Assembly (NCBI RefSeq): GCF_002161805.1
Contig: NZ_NFIP01000003.1
Coordinates: 22,341-46,340 of the forward strand
Origin: Collinsella sp. An307
Lineage (GTDB): Bacteria; Actinomycetota; Coriobacteriia; Coriobacteriales; Coriobacteriaceae
Direction: 5' to 3'
DNA: 24,000 bases
Positions 1 to 24,000 of the stretch are shown one piece after another. The notes below the pieces were generated by a model. It was not told the origin of the DNA and did not search any database. It worked only from the letters and a program-made list of their open reading frames with translations. The position numbers and the translations under genes are program-made. How positions within the stretch are numbered: the first letter of the stretch is position 1; every line of letters starts with the position of its first letter.

Positions 1-108
1 ACGCCGCAGATAAGCCAAGAGCAGTTTGAAGAGACGTTGTTTCTGGACGCGGTACAAGAGGAACTAAAGAAGGTGCCTGAGAAAGTGGACGTAAAGTTGC
101 GGCTTTAG
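1..108 (+). CDS. 3' end of an unidentified gene, truncated by the window edge
   Basis: Frame 1 is open from position 1 (...TPQISQEQFEETLFLDAVQEELKKVPEKVDVKLRL*) and stops at TAG 106-108. Hairpin/T-run terminators follow. No family recognised. Confidence 0.3.
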   Translation, partial: TPQISQEQFEETLFLDAVQEELKKVPEKVDVKLRL

Positions 109-251
109 GCAGAAAAGAAAGGAACTTTAGCCCGATAAAGCATTAATATTGGGCAACCTTTGAGCGGTGAGGTGCCCGCTGTTTTTCGTGGCTATATCGC
201 TGAAAACAATCTGCTTTTCAAGCTGTTTCATGATATATCGGCACATAACAG

Positions 252-290
252 AAACGGGCACCTACCTTAGTGGCGGGTGCCCGTTTTTTC
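252..290 (+). terminator. Rho-independent terminator between convergent genes
   Basis: An 11-bp perfect stem (AAACGGGCACC 252-262 pairs with GGTGCCCGTTT 276-286) with a 13-nt loop, running into a T-run (284-289). Confidence 0.6.
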
Positions 291-308
291 GTTGGTTGAA
301 TACAGCAG

Positions 309-1031
309 CTAGACAGTTTCGGTTCCTTCGGTTCCAACTTCGTCAAAGGAGAACTCAACAGAGTCCGGGCTATCAACCCTCATTACAAAGCAGCCGTTGT
401 CAGCCGAGTTGTTCATATTGAAACCGCCATAATAGGTTTCATAGATTGGTGCGGTTTCAACAACGCCAAATAGCTTTAGTTGCCAACCATCGCTCCAAGC
501 AGAGCCGTTCATATCCACAACGTCTCCGTCGTTGACAATCTGATACTTCTCAAAGTCACCAAAAACAAGGGTTTCGGAAGTTACGTTGTTGCCGCTATCG
601 TCGGTTTCAAGCTCTACCGTTTGAAGCGTTGGGTTCCCTTCGAAGAGGTAGTAGGGGTTGCTATAGTCGTGATATTCCGACTTGTACCTCTCATCCTCTT
701 CGGTGAAAAGCTCGACAATCTCATCATCGGACATTTTGCTAAGCTCACCAAGTTCGGCGGTAACGTTGCTGCGGAACGTCATGATGCCGGATTCGAAGAC
801 ATAGAGTTGAGCCTGTGCATCCTTAGCCACTTTATCCACGACGAAGAACAAACGCCGTCCATCGTCGTTTACGAGTGAGAGCGGAGTGATAACTTCTGAG
901 ACAGCTTGCTCGGAGGCGGGGGAGTCTGACTCTTCGGTGGAGGCATTGTTACATCCGCTCAGACTTGCCGCACCCAACATCCCAATGGAGCAAGCGAGCA
1001 TGAATGTTCGTCTTGATACCGCACTATCCAT
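309..1031 (-). CDS. Putative Tat-signal lipoprotein, function unknown
   Basis: The N-terminus MDSAVSRRTFMLACSIGMLGAASLSGC has a twin-arginine motif (SRRTFM) and a lipobox (LSGC). A GGGAG RBS lies 7 nt upstream. The gene starts 17 nt after the stop of the upstream lipoprotein gene. Confidence 0.75.
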   Translation of the reverse strand: MDSAVSRRTFMLACSIGMLGAASLSGCNNASTEESDSPASEQAVSEVITPLSLVNDDGRRLFFVVDKVAKDAQAQLYVFESGIMTFRSNVTAELGELSKMSDDEIVELFTEEDERYKSEYHDYSNPYYLFEGNPTLQTVELETDDSGNNVTSETLVFGDFEKYQIVNDGDVVDMNGSAWSDGWQLKLFGVVETAPIYETYYGGFNMNNSADNGCFVMRVDSPDSVEFSFDEVGTEGTETV

Positions 1032-1048
1032 CTTAGTCTCCCGTCAAC

Positions 1049-1495
1049 CTACTCAACAATGAAAGCGTCTACGAGATGCGAGATGTTTGGGTCATCCGCA
1101 TACTCAAATGTTCCGCAAACGGTAATCTCCTGCTCTTTCGTCAAGTTAGCAATCTCTTCTTCAGGCAGTTCGACAACGAGGGGGTTGTAATAAACGCCAT
1201 AGCCATACTCACTGACGATAATGTAGTCCGTAGTAATCTCCTCGACGTAACCGGAGACGCGGAATACCTTGCCGTCGTATTCCTGCTTAGTCTTGGCTTC
1301 GTTCTCTTTTCGCATATCGTAGAAAGCATCTCCGTCGAAATCCTCCGCCTGCTCAAGCATTTCTTCTTGCGAAAGCTCTTGGGATTCAGATTCAGCGTTG
1401 TCACCAGTTGAGGAATTACCGCCGCAAGCCGTAAGTCCGAGAGCACCGGTTATTCCAAGAGAGCCTAAGAGAAAGTTCCTGCGGGTTAGGTTCAT
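1049..1495 (-). CDS. Putative Tat-signal lipoprotein, function unknown
   Basis: The N-terminus MNLTRRNFLLGSLGITGALGLTACGG has a TRRNFL twin-arginine motif and an LTAC lipobox. The mature N-terminal region is acidic. A purine-rich RBS is present. Confidence 0.75.
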   Translation of the reverse strand: MNLTRRNFLLGSLGITGALGLTACGGNSSTGDNAESESQELSQEEMLEQAEDFDGDAFYDMRKENEAKTKQEYDGKVFRVSGYVEEITTDYIIVSEYGYGVYYNPLVVELPEEEIANLTKEQEITVCGTFEYADDPNISHLVDAFIVE

Positions 1496-1571
1496 TGTGG
1501 CTCACCCCTTCAAAATGCTATTTCATCAACTCGTTCTTCATATCGAACTCACCTTGCGAAATTCAATCAAC

Positions 1572-2186
1572 TTATCGAATGGTGATGGTGTAAGGATTTC
1601 CCGCAAGAGTCATATCAACCGAAAGCGAACCCTCATTCAAAGCGTTTGAGGGGACGGTTGTGTAAGCATAGATATGTGTGGGGAGATTAGCGTCTAGGTA
1701 GTTGTGATTGATGGACAGCCAAAGTTGATTGGTGATGTATTGGAGTCTCCAGCCTTGATAGGAATCTTCACCATACTTCGCTACCAAATCTGTGATGGCA
1801 TAATCGTCTACTGGTAGCTGATTGGAGTTCAGGGCGGTAACGTCAAACTCAAGTATTACGAAAGCCCCTCCATCTTGCGGTTGCCAATAGGTAGAAGAAG
1901 CGTCTGATTGAAGAACGGAATCAACGCGGGCATTGGTTAGCGTGATACTGAAATCATCATTTGAGATGTTTTGCCCCACGCTGATAGGCTGAGGAGCAGG
2001 CTTCTCCGGTTCTTTTATCTCATCTTCGTCGGTGGTAGTATCCTCGGCTTTCACTTCCTCTGAACCTATTGCCGATGATTCGGTAGATGATTCGTCGCTA
2101 TCGCGATTCACCGATACAGAGCAACCAGCTGCACCAAACGCCAGCATAAAGCACAAGAAGGCGGAAAAAAGTAGCCGTGGTTTCAT
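1572..2186 (-). CDS. Lipoprotein, DUF4352-like (family assigned by recollection)
   Basis: Internal start at MKPRLLFSAFLCFMLAFGAAGC (Sec signal plus lipobox), with a GGAAGGAG RBS just upstream (ATG at 2186-2184). The 42 upstream codons of the tracked ORF (to 2312) look non-coding and overlap the palindrome. The mature part has an acidic linker followed by a beta-rich domain. Confidence 0.7.
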   Translation of the reverse strand: MKPRLLFSAFLCFMLAFGAAGCSVSVNRDSDESSTESSAIGSEEVKAEDTTTDEDEIKEPEKPAPQPISVGQNISNDDFSITLTNARVDSVLQSDASSTYWQPQDGGAFVILEFDVTALNSNQLPVDDYAITDLVAKYGEDSYQGWRLQYITNQLWLSINHNYLDANLPTHIYAYTTVPSNALNEGSLSVDMTLAGNPYTITIR

Positions 2187-2272
2187 AACTTGCTCCTTCC
2201 AAAAGCAGCCCAATAGAGACTGTGGAAGAAGCCCCGCGTGCCAAACAGTGAGGGGGAGTCTCCGCCCACAGT

Positions 2273-2394
2273 TGCCACACTGCCCTTGGTGTTCACGGTG
2301 TACGTGAGTCACGTCAGGGAGGGAGAAGACTCCCCCTGACTAGAGACTCACGAACTGTGTTGTGAACGCCACCCGTTAGGGCAGCAGTGTGGCA
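2273..2394. repeat. 122-nt imperfect palindrome (long interrupted hairpin) in a divergent intergenic region
   Basis: Paired segments checked by hand: 2273-2285/2379-2394 (with a 3-nt bulge), 2291-2296/2362-2367, 2303-2310/2345-2352, 2313-2319/2334-2340. In addition, 2251-2260 (AGGGGGAGTC) is the exact reverse complement of 2328-2337. Confidence 0.6.
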
Positions 2395-2500
2395 CCTCTA
2401 ATTTTAGCAAGACGAGCCATTATCTTCTTTCGCTATCGGTCGGTAGGTTAGGCGAACGTTGCTAAACTAAGTCCAACGGTATTCGGAGATTGGAGCAGCA

Positions 2501-2878
2501 ATGCCAAGGGCTAAGAGTTACGTAACCCCGACCAAAGATAACCTCAAGAAGCTTGAGAATCTTGCTGAGCAGATGGAGGATTTCAAGCTCTACAAAGCGT
2601 TGTGCGGTAAAGACGTAACCGAGCGCAAGAGGTTTGAGATTCTCTGGGATACCTATAAGGGCCTTGCTGAGGGAGATAACACTAAAGTGGCTACAGATGG
2701 GCGCGCGAGCCTTTCGAGCCGCTATAACGAGAACTACAAGCGCTGGAAACAGCTTTCACAGTGGGCGGACACTGACACCGATTCAAAGTACGCCGATTTC
2801 TACGCGCAAGAGCGTCAGATGCTGGAATGGTACGTTACTGAGAGTCTTGTCGATATCTACACGGCGCTTGCTGAGTAG
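2501..2878 (+). CDS. Hypothetical protein (125 aa), no recognised domain
   Basis: ATG preceded by GGAG. The composition is hydrophilic, helical-looking and coding-like. It is the only long ORF here that is not a shadow of another gene. Confidence 0.55.
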   Translation: MPRAKSYVTPTKDNLKKLENLAEQMEDFKLYKALCGKDVTERKRFEILWDTYKGLAEGDNTKVATDGRASLSSRYNENYKRWKQLSQWADTDTDSKYADFYAQERQMLEWYVTESLVDIYTALAE

Positions 2879-2968
2879 AGGAAAGACGTTACGAAACCTT
2901 GTACATCCACCTTGTACACTCATAACTATACCTGTATTCTTGCAGATATATTGCTATCTGAGTATATC

Positions 2969-3057
2969 GAGTGGGAATAGAACAGACGTTCGATAAAACA
3001 ATATAGTATCAGATAGCGGGCACGGTTTCAATCGAATCCGTGCCCGCTGCTGTATGT
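2969..3057. repeat. Repeat copy A: GAAC-N4-GTTC palindrome plus conserved-loop hairpin
   Basis: Gapless 89-nt alignment to 5849-5937, 69/89 identical (hand count). GAACAGACGTTC lies at 2980-2991. The hairpin is GCGGGCACGG 3016-3025 paired with CCGTGCCCGC 3038-3047, with loop TTTCAATCGAAT. Confidence 0.75.
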
Positions 3058-3134
3058 GTGTCCTAGCACGCCCAATATGCGCCGTAAAAGCCGTCCTCTT
3101 CAACGTCAAAGTGAATGCGCTTCATTTTTGCCTC

Positions 3135-3965
3135 TCAAAATCTTATTTTCACGATTTGCATTTTCATCCCGTTGTCACCGACCCTTGCGAGAAACCGGAA
3201 AAAGCCGCTGACAGAAGGGTCCCTCAAATCGTTGTAACCCAGCATATAGCCGCGACTCGTGACCTGCAGACGGCTGTCCCACGTGCCGATTTCCTTGGCG
3301 GCATCCGAAACCGCAAAATATGCCCCCACATCCTTGATTTTTGCAGTCTTAAGCCATGTTTTTGCGATCATCTTTACTGCCGTCCGATTGGCAGCATCAA
3401 AGACCAGCACACCGCCGGGGAAAGCGTCCGCCATCCCCCGCACCAGTTCCCGGACCTGCCGGGTCAGAAAGTAATAGAACACCCCGGAGGCAAAGAACAC
3501 CACCCCGCCGGAGGCATCGATTTTGCTAAACCATGCGGTGTCTTTCAGGTCACAGGGGATATTTTGTTCTCGATTCCCGGCGGGCATTAGCTGCTGCCGC
3601 AAGGCAATCACATCCGGGAAGTCCAGATTGTAGATCTTGCATCTACCGTTGTCGCAGGTTCTGCCGGTGTTGTCCAGCCCACAGCCCAGATTGACCACCG
3701 CTGCATTGGGGTGGCCTTTCAGGTAATCCCGCACCTCGAAAGCAAGATCACTCTGCCGCATGGCCACCTCCAGCGCACCAAAGCGCTGCATCAGGCTGCG
3801 GGAGTTTTTCTCTGCCTCTGAAAAGTCGTAGTCAATCTGGTCGAGCAGACGAACCGCTGTTTCATCCCTGTAAAGGTTCGGGTACAGCTCCGTACACAGC
3901 TTCCGGGAATACAGCGGGAGGATCAGCGTCTCTTGCACGGTGTTTTTCTCAATTTTACATTTCAT
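3135..3965 (-). CDS. Class I SAM-dependent O-methyltransferase, TcmP/LCM-like
   Basis: Start at MKCKIEKNTVQETL, with a GAGGAAG RBS (ATG 3965-3963). The VVNLGCGLD glycine-rich SAM motif is present. Overall resemblance to polyketide-type (tetracenomycin TcmP-like) O-methyltransferases is by recollection. The 65-codon upstream extension in the ORF track was rejected. Confidence 0.85.
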   Translation of the reverse strand: MKCKIEKNTVQETLILPLYSRKLCTELYPNLYRDETAVRLLDQIDYDFSEAEKNSRSLMQRFGALEVAMRQSDLAFEVRDYLKGHPNAAVVNLGCGLDNTGRTCDNGRCKIYNLDFPDVIALRQQLMPAGNREQNIPCDLKDTAWFSKIDASGGVVFFASGVFYYFLTRQVRELVRGMADAFPGGVLVFDAANRTAVKMIAKTWLKTAKIKDVGAYFAVSDAAKEIGTWDSRLQVTSRGYMLGYNDLRDPSVSGFFRFLARVGDNGMKMQIVKIRF

Positions 3966-4081
3966 AGGTTTCTTCCTCAGTGAATAAAAACTGTCATAAT
4001 TGCCGCCAGCACAGCTGCTATGACCGTCATGCCTATCGCCATGTGCAGGATGGATGCAAAAAATGCCCGTGCTTGATGCCC

Positions 4082-4687
4082 TTACTTCCGCGCCGTGACG
4101 CAGAGCCACTTTTTCTTTTTGCGTATCTGCACCTCGTGAAAACCCGCCTGCTCCAGGCACGCCTTCAATTCAATGTCCTTGTAGATGGTCATGCCGCCGA
4201 TGATCCGCGTCCACCTCTCGTCCTTGTCCGTATCGCCATTGCTCTCGTTGCAGATAAGAATTGTCCCGCCTGGCTTCAGCGTCCGCCAGACCTCACGGAA
4301 GCATCGGGGCAAATCAGGCCAGAAATAGACGGTCTCGAAGGCCGTGGCGGCATCGAAGCAGCTATCCTCAAACGCCATATCCGCCACACTGTCTTGCAGA
4401 ACGGCGCAACGCCCCTCCTGAATTGCGGTTCGGTTGAGCTTCCTGGCCTTCTCCACGCTGACGGGCGAATAGTCGACGCCTTTGACGACGCCATGCGGGC
4501 ATTTTTCCAGCAGCCGTTTTATGTTCGCCCCGCCGCCGCAGCCGCAATCCAGCACCTTGGCGTTTGGCGCGAGTCGTAGAAATCGAAGTCCCCACCGCGC
4601 CACAGGGTCGTGGCCCAGGTTCATCATGGCAACCATAAGTTTTCCGCCGAGGCCCACGGGCTTGCGGGTGTTTTCAAAGAACGACAT
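4082..4687 (-). CDS. Class I SAM-dependent methyltransferase (Methyltransf_11/25-like)
   Basis: Start at MSFFENTRKP, with a GGAGG RBS. VLDCGCGGG is SAM-binding motif I. The start overlaps the upstream methyltransferase stop by 14 nt. Confidence 0.85.
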   Translation of the reverse strand: MSFFENTRKPVGLGGKLMVAMMNLGHDPVARWGLRFLRLAPNAKVLDCGCGGGANIKRLLEKCPHGVVKGVDYSPVSVEKARKLNRTAIQEGRCAVLQDSVADMAFEDSCFDAATAFETVYFWPDLPRCFREVWRTLKPGGTILICNESNGDTDKDERWTRIIGGMTIYKDIELKACLEQAGFHEVQIRKKKKWLCVTARK

Positions 4688-5303
4688 CTGGCCCCTCCGA
4701 TTTCGTGCATTCCGCATAGGTCAACGGGAACGAGGCCTTCAGCACCGCGCTTTTCCGCACCGCCCAGCCGTTTTGACGCAGGAAACGCAGGTATTCCTCG
4801 CTTGTCCACCTGCTGTGGAGGGGGAATCCCGCCATGCTCATGAAAAAGGCTTTTGCCTTGCCGGAAATCGAGTTTCCCGCGTGGGTGAAGGTTGGCGCGA
4901 TGAGCACGCCGTCGTCCTTCAGTACCCGCCTGATTTCTTGCAGTGCCTTTTCCGGATGCGGCACTATGTGAAGCGCGTTGGACGCGATCACCACTTCGAA
5001 GGACTTCTGTGCATAGGGCAGGCGGAACATATCTTGTACGGAAAAGTGCAGCTTTGCGGATTGATTGTCCCGCCTTGCTTCAAGGATCATCTTTGCAGAA
5101 GCGTCCGTAGCCTCGATATGCGCCGCCGCATTCACGATGCTCTTTGCGATAAGCCCCGTGCCGGTGGCAACTTCCAGTACGGTTTTTGCTTTCACCACCG
5201 GCCTGATCAGATCATACATCTTCTCATACGCCGCCCGGTCCTTTCGCATGAAGCGGTCGTACCGACCGGCATTCTTGTCCCAGAAGCCCTTGCGTTCGTG
5301 CAT
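4674..5303 (-). CDS. Class I SAM-dependent methyltransferase
   Basis: VLEVATGTG is motif I, and FEVVIASNALH is a post-I/II motif. The likely start is MHERKGFWDK (ATG 5303-5301). The tracked start at 5354 is possible but lacks a better RBS. Confidence 0.8.
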   Translation of the reverse strand: MHERKGFWDKNAGRYDRFMRKDRAAYEKMYDLIRPVVKAKTVLEVATGTGLIAKSIVNAAAHIEATDASAKMILEARRDNQSAKLHFSVQDMFRLPYAQKSFEVVIASNALHIVPHPEKALQEIRRVLKDDGVLIAPTFTHAGNSISGKAKAFFMSMAGFPLHSRWTSEEYLRFLRQNGWAVRKSAVLKASFPLTYAECTKSEGPDVVL

Positions 5304-5848
5304 GGCTATCGCCCCCAAATAGTTAGAGCCATCTAACTGTAACACACGAATCATGCAGTAAGATAAGGCTAACCTTATTTTCTTGGCTAAGACGCATCTC
5401 TTCGGTTTTCGCTTATAACGGCGCGAGTCAGATACTAGGCTGGAGCTGAAGAAGGAGCTTGGCGGACAGGTAGGTCGATACCGGTTCCCGGAACGGTGAT
5501 CCAGCCAATTACACCAGGGCTCTAGTCATGCTTGTAAACCCAATCCATGACGGGAAATAGGTCCTTTTCTCTAGCTCGACGTCTTTCGGAGCTTGACGAT
5601 TTAGACTGATGGAGGCGAGAAGTCCCCCACCGCGCCAATACCAGACGATTGCGCTATAGGCATCTCTCCGACCCTTTGAATCACCCCTTTTCACGCCACC
5701 CGCTACGAACCCCGGCGGAAATCAGGGAGTGATTAAAGGAGCGACCTGCGGTTTCGCGAATCAATTGAGTCATTCCCGAAATCGCGAATCAGCCCTTAGG
5801 CGGTACGACGCGACTCGCATCTGCAGCACCCGTACTGGATCAGTCACT

Positions 5849-5937
5849 GAGTGGGAATAGAACATACGTTCTGTATAACGTTATAGCACCAGGTGGCAGG
5901 CGCAGTTTCAATCGAAGCTACGCCTGCTGCTATATAT
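5849..5937. repeat. Repeat copy B: GAAC-N4-GTTC palindrome plus conserved-loop hairpin
   Basis: GAACATACGTTC lies at 5860-5871. The hairpin is 5896-5905 paired with 5918-5927, with the same loop core GTTTCAATCGAA as copy A. Three stem positions differ from copy A by compensatory double changes. Confidence 0.75.
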
Positions 5938-5954
5938 ACTGGTCGATGGCGGTA

Positions 5955-6374
5955 TCAATGCCCGCGATGCTTCCGCTTGCGCTTCAGCTTTCGCTGCTCG
6001 AAGCGTGCCTCCGCCTCATCCGCGCGACGCTGGCTTCTTGCTTGAGCCGACTCCCGCTTCATCGCTTCCCGCTGTGCCGCGAGAGCCTGCTGTGCCTTGG
6101 TGCTCACTGCGGGCCGCTTAAGGGCCTTCGACGCCTCGCGGGCGCGCCGCTTGGGGTTCTTCGCGGGCTTGCTTGTTTCAGTGGCCTCGTCGCCGAAGAA
6201 CGCGAGCTTCGTCCATTTGTTGACAACGAATCGCAGGATCTCCTCATCGGACGGCTCCGCGCCGAAGACGATGCGGGCGACGCCGCATCTGCCGCCCTCG
6301 ACGTGCTCCGCCAGCCCGACCCAGAATTGGCCGTCGTGATATACGGTCAGGGTGGACGACACGCTGATCTGCAT
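5955..6374 (-). CDS. yjdF: YjdF/DUF2992 family protein
   Basis: Start at MQISVSSTLTVYHDGQFWVGLAEHV, with an AAGGAGG RBS (ATG 6374-6372). The TVYHDGQFWVG N-terminus and the lysine/arginine-rich C-terminal tail are characteristic of the DUF2992 (B. subtilis YjdF) family. Confidence 0.8.
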   Translation of the reverse strand: MQISVSSTLTVYHDGQFWVGLAEHVEGGRCGVARIVFGAEPSDEEILRFVVNKWTKLAFFGDEATETSKPAKNPKRRAREASKALKRPAVSTKAQQALAAQREAMKRESAQARSQRRADEAEARFEQRKLKRKRKHRGH

Positions 6375-6507
6375 GGCTGGTTCCTCCTTTATGTAGATGA
6401 CCATGCAGAGAAGGGACAACCAAGGAGGCAGGTTACTGATGCGGACTCCCGCACGCCCACGACTACCCGACGGGGACTGTGTTTTCATCTTTGGTGCCCG
6501 CATTGTA
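6375..6507 (-). promoter_or_regulatory. Promoter (TACAAT) and structured 5' leader of the yjdF-like gene; candidate yjdF-motif riboswitch
   Basis: On the minus strand there is a TACAAT -10 box (6507-6502). About 120 nt of leader follows. It contains CCUCCUU (6428-6422), which is exactly complementary to the SD AAGGAGG (6389-6383). The yjdF RNA motif is known to precede yjdF genes. I did not verify the consensus. Confidence 0.4.
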
Positions 6508-6606
6508 GCACGCGCGAATGTGCGCCGGCAGCGCTGCTGACATGGCGCGACCGGGACTCGCTTCTCGACGCATTCTTGAACATATTGCCTCCCCGGTTAC
6601 GAAACT

Positions 6607-6855
6607 TTAAAAAAATTCGAGTTTCGACACCGAGGAGGACCGAATGATGGCTTGGGTAGACCGCAATACGTAGGAAGTTTCGCCATCGTCTATGCTGAAC
6701 ACGAGGTCGTCTCCCTCCAATCCGATCAGGCTGACCGAGCAATCGGCACCCGGATCGACATTCCCCTGCACATGAACCCGCTTATGCGCGCGAACGAGGG
6801 CTACAAGGGCATGACCGCGCAGGAAGCGTTTGGGGTAGCGAACGGGGCCGAGCAT
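6607..6855 (-). CDS. Hypothetical protein (82 aa)
   Basis: ORF with GC-rich third positions that fits the local strand organisation. The RBS is weak, in-frame stops lie immediately upstream, and no domain was recognised. Confidence 0.35.
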   Translation of the reverse strand: MLGPVRYPKRFLRGHALVALVRAHKRVHVQGNVDPGADCSVSLIGLEGDDLVFSIDDGETSYVLRSTQAIIRSSSVSKLEFF

Positions 6856-6954
6856 CGCCCTGCGCCGGCCTTGTCATCAGGTCCTCGCACTGGGCGGTAA
6901 TCCGAGGAACGGGAGTAAGGATTTGCCCAGCATCGATAATGCTCAGCTACACCC

Positions 6955-7434
6955 TTATTCCGTCTCCCTGCTCTTGCGGTATTCCGCGAGCCTGTCGTTC
7001 AATTCGCGGGTCTCGCGGCTCAGCTTGGCGTTGAAAACAAGAGTGAGGACCGCCAGGATGGTGAGATAGACAACCGTGAAGGTAATCCACGCCCCGGGGT
7101 TGTTCACGGGAATCCAAGCAAAGATAAACGCCAATGCGCAGAGGGCTGCGTAGAGGCAAACGCCGAACAGCACCAGGCGCGTGGGATACGCCATCCGTCT
7201 GATCACCGCGGGCGTGAAGAACACGAGCTGCAGCGCGGGGGCGGCGATGCACGCGGCGAGAATCGACCAGCAATAGTAAATGCCCTGCTTGGCGGTGTCA
7301 TCAGCGAAACAAGTCCCTAATGCCAAGAAGGCTATCATGGCAACAGTGAAGCCGATACAGATACTTTTCACGAGTTGTCCGAGGTTTTCCACGGGCGTCT
7401 TTTTATCGGTGTCGATAATGTTCCTGTTAATCAT
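6955..7434 (-). CDS. DUF3021-like integral membrane protein
   Basis: About four hydrophobic helices. A GGAAGGAAG RBS is present. The gene starts 25 nt downstream of the LytTR gene. The LytTR + DUF3021 pairing is a recurrent conserved neighbourhood. Confidence 0.75.
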   Translation of the reverse strand: MINRNIIDTDKKTPVENLGQLVKSICIGFTVAMIAFLALGTCFADDTAKQGIYYCWSILAACIAAPALQLVFFTPAVIRRMAYPTRLVLFGVCLYAALCALAFIFAWIPVNNPGAWITFTVVYLTILAVLTLVFNAKLSRETRELNDRLAEYRKSRETE

Positions 7435-7459
7435 TTCAGTCTTCCTTCCTTCGTTTCGA

Positions 7460-7900
7460 CTACTTCAGACCGAGCTTCGATTTGACGTCGGGCGCATACT
7501 GGCGCGAGATAACGACCTGCTCACCGTTTTCCAAGGTGGCGATGATCCTGCCGTTGACGTCGGGCTTGAGGGCGGTGATCGCGCGGAAGTTGACGATGCA
7601 ACCTTTCGCGATGCGCAGGAAGTCACAGTCCGCCAGGCGCTCCTCCATCTCGTAAAGGCGCAGGCTCGTCTCGAGAACCGTGTCGGCCGTATAAATGAAC
7701 GTGTGCTTGTCGACCGACTCGATGAACAGGACGTCTTCTGCGCTCAGCACGCGCGTGCAGCCGTCGGCCGTGCCCGTCACTTTTCTGTCAAGCATGCGCA
7801 GCCGAGCCGCTATATCAAGCACGCGGCGATCGGCCCTTACGCAGACGATCGTGACTTCTATATCTTGAGCTGCTTCTTGTTCTTCGATCGTGATCTTCAT
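7460..7900 (-). CDS. LytTR-family DNA-binding protein (no receiver domain)
   Basis: The C-terminal region ...DVLFIESVDKHTFIYTADTVLETSLRLYEMEERL...FLRIAKGCIVNFRAITALK matches the LytTR domain pattern. A GGGAG RBS is present. Confidence 0.85.
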   Translation of the reverse strand: MKITIEEQEAAQDIEVTIVCVRADRRVLDIAARLRMLDRKVTGTADGCTRVLSAEDVLFIESVDKHTFIYTADTVLETSLRLYEMEERLADCDFLRIAKGCIVNFRAITALKPDVNGRIIATLENGEQVVISRQYAPDVKSKLGLK

Positions 7901-8192
7901 GCGTCTCCCTTCGGACCGCTCTCATGCTAGCTGACGAAGATAGCTGAACCTTCGGCGTTCAACCAAGCTGCGCTGTCGAGGAACCAAGATGCAGACTGGG
8001 CGAGCTGAACAGCATAAGAGACTGCAGCCGCGCATCCTCAGATCGAGCTCGAAACAGCAGTCCTTGCCGCTCATGAACACCGGCGCATGAAACGCCATGC
8101 TCAAGAGCGCTTAGCTTGAAACCCCCTCGCATGCAGCTATCGAATCTGGGATGCTGCCCGATTGGTCGTGCACGACGACGAGCGTACAATAG

Positions 8193-8408
8193 GTGGAAAC
8201 CAACAAGAACCTGCCCTCCATGCCAACTCCGTCACCTGACGTGATGGGCGATCTGATTGCTCTTCTGGATTGCCTTGAGAAGAACGCTGACGGAATCACT
8301 GAGCAGGACTCCCAGGAGACTGCATTTCTTCATGTTGTTCCTATTGGCAAACCCCGCCCCCAGTTGGAAGCCATCTTAGGCATATCAGCCTTGGAGACGG
8401 TGTTGTGA
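8193..8408 (+). CDS. Hypothetical small acidic protein (71 aa); doubtful
   Basis: GTG start 6 nt after a TACAAT box, so the mRNA would be leaderless. There is no RBS and no recognised domain. Confidence 0.25.
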   Translation: METNKNLPSMPTPSPDVMGDLIALLDCLEKNADGITEQDSQETAFLHVVPIGKPRPQLEAILGISALETVL

Positions 8409-8649
8409 CTCATTATTAGCCAGTCTTCGCTCGACGGAATCGGAGTTTGCGTCAACGCTGAGTTCGGGAGCGCATTGAGGTCATTCGCATTTCCTCATGC
8501 ATTTGAAAGTGGAACCGTTGAACTCTTGGGTGAATAAGCCGCCTGCGACGATTCTTTCGGTCATCGCTCTTGCACATCCCTTCTGGTCTGCGGGAACGTA
8601 AGACGGTACAGCCACTGGCTACGATTCACTTCGCTAAGAGGGAGGCCGA

Positions 8650-8931
8650 ATGCGGTCTCCCTCGTTTTTCTCGTACCTTATCGTGTATGCCGTGATGTTT
8701 GATCAAATTGGATACACGCAAGCCAACGGCACTATCTATCTGCATGAACGAGACGAATATGTTGTCCTGCTCCATCGGGAGAACAATGGTGTCCTATTGA
8801 TGGGGTCGAGCGCCAGGCCGACGGGGGCCTTTTGCTTCGGGAACAAAACGCGAAAAGAGTGCGCTCATAGTGGACTCATGTGGTTTCGGGTGCACTCACG
8901 TGCGGCTTCACGAGGACGTTTCGCGAGCTAG
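8650..8931 (+). CDS. Hypothetical protein (93 aa); doubtful
   Basis: A strong GAGGGAGG RBS lies 5 nt upstream of the ATG, but the protein sequence is unremarkable and the 3' part runs into GC-rich non-coding DNA. Confidence 0.3.
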   Translation: MRSPSFFSYLIVYAVMFDQIGYTQANGTIYLHERDEYVVLLHRENNGVLLMGSSARPTGAFCFGNKTRKECAHSGLMWFRVHSRAASRGRFAS

Positions 8932-9494
8932 AGCTTCTGGCGATGATTGCTTTCGGATGGAGCTCTTCCCGCGGCCTGCGGGCAATATTCCTGAGCTCGC
9001 GGACCGTGGACAGGGTTGAAGGCCATCCGGCGCCGTCCTGGCTGGATCTCTCTCGGTGTCTTCGGTCTTTCGAATCTTATGGTTGGGCCGAAAGGTGGAC
9101 CGTACCCCGGATCTCGGGGTACGGCGCCGTGACCAGGTCGCGTTGGCGCCTATGGCTTCCGCTCGGGACGGGCAGTCATCCGCGACCGCGCGCACTGCGC
9201 ATTAGCGGGCATCCGGCCCCTTGCTATCGGGTTGATTCGATCGCGTCCCCTGGGGTGGGCGGTGTCCTCAACCGCGGCGCGTGCCCCCTCTTGGCATCCC
9301 GGCGTCTCCAGCCAGTGTTGGACTGCTGCTGTCGCCTGTGCGTTGCTTTGCGTTTCATGCATAATGCCAACCGCCCCGCAACATCACGTTCGCAGCGCGC
9401 AGGGACCGGAGAATCTTCACGAGGAGAGTTGGCGTCTAAGACCTTGTATCGTATAGTATGTATAGCACAGTATACGACGAGGGGAGGTGTACGG

Positions 9495-9815
9495 ATGGAG
9501 GCCCAGATGAAGCGCGGCTTCCTCGAGGCCTGCGTGCTCGCGGCCGTCTCGGGCGAGGAGTCCTACGGCTACCAGATCGTGAAGGACGTGCCCGCGAGCA
9601 TGGGGCTCACGGAGTCGACGCTCTACCCGCTGCTCAAGCGCCTGGAGAAAGCCGGATGCATCACGGCGCGCTCCGCCGAGCACAACGGTCGGCTGCGGCG
9701 CTACTACCGCATCACGGACGAAGGCCGCGAGCGCATCGAGGAGTTCCTGGCCGAGTGGCCGTCCGTGCAGGAGATCTACGCATACGTTGAGGAGGCGCAC
9801 CATGATGCGCGATGA
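9495..9815 (+). CDS. PadR-family transcriptional regulator
   Basis: MEAQMKRGFLEACVLAAVSGEESYGYQIVKDV...TLYPLLKRLEKAGCI...RRYYRITDEG is a canonical PadR winged helix. A GAGGGGAGG RBS is present. The 205 upstream codons of the tracked ORF were rejected. Confidence 0.9.
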   Translation: MEAQMKRGFLEACVLAAVSGEESYGYQIVKDVPASMGLTESTLYPLLKRLEKAGCITARSAEHNGRLRRYYRITDEGRERIEEFLAEWPSVQEIYAYVEEAHHDAR

Positions 9816-10425
9816 GTTCCTGGGCCGGCTGGGCGAGCTGCTCTCCTGCCTTCCGGCCGAGCAGGTGGAGGAGACCAAGGCTTTCTACGCGGAGGCCATC
9901 GCCGACCGCATGGAGGACGGTATGAGCGAGGAGGAGGCCGTGGCCGCCATGGGCACGCCCGGCGAGGTGGCGGAGGCCACGCTCGACGACCTGCCCGCCG
10001 TGCCGCGCGCGATCGCGAGGACGCGCCGGCGCAGCACCGCGCTGCTGTGGGTGCTGACCATCGTGGGCTCCCCGGTGTGGGTGCCTCTGCTCGCCGCCTT
10101 CGCCGCCGTGGCCGTCACGGTCTATATCTGCATCTGGGTGCTGGCGCTCTGCGTGTGGATCGTCGCGGCGGCGCTCGGGGGCGTGGGCGTAGTTGAGCTC
10201 CTGTTTGCCGTAAGCGGCGTCACCATCGGCCATTTCCCGTACGCCCTCGCCTCGGCGGGCGTGGGGCTCGGCCTCGTCGGCGCGGCGCTCTTCGTTGGTG
10301 CTGGCGCTTGGGCCGCCTCAAAACAAATTGCGCGCCTCTCGGCGCTCTGGGCGAGGAAGGTCGCCTCGCCCTTCTGGAAGGACAGGGGCGAGAAGGGCGG
10401 CGTGGCCGCGCACCTCGCGGCATAG
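9802..10425 (+). CDS. DUF1700-like membrane protein (PadR-associated)
   Basis: MMRDEFLGRLGELLSCLPAEQVEETKAFYAEAIADRMEDGMSEEEAVAAMGTPGEVA is typical of the DUF1700 N-terminus and is followed by TM helices. The start overlaps the end of padR. A GAGGAGG RBS is present. Confidence 0.8.
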   Translation: MMRDEFLGRLGELLSCLPAEQVEETKAFYAEAIADRMEDGMSEEEAVAAMGTPGEVAEATLDDLPAVPRAIARTRRRSTALLWVLTIVGSPVWVPLLAAFAAVAVTVYICIWVLALCVWIVAAALGGVGVVELLFAVSGVTIGHFPYALASAGVGLGLVGAALFVGAGAWAASKQIARLSALWARKVASPFWKDRGEKGGVAAHLAA

Positions 10426-10440
10426 GAAGGAGAGTGCATC

Positions 10441-10722
10441 ATGACCAGCGCGAAGAAGATCCACCTCGCCGTGGCGGGAGGGCTCGTCGCCGCGGGCGTC
10501 GTCCTCGCGGGCACCGGCTTTATCGCCTCGGGCTTCGACCCGGCCGTCTTCACGACCCAGATAGACATGCGCGACGACACCATCGTGCTCGGCGGCGTCG
10601 AGGTGGACGACCCGACGGGCCTCCCCCTCATCGAGCAGCTCGCTGGAATCGGCGAGGTCGACACCTCCGGCATCACCGCGTCCGAGTCCCCTGCTGCCCC
10701 GGAGGCGCCCACCGCTCCCTAA
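10441..10722 (+). pseudogene. Truncated third gene of the PadR operon (DUF4097-like N-terminus only)
   Basis: The N-terminal TM anchor (IHLAVAGGLVAAGVVLAGTGFIA) is typical of the DUF4097 proteins that follow PadR-DUF1700. Only 93 codons remain before the IS481-type remnant begins. Confidence 0.45.
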
Positions 10723-10724
10723 GC

Positions 10725-11010
10725 ATAGCGCGCCCGGCGCCAGCCCGGGCGGGGCGAGCGGCAGCGACGAGCGCGCCTCGCGGACCCGGTCCTCGACCTC
10801 GCGCGGCGTGGACCTCGCGAGCCTGCGCGGGCGGCTACTGCGGTCGGACATGGGCTCTCCGGACCTGCTGCGGCGCAGCCACTTGCTCGCCGTCTGGCGG
10901 TTGACGCCCATCTGACGCGCGGTCTCGGCGACGCCGAGGCCGGACTCTATGCGCGAGACGAGCGTCTCGCGTCCCCTCGGGGTGAGCCTTGCGTTAGGAT
11001 GTTGCTCCAT
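10725..11010 (-). pseudogene. IS481-family transposase, N-terminal HTH fragment only
   Basis: MEQHPNARLTPRGRETLVSRIESGLGVAETARQMGVNRQTASKWLRR...DRSSRPRR is the characteristic IS481-type N-terminus. No DDE catalytic domain follows. The long tracked ORF (10318-11046) continues as a shadow of the PadR operon. Confidence 0.65.
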
Positions 11011-11119
11011 GGGAGGGCTCCTCTGCTGTTCGTCTAGACAACTCACAGCATGTGGGAGCCCTCCCTATTTGTCACTACCCGGGTGTAAACAACCTATTGG
11101 CACAGAACAGCTAGAACAA

Positions 11120-11174
11120 CCGCCGCCCGCCTCACTGCGCCGAGAAACCCCCGGCGCCGTGAGGCGGGCGGCGG
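11120..11174. other. Very stable GC-rich hairpin
   Basis: A 16-bp perfect stem (CCGCCGCCCGCCTCAC 11120-11135 pairs with GTGAGGCGGGCGGCGG 11159-11174). An additional GCGCC/GGCGC pairing is possible inside the loop. No clear T-run on either strand. Confidence 0.55.
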
Positions 11175-11267
11175 AGTGAGCCAACAGCAAAGCCACGCCG
11201 CTAGTAGTAGCCTGTCACCAGCAATCTGCAAGTCACTAGCACCCCACAGCCGTGCCGACAGCATCCC

Positions 11268-11297
11268 TTGGTCGCCATATCAGCCGCACGGTATAAT
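11268..11297 (+). promoter_or_regulatory. Candidate sigma-70-type promoter for the 2-TM/protease operon
   Basis: TTGGTC (11268-11273), an 18-nt spacer, then TATAAT (11292-11297), about 90 nt upstream of the GTG start. Confidence 0.35.
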
Positions 11298-11387
11298 CTA
11301 TCCATCGATATATTGGTTGAACCATGGCGTCTCTGCTGTGACCATAAACCTCCGCAAGACGCTAGGACCTTGTTCTAAGGAGATCTG

Positions 11388-11930
11388 GTGGAGAAAGGTC
11401 AAGAGAACCCACCACAAGACCAGGCGCTTGCCCATAGAGTCAGGTGGGCTGACCTCGACAGCGTATTCGAGCACATGGGCGACAATACTAGCGTTGGAGA
11501 GGCAAGTAACGGCATCCACCTCATAAATGACCGGGAGCACGTCGCCGTGCGCCAGGACCACGAGGTTCGCATTCCCAATGAATACCTGCAGGAATCATAC
11601 GTCGGACAGCGCGACAGCGACCTGAGAAAAGCAAGGGAGATGCTCCTTCAGGCCAAGCAGGAACGCCCTTCCTACAAACCTGACATCCTTTTAGGTCTTG
11701 CGACAACGTTCCTGGGCTGGTTTCTCGGGGGTTTGTCGTCATCTGTCAATCTCGCATCTTTGCCCGGTATCTTGATGCTCTGCGTAGCACCGTGTGGCGC
11801 AGTAGGACTCTTTGTCGCTTTTATCTTTATCCGAAAAGAAGAGAAGCAGGGCAAATCTGATCTGGCCGAGCGCGTCCTAGAACACCTGGCGGATCCCGAT
11901 GACAAGGAGACCAAGACCGATGAACATTAA
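11388..11930 (+). CDS. Two-TM membrane protein with a ~95-aa cytoplasmic N-domain, function unknown
   Basis: GTG start 5 nt after AAGGAG. Two hydrophobic helices are present (ILLGLATTFLGWFLGGLSS and LPGILMLCVAPCGAVGLFVAFIFI). The tail is acidic. The stop overlaps the downstream ATG. Confidence 0.7.
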   Translation: MEKGQENPPQDQALAHRVRWADLDSVFEHMGDNTSVGEASNGIHLINDREHVAVRQDHEVRIPNEYLQESYVGQRDSDLRKAREMLLQAKQERPSYKPDILLGLATTFLGWFLGGLSSSVNLASLPGILMLCVAPCGAVGLFVAFIFIRKEEKQGKSDLAERVLEHLADPDDKETKTDEH

Positions 11931-12684
11931 TGATACGAGCACACAGCTGCTCTTTACCACGGTCCCTATCGTGGGCATTACTACCGAAGGCACGGGCGTC
12001 TCGGGTACAGGATTCTTCTTTTCCTATGACCTTGAAGACGGGCGAAACGTGCCCCTGCTCATTACCAATCACCATGTCCTCAAGGATGTGATTCAGGGTC
12101 GCTTCGTCATCAATCTGGCCGAAGGTGACGCCCCGTCACGCGAGACCATCAGCGTGAACTTCGACAAGTCATTCATCGAGGGGAAGAAGCTCGGAGAGCT
12201 CGACTTGGTTGCGATGCCGGTGGCCCCTGTTCTCAGCATGCTTGAAGAAAACGGGAAGAGGCCCTTCTACCGATCCATCGACTCTGGACTCATCCCGAAG
12301 AAGAGTGTGCTGGACAATTTGGCGGCGCTCGAGCAAATCACCTTTATCGGATACCCCAGCGGGCTCTACGACGACTACAACAAGACCCCCCTCATCAGGC
12401 AAGGCTGGACTTCCACGCCCGCTTGGAACGACTACAAGGGTAAGCGCGAGTTCCTCGTTGACGCATCTGTATTCGAGGGCTCCAGCGGCAGTCCCGCCTT
12501 CATTCTCAACCAGGGCAGCTATCCCACGACCGACGGAATTGCCATCGGCTCCAGGCTGCTGTTCATGGGCGTAATCACTCAAACGATTACGAAGGAGAAG
12601 AGTGAGCACCTCGATTTAGGTACAGTCATCAGAAGCGACGCGATGCTCGTCAAGCTCAAACCTTTCGTGGAAGGTCTGCTGTAG
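11920..12684 (+). CDS. Cytoplasmic trypsin/chymotrypsin-fold serine protease (Trypsin_2-like)
   Basis: Catalytic triad candidates are His in LLITNHHVL, Asp in GELDLVAM, and Ser in FEGSSGSPAF (Ser codon 12484-12486). There is no signal peptide, TM segment or PDZ domain. ATG 11920 overlaps the upstream gene end; an alternative start is at 11899. Confidence 0.85.
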   Translation: MNINDTSTQLLFTTVPIVGITTEGTGVSGTGFFFSYDLEDGRNVPLLITNHHVLKDVIQGRFVINLAEGDAPSRETISVNFDKSFIEGKKLGELDLVAMPVAPVLSMLEENGKRPFYRSIDSGLIPKKSVLDNLAALEQITFIGYPSGLYDDYNKTPLIRQGWTSTPAWNDYKGKREFLVDASVFEGSSGSPAFILNQGSYPTTDGIAIGSRLLFMGVITQTITKEKSEHLDLGTVIRSDAMLVKLKPFVEGLL

Positions 12685-13007
12685 CTAAGAGCGCCGTCAA
12701 AAGCAGTGACGCCCCTTTGCTCCTTTCCCTAGGATGAGGTGACTGAGCTCGGTATGCTGGTTGACATCTGGCTCCCCAACGGCTCATAGTACAGACACAT
12801 GGAAAGCCTTCGGGTTTTGTAAGGGCGGGACCCACTGGGCCTCGCTCTTGTTAAAGGCTTTAGCCTGTGCGCCGCGCGCAGCGCGGCGCATCAGAAACCA
12901 CCCGCTATGCGGGTGGCGCCAACCGGCTTTACAAAGCCGCCCCCTCGCCGGACACTTGCGATTGTTCAGGCCGCAGGGAATCCGAGTGGGGAGGGCGGTG
13001 ATGGCGT

Positions 13008-13478
13008 ATGGCCCAGAAGGCCTACAGCCTGTCGCACGCGAAGTGGATGTGCAGGCACCACGTCGTGTTCACGCCGAAGCGTAGGCGCAAAGTCGTCTAC
13101 AACCAAGTGAGGGCCGACCTTGGGGAGATCTTCAGGAAGCTCTGCCGGTACAAGGGGATGGAGATCATCGAGGGGCACCTGATGCCCGACCACGTCCATA
13201 TGCTGCTGGCGATACCGCCGAAGTACAGCGTGTCCAGCGTGATGGGCTGCCTGAAGGGGAAGAGCTCGCTGATGATATTCGACAGGCACGCGAACATGAG
13301 GTACAAGTTCGGCAACAGGAAGTTCTGGGCCGAGGGCTACTACGTGTCCACCGTCGGCCTGAACGAGGCGACGATCGCGAAGTACATCCGGGAGCAGGAG
13401 AAGGCCGACATCGCGCTCGACCGGCTGAGCGTCAAGGAGTACGAGGACCCCTTCGATAGGGGGCCGAAGCGGAAATAG
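13008..13478 (+). CDS. tnpA: IS200/IS605 family Y1 (HUH) transposase TnpA
   Basis: HHVVFTPKRRRKV, the HUH motif in PDHVHMLL, and the catalytic Tyr region EGYYVSTVG match the family. The length (156 aa) is typical. Confidence 0.9.
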   Translation: MAQKAYSLSHAKWMCRHHVVFTPKRRRKVVYNQVRADLGEIFRKLCRYKGMEIIEGHLMPDHVHMLLAIPPKYSVSSVMGCLKGKSSLMIFDRHANMRYKFGNRKFWAEGYYVSTVGLNEATIAKYIREQEKADIALDRLSVKEYEDPFDRGPKRK

Positions 13479-13586
13479 CGCCGGTTCGACCGGCCCGTCA
13501 CGGGTCAATCTGCATGCGGCCCGAACCCCGTGAGGGCCGGCGCCTTTAGACGCGTGCCGGCAACCCAAGGGTTATACCCTAAGAGC

Positions 13587-13613
13587 AAACCACCCCTTTT
13601 AGGGGTGGTTTTG
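13587..13613 (+). terminator. Terminator hairpin at the IS200 right end
   Basis: AAACCACCCC pairs with GGGGTGGTTT around a T-rich loop and runs into TTTT. Confidence 0.65.
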
Positions 13614-13637
13614 ATTATCTGCCCCGATAAGGAGCCC

Positions 13638-13700
13638 CTGGCGAGAGAGCTCAGCATATTCGTGGACGAGAGCGGCGACCGAGGCGGCAAGGCGCGCTAC
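13638..13700 (+). pseudogene. DUF3800-like gene start (about 20 codons only)
   Basis: An AAGGAG is followed by ...ELSIFVDESGDRGGKARY. The (I/F)xDESGD motif is the hallmark N-terminus of DUF3800 proteins. The frame then degenerates. Confidence 0.4.
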
Positions 13701-13708
13701 AATATAAG

Positions 13709-14099
13709 GAGCTGGACGAAGACGAGAAGTCGTTCGAGAAGCTCGGCATTACATTCGAGGAGAAGGCCTTCTGCGACATCCTCGTGAAGGTGCGCAACGA
13801 GCATGGCTTTCCCTACGAGGAGGAGAAGTACCTTGTTCTCGCCAAGGCTATCAAGGAACCCGTCGACGACAAGGCTCAATACGCTGACTGGTCAACGCGT
13901 GATAACATTATAAAACCAGCTCAACATGGACCTTACCGTTCTGCTTTATAAGAACGGTTATCCGCAGGAGCGGGACGAAGAGGTATCTGAGAAGGTCCTG
14001 GAACAAACTGAAAACCTCAAGGCAGAATCGAACTGCAGCTTCGAAGCGATGAAATGGTCAAAACAGGCAACATCTGATTTGCAACGTCGAACAGCATAG
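13709..14099 (+). pseudogene. hsdR: Type I restriction enzyme R subunit (HsdR) C-terminal fragment, frameshifted
   Basis: ELDEDEKSFEKLGITFEEKAFCDILVKVRNEHGF...LAKAIKEPVDDKAQYADWSTRDNI, then after a +1 shift near the A-run at 13912-13915, QLNMDLTVLLYKNGYPQERDEEVSEKVLEQTENL. This matches the HsdR C-terminal (DUF3387-type) pattern ...AFYD.L...DW..R......L..L..L.K.GYPP......V..Q.E. There is no helicase or nuclease part. Confidence 0.6.
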
Positions 14100-14113
14100 C
14101 TAAGGACTATCAA

Positions 14114-16654
14114 ATGGTTGATTTTAAAAAGATGGCAGCATCGCAGAACCCTACGCTGCGCATAAAGCCTGATGAGATTTTCGATAGGCTGCCGAAACCC
14201 CAATCCTTTGATGATTTACATAGCAGCCAGGCTGAGGTACTTGATGCATGGTTTGCTAACAGAAAAACGAAAGACACCGTTATCAAGCTTAATACGGGAG
14301 GCGGCAAAACCCTTATAGGCCTGCTGATTGCCCTCTCTAGTGCACGAGAGCTAAAACGTGGAGCATTGTACCTTGTCGACAACAAACAGCTTGTCCATCA
14401 AGTGTGCGAACAAGCAAGGACACTTGGAATACCCGCTTCCGAATATAACGGAAGGGGATCGCTTACTGCGGATTTCAGAAATGGCTCAACGATTCTCGTT
14501 GCCCATTATCAAGCCCTCTTTAACGGCAAGTCCTCCTTCGGCTTGGAAGGAGGACCCGAAGCCGAGGAAGTTTCAGTAATCATCATAGATGATGCACACT
14601 CTTCCTTTGACTCGGTTCGAAGCGCATTCACGGTGGAGATAAATGCATCGGATGCGCCTGGCTTATATCAAGAAGTTGCGACGCTCTTTCGCTCAAGCTT
14701 TGATGATATCGATAAAGTGTCAACTTTCGACGATTTCGTTTCTGGGACTCGCACAGCTGGCGAAGAGGTGCTGGAGGTCCCATTCTGGGCGTGGGAAAAG
14801 CATCGACAGAAGGTCGCCCGAAGCATTTCTGATTTCGCAGCATCAAATAAAAAAGGCACGCTTACGGCAAACTCTATAAGCTTTGGCTGGGATCTCATCA
14901 AAGACGATCTCAAGTACTGTCTTGCAACGCTGAGTCGTGACAGATTCTCAATTACTCCAATTCTTCCCCTTGTGGAGAAGTTTCCGACATTCGAAGAAGC
15001 ACCTAGAAGAGTGTACATGTCTGCAACGTTTGCTGACGAAAGTGCAATCGTTAGATCGTTTGGATGCAAGAAAGATGACATCAACGTCATCTCCCCCAAA
15101 ACACTTGCTGGTGTAGGGCGGAGGATGGTTCTCGAGATTGGGGCAAAAGAAGAGCTTCGAACCGCGCTCGTCGAGAAAATGATTGCCCTTGCGAAAGACA
15201 AAAAGGGCGTCGTAGTCCTCGAACCGAGCTTTGCAACTGCAGAGCAATGGGAACAATTGGGAATCCCCACTGTAAAAGGAAGCGAGGTTGTTCAGGCTGT
15301 AAACGCCCTGAAGGTAAGTAAGCTGGACACACCAATTGTATTTGCAAATCGATACAACGGTATTGACTTGCCAGGCGATGCATGCCGTATGCTTGTCGTC
15401 TCAGGCATCCCCAAGGGGATGTCCGATCACCATAAATTGATGTCGAAAATCCTAGTCCATAGCAAAGTCTATGCCCGCTCAATCGCCCAAAACATTGAGC
15501 AAGCAATGGGCAGAGGTACAAGGGGTTCGGGTGATTACTGTGTCGTTGCTTTGATTGGATTCGATCTTTGCGAGTGGGTTAATGACAACCGCCATGCTGT
15601 GTTCTTGACCCCTACAACAAGAGCCCAAATCGAATGCGGGCAAGGCATTATGAACGAAGTAAAGTCAGCAGAAGACTTCGTTGAGGTTATCGATCAGGGA
15701 GTCAATGACGACCCCGATTTTGCAGCCTATTTGTCAAGCTATGTGGCAGATAAGGTCAACGATTTTGAATTTGTTGACGACAGCATGCTCGAAGATTTTG
15801 CTCTCTGTGAAAGAAAAGCGCTAAACGAATGGCGCAAAGGCAGGAGTGGTCGAGCTGTCGAGCTCCTAAAACAATTTACGAATAGTGAAAATATAGACAA
15901 TTCAGTAAAGGGACTTGTCCTCCGCCTGGCAGCTCAAATTGCCTATTCGGATGACGATGTAGAGACTTCCAAAGAGCTACAGACTCGCGCAAACGGGCTC
16001 AACCGTTCACTTGCTAAGCCCATGTTCTCTAGCTCAGGCTCTGGCGTTAGCTTGCAAGCAAGAAAGATAATTGAATTCATTTCGCACCAAACTCGAAAAA
16101 GCAGCGATGTGTCGACGAAATTCGACACAGACTTGAAATCCTTATCGGAGCAATGCGATTCAAGAGAATTCGAATCAAAACTCGAGCTGCTGGGGAAATA
16201 CCTTGGTGCCAGCTCGAAACGTTACGACGATAACGGTGACGGACCCGACGTTGCCTGGGTTTTTGAAGAAGAGGATATTGCTTTTGCCTTTGAAGCAAAA
16301 AACGAAAAACTTTCGGATAATCCGCTCACGAAACAAGAGCATGGACAGCTTCAGGTCGCAAAAGAGTGGTTACGAGCTCAGTATCCAAAAATGAAATGTT
16401 TTGCAATATCTGTTCATCCAAATAATTTGGCATACAAGAATGCAAGTGCAGAATCAGCATTAGTGCTTACGCTTAATAAGCTTAACGGACTTGTAAAATC
16501 GATTGGTCAATTGATTGCGATCCTAAGTCATGGAACGCTTAATGAGAGAGGTCGATTGGCGGAATGCGAGATGCTAATCGACCAGCACAACCTTCGCCCC
16601 GACCAGATCCTTGATACCAGGGTTGAAACATTCATAGCTAAGGAACAAGGGTAG
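14114..16654 (+). CDS. SF2 DEAH-type (DinG/XPD-like) helicase fused to a C-terminal PD-(D/E)xK-like nuclease domain
   Basis: Helicase motifs seen: Q-like HSSQAEVL; I, LNTGGGKT; Ia, LYLVDNKQLVHQV; II, IIIDDAHS; III, YMSATF; Helicase_C_2-like ANRYNGIDLPGDACRMLVVSGIP; VI, QAMGRGTRGSGDYCVV. The C-terminal ~160 aa carry GPDVAWVFEEEDIAFAFEAKNEK (Asp 16247-16249; E-A-K 16292-16300). An AAGGA RBS is present. The gene is AT-rich relative to its flanks. Confidence 0.85.
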   Translation: MVDFKKMAASQNPTLRIKPDEIFDRLPKPQSFDDLHSSQAEVLDAWFANRKTKDTVIKLNTGGGKTLIGLLIALSSARELKRGALYLVDNKQLVHQVCEQARTLGIPASEYNGRGSLTADFRNGSTILVAHYQALFNGKSSFGLEGGPEAEEVSVIIIDDAHSSFDSVRSAFTVEINASDAPGLYQEVATLFRSSFDDIDKVSTFDDFVSGTRTAGEEVLEVPFWAWEKHRQKVARSISDFAASNKKGTLTANSISFGWDLIKDDLKYCLATLSRDRFSITPILPLVEKFPTFEEAPRRVYMSATFADESAIVRSFGCKKDDINVISPKTLAGVGRRMVLEIGAKEELRTALVEKMIALAKDKKGVVVLEPSFATAEQWEQLGIPTVKGSEVVQAVNALKVSKLDTPIVFANRYNGIDLPGDACRMLVVSGIPKGMSDHHKLMSKILVHSKVYARSIAQNIEQAMGRGTRGSGDYCVVALIGFDLCEWVNDNRHAVFLTPTTRAQIECGQGIMNEVKSAEDFVEVIDQGVNDDPDFAAYLSSYVADKVNDFEFVDDSMLEDFALCERKALNEWRKGRSGRAVELLKQFTNSENIDNSVKGLVLRLAAQIAYSDDDVETSKELQTRANGLNRSLAKPMFSSSGSGVSLQARKIIEFISHQTRKSSDVSTKFDTDLKSLSEQCDSREFESKLELLGKYLGASSKRYDDNGDGPDVAWVFEEEDIAFAFEAKNEKLSDNPLTKQEHGQLQVAKEWLRAQYPKMKCFAISVHPNNLAYKNASAESALVLTLNKLNGLVKSIGQLIAILSHGTLNERGRLAECEMLIDQHNLRPDQILDTRVETFIAKEQG

Positions 16655-16885
16655 TCTCGTTGTGGATTCCTCGCCAAAACCGAGCGTATTAAAGCGCTTG
16701 AGATGTTTTTCAATCTTGGTCATTACAACGGCTGATCTTAGTTTTCAGAAGAGACAACTGCTGGATAACGGATACCCAGAAGTTTTGGCGGCATCCATCC
16801 ATGCCAACATCCCCGAGTTCATGCAGGAGGGGAGGACCTTCTAGGTGAGATGGAGATCGGCTGTTGACGAGCGGCGCAATAGATG

Positions 16886-16917
16886 GCGGTGTCGGTTTCA
16901 GGCGGAACCGGCACCGC
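16886..16917. repeat. Third copy of the yjdF-downstream hairpin
   Basis: A 12-bp stem (GCGGTGTCGGTT/AACCGGCACCGC, with one G-T pair) whose 5' loop junction, GGTTTCA, matches copies A and B. It lies 30 nt from the yjdF remnant stop; copy B lies 27 nt from its yjdF stop. TTTT follows on the + strand. Confidence 0.5.
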
Positions 16918-16946
16918 TTTTGTGTGAGGCTTGCTGCAAATGGCGA

Positions 16947-16985
16947 TCAGTGCCCGCGATGCTTCTGCTTGCGCTCCGGTACCGT
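16947..16985 (-). pseudogene. Last ~10 codons of a second yjdF/DUF2992 gene
   Basis: ...ERKQKHRGH* (stop 16949-16947). The nucleotide string TGCCCGCGATGCTTCTGCTTGCGCT is nearly identical to 5959-5983 at the 3' end of the intact yjdF. The rest of the gene is replaced by the IS256-family end. Confidence 0.55.
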
Positions 16986-17037
16986 CAAGATCCTTGCGCA
17001 CTTTCCGACAGCCTAACTGACCCGCCTTCCGGTACGG

Positions 17038-17931
17038 CTACTCATCCAGCAGAGTCACGTCCAGGTAGCGCCGGGAGCCCCAGGAGCTCTCCGCAACGTA
17101 CTTGAGCCTCGCGGTCACGAGCATGAGGGCCGACCTGCCGTCGGGGAAGGTGCCGACCACGCGCGTGCGTCTGCGAATCTCGCGGTTGAGGCGCTCGATG
17201 GCGTTGTTGGTCCTGATCCTCCGCCAGTGCTCGCGGGGGAACCTGGCGTACGTCAGCGTCTCGGCGCAGCCGTCCCTGACGACCATGGCGGCCTCCCTGA
17301 GCTTGGACTTCTCGAGTTCGGATGCAACCTCGAGGGCCTTGGCCTCGGCGGCCTCGGGCGACTCCATCGCGTGGATCGCCTTCAGCATGGCGGCGACCCT
17401 CGGGCGCCTGGTCTTCGGCACCCTCGCCAGAACGTTTCTGTAGAAGTGGACCGTGCAGCGCTGGTAGGCGGCCTCCGGGAAGACCTCGGCGATCGACCCC
17501 ACCATGCCGGCGGCCTTGTCGCCCGTGAACATGCGAACCCCGCGCAGGCCGCGCGACCTCAGCCGGGAGAGGAACTCCCGCCAGCACTCCGAGGACTCCG
17601 TGAAGCCCTCGGCCGCGCCTATGACCTCGCGGTAGCCGTCGTCGTTGACACCTATCGCCACCATCACGGCCACGTTCTCGTAGGAGCCTCCCCAGCTGCG
17701 CTTGAGGTAGATTCCGTCCACGTAGACGTAGGGGTACGCCCGCTCGAGGGGCCTGTTCCTCCACGCCTCCACGGCCTCGAACGCCCTCTCGTTGAGGTTG
17801 GAGACGGTCGCCGCGGACACCGACGACCCCCACAGGATCTCGCTCACGTCCTCAATCCTGCGCGTCGAGACGCCGGCGAGGTACATCTCTATCATGGCCT
17901 CCTCGACGCTGGTCTCCCGGCGCCGGTAACG
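17038..17931 (-). pseudogene. IS256-family (Mutator-type) transposase, C-terminal ~3/4, disrupted
   Basis: ...YRRRETSVEEAMIEMYLAGVSTRRIEDV...YVYVDGIYLKRSWGG...VAIGVNDDGYREVIG...CTVHFYRNVL...TNNAIERLNREIRRRTRVVGTFPD are hallmark IS256 transposase blocks. The frame is contiguous with 19879-20151 once the IS21 element is removed. Confidence 0.85.
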
Positions 17932-18035
17932 TGAGTATTTGCCCCTTTTGATACCGTCTGATATTGCGATCTGATACCGGCGGCATCGCGAGTCGATACC
18001 GCCGGCGTCTTCGATAGGTACCGGTGAGGCGCGCC

Positions 18036-18122
18036 CTATTCGAAACCGGCCCCCAGCTTCCTCCTCATGTTCATCTCGCCCATGTCGCGCAGCTTCCTCT
18101 TGGTCTCCGTCGAGAGCTCCAT
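18036..18122 (-). pseudogene. istB: istB stub (28 codons)
   Basis: The ATG lies 4 nt after the istA stop. MELSTETKRKLRDMG... then runs into terminal-repeat DNA and stops. No Walker A ATPase domain is present. Confidence 0.4.
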
Positions 18123-18126
18123 CGCC

Positions 18127-19689
18127 CTACACCTCCCCGTAGAAGTCCGCGCCGCGCACGTAGCCGGCCTCGTCGTCGCCGGGGCCGCCGTCGTCGCCGG
18201 GCCGCGCCCCGGCTGCCAGGTCCTGGCCGGTCTCCAGTATCGGCTTCAGGTGCTTGTACCTGGGAGACGGCCTGCCCGAGGCCAGCGCCATCTGGCAGGC
18301 GCGCTCGAGCCTGGGCCTGGTGTAGCGGTGCTCGAGCCTGAGCGCCGCGAGGGCCGCGTTGAAGCCCTGCTCCTCGTAGTCCACTCGTTGGAAGATGCGG
18401 TCCACCACCTCCCTGCAGGACGGGCCGACGCGGTCCGCCCACCTCCTTATGCGCCCGGCGTCCCAATCGGAGTACGACCTCCCCACGGGCAGGTCGCCGG
18501 CGTGCGTCGAGTAGCGGTTCCGGGCGTAGGCCGGGAACAGCGGATGCGTGGCGCGCCGCTCGCCTCCGAGGAAGACCTCCACCGTCGAGTCCGTGACCCT
18601 CAGGTCGACCGTCCTCCCGACCGCGAGATGGCTCACGGAATAGTAGTTGCGCCTGTAGGCGACGTGGCGGTTGCGCTGGACCTTGCGACCGTAGACCCAC
18701 TCGCAGACCTCGTAGGGGACGGCGGGGAGCGGGTGGAGCAGCGGCTCCTCCTGCTCCTCGAAGACCTGTCGGCGCGTTCCCTCGCGCTTGGCGAAGGGGC
18801 GCGCGTTGTGCTCCTCCAGTCGCTCCGCCACGGCCCTCTTGAGCTCGTTGAAGTCGGTGAACACGGTGTCGCGCAGGGCCGCGATGATCTCCAGTGCGGC
18901 CTGCCAGACCTCGCTTTCCGCGCTCGGCTTGTCGCGAGGGGTCGCGACGCGTGCCGGCATCACGGCCGAGCCGTAGTGGGCCGCCATCTCCCGGTACGCG
19001 CCGTTGGGCACGACCTCGCCCTCGCGGGGATGGCTCTTGACCCCGGTCTTCAGGTTGTCGGGCACGATGCAGGGCGTCGAGCCGCCGAGGTAGGCGAACG
19101 CGTGCACGTGGCAGCGGAGCCATGTATCCTGCTTCATGTCCAGCGTCGGCTCGACGTAGGACATCCGGCTGAAGGGCAGGCAGGCCACGAACAGGTAGAC
19201 CTTGGAGACCTCGCCCGTCGCGGGATCGACGAGCCGCATCGTCGGCCCGGCCCAGTCGACCTCCATGATGCGCCCGGCCTTGTGCCCGACCCGGCTCACC
19301 ACCTGCTTTCTCACCGTGAACTCCCGGTAGCGCTTGCAGAACCGGCCGTAGGACATGAAGGGCTCGCCCTTCGACCTCGCATCGTCGCGGTACTCCTCGT
19401 GCAGCCGCTTCAGCGTGACGCCGACCCGGGCGAGCTCGCGGTGCACGCGGTCCCAGTCGGGGTCGCGGTAGACGGGCCCCTCATGCACCCTCTCGGGGAA
19501 CAGCAGCGCGTAGGCCTCCGCGTCCGACATCCCCTCGACGTCCTCCCAGGCGACGCCCCTCTCGTCGGCGGCGTGGAACGTGTCGACCACGCTCGTCTTG
19601 GAGACCGGCTGCGTCCGCGCTATCACGGTCGCCGACAGCCCCGATGCCCTGAGCCTCAGTATCTCCCTCACGGGTATCCTTCTCGCCAT
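18127..19689 (-). CDS. istA: IS21-family transposase IstA
   Basis: Start at MARRIPVREILRLRASGLSATVIARTQPVSKTSV (HTH), with an AAGGAGG RBS. The DDE core region has ...MEVDWAGPTM...VYLFVACLPFSRMSYVE...PDNLKTGV. The length (520 aa) is typical. Confidence 0.9.
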   Translation of the reverse strand: MARRIPVREILRLRASGLSATVIARTQPVSKTSVVDTFHAADERGVAWEDVEGMSDAEAYALLFPERVHEGPVYRDPDWDRVHRELARVGVTLKRLHEEYRDDARSKGEPFMSYGRFCKRYREFTVRKQVVSRVGHKAGRIMEVDWAGPTMRLVDPATGEVSKVYLFVACLPFSRMSYVEPTLDMKQDTWLRCHVHAFAYLGGSTPCIVPDNLKTGVKSHPREGEVVPNGAYREMAAHYGSAVMPARVATPRDKPSAESEVWQAALEIIAALRDTVFTDFNELKRAVAERLEEHNARPFAKREGTRRQVFEEQEEPLLHPLPAVPYEVCEWVYGRKVQRNRHVAYRRNYYSVSHLAVGRTVDLRVTDSTVEVFLGGERRATHPLFPAYARNRYSTHAGDLPVGRSYSDWDAGRIRRWADRVGPSCREVVDRIFQRVDYEEQGFNAALAALRLEHRYTRPRLERACQMALASGRPSPRYKHLKPILETGQDLAAGARPGDDGGPGDDEAGYVRGADFYGEV

Positions 19690-19878
19690 GCCCGATACCT
19701 CCTTGTCTCGCTGGAACACATGGCGCTGCGAGCGTAGCGCTGGCGCGATGCCGCGGCGCGGTGGCATCTGCGGCCGGTATCGAGGCGGAATATCGGTGGT
19801 ATCGAAAGGGAATATCTGCGTGGGCGCGAGGCGGTATCGATTCGTGCTACACCCGGTACCGAGAAGGACGATTACTCA

Positions 19879-20151
19879 GTAGCGCTCGATGATCGCCGTG
19901 GTGAAGCGCATCCCCTTGAGCTTTGGCATGCGGATCGTGACCTCGCCGGACGTCGTCGTGAGCTTGCGCTCGTAATGGCCGGCGCGGTACGCCTCGCGAT
20001 CAGCCGTCCGCTCGTAGCGCTCCGCGCCGACCAGGTCGTCGGCCTCCTCGTCCAGGAGGCCGTTGAGCATCTCCTCGACGGTCCTCCTGACGAGCTCGCG
20101 CAGGTCGGCCCTCAGCGACTCCTCGTTCAAAGATACAATGGAATCGGGCAT
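19879..20151 (-). pseudogene. IS256-family transposase, N-terminal ~90 codons, disrupted
   Basis: MPDSIVSLNEESLRADLRELVRRTVEEMLNGLLDEEADDLVGAERYERTADREAYRAGHYERKL.TTSGEVTIRMPKLKG is the canonical IS256 transposase N-terminus. The TGA stop is contributed by the first bases of the inserted IS21 element. Confidence 0.85.
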
Positions 20152-20259
20152 GGTCTACCTCCAATATGCTTCTTGTCTAGGCAACTCGAATCATACCGGG
20201 GCGGGCCGTGCCCTCCTTTCTTACCTGGACGCTATTCCGCTGTCAAAGTGCGCAAGAAA

Positions 20260-20658
20260 TTGTACGTTACCCTCTCCTTCATCGATGACTCGGAGCGCGC
20301 GGGCAAGGGCGTTTGTATGGTCGGCGACGGCGTCAACGACGCGCCTGCGCTCAAGCGCGCGCTTGTGGGCATCGCCATGGGAGGCGTCGGCAGCGATATC
20401 GCCGTTGACGCGGCGGACATCGCACTCGTGAACGATGACATCGCCGAGCTGCCGCACCTCCTGCGCCTCTCCCGCCGCATGATGACGACCATCAAGATCA
20501 ACCTCACGTTCTCGATGACGCTCAACTTCATCGCGATCGCGCTCGCCATCTCGGGCGTCCTGAACCCTGTGGTGGGCGCCCTCGTGCACAACGCGGGCTC
20601 GGTGCTCGTTATCGTCAACTCCGCGCTTCTACTGGGATGGAAGCCGCGCGTTCGGTAA
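20260..20658 (+). pseudogene. Heavy-metal P-type ATPase, C-terminal fragment (about 130 codons)
   Basis: VCMVGDGVNDAPALKRALVGIAMG..GSDIAVDAADIALVNDD is the hinge motif, followed by the last two TM helices. The fragment begins exactly at the IS256 end and has no start codon or N-terminal domains. Confidence 0.8.
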
Positions 20659-20735
20659 GGCTGCTAGGGGCGGTATTCGGCCTAGCGGCGAGCTTGATGA
20701 TTGACGCTTACGAGGCGTCGCTGTAGAAGCATCCG

Positions 20736-21617
20736 TTACCACCGGGCGAGAAACGCGAGCGTCTGGGTGAAGGCGTCCTCGCGGCTTTGCCGGCATGCTT
20801 CGGGGTGGGCGCGCTCGACGCGGAAGAGCCTGAGCGAGGGTGTCTCCATGGGCACGAGGATGTGGCTCGCGTACTCGTAGGAGCGTCGCGTGATCTCGAA
20901 GGGATGGGCATGCTCGGCGAGGCGCTGCTCGACGATCCGACAGGCCTCGTCGCTCGGCCACATGGCGTCATGCGATGGGCTGGCGAGAAGGACGGGCCCG
21001 TTGATGCGCTCCACGGCAATCCAGGCATCGTCGGGCGCGCGCTCAACGATCCGCTCGTAGACGAAGCGCATGTCGAGCTGGCGCTCGGCGACGATACGGC
21101 GGATGATGCCGAGGTAGGGGAGCCTCCCGCCGCCCGGCGCGCAGGGCACGGGCTCGCCGCGCCAGGTCCAGCTCGAGCGGTCGCTCAGGCCCTTGCCGGC
21201 AATGCTTTTGTTGCCAGTGATGCCCGGCATGGCGCAGGCGAGCGGGGAGATGGCGACGACGCAGGTGATCTGAGGCATGAGCGAGGCGGCGAGAAGCGCA
21301 AGCTCGCCGCCCTTGGAGATGCCGTAGATTCCCACGCGGTCAAAGCCACGCTGGCGGAGATGGGCGACGGCACGCTCGATTGGCTCGATCGGCACCTCGA
21401 TGAGCTCGTCGGGGAGTCCCGGCACGTTCCAGTAGCACAGGCCGAGCGCCGCGATGCCCTCCCGTGCGAAACGCGCACCGAGGTTGCGCGGGATGTTCTC
21501 GTTGCCCTCGCTGCCGCCGAGCACGATGAGCGCCTTGCCGGAGTACGCTTCAACGTGCCGCTCCGGCAAGTGGAGGAATCCGAAGAAGCCGTCTTGCTCG
21601 ACGGTGAACCGTTCCAT
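20736..21617 (-). CDS. Alpha/beta hydrolase, BAAT/acyl-CoA thioesterase C-terminal-like (dienelactone hydrolase fold)
   Basis: ALIVLGGSEGN, the nucleophile elbow GISKGG, and the overall length match the fold. The start is either ATG 21617 or GTG 21644. The gene lies 20-47 nt downstream of the ATPase stop, so co-transcription is likely. Confidence 0.7.
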   Translation of the reverse strand: MERFTVEQDGFFGFLHLPERHVEAYSGKALIVLGGSEGNENIPRNLGARFAREGIAALGLCYWNVPGLPDELIEVPIEPIERAVAHLRQRGFDRVGIYGISKGGELALLAASLMPQITCVVAISPLACAMPGITGNKSIAGKGLSDRSSWTWRGEPVPCAPGGGRLPYLGIIRRIVAERQLDMRFVYERIVERAPDDAWIAVERINGPVLLASPSHDAMWPSDEACRIVEQRLAEHAHPFEITRRSYEYASHILVPMETPSLRLFRVERAHPEACRQSREDAFTQTLAFLARW

Positions 21618-21664
21618 GTCCCACTTCCCAACGACAGGCCCCACAGCGGACCGTTTGATGCTTC

Positions 21665-23740
21665 CTAGAGACGTCGAGCGCTTTTTGCGGCCAGCGCGAT
21701 GGTGGTGCCGTTGTGCAGGAGCGCCGAGGTCTGGGGTCGGATGATGCCGATGATTCCCGCAGCGAGAAGAGCCGAGTTGATGCCCATAACCGCGGTGAAC
21801 GAGCGGTCGAGGCGCCCCATGAGGGAGCGGCTGAGCGCGTGCAGGCGCACGATGGCGTCGAGCCCGCCCGCGGCGAGCGTGACGTCGGCGACCTCCTGCG
21901 CGATGGCGGTGCCCGTGCCCATGGCGATACCCACGTCGGCGGCGGAGAGCGCCGGCGCGTCGTTAACGCCGTCGCCCACCATGACGACGCGTTGTCCGCG
22001 AGCCACGAGCGCCTCCACGTAGGCATGCTTTTCCTCAGGGAGCAGGTCAGCCCGGTACTCGGTGATGCCCGCCTCGGTGGCGATGCGTGCGGCGGTGCGC
22101 TCGTTATCGCCGGTGAGCATGATGATGTGGTCGATGCCCTGTGAGCGAAGCGCCGCAATTGCCTCGGGCACTCCTGCCTTTAAGGGATCTTCGATGCCGA
22201 GCACGCCCACCAGCTTTCCGTCTTGGGCGAGGTAGAGCGGTGAGAGGCCTTCGAGGTCGCCGTCGATGCGCGCCTCTGCCTCGGGAGCGACTTCGACGTG
22301 CTCGTCCTCCATCACGAAGTGGCGGCTTCCGATGACGATTCTCTTGCCATCGAGCGCCGATGCGATGCCGTGCGCCACGATATAGGCAACCTCGGCATGG
22401 CGCTCGCGATGCTCGAGGCCGCGCGCGGCGGCGGCCGCCACCACGGCGCGCGCCACGGGATGCGGGAAATGCTCCTCCAGGCAGGCCGAGGTGCGCAGCA
22501 CCTCGTCCTCGGTCCAATCGGGCACGAGGGCGAGCACGCGCGCGACCCGGGGCGTCGCCTCGGTGAGCGTTCCCGTCTTATCGAACACGATGGTGTCGGC
22601 GGCGGCGATGGCCTCGAAATGCTTGGCACCCTTGACGGCCATGCCTTCGTGCGCGCTCTGGCTCATGGCGGCGAGCACGCTGATGGACGACGTGAGCCTG
22701 AGAGCGCAGGAGTAGTCGACCATGAGGGCGGCCGATGTCTTGGCAAGGCTTTTCGTGGTCGCCGCCACAAGCCCCGCAAGCAGGAAGTTCCACGGCACGA
22801 AGCGGTCCGCGAGGTGCTCGCGGCGCGTCTGGATCTCGCTTTTGAGCTGCTCGGAGGCTTCAACGAGATTCACGATGGAGCGGAGCTTGGTCGATGTGGG
22901 CTCGGCGCCCACGCGGATGACGATCTCGCCCTCTTCAACCGCGGTGCCGGCGAAGACGTCGTCGCCGGCCATGCGCTCGACGGCAAGCGGCTCGCCGGTG
23001 AGTGCCGCCTGGTTGACCATGGCCGCACCGCGTACCACCACGCCGTCGACACACACGGGCATGCCGGTGCGCGCCACGACGAGGTCGCCCGCGCGGAGAC
23101 TCTGGGCGGGCACGGTGACCTCCTCGCCGTCCTCGAGGCGCCGGGCGTTTTGGGGAATGGCCATGAGGGAGCGAATGAGTTCGTGCTCTGAGCGTTCACG
23201 GGTGGCGTCCTCGAGGACCTCTCCCAGGTCGAGGAGGAACATGGTGCTCGCCGCGGTTTTGGGGTCGCGCTTGACAAACGACAGGCCGATGGCCGTGGCG
23301 TCGAGTACCGGCACATCGAGGCGGTGCCGCATGAGCGAGGTGAGGCCGGCGCGCAGAAAACCGAGGTAGTGAAGGCCGGCCCATACCGCCCTCAGTGCGG
23401 GTGGGAGGAGCCAGCGGCGGATGAGATGGTTGCCCACTAGGCGGATGATGCTGCGCGCGGCGGACGGGACCGCGGGTGCGAGCGCCGTGGGCGCTTGGGC
23501 GCTCGCAGCATCGAGCTGGACGCGGCTGAGCTCGTTCAGCCGATCGAGCAGGGAGGTTCTTGTAAGGGCGTCGCGGTACCAGATGGCGACCGAGCGAATG
23601 CGAGGGTAGGAGCGCACGCGCTCGACGCCTGTCCACGAAGAGAGCGAGGTCTCGAGGGCGAGGGCGTCGGACGCGTCAAGGTGATCGGCAAACGTAAGAC
23701 GCAGCCGCCCCGGCACCTCGTGTTCGATGACGTATCGCAC
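21665..23740 (-). CDS. P1B-type (heavy-metal-like) P-type ATPase with an SCA transmembrane motif and a cysteine-free HMA-like N-domain
   Basis: The phosphorylation site is FDKTGTLT. MLTGDN and the hinge motif VGDGVNDAPAL are present. The motif preceding the P-domain reads YSCALRL (codons at 22711-22703) instead of CPC. The N-terminus MRYVIEHEVPGRLRL... has no CxxC. GTG start. Confidence 0.9.
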   Translation of the reverse strand: MRYVIEHEVPGRLRLTFADHLDASDALALETSLSSWTGVERVRSYPRIRSVAIWYRDALTRTSLLDRLNELSRVQLDAASAQAPTALAPAVPSAARSIIRLVGNHLIRRWLLPPALRAVWAGLHYLGFLRAGLTSLMRHRLDVPVLDATAIGLSFVKRDPKTAASTMFLLDLGEVLEDATRERSEHELIRSLMAIPQNARRLEDGEEVTVPAQSLRAGDLVVARTGMPVCVDGVVVRGAAMVNQAALTGEPLAVERMAGDDVFAGTAVEEGEIVIRVGAEPTSTKLRSIVNLVEASEQLKSEIQTRREHLADRFVPWNFLLAGLVAATTKSLAKTSAALMVDYSCALRLTSSISVLAAMSQSAHEGMAVKGAKHFEAIAAADTIVFDKTGTLTEATPRVARVLALVPDWTEDEVLRTSACLEEHFPHPVARAVVAAAAARGLEHRERHAEVAYIVAHGIASALDGKRIVIGSRHFVMEDEHVEVAPEAEARIDGDLEGLSPLYLAQDGKLVGVLGIEDPLKAGVPEAIAALRSQGIDHIIMLTGDNERTAARIATEAGITEYRADLLPEEKHAYVEALVARGQRVVMVGDGVNDAPALSAADVGIAMGTGTAIAQEVADVTLAAGGLDAIVRLHALSRSLMGRLDRSFTAVMGINSALLAAGIIGIIRPQTSALLHNGTTIALAAKSARRL

Positions 23741-23748
23741 GGGCGCGC

Positions 23749-24000
23749 CTACGCCTTAGCGGGGACGGTCTCTGCGGCGGTATCCGACGCGCCGTCTTCT
23801 TCGTCCTCGACGCCGTAGACGCTTTCATTGAGATACGCGGCTTCGGCGACGATGTCGTCCATCTCGGCTCGCGCGCGTTCGACGGTGTCTTCACAGGCCT
23901 GCTTCGCGCGCAGCCCAGCCGCGACGGCTTCGACGTAGACGCGTTTCGCCCCGTCGCTCGTAAGCACCTTGGCGCCAACAGACCCAATCAGTACGCCCGC
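23749..24000 (-). CDS. Small protein upstream of the ATPase, 5' end outside the window (DUF6110-like by recollection)
   Basis: The frame is open to the window edge (...AGVLIGSVGAKVLTSDGAKRVYVEAVAAGLRAKQ...). The tail is acidic. The stop lies 8 nt before the ATPase GTG. Confidence 0.5.
   Translation of the reverse strand, partial: AGVLIGSVGAKVLTSDGAKRVYVEAVAAGLRAKQACEDTVERARAEMDDIVAEAAYLNESVYGVEDEEDGASDTAAETVPAKA

What the first reader, a model, noticed from the sequence alone, without database searches (positions are those of the whole stretch)
2969..5937. Diverged 89-bp direct repeats bracketing the methyltransferase cassette, each with an SOS-box-like palindrome and a covarying hairpin with a conserved loop
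Seen in the sequence:
- 2969-3057 and 5849-5937 align without gaps at 69/89 positions (hand count).
- Both copies start with an almost identical GAGTGGGAATAGAACA(G/T)ACGTTC. This contains GAAC-N4-GTTC, the Gram-positive LexA (Cheo/SOS) box core.
- Both copies contain a 10-bp hairpin whose loop core GTTTCAATCGAA is conserved, while the stem differs by three compensatory double substitutions: G-C to A-T, A-T to G-C, and G-C to A-T.
- Covariation with a conserved loop argues for selection on a structure, either RNA or a DNA hairpin, rather than a simple duplication.
- Neither hairpin has a convincing T-run on either strand.
- The two copies exactly flank the compositionally distinct three-methyltransferase block plus its ~490-nt upstream non-coding stretch.

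Inference: several readings are possible. One is an SOS-controlled small transcript. Another is a protein-recognised hairpin, such as a recombination or mobilisation site that delimits the cassette. A third is simply a conserved 3' element of yjdF-type genes.
Basis: partly seen in the sequence, partly recalled or inferred. Interest (0 to 1): 0.62.

Follow-up and report, generated by a model that had tools for sequence, protein, structure and literature searches.

The report
guaA integration-site repeats flanking mobile cassette
The two 89-bp repeats are the junction sites of a small integrase-less methyltransferase cassette that inserted at the 3' end of the GMP synthase gene (guaA) in a gut Collinsella-type bacterium; this is a known kind of mobile-DNA hotspot, not a new RNA or recombination system.

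Summary
The two copies match at 69/89 positions without gaps, the stem shows three compensatory changes, and there is no T-run.

The key fact was missed. Each repeat starts with GAG TGG GAA TAG, the last four codons of guaA. This contains the GAGTGGGA integration site published for the guaA island GIsul2.

The 2.9-kb methyltransferase block is a discrete mobile cassette with no integrase of its own.
- It occurs at 96-98% identity in several genera.
- It always starts at this core.
- In 22 of 33 loci it ends at a second core, followed by at least eight different right flanks.
- One genome shows the empty site: guaA, core, copy-2 arm, yjdF.

The remaining ~77 nt of each repeat are two diverged versions of one module. 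It is found only beside this core across Coriobacteriia. It consists of a LexA-type box, exactly 10 nt, a -10 hexamer, exactly 7 nt, then a covarying 14-bp hairpin. Its likely original role is the SOS promoter and 5' stem-loop of a gyrI/sbmC-like gene downstream of guaA.

In this window an integrase-bearing island sits between guaA and copy 1, so the cassettes are stacked by accretion.

Verdict: a new member of a known kind, of moderate interest.

The parts
1..2968 (+). Right part of 'island A'. This is a ~7-kb integrative element (genome C11:18300-25308) inserted between guaA and repeat copy 1. Its tyrosine integrase and resolvase lie upstream of the window.
   Evidence: guaA ends at C11:18299 with ATCGAGTGGGAGTAG, and a 408-aa Phage_integrase ORF starts 143 nt later. 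The island ends at ATCGAGTGGGAATAG, window 2966-2980.
2899..2918 (+). Two TTGTACA repeats near the right end of island A. These are candidate arm-type integrase sites.
   Evidence: Positions. The same TTGTACA / TACAAG motifs occur just before the integrase gene at the island's left end.
2969..2980 (+). att core, copy 1: GAGTGGGAATAG, the last four codons of guaA (E-W-E-stop).
   Evidence: It contains the GAGTGGGA integration site reported for GIsul2 (PMC9376610).
2969..3057 (+). Repeat copy 1: the core plus the 'type A arm'. It forms the left end of the methyltransferase cassette.
   Evidence: It is 93-99% identical in more than 40 genomes and always sits at the left edge of the cassette.
2980..2991 (.). 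LexA-type (Cheo) box GAACAGACGTTC. It shares one base (G2980) with the core.
   Evidence: It is conserved in all arm types.
3002..3007 (+). -10-like hexamer TATAGT. It lies exactly 10 nt after the box and 7 nt before the hairpin.
   Evidence: The spacing is the same in all arm types.
3015..3048 (+). Hairpin, copy 1: an 11-bp stem, a T.T mismatch, a TTC/GAA extension and a 4-nt loop.
3063..3125 (-). 20-codon ORF (MKRIHFDVEEDGFYGAYWAC) with a Shine-Dalgarno sequence. It is the last gene of the cassette operon.
3135..5354 (-). Three SAM-dependent methyltransferase genes: an LCM-like gene at 3135-3965, and Methyltransf_11/25 genes at 4082-4717 and 4674-5354.
5355..5848 (.). Non-coding right arm of the cassette. 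It contains two CGCGAATCA direct repeats (5755-5763 and 5783-5791) and ends in ...ACTGGATCAGTCACT.
   Evidence: No Rfam match. The middle part differs among cassette copies, while the last ~100 nt are kept at about 80%.
5849..5860 (+). att core, copy 2 (GAGTGGGAATAG).
5849..5937 (+). Repeat copy 2: the core plus the 'type B arm'. This is the resident site's version, which continues into yjdF.
   Evidence: The unit 5849-6519 is 92-94% identical in G333 and G218.
5860..5871 (.). LexA-type box GAACATACGTTC.
5895..5928 (+). Hairpin, copy 2. It has one C.A mismatch that most other type B copies lack.
5955..6380 (-). yjdF (DUF2992) gene.
6396..6498 (-). yjdF (azaaromatic) riboswitch.
16868..16975 (+). 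Degenerate third copy. It has a core-like GAGCGGCGCAATAG, a hairpin at 16885-16918 and a 30-nt remnant of the yjdF 3' end. It is cut off by a truncated IS256-family (Transposase_mut) gene.
   Evidence: (repeat family D4).

Best explanation
The repeats are att-type junction repeats made by site-specific integration into the 3' end of guaA.

Shown:
- Each repeat begins with the last four codons of guaA.
- The methyltransferase block, with its 490-nt right arm, is a discrete cassette bounded by this core. It has no integrase and occurs in many Coriobacteriia genomes.
- It lies directly after an intact guaA in 15 of 33 loci.
- Its right flank varies between genomes.
- In this genome an integrase-bearing island lies between guaA and copy 1.

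Inferred:
- A tyrosine integrase supplied in trans recombined the core of a circular cassette (right arm, core, type A arm) with the core of the resident site (guaA, core, type B arm, yjdF).
- Only the core is the crossover site. The similarity extends to 89 bp because the cassette's left arm and the resident flank are two diverged copies (78% identical) of one ancestral guaA-downstream module.

That module, in order:
- a LexA operator abutting the guaA stop codon and lying over the -35 position;
- 10 nt;
- a -10 hexamer (TGnTATAAT in the best-kept versions);
- 7 nt, which puts the transcript start at the foot of the hairpin;
- a 14-bp GC-rich hairpin.

Inferred function:
- In its native setting the module is the SOS-controlled promoter and 5'-terminal stabilising stem-loop of a gyrI/sbmC-like gene.
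- In the two copies here it faces convergent operons. The promoter part is probably a relic.
- The hairpin is still under selection and most likely acts as a transcription barrier between convergent units.
For: Core and guaA:
- The core equals the end of guaA.
- The same GAGTGGGA integration site is published for GIsul2, whose integrase also mobilises an integrase-less unit in trans (PMC9376610).
- guaA 3'-end targeting and accretion of integrase-less elements (CIMEs) are reviewed in PMC5704250.

Cassette as a discrete unit:
- It is 96-98% identical in three genera, and homology starts at 2966/2969.
- 22 of 33 loci have a second core 2559-3144 bp downstream, followed by at least 8 unrelated flanks. 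15 of 33 lie directly after guaA.
- G010 and G137 have only the 12-bp core repeated.
- Empty site: G333 has guaA, core, B arm, yjdF.
- The cassette has no integrase.
- G137 has only two tyrosine recombinases in its whole genome, neither near the cassette.

Island A:
- It carries an integrase and has 15-bp core repeats at both ends.

The arm module:
- It occurs only beside the core.
- It was found in 90 of 401 class genomes, in Collinsella, Atopobium, Raoultibacter, Ellagibacter and Eggerthella records.
- Hairpin: 9 of 14 pairs change on both sides and 97.7% of cells are paired.
- Two full compensatory changes occur within the recent type A copies.

LexA link:
- The genome encodes LexA.
- Its lexA and recA promoters carry GAAC-N4-GTTC.
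- The box-to--10 segment of the C' arm aligns with the promoter of a second gyrI-like paralogue that has a perfect CGAACAGCTGTTCG.
- The order guaA, box, hairpin, gyrI-like gene recurs in another family.
- G000's own gyrI-like gene (C17:6934) has a box at C17:6882.
- E. coli gyrI/sbmC is SOS-induced (PMC10886550).

Spacing and constraint:
- The 10-nt and 7-nt spacers are fixed in length in all types, although the 7-nt gap is the most variable part in sequence.
- In type A the box and -10 are more variable than the stem and loop.
Against: - No excision product, circular junction or integrase activity was observed.
- The cognate integrase of the cassette is unknown. Island A's integrase has only one close homologue, 53% identical, in the 200 family genomes searched.
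- How the cassette acquired a copy of the guaA-downstream module as its left arm is not shown.
The promoter, the transcript start and LexA binding are therefore inferred from sequence alone.
- GAAC-N4-GTTC occurs 29 times in the genome. By my own calculation about 25 are expected by chance, so the core motif is not significant on its own.
- The hairpin has no U-run, so a terminator role is not canonical.
- The bias toward G.U over A.C intermediates on the + strand is weak: 10-12 against 4, p about 0.09.
- The covariation rests on about six independent arm lineages, and the rows were chosen by me.
Confidence: 0.75

Rival explanations
1. The hairpin is simply a (bidirectional) transcription terminator. 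It would end guaA on the + strand, and yjdF or the methyltransferase operon on the - strand. The box and the -10 would then be incidental.
For: - The hairpin lies 35 nt after the guaA stop in native settings.
- It lies 14 nt after the 20-codon ORF and 27 nt after the yjdF stop on the - strand.
- Degenerate hairpins accompany yjdF 3' ends without any core.
- In type A the hairpin stays conserved while the promoter part drifts.
Against: - There is no U-run on either strand.
- In C' arms a co-directional gene follows, and a conserved TGnTATAAT lies upstream of the hairpin. A strong terminator there would block that gene.
- A terminator does not explain the fixed 10-nt and 7-nt spacings.
Confidence: 0.3
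2. Both copies are active SOS-induced promoters. They would produce a small or antisense RNA that starts with the hairpin and represses the convergent methyltransferase and yjdF operons after DNA damage.
For: - Both copies have an intact GAAC-N4-GTTC box.
- The organism's LexA regulon uses this motif.
- A -10-like hexamer sits at the conserved distance.
Against: - Copy 2's -10 is TATAGC.
- Type A copies carry variants that destroy the -10 (TTTAGT, TGTAGT, TATACT) and variants that break the box.
- There is no terminator for a short RNA and no Rfam family match.
Confidence: 0.15
3. The hairpin arm is itself a structure-specific recombination site, like an integron attC site or an IS200/IS605 subterminal hairpin. 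On this view it defines cassette ends.
For: - The structure is conserved with variable sequence.
- The arm lies at cassette boundaries and at a fixed distance from the core.
- The cassettes lack an integrase.
Against: - Many core-bounded cassettes have no such arm at either end. The same methyltransferase cassette usually has none on its right side.
- The homology break-points fall at the core.
- No integron integrase was found nearby, and no R''/R' boxes were seen in the arm sequence read by eye. Tyrosine recombinases in five array-bearing genomes all lie away from the guaA arrays.
- The central part of the hairpin is inverted in two genomes without loss of the arm.
Confidence: 0.06

Closest known systems
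GIsul2 and its CR2-sul2 unit (Gammaproteobacteria), from PMC9376610
   Same: - Integration into the 3' end of guaA at a site containing GAGTGGGA.
- Three att sites in tandem.
- An integrase-less unit bounded by att sites that is moved in trans by the island's tyrosine integrase.
   Different: - The host phylum is different.
- Island A's integrase gave no close match to plasmid-borne integrases. The best hits were about 25-27% identical and from Firmicutes records.
- The cargo here is three methyltransferases, not sul2.
- No mobility experiment exists for this cassette.
CIMEs and site-specific accretion (ICESt1/ICESt3 of Streptococcus thermophilus), reviewed in PMC5704250
   Same: - Elements that keep attL and attR but lack integration and transfer genes.
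- They are stacked in tandem with integrase-bearing elements at the 3' end of a housekeeping gene.
   Different: - The target gene differs. The review lists guaA as a target only for ATE-1, the Brucella IncP island and GIsul2.
- It is not shown that this cassette arose by decay of an ICE or IME. It may instead be captured host DNA.
E. coli sbmC/gyrI SOS promoter (PMC10886550) and Gram-positive Cheo-box LexA operators
   Same: A GyrI-like gene preceded by a LexA operator. The motif GAAC-N4-GTTC is the one found at the lexA and recA promoters of this genome.
   Different: - Here the operator abuts the guaA stop codon and therefore the att core.
- A hairpin follows the -10.
- In the two copies under study the gyrI-like gene is no longer downstream.
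Integron attC sites
   Same: Imperfect palindromes at cassette boundaries with conserved structure, variable sequence and integrase-less cassettes.
   Different: - No integron integrase was found.
- No R/L box organisation was recognised in the arm sequence read by eye.
- The arm is absent from many cassette boundaries.
- The repeated unit common to all boundaries is the 12-bp guaA core.

Membership tests
Integrative element at the guaA 3' end (tyrosine-integrase type, as for GIsul2) | Direct repeats of the guaA 3'-terminal core at both ends of the element | tested here: met
   GAGTGGGAATAG lies at 2969 and 5849. The same is seen in G010, G137 and 22 of 33 loci.
Integrative element at the guaA 3' end (tyrosine-integrase type, as for GIsul2) | The element lies directly after an intact guaA in some genomes, and an empty site exists | tested here: met
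   15 of 33 loci follow guaA directly. The empty site is G333: guaA, core, B arm, yjdF.
Integrative element at the guaA 3' end (tyrosine-integrase type, as for GIsul2) | The element encodes its own integrase | tested here: not met
   The cassette holds only three methyltransferase genes and a 20-codon ORF. Island A, next to it, does encode an integrase.
Integrative element at the guaA 3' end (tyrosine-integrase type, as for GIsul2) | Integrase-dependent excision and integration demonstrated | not testable with these tools
   This needs PCR for the circular junction or a two-plasmid assay.
CIME (cis-mobilizable element) in an accretion array | Retains att sites at both ends but lacks integration and transfer genes | tested here: met
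CIME (cis-mobilizable element) in an accretion array | Lies in tandem with an integrase-bearing element that uses the same att site | tested here: met
   Island A (integrase at C11:18442-19665) shares the core at 2966-2980 with the cassette.
CIME (cis-mobilizable element) in an accretion array | Derived by decay of an ICE or IME | tested here: inconclusive
   No remnant of integrase or transfer genes was recognised in 5355-5848. There was no Rfam match and no convincing ORF. The left arm looks like captured host intergenic DNA.
LexA (Cheo-type) operator | GAAC-N4-GTTC palindrome, in a genome that encodes LexA and has the same motif at lexA and recA | tested here: met
LexA (Cheo-type) operator | Overlaps a functional promoter and is bound by LexA | not testable with these tools
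   Sequence geometry and homology to a gyrI-like promoter support this.
Integron attC site | Adjacent integron integrase with attI, and an attC at the end of every cassette | tested here: not met
   No tyrosine recombinase lies near the arrays in five genomes. Many cassette boundaries lack the arm.
Intrinsic (Rho-independent) terminator | GC-rich stem-loop followed by a U-run | tested here: not met
   The stem is present. The terminator scan did not pick up either copy, and no T-run follows on either strand.
Any Rfam RNA family | Covariance-model match | tested here: not met
   Only the yjdF riboswitch at 6396-6498 matched. Nothing matched in 2850-6000 at E<=1.

The most novel reading that the evidence does not exclude
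The LexA operator shares a base with the att core at the guaA hotspot. LexA occupancy might therefore gate integration and excision of a whole family of integrase-less cassettes. The guaA locus of Coriobacteriia would then be an SOS-licensed cassette-exchange platform, functionally like an integron but built on a lambda-type att core. The conserved hairpin would be part of the recombination architecture.
Probability: 0.08. Interest if true: 0.7.

Novelty: new member of a known kind. Interest (0 to 1): 0.35.

Why it matters
It turns an apparent structured-RNA or recombination-hairpin candidate into an explained feature: att junctions at the guaA 3' end.

It also shows that this hotspot carries stacks of small, integrase-less accessory cassettes in gut Coriobacteriia (Collinsella and relatives). 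Cargo seen in passing includes methyltransferases, ABC-F and MFS proteins, an Abi protein and yjdF.

This is useful for annotating mobile DNA and for tracing horizontal transfer in gut Actinomycetota.

A by-product is a candidate SOS-regulated gyrI/sbmC-like gene next to guaA, with an unusual 5' hairpin. That is a simple, testable regulatory unit.

Tried and rejected
- Rfam, at gathering threshold and at E<=1: nothing matched in the repeats or in the 490-nt arm.
- Outer helix TATAGY/GCTRTA around the main stem: no covariation, and one pair is unpaired in half the sequences. Rejected.
- Strand of folding judged from G.U against A.C intermediates: 10-12 against 4, p about 0.09. Not decisive.
- Search for further copies of the module elsewhere in the genomes with covariance model R1: found only at guaA-core sites.
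- Cognate integrase:
  - Tyrosine recombinases in five array-bearing genomes are all far from the arrays.
  - Homologues of island A's integrase are rare, and only G445's lies at guaA.
  - ORFs upstream of a related right end gave no Pfam hits.
- Right boundary of the whole inserted region in this genome: none found. The first gene shared with relatives G004 and G007 is at C11:53072, but no core or matching flank precedes it.
- Cassette on plasmids or phages: no match.
- IS200/IS605-type hairpin ends: considered because a Y1 transposase gene is in the window (13008-13478). Rejected because all boundaries fall at the guaA core.
Full report
**1. The observation**

The two stretches 2969-3057 and 5849-5937 match at 69 of 89 positions without gaps (repeat finder family D1). 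Within the organism's 2.2-Mb genome they are the only two full copies. This holds for BLAST (E=3.5e-14) and for a covariance model of the hairpin part.

Both copies carry GAAC-N4-GTTC, at 2980-2991 and 5860-5871. Both carry a GC-rich hairpin, at 3015-3048 and 5895-5928. The two hairpins differ by three double compensatory substitutions. Copy 2 has one additional C.A mismatch.

The 'conserved loop' is better described as a T.T mismatch, a TTC/GAA 3-bp stem extension and a 4-nt loop. Neither strand shows a canonical terminator tail. A degenerate third copy lies at about 16868-16975.

**2. What the repeats start with**

Relatives that share the methyltransferase block lose homology with the window exactly at 2966/2969. 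In G023 and G010 the sequence to the left reads ...AAGCCGCCCGCGAC(G/C)ATC GAG TGG GAA TAG. That is the C-terminus (KPPATIEWE-stop) of GMP synthase. So the first 12 nt of each repeat are the last four codons of guaA.

In the window's own genome, guaA ends at C11:18299 with ATCGAGTGGGAGTAG. This is 7 kb upstream of copy 1. A 408-aa tyrosine integrase gene starts 143 nt after it, followed by a resolvase gene. This 'island A' ends at ATCGAGTGGGAATAG, which is the start of copy 1. TTGTACA repeats occur near both of its ends.

The literature gives 5'-GAGTGGGA-3' at the 3' end of guaA as the integration site of the genomic island GIsul2. Its integrase also mobilises an integrase-less unit bounded by att sites (PMC9376610). 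guaA 3'-end targeting (ATE-1, a Brucella island, GIsul2) and accretion of integrase-less CIMEs are reviewed in PMC5704250.

**3. The cassette is a discrete, core-bounded mobile unit**

The block from 2969 to 5860 contains:
- the type A arm;
- a 20-codon ORF;
- three SAM-methyltransferase genes;
- a 490-nt non-coding right arm;
- the second core.

It occurs at 96-98% identity in three genera of the family. The A arm is found in dozens of genomes.

Among 33 distinct loci with enough downstream sequence:
- 15 lie directly after guaA;
- 18 lie after the right ends of other elements;
- 22 have a second core 2559-3144 bp downstream;
- at least eight unrelated sequences follow that second core.

Only three loci (the window, G023 and one Collinsella MAG) have the type B arm on the right. 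Elsewhere only the 12-bp core is repeated. In G010 a canonical terminator follows the right core. G137 is another such case.

G333 shows the empty site. There guaA and the core are followed at once by the B arm, yjdF and its riboswitch, 94% identical to window 5849-6519.

The cassette has no recombinase. G137 carries it yet has only two tyrosine recombinases in its genome, both far away. Other core-bounded segments at this locus also lack integrases. Their cargo includes ABC-F and MFS proteins, yjdF with an Abi_2 protein, and a GyrI-like protein with an AAA_14 ATPase.

Compared with relatives of the same genus (G004, G007), the first shared gene downstream of guaA is at C11:53072. The whole window therefore lies inside a roughly 35-kb stack of inserted DNA.

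**4. Why the similarity runs for 89 bp**

The ~77 nt after the core exist in at least five sequence types:
- A, with the methyltransferase cassette;
- B and D, with yjdF 3' ends;
- C and C', followed by a co-directional GyrI-like gene.

All types align without gaps. All share the same plan: box GAAC-N4-GTTC, exactly 10 nt, a -10-like hexamer (TATAAT preceded by TGn in C'), exactly 7 nt, the hairpin, then GCTRTAT.

The covariance model finds the module only beside the guaA core. A BLAST survey found it in 90 of 401 genomes of the class. A pattern scan found it in records named Collinsella aerofaciens, C. stercoris, Atopobium, Raoultibacter, Ellagibacter and Eggerthella.

Copy 1 and copy 2 are thus two diverged homologues of one module. 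One was brought in as the cassette's left arm. The other belongs to the resident site. Integration itself duplicates only the core.

**5. The hairpin**

On 22 chosen variants, 9 of the 14 main-stem pairs show changes on both sides and 97.7% of cells are paired. Versions of the structure slid by 1-3 columns pair at only 28-44%. Two complete compensatory changes, with their G.U intermediates, occur within the recent type A population.

An outer helix (TATAGY/GCTRTA) is not supported. The central part of the hairpin is inverted in two genomes. The preference for G.U over A.C intermediates on the + strand is weak (p about 0.09).

Caveats: the variants represent about six independent lineages, and I selected the rows.

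**6. The box**

The genome encodes LexA. Its lexA promoter carries AGAACGAGTGTTCG and CGAACAGCTGTTCC. Its recA promoter carries CGAACAACCGTTCG between the -35 and the -10. The motif class is therefore right for this organism.

The bare 12-mer is not rare. It occurs 29 times in the genome, against about 25 expected from base composition by my own calculation.

The decisive evidence is comparative:
- A second GyrI-like paralogue elsewhere in Collinsella genomes is preceded by TTCGAACAGCTGTTCGTTTCTATGATATGAT.
- This aligns base for base with the C' arm, ATAGAACAGACGTTCGATTCTGTGTTATAAT. Both have the box, 10 nt ending in TGn, then the -10.
- In another family (locus L248) guaA is followed by box, TATAAT, a covarying hairpin and the GyrI-like gene.
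- The window genome's own GyrI-like gene at C17:6934 has a box at C17:6882.
- E. coli gyrI/sbmC is SOS-induced (PMC10886550).

I infer that the module is, in origin, the SOS promoter of a gyrI-like gene lying next to guaA. The invariant 7-nt gap is the most variable stretch in sequence. It would place the transcript start at the foot of the hairpin. That geometry fits a 5'-terminal stabilising stem-loop, a role known from established work on ompA and on Bacillus mRNAs. This link rests on my own knowledge and was not tested here.

Among C/C' arms the box, spacer and -10 are the conserved parts. Among type A arms they are more variable than the stem and loop. Copy 2 has TATAGC as its -10. For the two copies in the window, the promoter is therefore probably a relic. 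The hairpin is still maintained and now sits 14 nt and 27 nt beyond the stops of convergent operons. A role as a barrier between convergent transcription units is my best guess. It lacks a U-run.

**7. What could not be done**

- The integrase that moves the cassette was not identified.
- The cassette is not on known plasmids or phages.
- How it acquired a copy of the guaA-downstream module is open. Capture of host DNA by recombination between two cores is plausible.

**8. Verdict**

The repeats are real and the hairpin covaries. The explanation, however, is a known kind of event: site-specific integration and accretion at the guaA 3' end. The extended similarity comes from two homologous copies of the ancestral guaA-downstream SOS promoter and hairpin module.

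This is a new member of a known kind, in a new host group, with integrase-less cargo cassettes. Interest is moderate to low (0.35).

The most novel reading not excluded is that LexA bound next to the core gates recombination. That would make the locus an SOS-licensed cassette platform (probability about 0.08).

Noticed in passing
outside the window: G000 C11:67308-67589 (L095 about 5300-5590): There is a second guaA-like gene in the same contig. It matches GMP_synt_C, has a 342-aa open frame and ends with the identical core GAGTGGGAGTAG. It lies about 49 kb downstream of guaA in the same orientation. It could be a second integration target or a copy carried by an element.
   Followed up: no
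window 3063-3125 (-): A 20-codon ORF (MKRIHFDVEEDGFYGAYWAC) with a Shine-Dalgarno sequence sits 9 nt after the last methyltransferase gene and is kept in all cassette copies. A small peptide next to three methyltransferases could be a modified-peptide precursor.
   Followed up: no
window 16868-17895: A degenerate third copy of the module is present here. It has a core-like GAGCGGCGCAATAG and a perfect 15-bp hairpin, joined to a 30-nt remnant of the yjdF 3' end. It is cut off by a 5'-truncated IS256-family (Transposase_mut) gene.
   Followed up: partly
L131 and L153 (Collinsella records): The central part of the hairpin (CCTCTTCCGAAG) is present as its exact reverse complement (CTTCGGAAGAGG) between unchanged stems. 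This is a flip inversion of the kind seen at other long hairpins.
   Followed up: no
L008 4383-4446 (G023): Copy 2 of this relative is truncated inside the loop (…GTTTCAAT | GGTAGATTC…) and is followed by unrelated GC-rich coding DNA. A rearrangement break-point therefore lies in the hairpin loop.
   Followed up: no
many loci, 30-70 nt left of the core (for example L025, L041, L060, L092): One family of right ends recurs on cassettes with quite different cargo: GCACGCGTTCC…GAAAACTGGGTGTAACTGGAGTGACGGGACGGCAGAACCGACGCCATC. It contains direct AACTGG repeats, which are candidate arm-type integrase sites.
   Followed up: partly
L098 about 250-500 (G004, same genus): Downstream of guaA lies the N-terminal remnant of an integrase like island A's, interrupted by stop codons. 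The hotspot therefore also holds decayed elements in relatives.
   Followed up: no
outside the window: G000 C17:6882-7494: The genome's own GyrI-like gene has a CGAACGTATGTTCC box about 40 nt upstream. This is consistent with SOS control of this gene family in Coriobacteriia.
   Followed up: partly
L092 (G365 C2:158500-178400): The guaA array of this genome has four cores. They delimit segments that carry an ABC-F ATPase with an MFS transporter (possibly resistance genes), a two-component system with an ABC transporter and yjdF, and a MerR-type unit. None of the segments has an integrase.
   Followed up: partly
window 13008-13478 (+): An IS200-like Y1 transposase gene lies inside the stack of inserted DNA. 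It is unrelated to the repeats.
   Followed up: no

Follow-up and report, generated by a model that had tools for sequence, protein, structure and literature searches.

Two overlapping genes on a contig of Collinsella sp. An307 (NZ_NFIP01000003.1) raise the question whether a small two-helix membrane protein and a trypsin-fold protease encoded directly behind it form a conflict module, and, if so, which of the two proteins acts upon the other. The window, i.e. the whole stretch of 24,000 nucleotides that was analysed, had previously been read from its letters alone, and this initial annotation proposed an uncharacterised conflict or abortive-infection pair operating either as a protease-gated membrane effector or as a membrane sensor that controls a toxic protease. 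All coordinates below are positions of the window, and the two genes with all their parts lie on its forward strand.

Gene A (11388..11930) is an ORF of 180 aa that begins with GTG at 11388, 5 nt behind an AAGGAG ribosome-binding site (11377..11382). A homologue with 70% identity (L138) has its start at the same position, with a TTG codon, and has kept the ribosome-binding site, which confirms the start of gene A; the GTG start, the AAGGAG and the two hydrophobic helices described initially were borne out. Kyte-Doolittle windows of at least 1.6 were found exclusively at residues ~98-148, which comprise TM1 (residues ~98-118, 11679..11741) and TM2 (residues ~125-148, 11760..11831), the latter containing the highest window (2.55). 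Since the flanks of the helices are basic and the 9-residue loop between them is uncharged, the product is predicted to be an N-in/C-in membrane hairpin. The predicted cytoplasmic parts are a most variable N-region (residues 1-55, 11388..11552) with 16% mean pairwise identity, a conserved segment (residues 56-96, 11553..11675) carrying [VIL]60-[RK]61-x-P63 and a basic helix at ~72-90, and an acidic C-tail (11832..11927) with the motif LAE..L-x-L-P-D-P. The AF2 model, obtained from a 6-sequence alignment, was unusable (pLDDT 43); at this low confidence it depicts residues 1-55 as coil and places a helix at 69-91.

Gene B (11920..12684, 254 aa) overlaps gene A by 11 nt (11920..11930). As read from the sequence, its ATG at 11920 lies ahead of the gene A stop codon (11928-11930), and the last codons of gene A double as the ribosome-binding site of gene B, an arrangement pointing to translational coupling. 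In comparison with L138, dN/dS amounted to ~0.07 for gene A and ~0.06 for gene B, with dS being saturated, and the sequences indicate that both are real genes under purifying selection.

The product of gene B is a predicted S1/PA-clan serine protease. It matched Pfam Trypsin_2 (PF13365) over residues 29-194 with 34.8 bits at a cut-off of 27.6 (3.3e-8), upholding the family that had been suggested for it. Both the serine motif G-x-S-G-x-P and the His-Asp-Ser order are present, the predicted catalytic codons being 12073-12075 (H52), 12202-12204 (D95) and 12484-12486 (S189), the last of which is the serine codon that the initial annotation had picked out. H52, D95 and S189 (within GSSGSP) were invariant in 19 gene B homologues of 49-85% identity, and the triad was kept in the distant protease clade as well. 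An AF2 model showed the double beta-barrel of trypsin (pLDDT 84.7, pTM 0.85), so that the overlap, the triad and the fold of the 254-aa protein agreed with the first reading. Foldseek with this model gave 178 PDB matches at E<=0.001, headed by DegS, DegP, the S1C domain of RsgI9 and 3C proteases with TM-scores of ~0.5-0.55 and identities of 12-18%. A sequence search of the PDB yielded no matches, and a viral fold library yielded generic 3C and astrovirus protease matches only. Among the profile libraries, phrog_7688 was matched at 7e-47, and a weak resemblance to the protease domain of the defence RT-protease class XI was observed.

No hydrophobic 19-residue window of gene B reached 1.6 (maximum 1.27), and its first 30 residues contain no K/R and two acidic residues and are modelled inside the fold. 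Trypsin_2 was the only domain detected by the Pfam scan, with neither a PDZ nor a cell-wall-binding domain, and the chain ends 60 residues past this domain in a helix. Gene B is consequently predicted to be a proteolytic enzyme of the cytoplasm, a bare protease domain without a sensor. The possibility of an HtrA/DegP quality-control protease was rejected because PDZ domain and export signal are missing; hydropathy and Pfam here agree with the initial reading, which had seen neither signal peptide nor anchor nor PDZ domain. HtrA, DegP and DegS share the Trypsin_2 family with gene B and provide, in their protease domain, its best structural matches, but identity is 13-18% and, unlike them, gene B is a predicted cytoplasmic protein devoid of the named additions.

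Whether the two genes belong together was evaluated in other genomes. Outside Collinsella, the close protease clade is represented by 21 genome loci, each of which has a gene A homologue directly upstream on the same strand (21/21); the distant protease clade, with 13 loci, showed no such partner gene (0/13). Starting from gene A, a metagenome search using a narrowed alignment detected the protease directly downstream in every locus with room for it. Genes A and B are obligately linked in both directions, and the expected synteny of their homologues was thereby found to hold, strictly adjacent, across at least 10 phyla; the occurrence is patchy, Firmicutes and gut Coriobacteriia making up most of it and other phyla being scattered. 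Across 18 pairs taken from various lineages, the junctions measured between -20 and +12 nt. The two proteins co-diverge, their distances being correlated (Mantel r=0.80, a value reached by 0/5000 permutations), with gene A evolving faster than gene B (mean identity 24% vs 49%). Decay of single genes was also observed: two loci (L048, L126) have a disrupted partner and an intact protease, and one (L057) keeps an intact partner next to a protease without the His region, all three being metagenome assemblies, some of which may be assembly errors. The fused ORF of L057 was rejected as evidence for a gene fusion, as it is a deletion product in which the protease N-terminus with the catalytic His region is missing. 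A conserved third component was rejected likewise, since flanking genes are common to close lineages only.

Gene A is not an orphan, as concluded from the upstream ORFs of protease homologues, a local profile test and an exhaustive profile search. A profile made from upstream partners in other phyla scored gene A with 83.8 bits (shuffles reached a maximum of 1.1), and the exhaustive search defined a family of 112 representatives at 50% identity with lengths of 49-201 aa, mostly 140-190 aa. Word-indexed searches with gene A returned matches nearly all of at least 70% identity, and a profile query added the distant members P0129 and P0130. No family model in Pfam, NCBIfam, PADLOC or PHROG matched the family, and 90 of its members gave no consistent match to Pfam (E<=0.1), EACC1 included. 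The gene A family (~112 clusters at 50% identity) is new to databases in that the libraries searched hold no model of it.

Column statistics and pairwise identities were calculated from 109 family members. TM1 is the best-conserved region with 34% pairwise identity; G110 is invariant (109/109), positions 103, 105, 106, 114, 115 and 118 are occupied by G/A/S/T in at least 88% of the members, and residues 103/106/110/114/118 form a stripe of small residues resembling a glycine zipper. E/D99 occurs in 96%, and in TM2 P135 was found in 75% and R/K149 in 93%. Within segment 56-96, an aliphatic residue occupies position 60 in 95%, P63 is kept in 80% and L79 is aliphatic in 98%, the basic helix having K/R81 in 88% and R/K83 in 80%; the C-tail shows L164 in 71%, L/I167 in 92% and P170 in 66%. 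Conservation is highest in the hairpin and lowest in residues 1-55, so that the hairpin seems to be the functional portion of the protein. Clear targets for mutation are G110, the 103/106/110/114/118 stripe, V60-R61-x-P63 and the LPDP tail.

The pair is contained in a transferable cassette with recognisable edges. On the left, homology with two further loci (L033 and L040) begins at ~11110 beside a GC-rich 55-nt hairpin (11120..11174; -53.8 kcal/mol, z = -9.3), in which L033 carries the compensatory change from CCTCAC/GTGAGG to CCCCAC/GTGGGG; against Rfam this hairpin gave hairpin noise only and no real family. On the right, a conserved 3' region on the forward strand (12685..12850) extends to the cassette edge, where homology with Collinsella and Ellagibacter loci ends at ~12850-12852 and gives way to three-way divergence; no terminator-like site was found by the site scan. 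The promoter proposed for the pair, TTGGTC-N18-TATAAT read from the sequence at 11268..11297 of the forward strand, fared less evenly: the site exists and is kept in L138 as TTGATT-N18-TACAAT, an island inside a diverged upstream region, but the consensus scan left it unflagged because its -35 hexamer matches the consensus at just 3/6 positions. The cassette has a GC content of 0.54-0.57 compared to 0.69-0.73 of the PadR operon and is foreign to its host, in line with the AT-richness noted at the outset.

In the window the cassette is flanked by an IS481 N-terminal remnant and an IS200 transposase, with C-terminal fragments of a Type I R-subunit and a DEAD/ResIII helicase nearby, the latter matching PADLOC PDC-S28; the IS481, IS200, hsdR and helicase neighbours listed in the first reading were seen again. 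The cassette holds a fixed position beside a PadR-HAAS regulator operon in ~40 Collinsella species representatives. A functional link to this operon was nevertheless rejected, since L033 and L040 contain the cassette without the PadR block; in the window, the IS481 remnant stands between the two. Flanks differ between lineages. The neighbours in independent lineages, listed descriptively by type, belong to mobile elements (integrases, serine recombinases, insertion sequences), to restriction (GmrSD and restriction-modification of Type I/II) or to other defence and toxin functions (AbiEii, an AAA_21 ATPase, SLFN/AlbA_2, RelB-YafQ and PDC-S28). A PADLOC scan of 150 neighbour proteins gave a family summary dominated by generic, redundant methyltransferase models, and its 'mad2' model is hit even by a common SAM methyltransferase of the window, so that this summary is unusable as a measure of enrichment.

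The protease itself matched the PADLOC model PDC-S45 at 7.1e-69 (230 bits, profile 11-254 of 293). The gene B clade is a sister clade of this uncharacterised single-gene candidate. The two share the catalytic triad, lack a signal peptide and are encoded in prophages, on plasmids and in islands. They differ in that the partner-less clade scores 275-330 bits with the PDC-S45 model and has an internal insertion of ~21 aa and a length of 280-300 aa, whereas the two-gene clade scores 230-267 bits and always occurs with the upstream two-helix gene, for which PADLOC has no model. The term 'uncharacterised' stands insofar as no experimental work on the A/B family or on PDC-S45 was found in the literature, the latter appearing in one searchable paper and there as PADLOC output only, but not insofar as the protease is already catalogued. 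Taken together with the synteny, these mobile and defence-type rather than housekeeping surroundings and the PDC-S45 match support the candidate conflict module put forward in the initial annotation.

Several characterised systems pair a protease with a small effector. EACC1, Pepco, an MBL-fold hydrolase and an alpha/beta-hydrolase have been described as latent death effectors encoded 5' of defence proteases and freed by site-specific cleavage, EACC1 and Pepco forming pores and Pepco being cut at I97|R98 (bioRxiv 10.1101/2025.11.14.688446). The two-gene EACC1-caspase system (Kaur et al. 2020, PMC7159879; Evans et al. 2025, bioRxiv 10.1101/2025.11.14.688446) resembles the present pair in that a small protein, membrane-active in EACC1 and putatively so in A, is encoded 5' of the protease gene. 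The hydrophobic helix of EACC1 has a conserved small/glycine patch, to which G110 and the small-residue stripe in TM1 of A may correspond. Release of EACC1 from N-terminal autoinhibition by cleavage, followed by pore formation, has been shown, whereas for A it is proposed. EACC1 has one TM helix and ~12.8 kDa (the sum of two cleavage fragments) compared to two helices and 17-20 kDa in A, its caspase-like protease is fused to large sensor/variable domains where gene B is a bare 254-aa S1 domain, and EACC1 systems show enrichment in actinobacteria and cyanobacteria that are multicellular rather than in Firmicutes and gut Coriobacteriia. Pepco (Trypco1/2) likewise accompanies a defence protease of trypsin type as a small partner, and it becomes pore-active by a single cut after an aliphatic residue, for which the conserved [VI]-[RK] dipeptide of A offers a parallel. 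Pepco is, however, soluble, of ~12 kDa, assembles into beta-barrel nonamers/decamers and becomes active once its C-terminal tail is lost, whereas A is a predicted alpha-helical integral membrane hairpin without a sequence match to it; in addition, the proteases of Pepco modules carry fused sensors such as Avs or vWA-MoxR-associated (VMAP) ones, and gene B is unfused. Membership of A in Trypco/Pepco or EACC1 was rejected owing to the missing profile match and the different architecture. In bacterial gasdermins a protease removes an inhibitory segment, upon which the membrane is permeabilised (review PMC13434031). The logic proposed for A/B, a protease licensing a membrane-permeabilising protein, is shared by these operons, but gasdermins are soluble, form beta-sheet pores, have proteases with NLR-like, CARD or repeat sensors and show no homology to A/B. 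By Pfam and PADLOC, A matched none of the described effector families (Pepco/Trypco, EACC1, MBL, alpha/beta-hydrolase, gasdermin, the CATRA-associated small protein CATASP and the metallophosphoesterase MPE). Proteases of protease-effector modules come with a sensor, either in the same chain or encoded alongside (STAND/Avs, Hachiman, repeats and others), and gene B is the protease domain alone, with no third gene conserved across lineages.

As the leading reading we tentatively propose that the pair is a self-contained conflict cassette of two genes, horizontally mobile, and most likely serves against phages as a module of the abortive-infection type with protease-effector logic; by analogy to EACC1, Pepco and gasdermin, we favour a protease-gated membrane effector over a membrane sensor controlling the protease. 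According to this proposal, one transcript and translational coupling would provide both proteins, and A would insert as an N-in/C-in hairpin with its ~96-aa N-region and its acidic C-tail facing the cytoplasm. An infection-linked trigger would then cause protease B to cut the cytoplasmic part of A, speculatively at the conserved [VI]60-[RK]61-x-P63 motif, thereby stripping off an inhibitory N-region. The freed glycine-zipper hairpin could oligomerise and depolarise or permeabilise the membrane, so that the infected cell would be stopped.

In favour of this reading stand obligate linkage, the Mantel correlation, purifying selection, the invariant triad, the conserved hairpin of A, the PDC-S45 match, the weak likeness to RT-protease class XI, the mobile and defence-type neighbours, the absence of a third gene conserved across lineages, and the precedent of EACC1, Pepco and the other cleaved effectors. 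The tolerated decay of either gene fits a latent effector and its activator, not a strict toxin-antitoxin pair. On the other hand, the existence of a related partner-less clade suggests that the protease itself may be the effector, protease B lacks a sensor domain unlike every characterised protease-effector module, protein A appears to be constitutively integral to the membrane and is no Pepco/Trypco or EACC1 by Pfam, and the fixed position in ~40 Collinsella representatives is less island-like than that of a typical defence gene.

A rival reading is the reverse wiring, in which A would be a membrane sensor or tether and B the effector of what would still be a defence module. A might hold B inactive at the membrane, e.g. 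via its acidic C-tail, until phage DNA injection or membrane perturbation frees B to cut essential host or phage proteins. The stand-alone sister clade in prophages, plasmids and islands suggests that a protease may suffice as effector, a partner would supply the sensor that B lacks, the variable N-region of A fits a surface recognising diverse invaders, and membrane sensors are known from two-gene systems such as Kiwa with KwaA (review PMC13434031). We regard this wiring as unlikely all the same: the best-conserved part of A is the hairpin with its zipper-like stripe, which is expected of an oligomerising effector rather than of a tether, L048 and L126 keep the protease despite a disrupted partner, which should be harmful if A restrained a toxic B, and the characterised small partners 5' of defence proteases are all both substrate and effector. 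A still more doubtful possibility is that hairpin protein A itself senses infection, either as phage-induced membrane perturbation or through a phage protein captured by its rapidly evolving N-region, and signals directly to protease B, which would then attack host or phage proteins or turn the sensor A into a pore, with no need for an NTPase, a nucleotide signal or a repeat-type sensor. Such a pair would be a complete minimal immune system of new logic, and both clades would be a new defence family in which the single-gene PDC-S45 clade is either derived or ancestral.

Explanations outside of immunity are less probable. The translationally coupled, compact cassette that moves between genomes, often beside integrases, recombinases, insertion sequences and classical toxin-antitoxin pairs, and its foreign GC content would suit a selfish addiction or stabilisation module resembling toxin-antitoxin systems, with a membrane toxin checked by the protease or vice versa and no dedicated anti-phage role. 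We consider this improbable, as natural loci lose either gene singly, an enzyme as 'antitoxin' offers no obvious post-segregational killing, neither product has a repressor or autoregulatory DNA-binding domain by Pfam, and the protease family scores as a PADLOC defence candidate. A role in housekeeping or signalling, with A as a membrane adaptor recruiting B for regulated proteolysis unrelated to conflict, could be read from the nearest solved folds, which include DegS, DegP and the S1C domain of the anti-sigma factor RsgI9, and from the conserved Collinsella position beside the PadR-HAAS operon. The likeness to DegS and RsgI9 is at the level of the fold only, and the patchy distribution with flanks unmatched between lineages, the foreign GC content, the L033/L040 cassettes without a PadR block and the intervening IS481 remnant make this role very improbable. 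The slimmest chance is given to a lysis cassette, in which a class-II-holin-like A and a lytic S1 peptidase would lyse the cell or release a prophage, tailocin or bacteriocin. Classically, the lysin gene follows the holin gene and overlaps it, which the order of A and B recalls, and some S1 enzymes, e.g. alpha-lytic protease, are bacteriolytic, as B might be. Class II holins or pinholins such as S21 of phage 21 are two-helix N-in/C-in hairpins with an oligomerising glycine-zipper face, a charged C-tail and an overlapping downstream gene, features to which the topology, the zipper-like helix and the charged tail of A correspond. Holins, however, typically have no cytoplasmic N-domain of 75-95 aa such as that predicted for A and sit in lysis cassettes beside muralytic enzymes, whereas B is without a cell-wall-binding domain. 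The pair gave two weak partial matches only in 50,697 sequenced phage records, was present on 2 of 2.9 million viral contigs of IMG/VR, and had no late or structural phage genes beside it in any locus examined; being nearly missing from phage genomes, it was rejected as a phage lysis cassette.

Recent work has established death effectors gated by proteolysis as a dominant principle of bacterial immunity, and in every characterised case the protease is attached to a large sensor. A module of two proteins, a bare 254-aa protease and an integral-membrane partner, would be the smallest proteolysis-gated system, and, if the proposal is true, sensing without a sensor domain becomes the question to answer. 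For annotation of the PADLOC/DefenseFinder type it matters that beside the catalogued 'single-gene' candidate PDC-S45 there is a large sister clade whose partner is obligate and has no model. As the cassette is carried by ~40 human-gut Collinsella species representatives, it may shape the susceptibility of a common gut genus to phages and mobile elements.

The membrane protein gene (gene A, 11388..11930, forward strand) is an open reading frame for 180 aa with a GTG start, preceded at a distance of 5 nt by an AAGGAG ribosome-binding site. The gene following on the same strand (gene B, 11920..12684), which encodes a Trypsin_2 protease of 254 aa, begins with an ATG located within the final codons of gene A, the stop codon of which occupies 11928-11930. 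Both the start signals and the overlap proposed in the initial annotation were thus read in the sequence. The gene B product matched the Pfam Trypsin_2 profile above cut-off, and the His/Asp/Ser triad, including the serine codon pointed out previously, was invariant (H52, D95, S189) in an alignment of 19 sequences. The AF2 model was confident (pLDDT 84.7) and retrieved DegS, DegP, the S1C domain of RsgI9 and viral 3C proteases as Foldseek neighbours, all of the trypsin fold, with a TM-score of only ~0.55 and 12-18% identity; a PDB sequence search revealed no detectable relative. By profile, triad and fold, the gene B product is a member of the Peptidase S1/Trypsin_2 family. No hydrophobic segment, basic N-terminus or PDZ domain was seen in the protein, consistent with the earlier proposal that signal peptide, anchor and PDZ domain are lacking, and no sensor domain was found. 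An HtrA/DegP identity was rejected, because the PDZ domain and the export signal are missing. Relatives of the protease number in the hundreds, and it is present with 98-100% amino acid identity in 45 genome records, of which almost all bear the label Collinsella. The host genome belongs to the aerofaciens group of Collinsella. The product further matched PDC-S45, a single-gene 'phage defence candidate' of PADLOC, at 7e-69, as well as phrog_7688, a PHROG of unknown function.

Hydrophobic windows in the gene A product are confined to residues ~98-148, in agreement with two hydrophobic helices following a soluble N-region. Since the flanks of this hairpin are basic and its loop consists of 9 uncharged residues, an N-in/C-in topology is predicted, in which a region of ~96 residues and an acidic tail of 32 residues would face the cytoplasm. 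A word-indexed search returned near-identical relatives only, which reflects the limit of that search; an exhaustive profile search yielded a partner family with 112 representatives at 50% identity. Its members are short, stand-alone proteins (49-201 aa, mostly 140-190), none of the 112 representatives is fused to another domain, and no model in Pfam, NCBIfam, PADLOC or PHROG covers the family. Conservation was analysed in an alignment of 109 sequences. The first transmembrane helix (TM1) is the best-conserved part with 34% pairwise identity; Gly110 is invariant, and positions 103, 105, 106, 114, 115 and 118 are G/A/S/T in at least 88%, the small residues falling on one face with glycine-zipper spacing. 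The hairpin is framed by E/D99, P135 and R/K149. Variation is greatest in residues 1-55 (16% identity). A basic helix and the motif [VIL]60-[RK]61-x-P63 are located in residues 56-96, and the C-terminal tail contains the motif L-x-x-L-P-D-P. The AF2 model of this protein was unusable (pLDDT 43). Comparison with a homologous pair (L138; 70% and 85% identity for A and B) gave dN/dS values of ~0.06-0.07 for both genes, with dS saturated. These results bear out the initial description of the pair, serine codon included.

The two genes are linked far beyond Collinsella. Upstream open reading frames were read next to protease homologues from, among others, Firmicutes, Nitrospirae, Ferrimonas, Planctomycetota, Solitalea, Myxococcales, Chloroflexota and Spirochaetales; all of them encode 150-160 aa on the same strand directly 5' of the protease, and their products show a pair of hydrophobic helices at ~75-93 and ~101-119. 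A profile built from these other-phyla proteins, leaving out the window protein, matched the gene A product with 83.8 bits, compared to a maximum of 1.1 among 500 shuffles. With profiles for both proteins, the close protease clade was found to have the partner at each of its 21 genome loci outside Collinsella, with a frameshift in some, whereas a more distant clade lacked it at all 13 loci; eight further loci retrieved by exact protein look-up have it as well. Reciprocally, 32 metagenome loci were collected by a partner-specific peptide pattern, and the protease followed directly 3' of the partner in every locus with sufficient room, so that the synteny called for by the initial annotation was observed in both directions. 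In the one apparent exception (L124), the partner gene is broken at the same point as in L126 (1655-3272), where an insertion sequence lies within the partner gene (transposase of 332 aa on the opposite strand, just past TM2); L124 probably carries the same type of transposase insertion. Across 18 pairs, the junctions between the genes range from -20 to +12 nt, and the final codons of the partner supply the ribosome-binding site of the protease. Pairwise distances of partner and protease correlate (r=0.80, a value reached by 0 of 5000 permutations), with the partner diverging about twice as fast. No third gene conserved across lineages was found. The pair is a real, well-delimited and conserved two-gene module.

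The partner-less protease clade (L066-L079, L096-L105) contains an internal insertion of ~21 residues, corresponding to a low-confidence loop of the gene B product (residues 224-231), and is the form mostly found on plasmids and viral contigs, near viral contig ends. The PDC-S45 model fits this clade better (275-330 bits) than the two-gene clade (230-267 bits), which places the window protease in a sister clade defined by a partner absent from the catalogue. Gene B thus matches the PDC-S45 profile but departs from the single-gene definition of the candidate.

Within the window, the region of the pair has a GC content of 0.54-0.57 compared to ~0.70 in the flanking PadR-HAAS operon, confirming that it is richer in AT. 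The segment 9340-12852 is common to most Collinsella representatives with ~96-97% nucleotide identity, whereas an Ellagibacter metagenome-assembled genome (MAG; L033) and Collinsella AK_207A (L040) share only 11110-12852, which delimits a transferable cassette of 1.74 kb. At its left edge lies a GC-rich hairpin of 55 nt (11120-11174; -53.8 kcal/mol, z -9.3), which shows a compensatory stem change in L033, corresponds to no real Rfam family and has no second copy in the window; it may act as an insulating terminator or be a site of recombination. The proposed promoter of the pair, TTGGTC-N18-TATAAT (11268-11297), was borne out in part. L138 has TTGATT-N18-TACAAT with the same spacing in otherwise diverged surroundings and also keeps the ribosome-binding site and start position of gene A (GTG versus TTG), but the -35 hexamer is weak and the site was not flagged by a consensus scan. 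The sole site flagged by that scan, TTGACA-N18-CATAGT at 12761-12790 (+), lies 3' of the protease gene, still within the conserved 3' region of the cassette, and is directed outward.

The IS481 remnant, the IS200 element, the hsdR remnant and the helicase named in the initial annotation were each matched. The IS481 remnant (10318-11046, reverse strand) is reduced to its N-terminal part with the HTH and leucine zipper. Exactly at the right cassette edge, where homology to most other Collinsella loci stops, lies an IS200/IS605-type element (12853-13500) with a palindromic end at ~12868-12890 and a Y1 transposase (13008-13478, 3.9e-37). Two consecutive short open reading frames (13784-14099) resemble the last ~70 positions of T1RH-like_C below cut-off, and look like the frameshifted tail of an hsdR gene (Type I restriction R subunit). 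They are followed by a DEAD/ResIII helicase of 846 aa (14114-16654, forward strand), which matched PDC-S28, another PADLOC candidate, at 8e-241 and also phrog_16128, and for which the initial annotation suggested a C-terminal nuclease. Among 45 Collinsella loci, the block containing the helicase (12853-16840) is shared by three only (L001, L003, L045). An IS256/Mutator transposase remnant (17038-17895, reverse strand) lacks the first ~107 profile positions. The segment 1-9340, with a lower GC content of 0.45-0.58, has no counterpart in any of the 45 related Collinsella loci. It contains genes for SAM methyltransferases (LCM, Methyltransf_11) and for one protein with a weak, below-cut-off match to tRNA_anti-like (OB-fold), together with several family-less open reading frames; the sole PADLOC hit there, to mad2, is a generic methyltransferase match.

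Among the neighbours of the pair in other lineages are tyrosine integrase fragments, XRE regulators, SLFN/AlbA_2 ATPases, AbiEii and RelB-ParE/YafQ pairs; DUF3427 helicase, HsdR_N, HsdS and EcoEI_R_C beside an ImmA/XRE prophage module; DNA methylases and NOV_C; GmrSD and transposases; and two large serine recombinases or an AAA_21 ATPase pair. Listed locus by locus, this company is that of defence and other accessory cargo genes. In the PADLOC summary of the neighbouring proteins, generic methyltransferase hits predominate and give no usable statistic.

The pair is translationally coupled and co-inherited, mobile and set among accessory genes, and it encodes an intact cytoplasmic serine protease. 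According to the predicted topology, the cytoplasm-facing parts of the hairpin protein lie within reach of this protease, and within the partner it is the hairpin that is under the strongest constraint. Recent experimental work showed that the small proteins whose genes precede those of defence proteases act as latent death effectors, freed by site-specific cleavage; EACC1, Pepco/Trypco, an MBL-fold nuclease and an alpha/beta-hydrolase were the families tested (Evans et al., bioRxiv 10.1101/2025.11.14.688446). In that study EACC1 sheds an inhibitory domain from its N-terminus and forms pores, and Pepco is cleaved after a conserved Ile (I97|R98). By analogy, the most likely function of the pair would be that of a protease-gated latent membrane effector. 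The protease would remove the N-region of the partner, speculatively at the conserved [VI]60-[RK]61 dipeptide, and the freed glycine-zipper hairpin might then oligomerise, resulting in membrane collapse.

The principal alternative is the opposite wiring, in which the protease is the effector and the partner serves as a sensor or tether; it gains weight from the sister clade, whose proteases stand alone. An addiction module appears less likely. Frameshifts affect one or both genes in L048, L064/L065 and L133, and L057 (5662-6732) contains an in-frame partner-protease fusion without the catalytic His region; a broken partner accompanies an intact protease in L048 and L126, and a broken protease an intact partner in L057. 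These natural decay forms are more compatible with an activator plus a latent effector than with a strict toxin-antitoxin pair, which is weak evidence since the loci are metagenome assemblies. A lysis cassette is also less likely; the partner is similar to pinholins in topology only, and the pair is nearly absent from sequenced phages and rare in viral contigs. The same grading applies to a housekeeping role for this mobile pair.

In gene order and co-inheritance the pair is similar to described protease-effector modules; nevertheless, those have a sensor-fused protease and a partner of known family, and the pair has neither. EACC1 itself resembles the partner in idea only, as a small-residue-rich helix encoded 5' of a protease. 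No paper testing this family was found in the literature; for PDC-S45 one paper was found, where it appears as software output, and the candidate is not discussed in the main text of the paper introducing the PADLOC candidates (Payne et al., bioRxiv 10.1101/2024.01.29.577857). The protease had already been listed as a candidate for defence. The result is clear-cut and lends itself to testing, yet the pair is one among many uncharacterised candidates, with a function proposed by analogy.

Some loci showed peculiarities of their own. Two MAG contigs assigned to Bacteroidota, labelled Alloprevotella (L021) and Sodaliphilus (L024), carry the Collinsella block with ~97% nucleotide identity, probably due to mis-binning rather than transfer. 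Only in the lineage of protein P0012 (L080-L084), an XRE-family HTH gene (135-144 aa) is located directly 5' of the pair on the same strand and may represent a lineage-specific regulator. In a 70%-identical relative (L139, 806-3067), two more co-directional genes, encoding 116 and 215 aa without Pfam family, form a chain of overlaps with the partner gene, suggesting a four-gene operon in this lineage.

Follow-up and report, generated by a model that had tools for sequence, protein, structure and literature searches.

A stand-alone helicase-nuclease gene of Collinsella sp. An307 encodes a member of the Hna anti-phage defence family

Introduction

A 24,000-nucleotide stretch of the genome of Collinsella sp. 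An307 (contig NZ_NFIP01000003.1), referred to here as the window, carries a large gene for a putative helicase with a nuclease-like C terminus, lying among insertion sequences and the remains of a restriction system. The initial annotation, made from the sequence alone, described a stand-alone SF2 ATPase of XPD/DinG type that carries a fused PD-(D/E)xK nuclease and has a role in defence, a description that proved correct, and offered either several known families, Hna among them, or a new fused architecture as its identity. The locus therefore raises the question of which family this protein belongs to, and whether the gene is a working defence gene that acts without a partner. Hna is a single-effector system (PMC13381803) that was described in 2023 (Sather et al. 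2023), with structure and mechanism published in 2025-2026 (Hooper et al. 2026, PMC13381803). The defining features of the family used here were drawn from Hooper et al. and Sather et al. 2025, and the reference protein is that of S. meliloti (Sm Hna, SMa2245).

Results

The gene encodes an intact SF2 helicase core joined to a nuclease domain

The 846-aa open reading frame is present exactly as initially annotated, with the following parts:

14114..16654, plus strand: hna gene, coding for the 846-aa Hna-family helicase-nuclease; ATG start, stop codon included.
14294..14311, plus strand: Walker A (motif I), TGGGKT, residues 61-66; K65/T66 correspond to K72/T73 of Sm Hna.
14588..14599, plus strand: Walker B (motif II), DDAH, residues 159-162; D159/D160 correspond to D162/D163 of Sm Hna.
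14624..15007, plus strand: helical insertion between motifs II and III, residues ~171-298, from the secondary structure of the model.
15008..15613, plus strand: HEL2 RecA-like domain, residues ~299-500, with SAT (303-305), the Helicase_C_2 block (408-481) and motif VI QAMGRGTRG (463-471).
15614..16153, plus strand: all-helical linker, residues ~501-680 (helices H500-H674 in the model).
16154..16651, plus strand: NUC domain of PD-(D/E)xK fold, residues ~681-846, from the order of elements in the model and the mapping to Sm NUC residues.
16244-16249 and 16292-16300, plus strand: NUC catalytic residues P711/D712 and E727-A-K729, respectively.

The frame is intact and full-length, spanning positions 1-827 of the 831 of the PADLOC PDC-S28 profile. 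Pfam placed ResIII/DEAD at residues 35-168 and Helicase_C_2, with E 8.7e-06, in its block of HEL2. All the SF2 motifs that had been read from the sequence were confirmed, and S303, T305, Q463, R467 and R470 are invariant in an alignment of 60 sequences. Among 137 family representatives, the KT of Walker A is retained in 136, the DD of Walker B in every one, and the nuclease D-E-K in 133; the catalytic residues of the Collinsella protein are all intact.

An AlphaFold2 model (pLDDT 88.6) bore out the helical linker followed by a C-terminal PD-(D/E)xK domain, the latter being confidently modelled within the full-length protein with the element order H683-696, E700-702, E713-717, E722-728, H740-756, E761-768. 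The nuclease motif first noticed at this end is real, but its spacing had been miscounted: it reads D712-x14-E727-A-K729, not x13. As modelled, the insertion between motifs II and III is a reduced Arch-like domain. A check of the cysteine positions found C98 alone in the stretch from Walker A to Walker B, and thus no Fe-S cluster; a reduced Arch domain and a missing Fe-S cluster are likewise reported for Hna (PMC13381803).

The protein belongs to the Hna family

When the protein was compared with PDB chains by phmmer, S. meliloti Hna (9YHN/9YKJ/10UJ, recognised as Hna via Hooper et al., PMC13381803) was matched with E 1.7e-85, residues 1-834 aligning collinearly with chain residues 1-835. BLASTP against Sm Hna gave 31.2% identity across residues 1-834 (E 2.5e-94). 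Profiles agreed in a reciprocal test, in which PDLC04986 (PDC-S28) was the best PADLOC model both for the Collinsella protein (799.8 bits) and for Sm Hna (1012.8 bits), with a second model, PDLC04987, likewise common to both; over its full length the Collinsella protein matched these two PDC-S28 models with E 8.1e-241 (PDLC04986) and 8.6e-151. PDC-S28 is an unpublished PADLOC candidate label, and according to a survey (PMC11811056) it coincides with a DefenseFinder system that goes by another name. A scan against NCBIfam found no meaningful match, the best being RadD, which indicates that the NCBI release used lacked a model specific to Hna.

The fold pointed the same way. The top Foldseek match of the full-length model was the Hna monomer 9yhn (E 1.8e-51, TM 0.66/0.68), with the Hna dimer chains 9ykj_A and 9ykj_B also among the top matches. 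The positions at which Sm Hna was mutated keep their residues in the Collinsella protein: Q39 aligns with Q39 of Sm Hna and, together with K65/T66 and D159/D160, is invariant in 60 homologues, and P711/D712/E727/K729 map to the experimentally mutated P712/D713/E727/K729. The protein is thus a member of the already characterised Hna family, the right one among the options first offered, and the proposal of a new fused architecture finds no support. Identity to Sm Hna, the sole biochemically characterised member, is merely 31-33%. A defence phenotype has reportedly been seen for an E. coli homologue as well.

The two proteins are nearly equal in length (846 and 845 aa) and share the order HEL1, reduced Arch, HEL2, helical linker and PD-(D/E)xK domain along the collinear alignment, the identical Q, Walker A, Walker B and nuclease P-D...E-x-K residues, and the lack of an Fe-S cluster. 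Both are encoded by single genes in mobile or plasmid-linked defence-island settings. They differ in that the Collinsella protein comes from a Gram-positive gut actinobacterium, in their low identity, and in the N-terminal loop treated below.

With DinG, XPD and CasDinG (Rad3-type SF2 proteins), Hna shares two RecA-like domains, a HEL2 of Helicase_C_2 type and an Arch-like insertion, whereas it lacks the Fe-S cluster, has a reduced Arch and adds ~350 residues of linker and C-terminal PD-(D/E)xK domain. The nuclease of ExoDinG is an N-terminal domain of DEDD type. Hooper et al. cite "ExoDinG" as a 3'-5' exonuclease subclass of DinG, and report that Sm Hna unwinds no DNA (PMC13381803). CasDinG of type IV CRISPR was rejected on the PADLOC scores (typeIV_DinG E 5.4e-15 vs 8.1e-241 for PDC-S28), and no cas genes were found among the neighbouring ORFs scanned against Pfam. 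Hachiman (HamA and HamB) and Nhi resemble Hna in that a helicase-like sensor governs a nuclease effector, and phage SSB has been reported to activate both. Hachiman differs in having two genes and a DUF1837 nuclease, and the core of the Collinsella protein is XPD/DinG-like rather than of HamB type. In PADLOC the protein matched none of the HamA, HamB and Nhi models at E <= 1, and a fused HamAB and Nhi were both rejected on these scores; Pfam found no DUF1837 in the protein, and no partner gene adjoins it.

A mobile block in a defence-island setting

The surroundings of hna contain the following features:

13706..14099, plus strand: hsdR remnant, a frameshifted 3' end that matches the PADLOC type I restriction enzyme model REase_I (1029 positions) at 921-1025 with E 1.1e-18.
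14053..16843, plus strand: block of ~2.8 kb comprising hna and short flanks, from a blastn comparison of the window with 27 loci.
14102..14106, plus strand: Shine-Dalgarno-like AAGGA, 7 nt 5' of the ATG, read from the sequence.
16681..16710, plus strand: terminator-like hairpin with T-run, 27 nt past the stop codon and within the conserved block; a consensus match only, in a count no higher than that of shuffled sequences.

Upstream, the decayed hsdR end that had been placed 14 nt before the start was recovered as a frameshifted remnant whose TAG ends at 14099, and an IS200 lies ~500 nt away; downstream lies a transposase of the IS256 family that is split and has an IS21-like insertion. No intact partner gene is present on either side of hna in the window, as first reported. 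The compositional contrast also held, hna having 46.8% GC (GC3 46.3%) vs 67.1% for the IS256/IS21 nest downstream and 60.5% for the IS200 transposase gene upstream, so that it stands ~20 points under the neighbouring IS DNA in surroundings of ~62-67%. The hsdR remnant and a Trypsin_2 ORF (11899..12684) that matches the PADLOC candidate PDC-S45 (E 2.1e-69) support the defence-island setting. The remnant itself lies outside the system and travels with hna; shorter pieces of it precede hna in other genomes.

The 2.8-kb block is the only sequence common to the window and the hna loci of all other Collinsella/Enorma contexts, and several Collinsella genomes, independent of one another, have the arrangement found here at 97-98% identity. 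The 24-nt junction motif that adjoins the hna block in loci L010-L012 (Enorma/Collinsella) is absent from the window. Homologues are carried by 202 plasmids, of which 111 are conjugative, and a megablast search of window positions 13480-17000 against the PLSDB plasmids gave no match, so the window does not derive from a sequenced plasmid of that set. The gene was acquired by gut Collinsella-type bacteria through horizontal transfer.

Homologues at 89%, 59%, 58%, 51% and 46% identity have no conserved neighbour. Depending on the case, they adjoin an AAA+/S8 protease, either upstream or downstream on the opposite strand, IS fragments with a type II RM system, AbiEi/AbiEii, metabolic genes with IS481, or a KAP NTPase/CTD12. 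With neighbours differing in every lineage, the earlier suggestion that a partner gene had been lost at this locus was rejected; as a single-gene system, Hna is expected to have none.

Neither a repair helicase nor a silent relic accounts well for the locus

A housekeeping DNA-repair helicase of DinG/XPD type, part of the core genome and no defence gene, would fit a core that is of XPD/DinG/CasDinG type by fold, the weak profile matches to typeIV_DinG and to XPD chains (E ~3e-3), and public annotations that read merely "DEAD/DEAH box helicase". We consider this reading extremely improbable, because Foldseek ranks XPD, DinG and CasDinG next best at E ~1e-14 to 1e-10, ~37 orders of magnitude weaker than Hna, the PADLOC scores are similarly disparate, and the NCBIfam repair models fall far under their cut-offs (RadD 17.4 bits vs 720, XPB 12.8 vs 610). 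The lack of the 4-Cys Fe-S cluster domain that DinG/XPD repair helicases have in HEL1 and the low GC relative to the adjoining IS DNA also speak against it. So do the patchy distribution of the gene, its presence on plasmids and its flanks, which hold IS elements, RM, toxin-antitoxin and further defence genes.

Alternatively, hna could be a silent leftover of an island in decay, its frame intact and no longer expressed. Its native promoter may have been lost when IS200 inserted and hsdR, which upstream is both truncated and frameshifted, decayed; the downstream side is an IS nest. A scan of 13500-17100 with the E. coli consensus, a poor model for an Actinomycetota host, revealed no sigma-70-like promoter 5' of the ATG and, for promoters and terminators together, nothing beyond shuffled expectation. 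Against such a relic stand, beside the limits of that consensus, the full-length frame with its intact catalytic residues, the AAGGA that probably serves as a ribosome-binding site, and the recurrence of the arrangement in independent genomes. Moreover, dN/dS between hna and the 89% allele group is 0.15, indicating a functional gene under purifying selection. A silent relic is therefore unlikely.

The N-terminal loop defines two types within the family

The sole real difference between the Collinsella protein and Sm Hna lies in a short N-terminal segment:

14189..14230, plus strand: N-terminal loop and Q motif, residues 26-39, LPKPQSFDDLHSSQ; corresponds to the dimerisation/SSB-competition loop of Sm Hna together with R36/Q39.

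Residues T30/D31/P34/R36/Q39 of Sm Hna map to Q30/S31/D34/H36/Q39, so that the dimer-interface residues T30/D31/P34 are absent from the Collinsella protein and the ATP-site R36 is replaced by H36. Its branch has Y, H or F at this position, mostly Tyr, and in 60 sequences of the branch K28, P29, D34 and Q39 are invariant. The 137 representatives fall into two loop types. Those nearest Sm Hna carry LD-R-x-x-D-K-G-P-L-R (76 of the 137 are nearer to Sm Hna than to the Collinsella protein), and the remainder, the latter included, mostly carry LP-K-P-x-G-I-N-D-L-Y/H; at position Q-3, R accompanies the Sm-type loop and Y/H/F the other. The branch of the Collinsella protein is large, comprising Firmicutes, Actinomycetota and many Proteobacteria.

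In a sister protein, P0019, a TIR domain replaces the nuclease behind the shared helicase-linker chassis, and the helical linker is retained up to residue ~644.

Proposed mode of action

The gene very probably encodes a single-protein abortive-infection defence enzyme of the Hna family. By analogy with Sm Hna, the two RecA-like domains would bind ATP and hydrolyse it slowly, forming a regulatory or sensor module and not an unwinding motor, and ATP binding would hold the protein autoinhibited in uninfected cells. Autoinhibited Sm Hna is a homodimer whose subunits meet through the N-terminal loop of HEL1, and its trigger is a phage single-stranded-DNA-binding protein, which competes at that loop (Hooper et al., PMC13381803). 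On infection, a phage factor would likewise free the Collinsella protein from inhibition, and the ensuing unrestrained degradation of ssDNA would halt phage replication and kill or arrest the cell. The 3'-5' polarity of the exonuclease, the inhibition by ATP, the activation by phage SSB and the abortive-infection outcome, all established for Sm Hna (Hooper et al., PMC13381803), are thus predicted for the Collinsella protein by homology.

Given the differing loop, confidence is lowest in what the trigger is and in how exactly the protein dimerises, and autoinhibition and trigger recognition in this branch may differ from those of Sm Hna; the missing residues lower confidence in the details of regulation and not in family membership. 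Possibly, though we hold it rather doubtful, the protein represents a functionally distinct branch of Hna, in which the loop LPKPxGINDL[Y/H]xSQ mediates another regulatory interaction, with a phage trigger other than SSB or regulation without an Sm-type homodimer. The replacement of every loop residue at the Sm dimer/SSB-competition interface, the invariance of K28, P29 and D34 and the division of the family into two loop types are consistent with this, and Hooper et al. expect orthologues to vary in phage-factor recognition (PMC13381803). On the other hand, the loop keeps its position beside the Q motif, the remaining architecture is identical, and strong conservation would equally be expected of a homodimer interface whose contacts have co-varied.

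Discussion

As a discovery, the assignment of this gene to Hna carries little weight, since the family had already been described and its structure and mechanism published, and standard defence-finding tools would name the gene Hna (or PDC-S28). Its value is modest and threefold, residing in the occurrence of Hna in gut Coriobacteriaceae, the loop types and the nuclease-to-TIR swap. Hna is hereby documented in abundant human-gut Coriobacteriaceae, where it moves between defence islands as a 2.8-kb unit. The loop types offer a concrete, testable lead on trigger specificity, in that the loop which forms the regulatory and sensing surface of the model protein varies in sequence over the family and falls into at least two conserved types; should the loop recognise another phage product or regulate differently, the branch of the Collinsella protein would constitute a variant of Hna in mechanism. 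A natural exchange of nuclease for TIR on the Hna chassis also exists, and in that case the loop variant and the TIR swap, taken together, would show the helicase module of Hna to be a portable sensor able to drive interchangeable effectors.

The 846-aa helicase-nuclease is a member of the Hna family

The gene under study (hna) lies in the following setting (positions are those of the window).

11388..11930: 180-aa ORF without a Pfam match, overlapping the start of the next gene
11899..12684: Trypsin_2 protein, 261 aa, matching the PADLOC single-gene candidate PDC-S45 (E 2.1e-69)
13008..13478: IS200-type transposase gene, upstream of the hsdR remnant
~13706-14099, plus strand: frameshifted 3' remnant of hsdR, matching the last ~105 positions of the type I restriction enzyme model (E 1.1e-18)
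14114..16654, plus strand: hna, one uninterrupted ORF of 846 codons that begins with ATG
17038..17895 and 19876..20151, minus strand: C-terminal and N-terminal parts, respectively, of an IS256-family (Transposase_mut) gene downstream of hna
18127..19767: transposase gene (rve and Mu-transpos_C_2) of an IS21-like element that splits the IS256-family gene

An AAGGA sequence is found 7 nt 5' of the hna ATG, and a promoter scan, which used the E. coli consensus for a host that is an actinobacterium, found no promoter for the gene. The Pfam domains of the protein are ResIII/DEAD (residues 35-168) and Helicase_C_2 (408-481), and all the SF2 motifs reported in the initial annotation are present (TGGGKT, 61-66; DDAH, 159-162; SAT, 303-305; NGIDLPGD, ~415-422; QAMGRGTRG, 463-471), with key residues invariant in a 60-sequence family alignment. 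The C-terminal signature that it described is likewise real, although its spacing had been miscounted as x13 and reads D712-x14-E727-A-K729. The reported AT-richness (46.8% GC in hna vs 67.1% in the downstream IS256/IS21 nest and 60.5% in the IS200 transposase gene) and the position of the start 14 nt after the stop codon of the decayed hsdR end held on re-examination, and the defence-island setting is borne out by the hsdR remnant and the PDC-S45 match.

A search against all PDB chains returned one strong end-to-end match (residues 1-834 vs chain residues 1-835; E 1.7e-85), the 845-residue protein of entries 10UJ, 9YHN and 9YKJ, which is the Hna protein of Sinorhizobium meliloti (Sm Hna). The two proteins share 31% identity by BLASTP (E 2.5e-94) and 33% in a global alignment. 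The best PADLOC model of the window protein was PDC-S28 (PDLC04986; E 8.1e-241, profile positions 1-827 of 831). As a reciprocal control, residues 1-835 of Sm Hna were rebuilt from the alignment and scanned with the PADLOC models; the best was also PDLC04986 (1012.8 bits), and the second was likewise common to both proteins. In PADLOC the Hna family thus goes by the candidate name PDC-S28; according to a published survey, its calls coincide with those of a DefenseFinder system of another name (PMC11811056). Finally, the 60-sequence alignment was used for an AlphaFold2 model (mean pLDDT 88.6), with which Foldseek ranked the Hna monomer 9yhn first in the PDB (E 1.8e-51; TM 0.66/0.68), together with both chains of the dimer.

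Sequence, profile and structure thus place the protein in the Hna family by three independent lines, and every defining Hna feature that could be tested was found in it. The initial annotation had described the helicase-nuclease structure correctly, with Hna among its options, and had named confident placement in a characterised family such as Hna as an argument against novelty; in view of the end-to-end match, the common PDC-S28 model and the top fold match, its other option, a new fused architecture, is set aside, and hna is a further member of a known family. An assignment to Hachiman, Nhi or CasDinG was ruled out, as there was no strong PADLOC match to their models, no partner gene and no cas gene among the neighbouring ORFs scanned with Pfam. 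XPD, DinG and CasDinG ranked after Hna in Foldseek, at ~1e-14 or weaker. C98 is the only cysteine between Walker A and Walker B, and the protein therefore has no Fe-S cluster, an absence that it shares with Hna. A DinG/XPD repair helicase was ruled out by this absence, by scores far under the curated cut-offs and by a mobile and patchy distribution.

Active-site residues and proposed mechanism

Residues of Sm Hna (PMC13381803) and their equivalents in the window protein from residue mapping
ATP site, mutated: R36/Q39; H36/Q39
Nuclease-dead, mutated: K729; K729
Nuclease metal coordination, mutated: P712/D713/E727; P711/D712/E727
Dimer interface, mutated: T30/D31/P34; Q30/S31/D34
Walker A: K72/T73; K65/T66
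Walker B: D162/D163; D159/D160

All catalytic residues of Sm Hna are kept, whereas R36 is replaced by H and three dimer-loop residues differ. The order of elements in the C-terminal domain of the AlphaFold2 model is helix 683-696, strands 700-702, 713-717 and 722-728, helix 740-756 and strand 761-768; D712 opens the second strand, and E727 and K729 lie at the end of the third. This predicted geometry is that of a canonical PD-(D/E)xK domain, in agreement with the restriction-endonuclease fold initially proposed.

By homology with Sm Hna, the protein would be an ATP-gated 3'-5' ssDNA exonuclease, in which ATP binding by the SF2 domains would keep the enzyme autoinhibited until a phage protein lifts the inhibition; the PD-(D/E)xK domain would then degrade ssDNA unrestrained, leading to abortive infection. 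The analysis itself establishes family membership, intact active sites, fold, stand-alone organisation, mobility and selection, and both enzymology and trigger are inferred by homology. In Sm Hna the autoinhibited state is a homodimer formed via the N-terminal HEL1 loop, and the trigger is the SSB of phage 5A (PMC13381803). Regulation is the weakest step of this proposal. The loop of the window protein, LPKPQSFDDLHSSQ, is of the type LPKPxGINDL[Y/H]xSQ. Within its branch this type shows extreme conservation (K28, P29 and D34 in all of 60 sequences), and it does not resemble the LD-R-x-x-D-K-G-P-L-R-x-x-Q type carried by Sm Hna and the representatives nearest to it. A conserved loop at the equivalent place suggests the same kind of role, although it might present a different partner surface and so respond to a different phage trigger. 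That the loop type defines a mechanistic sub-branch with another trigger or mode of regulation is a tentative, rather doubtful proposal.

Distribution, neighbours and mobility

When 1.84 billion cluster representatives were searched exhaustively with HMMER (E <= 1e-30), 730 family clusters were recovered, nearly all of 820-860 residues and matching over their full length, with scores declining continuously to the level of Sm Hna. Among 137 representatives, together with the window protein and Sm Hna, 136 have the Walker A KT, 137 the Walker B DD and 133 the nuclease D-E-K. Alleles 98% and 89-90% identical to hna occur in many genomes of Collinsella and Enorma (gut Coriobacteriaceae). Comparison of the window allele with the 89% alleles gave a dN/dS of 0.15, and hna is therefore maintained by selection. 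Synonymous divergence from the 89% allele of locus L016 reaches ~1.0 in 15008-15613 (HEL2, the second RecA-like domain; residues 299-500) vs 0.16-0.32 in each of the other segments, which suggests intragenic recombination and a mosaic allele.

The Collinsella and Enorma contexts have only ~2.8 kb in common (~14053-16843), and the neighbouring genes change from one examined lineage to the next: an AAA+/S8-protease pair with MqsRA; IS fragments and an NgoMIV-type RM system in Slackia; AbiEi/AbiEii in Enorma; an AAA+/S8 pair at the opposite side and on the opposite strand, with a type I RM system; metabolic genes with IS481; and KAP NTPase/CTD12. No partner gene is conserved across these lineages, including the loci of the closest homologues, so that the initial question of a lost partner falls away; Hna is a single-effector system, for which none is expected (PMC13381803). 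The AAA+ ATPase (nSTAND3/AAA) and Peptidase_S8 pair recurs beside two groups (89% alleles and 59% homologues), upstream on the same strand in loci L002-L004 and L016 and downstream on the opposite strand in L028-L030, and is probably a separate defence module of the same islands. Homologues are also carried by 202 PLSDB plasmids, 111 of them conjugative, including those of Sinorhizobium, Agrobacterium, Enterococcus and Salmonella; their only annotation there is "DEAD/DEAH box helicase".

The hsdR remnant beside hna measures ~400 nt in the window, 137 nt in the Enorma/Collinsella loci L010-L012 (7864-8000) and 61 nt in the 89% alleles (7940-8000 in L016 and other such loci). That it travels with hna implies that hsdR and hna were once neighbours in the donor and that hsdR was then deleted step by step. 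At the other end, ~190 nt 3' of the stop codon (16655-16843) are conserved with the gene in all contexts (89-98% identity) and contain a terminator-like hairpin (16681-16700) and a 60-codon ORF (16662..16844); the homology common to other loci ends at 16843, just short of the IS256/IS21 nest. In Enorma phocaeensis (L010), a 106-nt direct repeat (77% identical; 7741-7846 and 10821-10926) flanks the hna block, and a 24-nt motif, ACTRGAGAGAGKTTTTWRCTATTG, just beyond each copy ends exactly at the block junction; this motif was absent from the window. The next block in L010 is 96.5% homologous to the methyltransferase region at 2965-5588 of the window, ~9 kb upstream of hna, an arrangement suggestive of blocks being reshuffled like cassettes at a junction sequence that recurs. 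A second defence candidate, as yet uncharacterised, is the Trypsin_2 gene ~1.4 kb upstream of hna; its pairing with the 180-aa ORF recurs in L001, L006, L007 and L020.

Architectural variants

The homologue P0163 (1166 aa) has an N-terminal extension of ~326 residues, and P0143 (831 aa), which matches the window protein over residues 1-634 only, may have a different C-terminal domain. P0019 is 58% identical to the window protein over residues 1-644, and its C-terminal nuclease is replaced by a TIR domain (TIR_2, E 4.9e-24; residues 670-784). Genes of this type, found on at least 10 contigs (6001-8409 in L034-L036), lie in a defence island, adjoining a type III RM system, a DUF1883-TIR protein, YefM/YoeB and a Macro-domain protein. 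Judged by its sequence, P0019 is an effector swap on an Hna chassis, and we know of no description of an Hna-type helicase-linker with a C-terminal TIR domain. P0019 suggests that the helicase-linker module of Hna is a portable sensor with exchangeable effectors.
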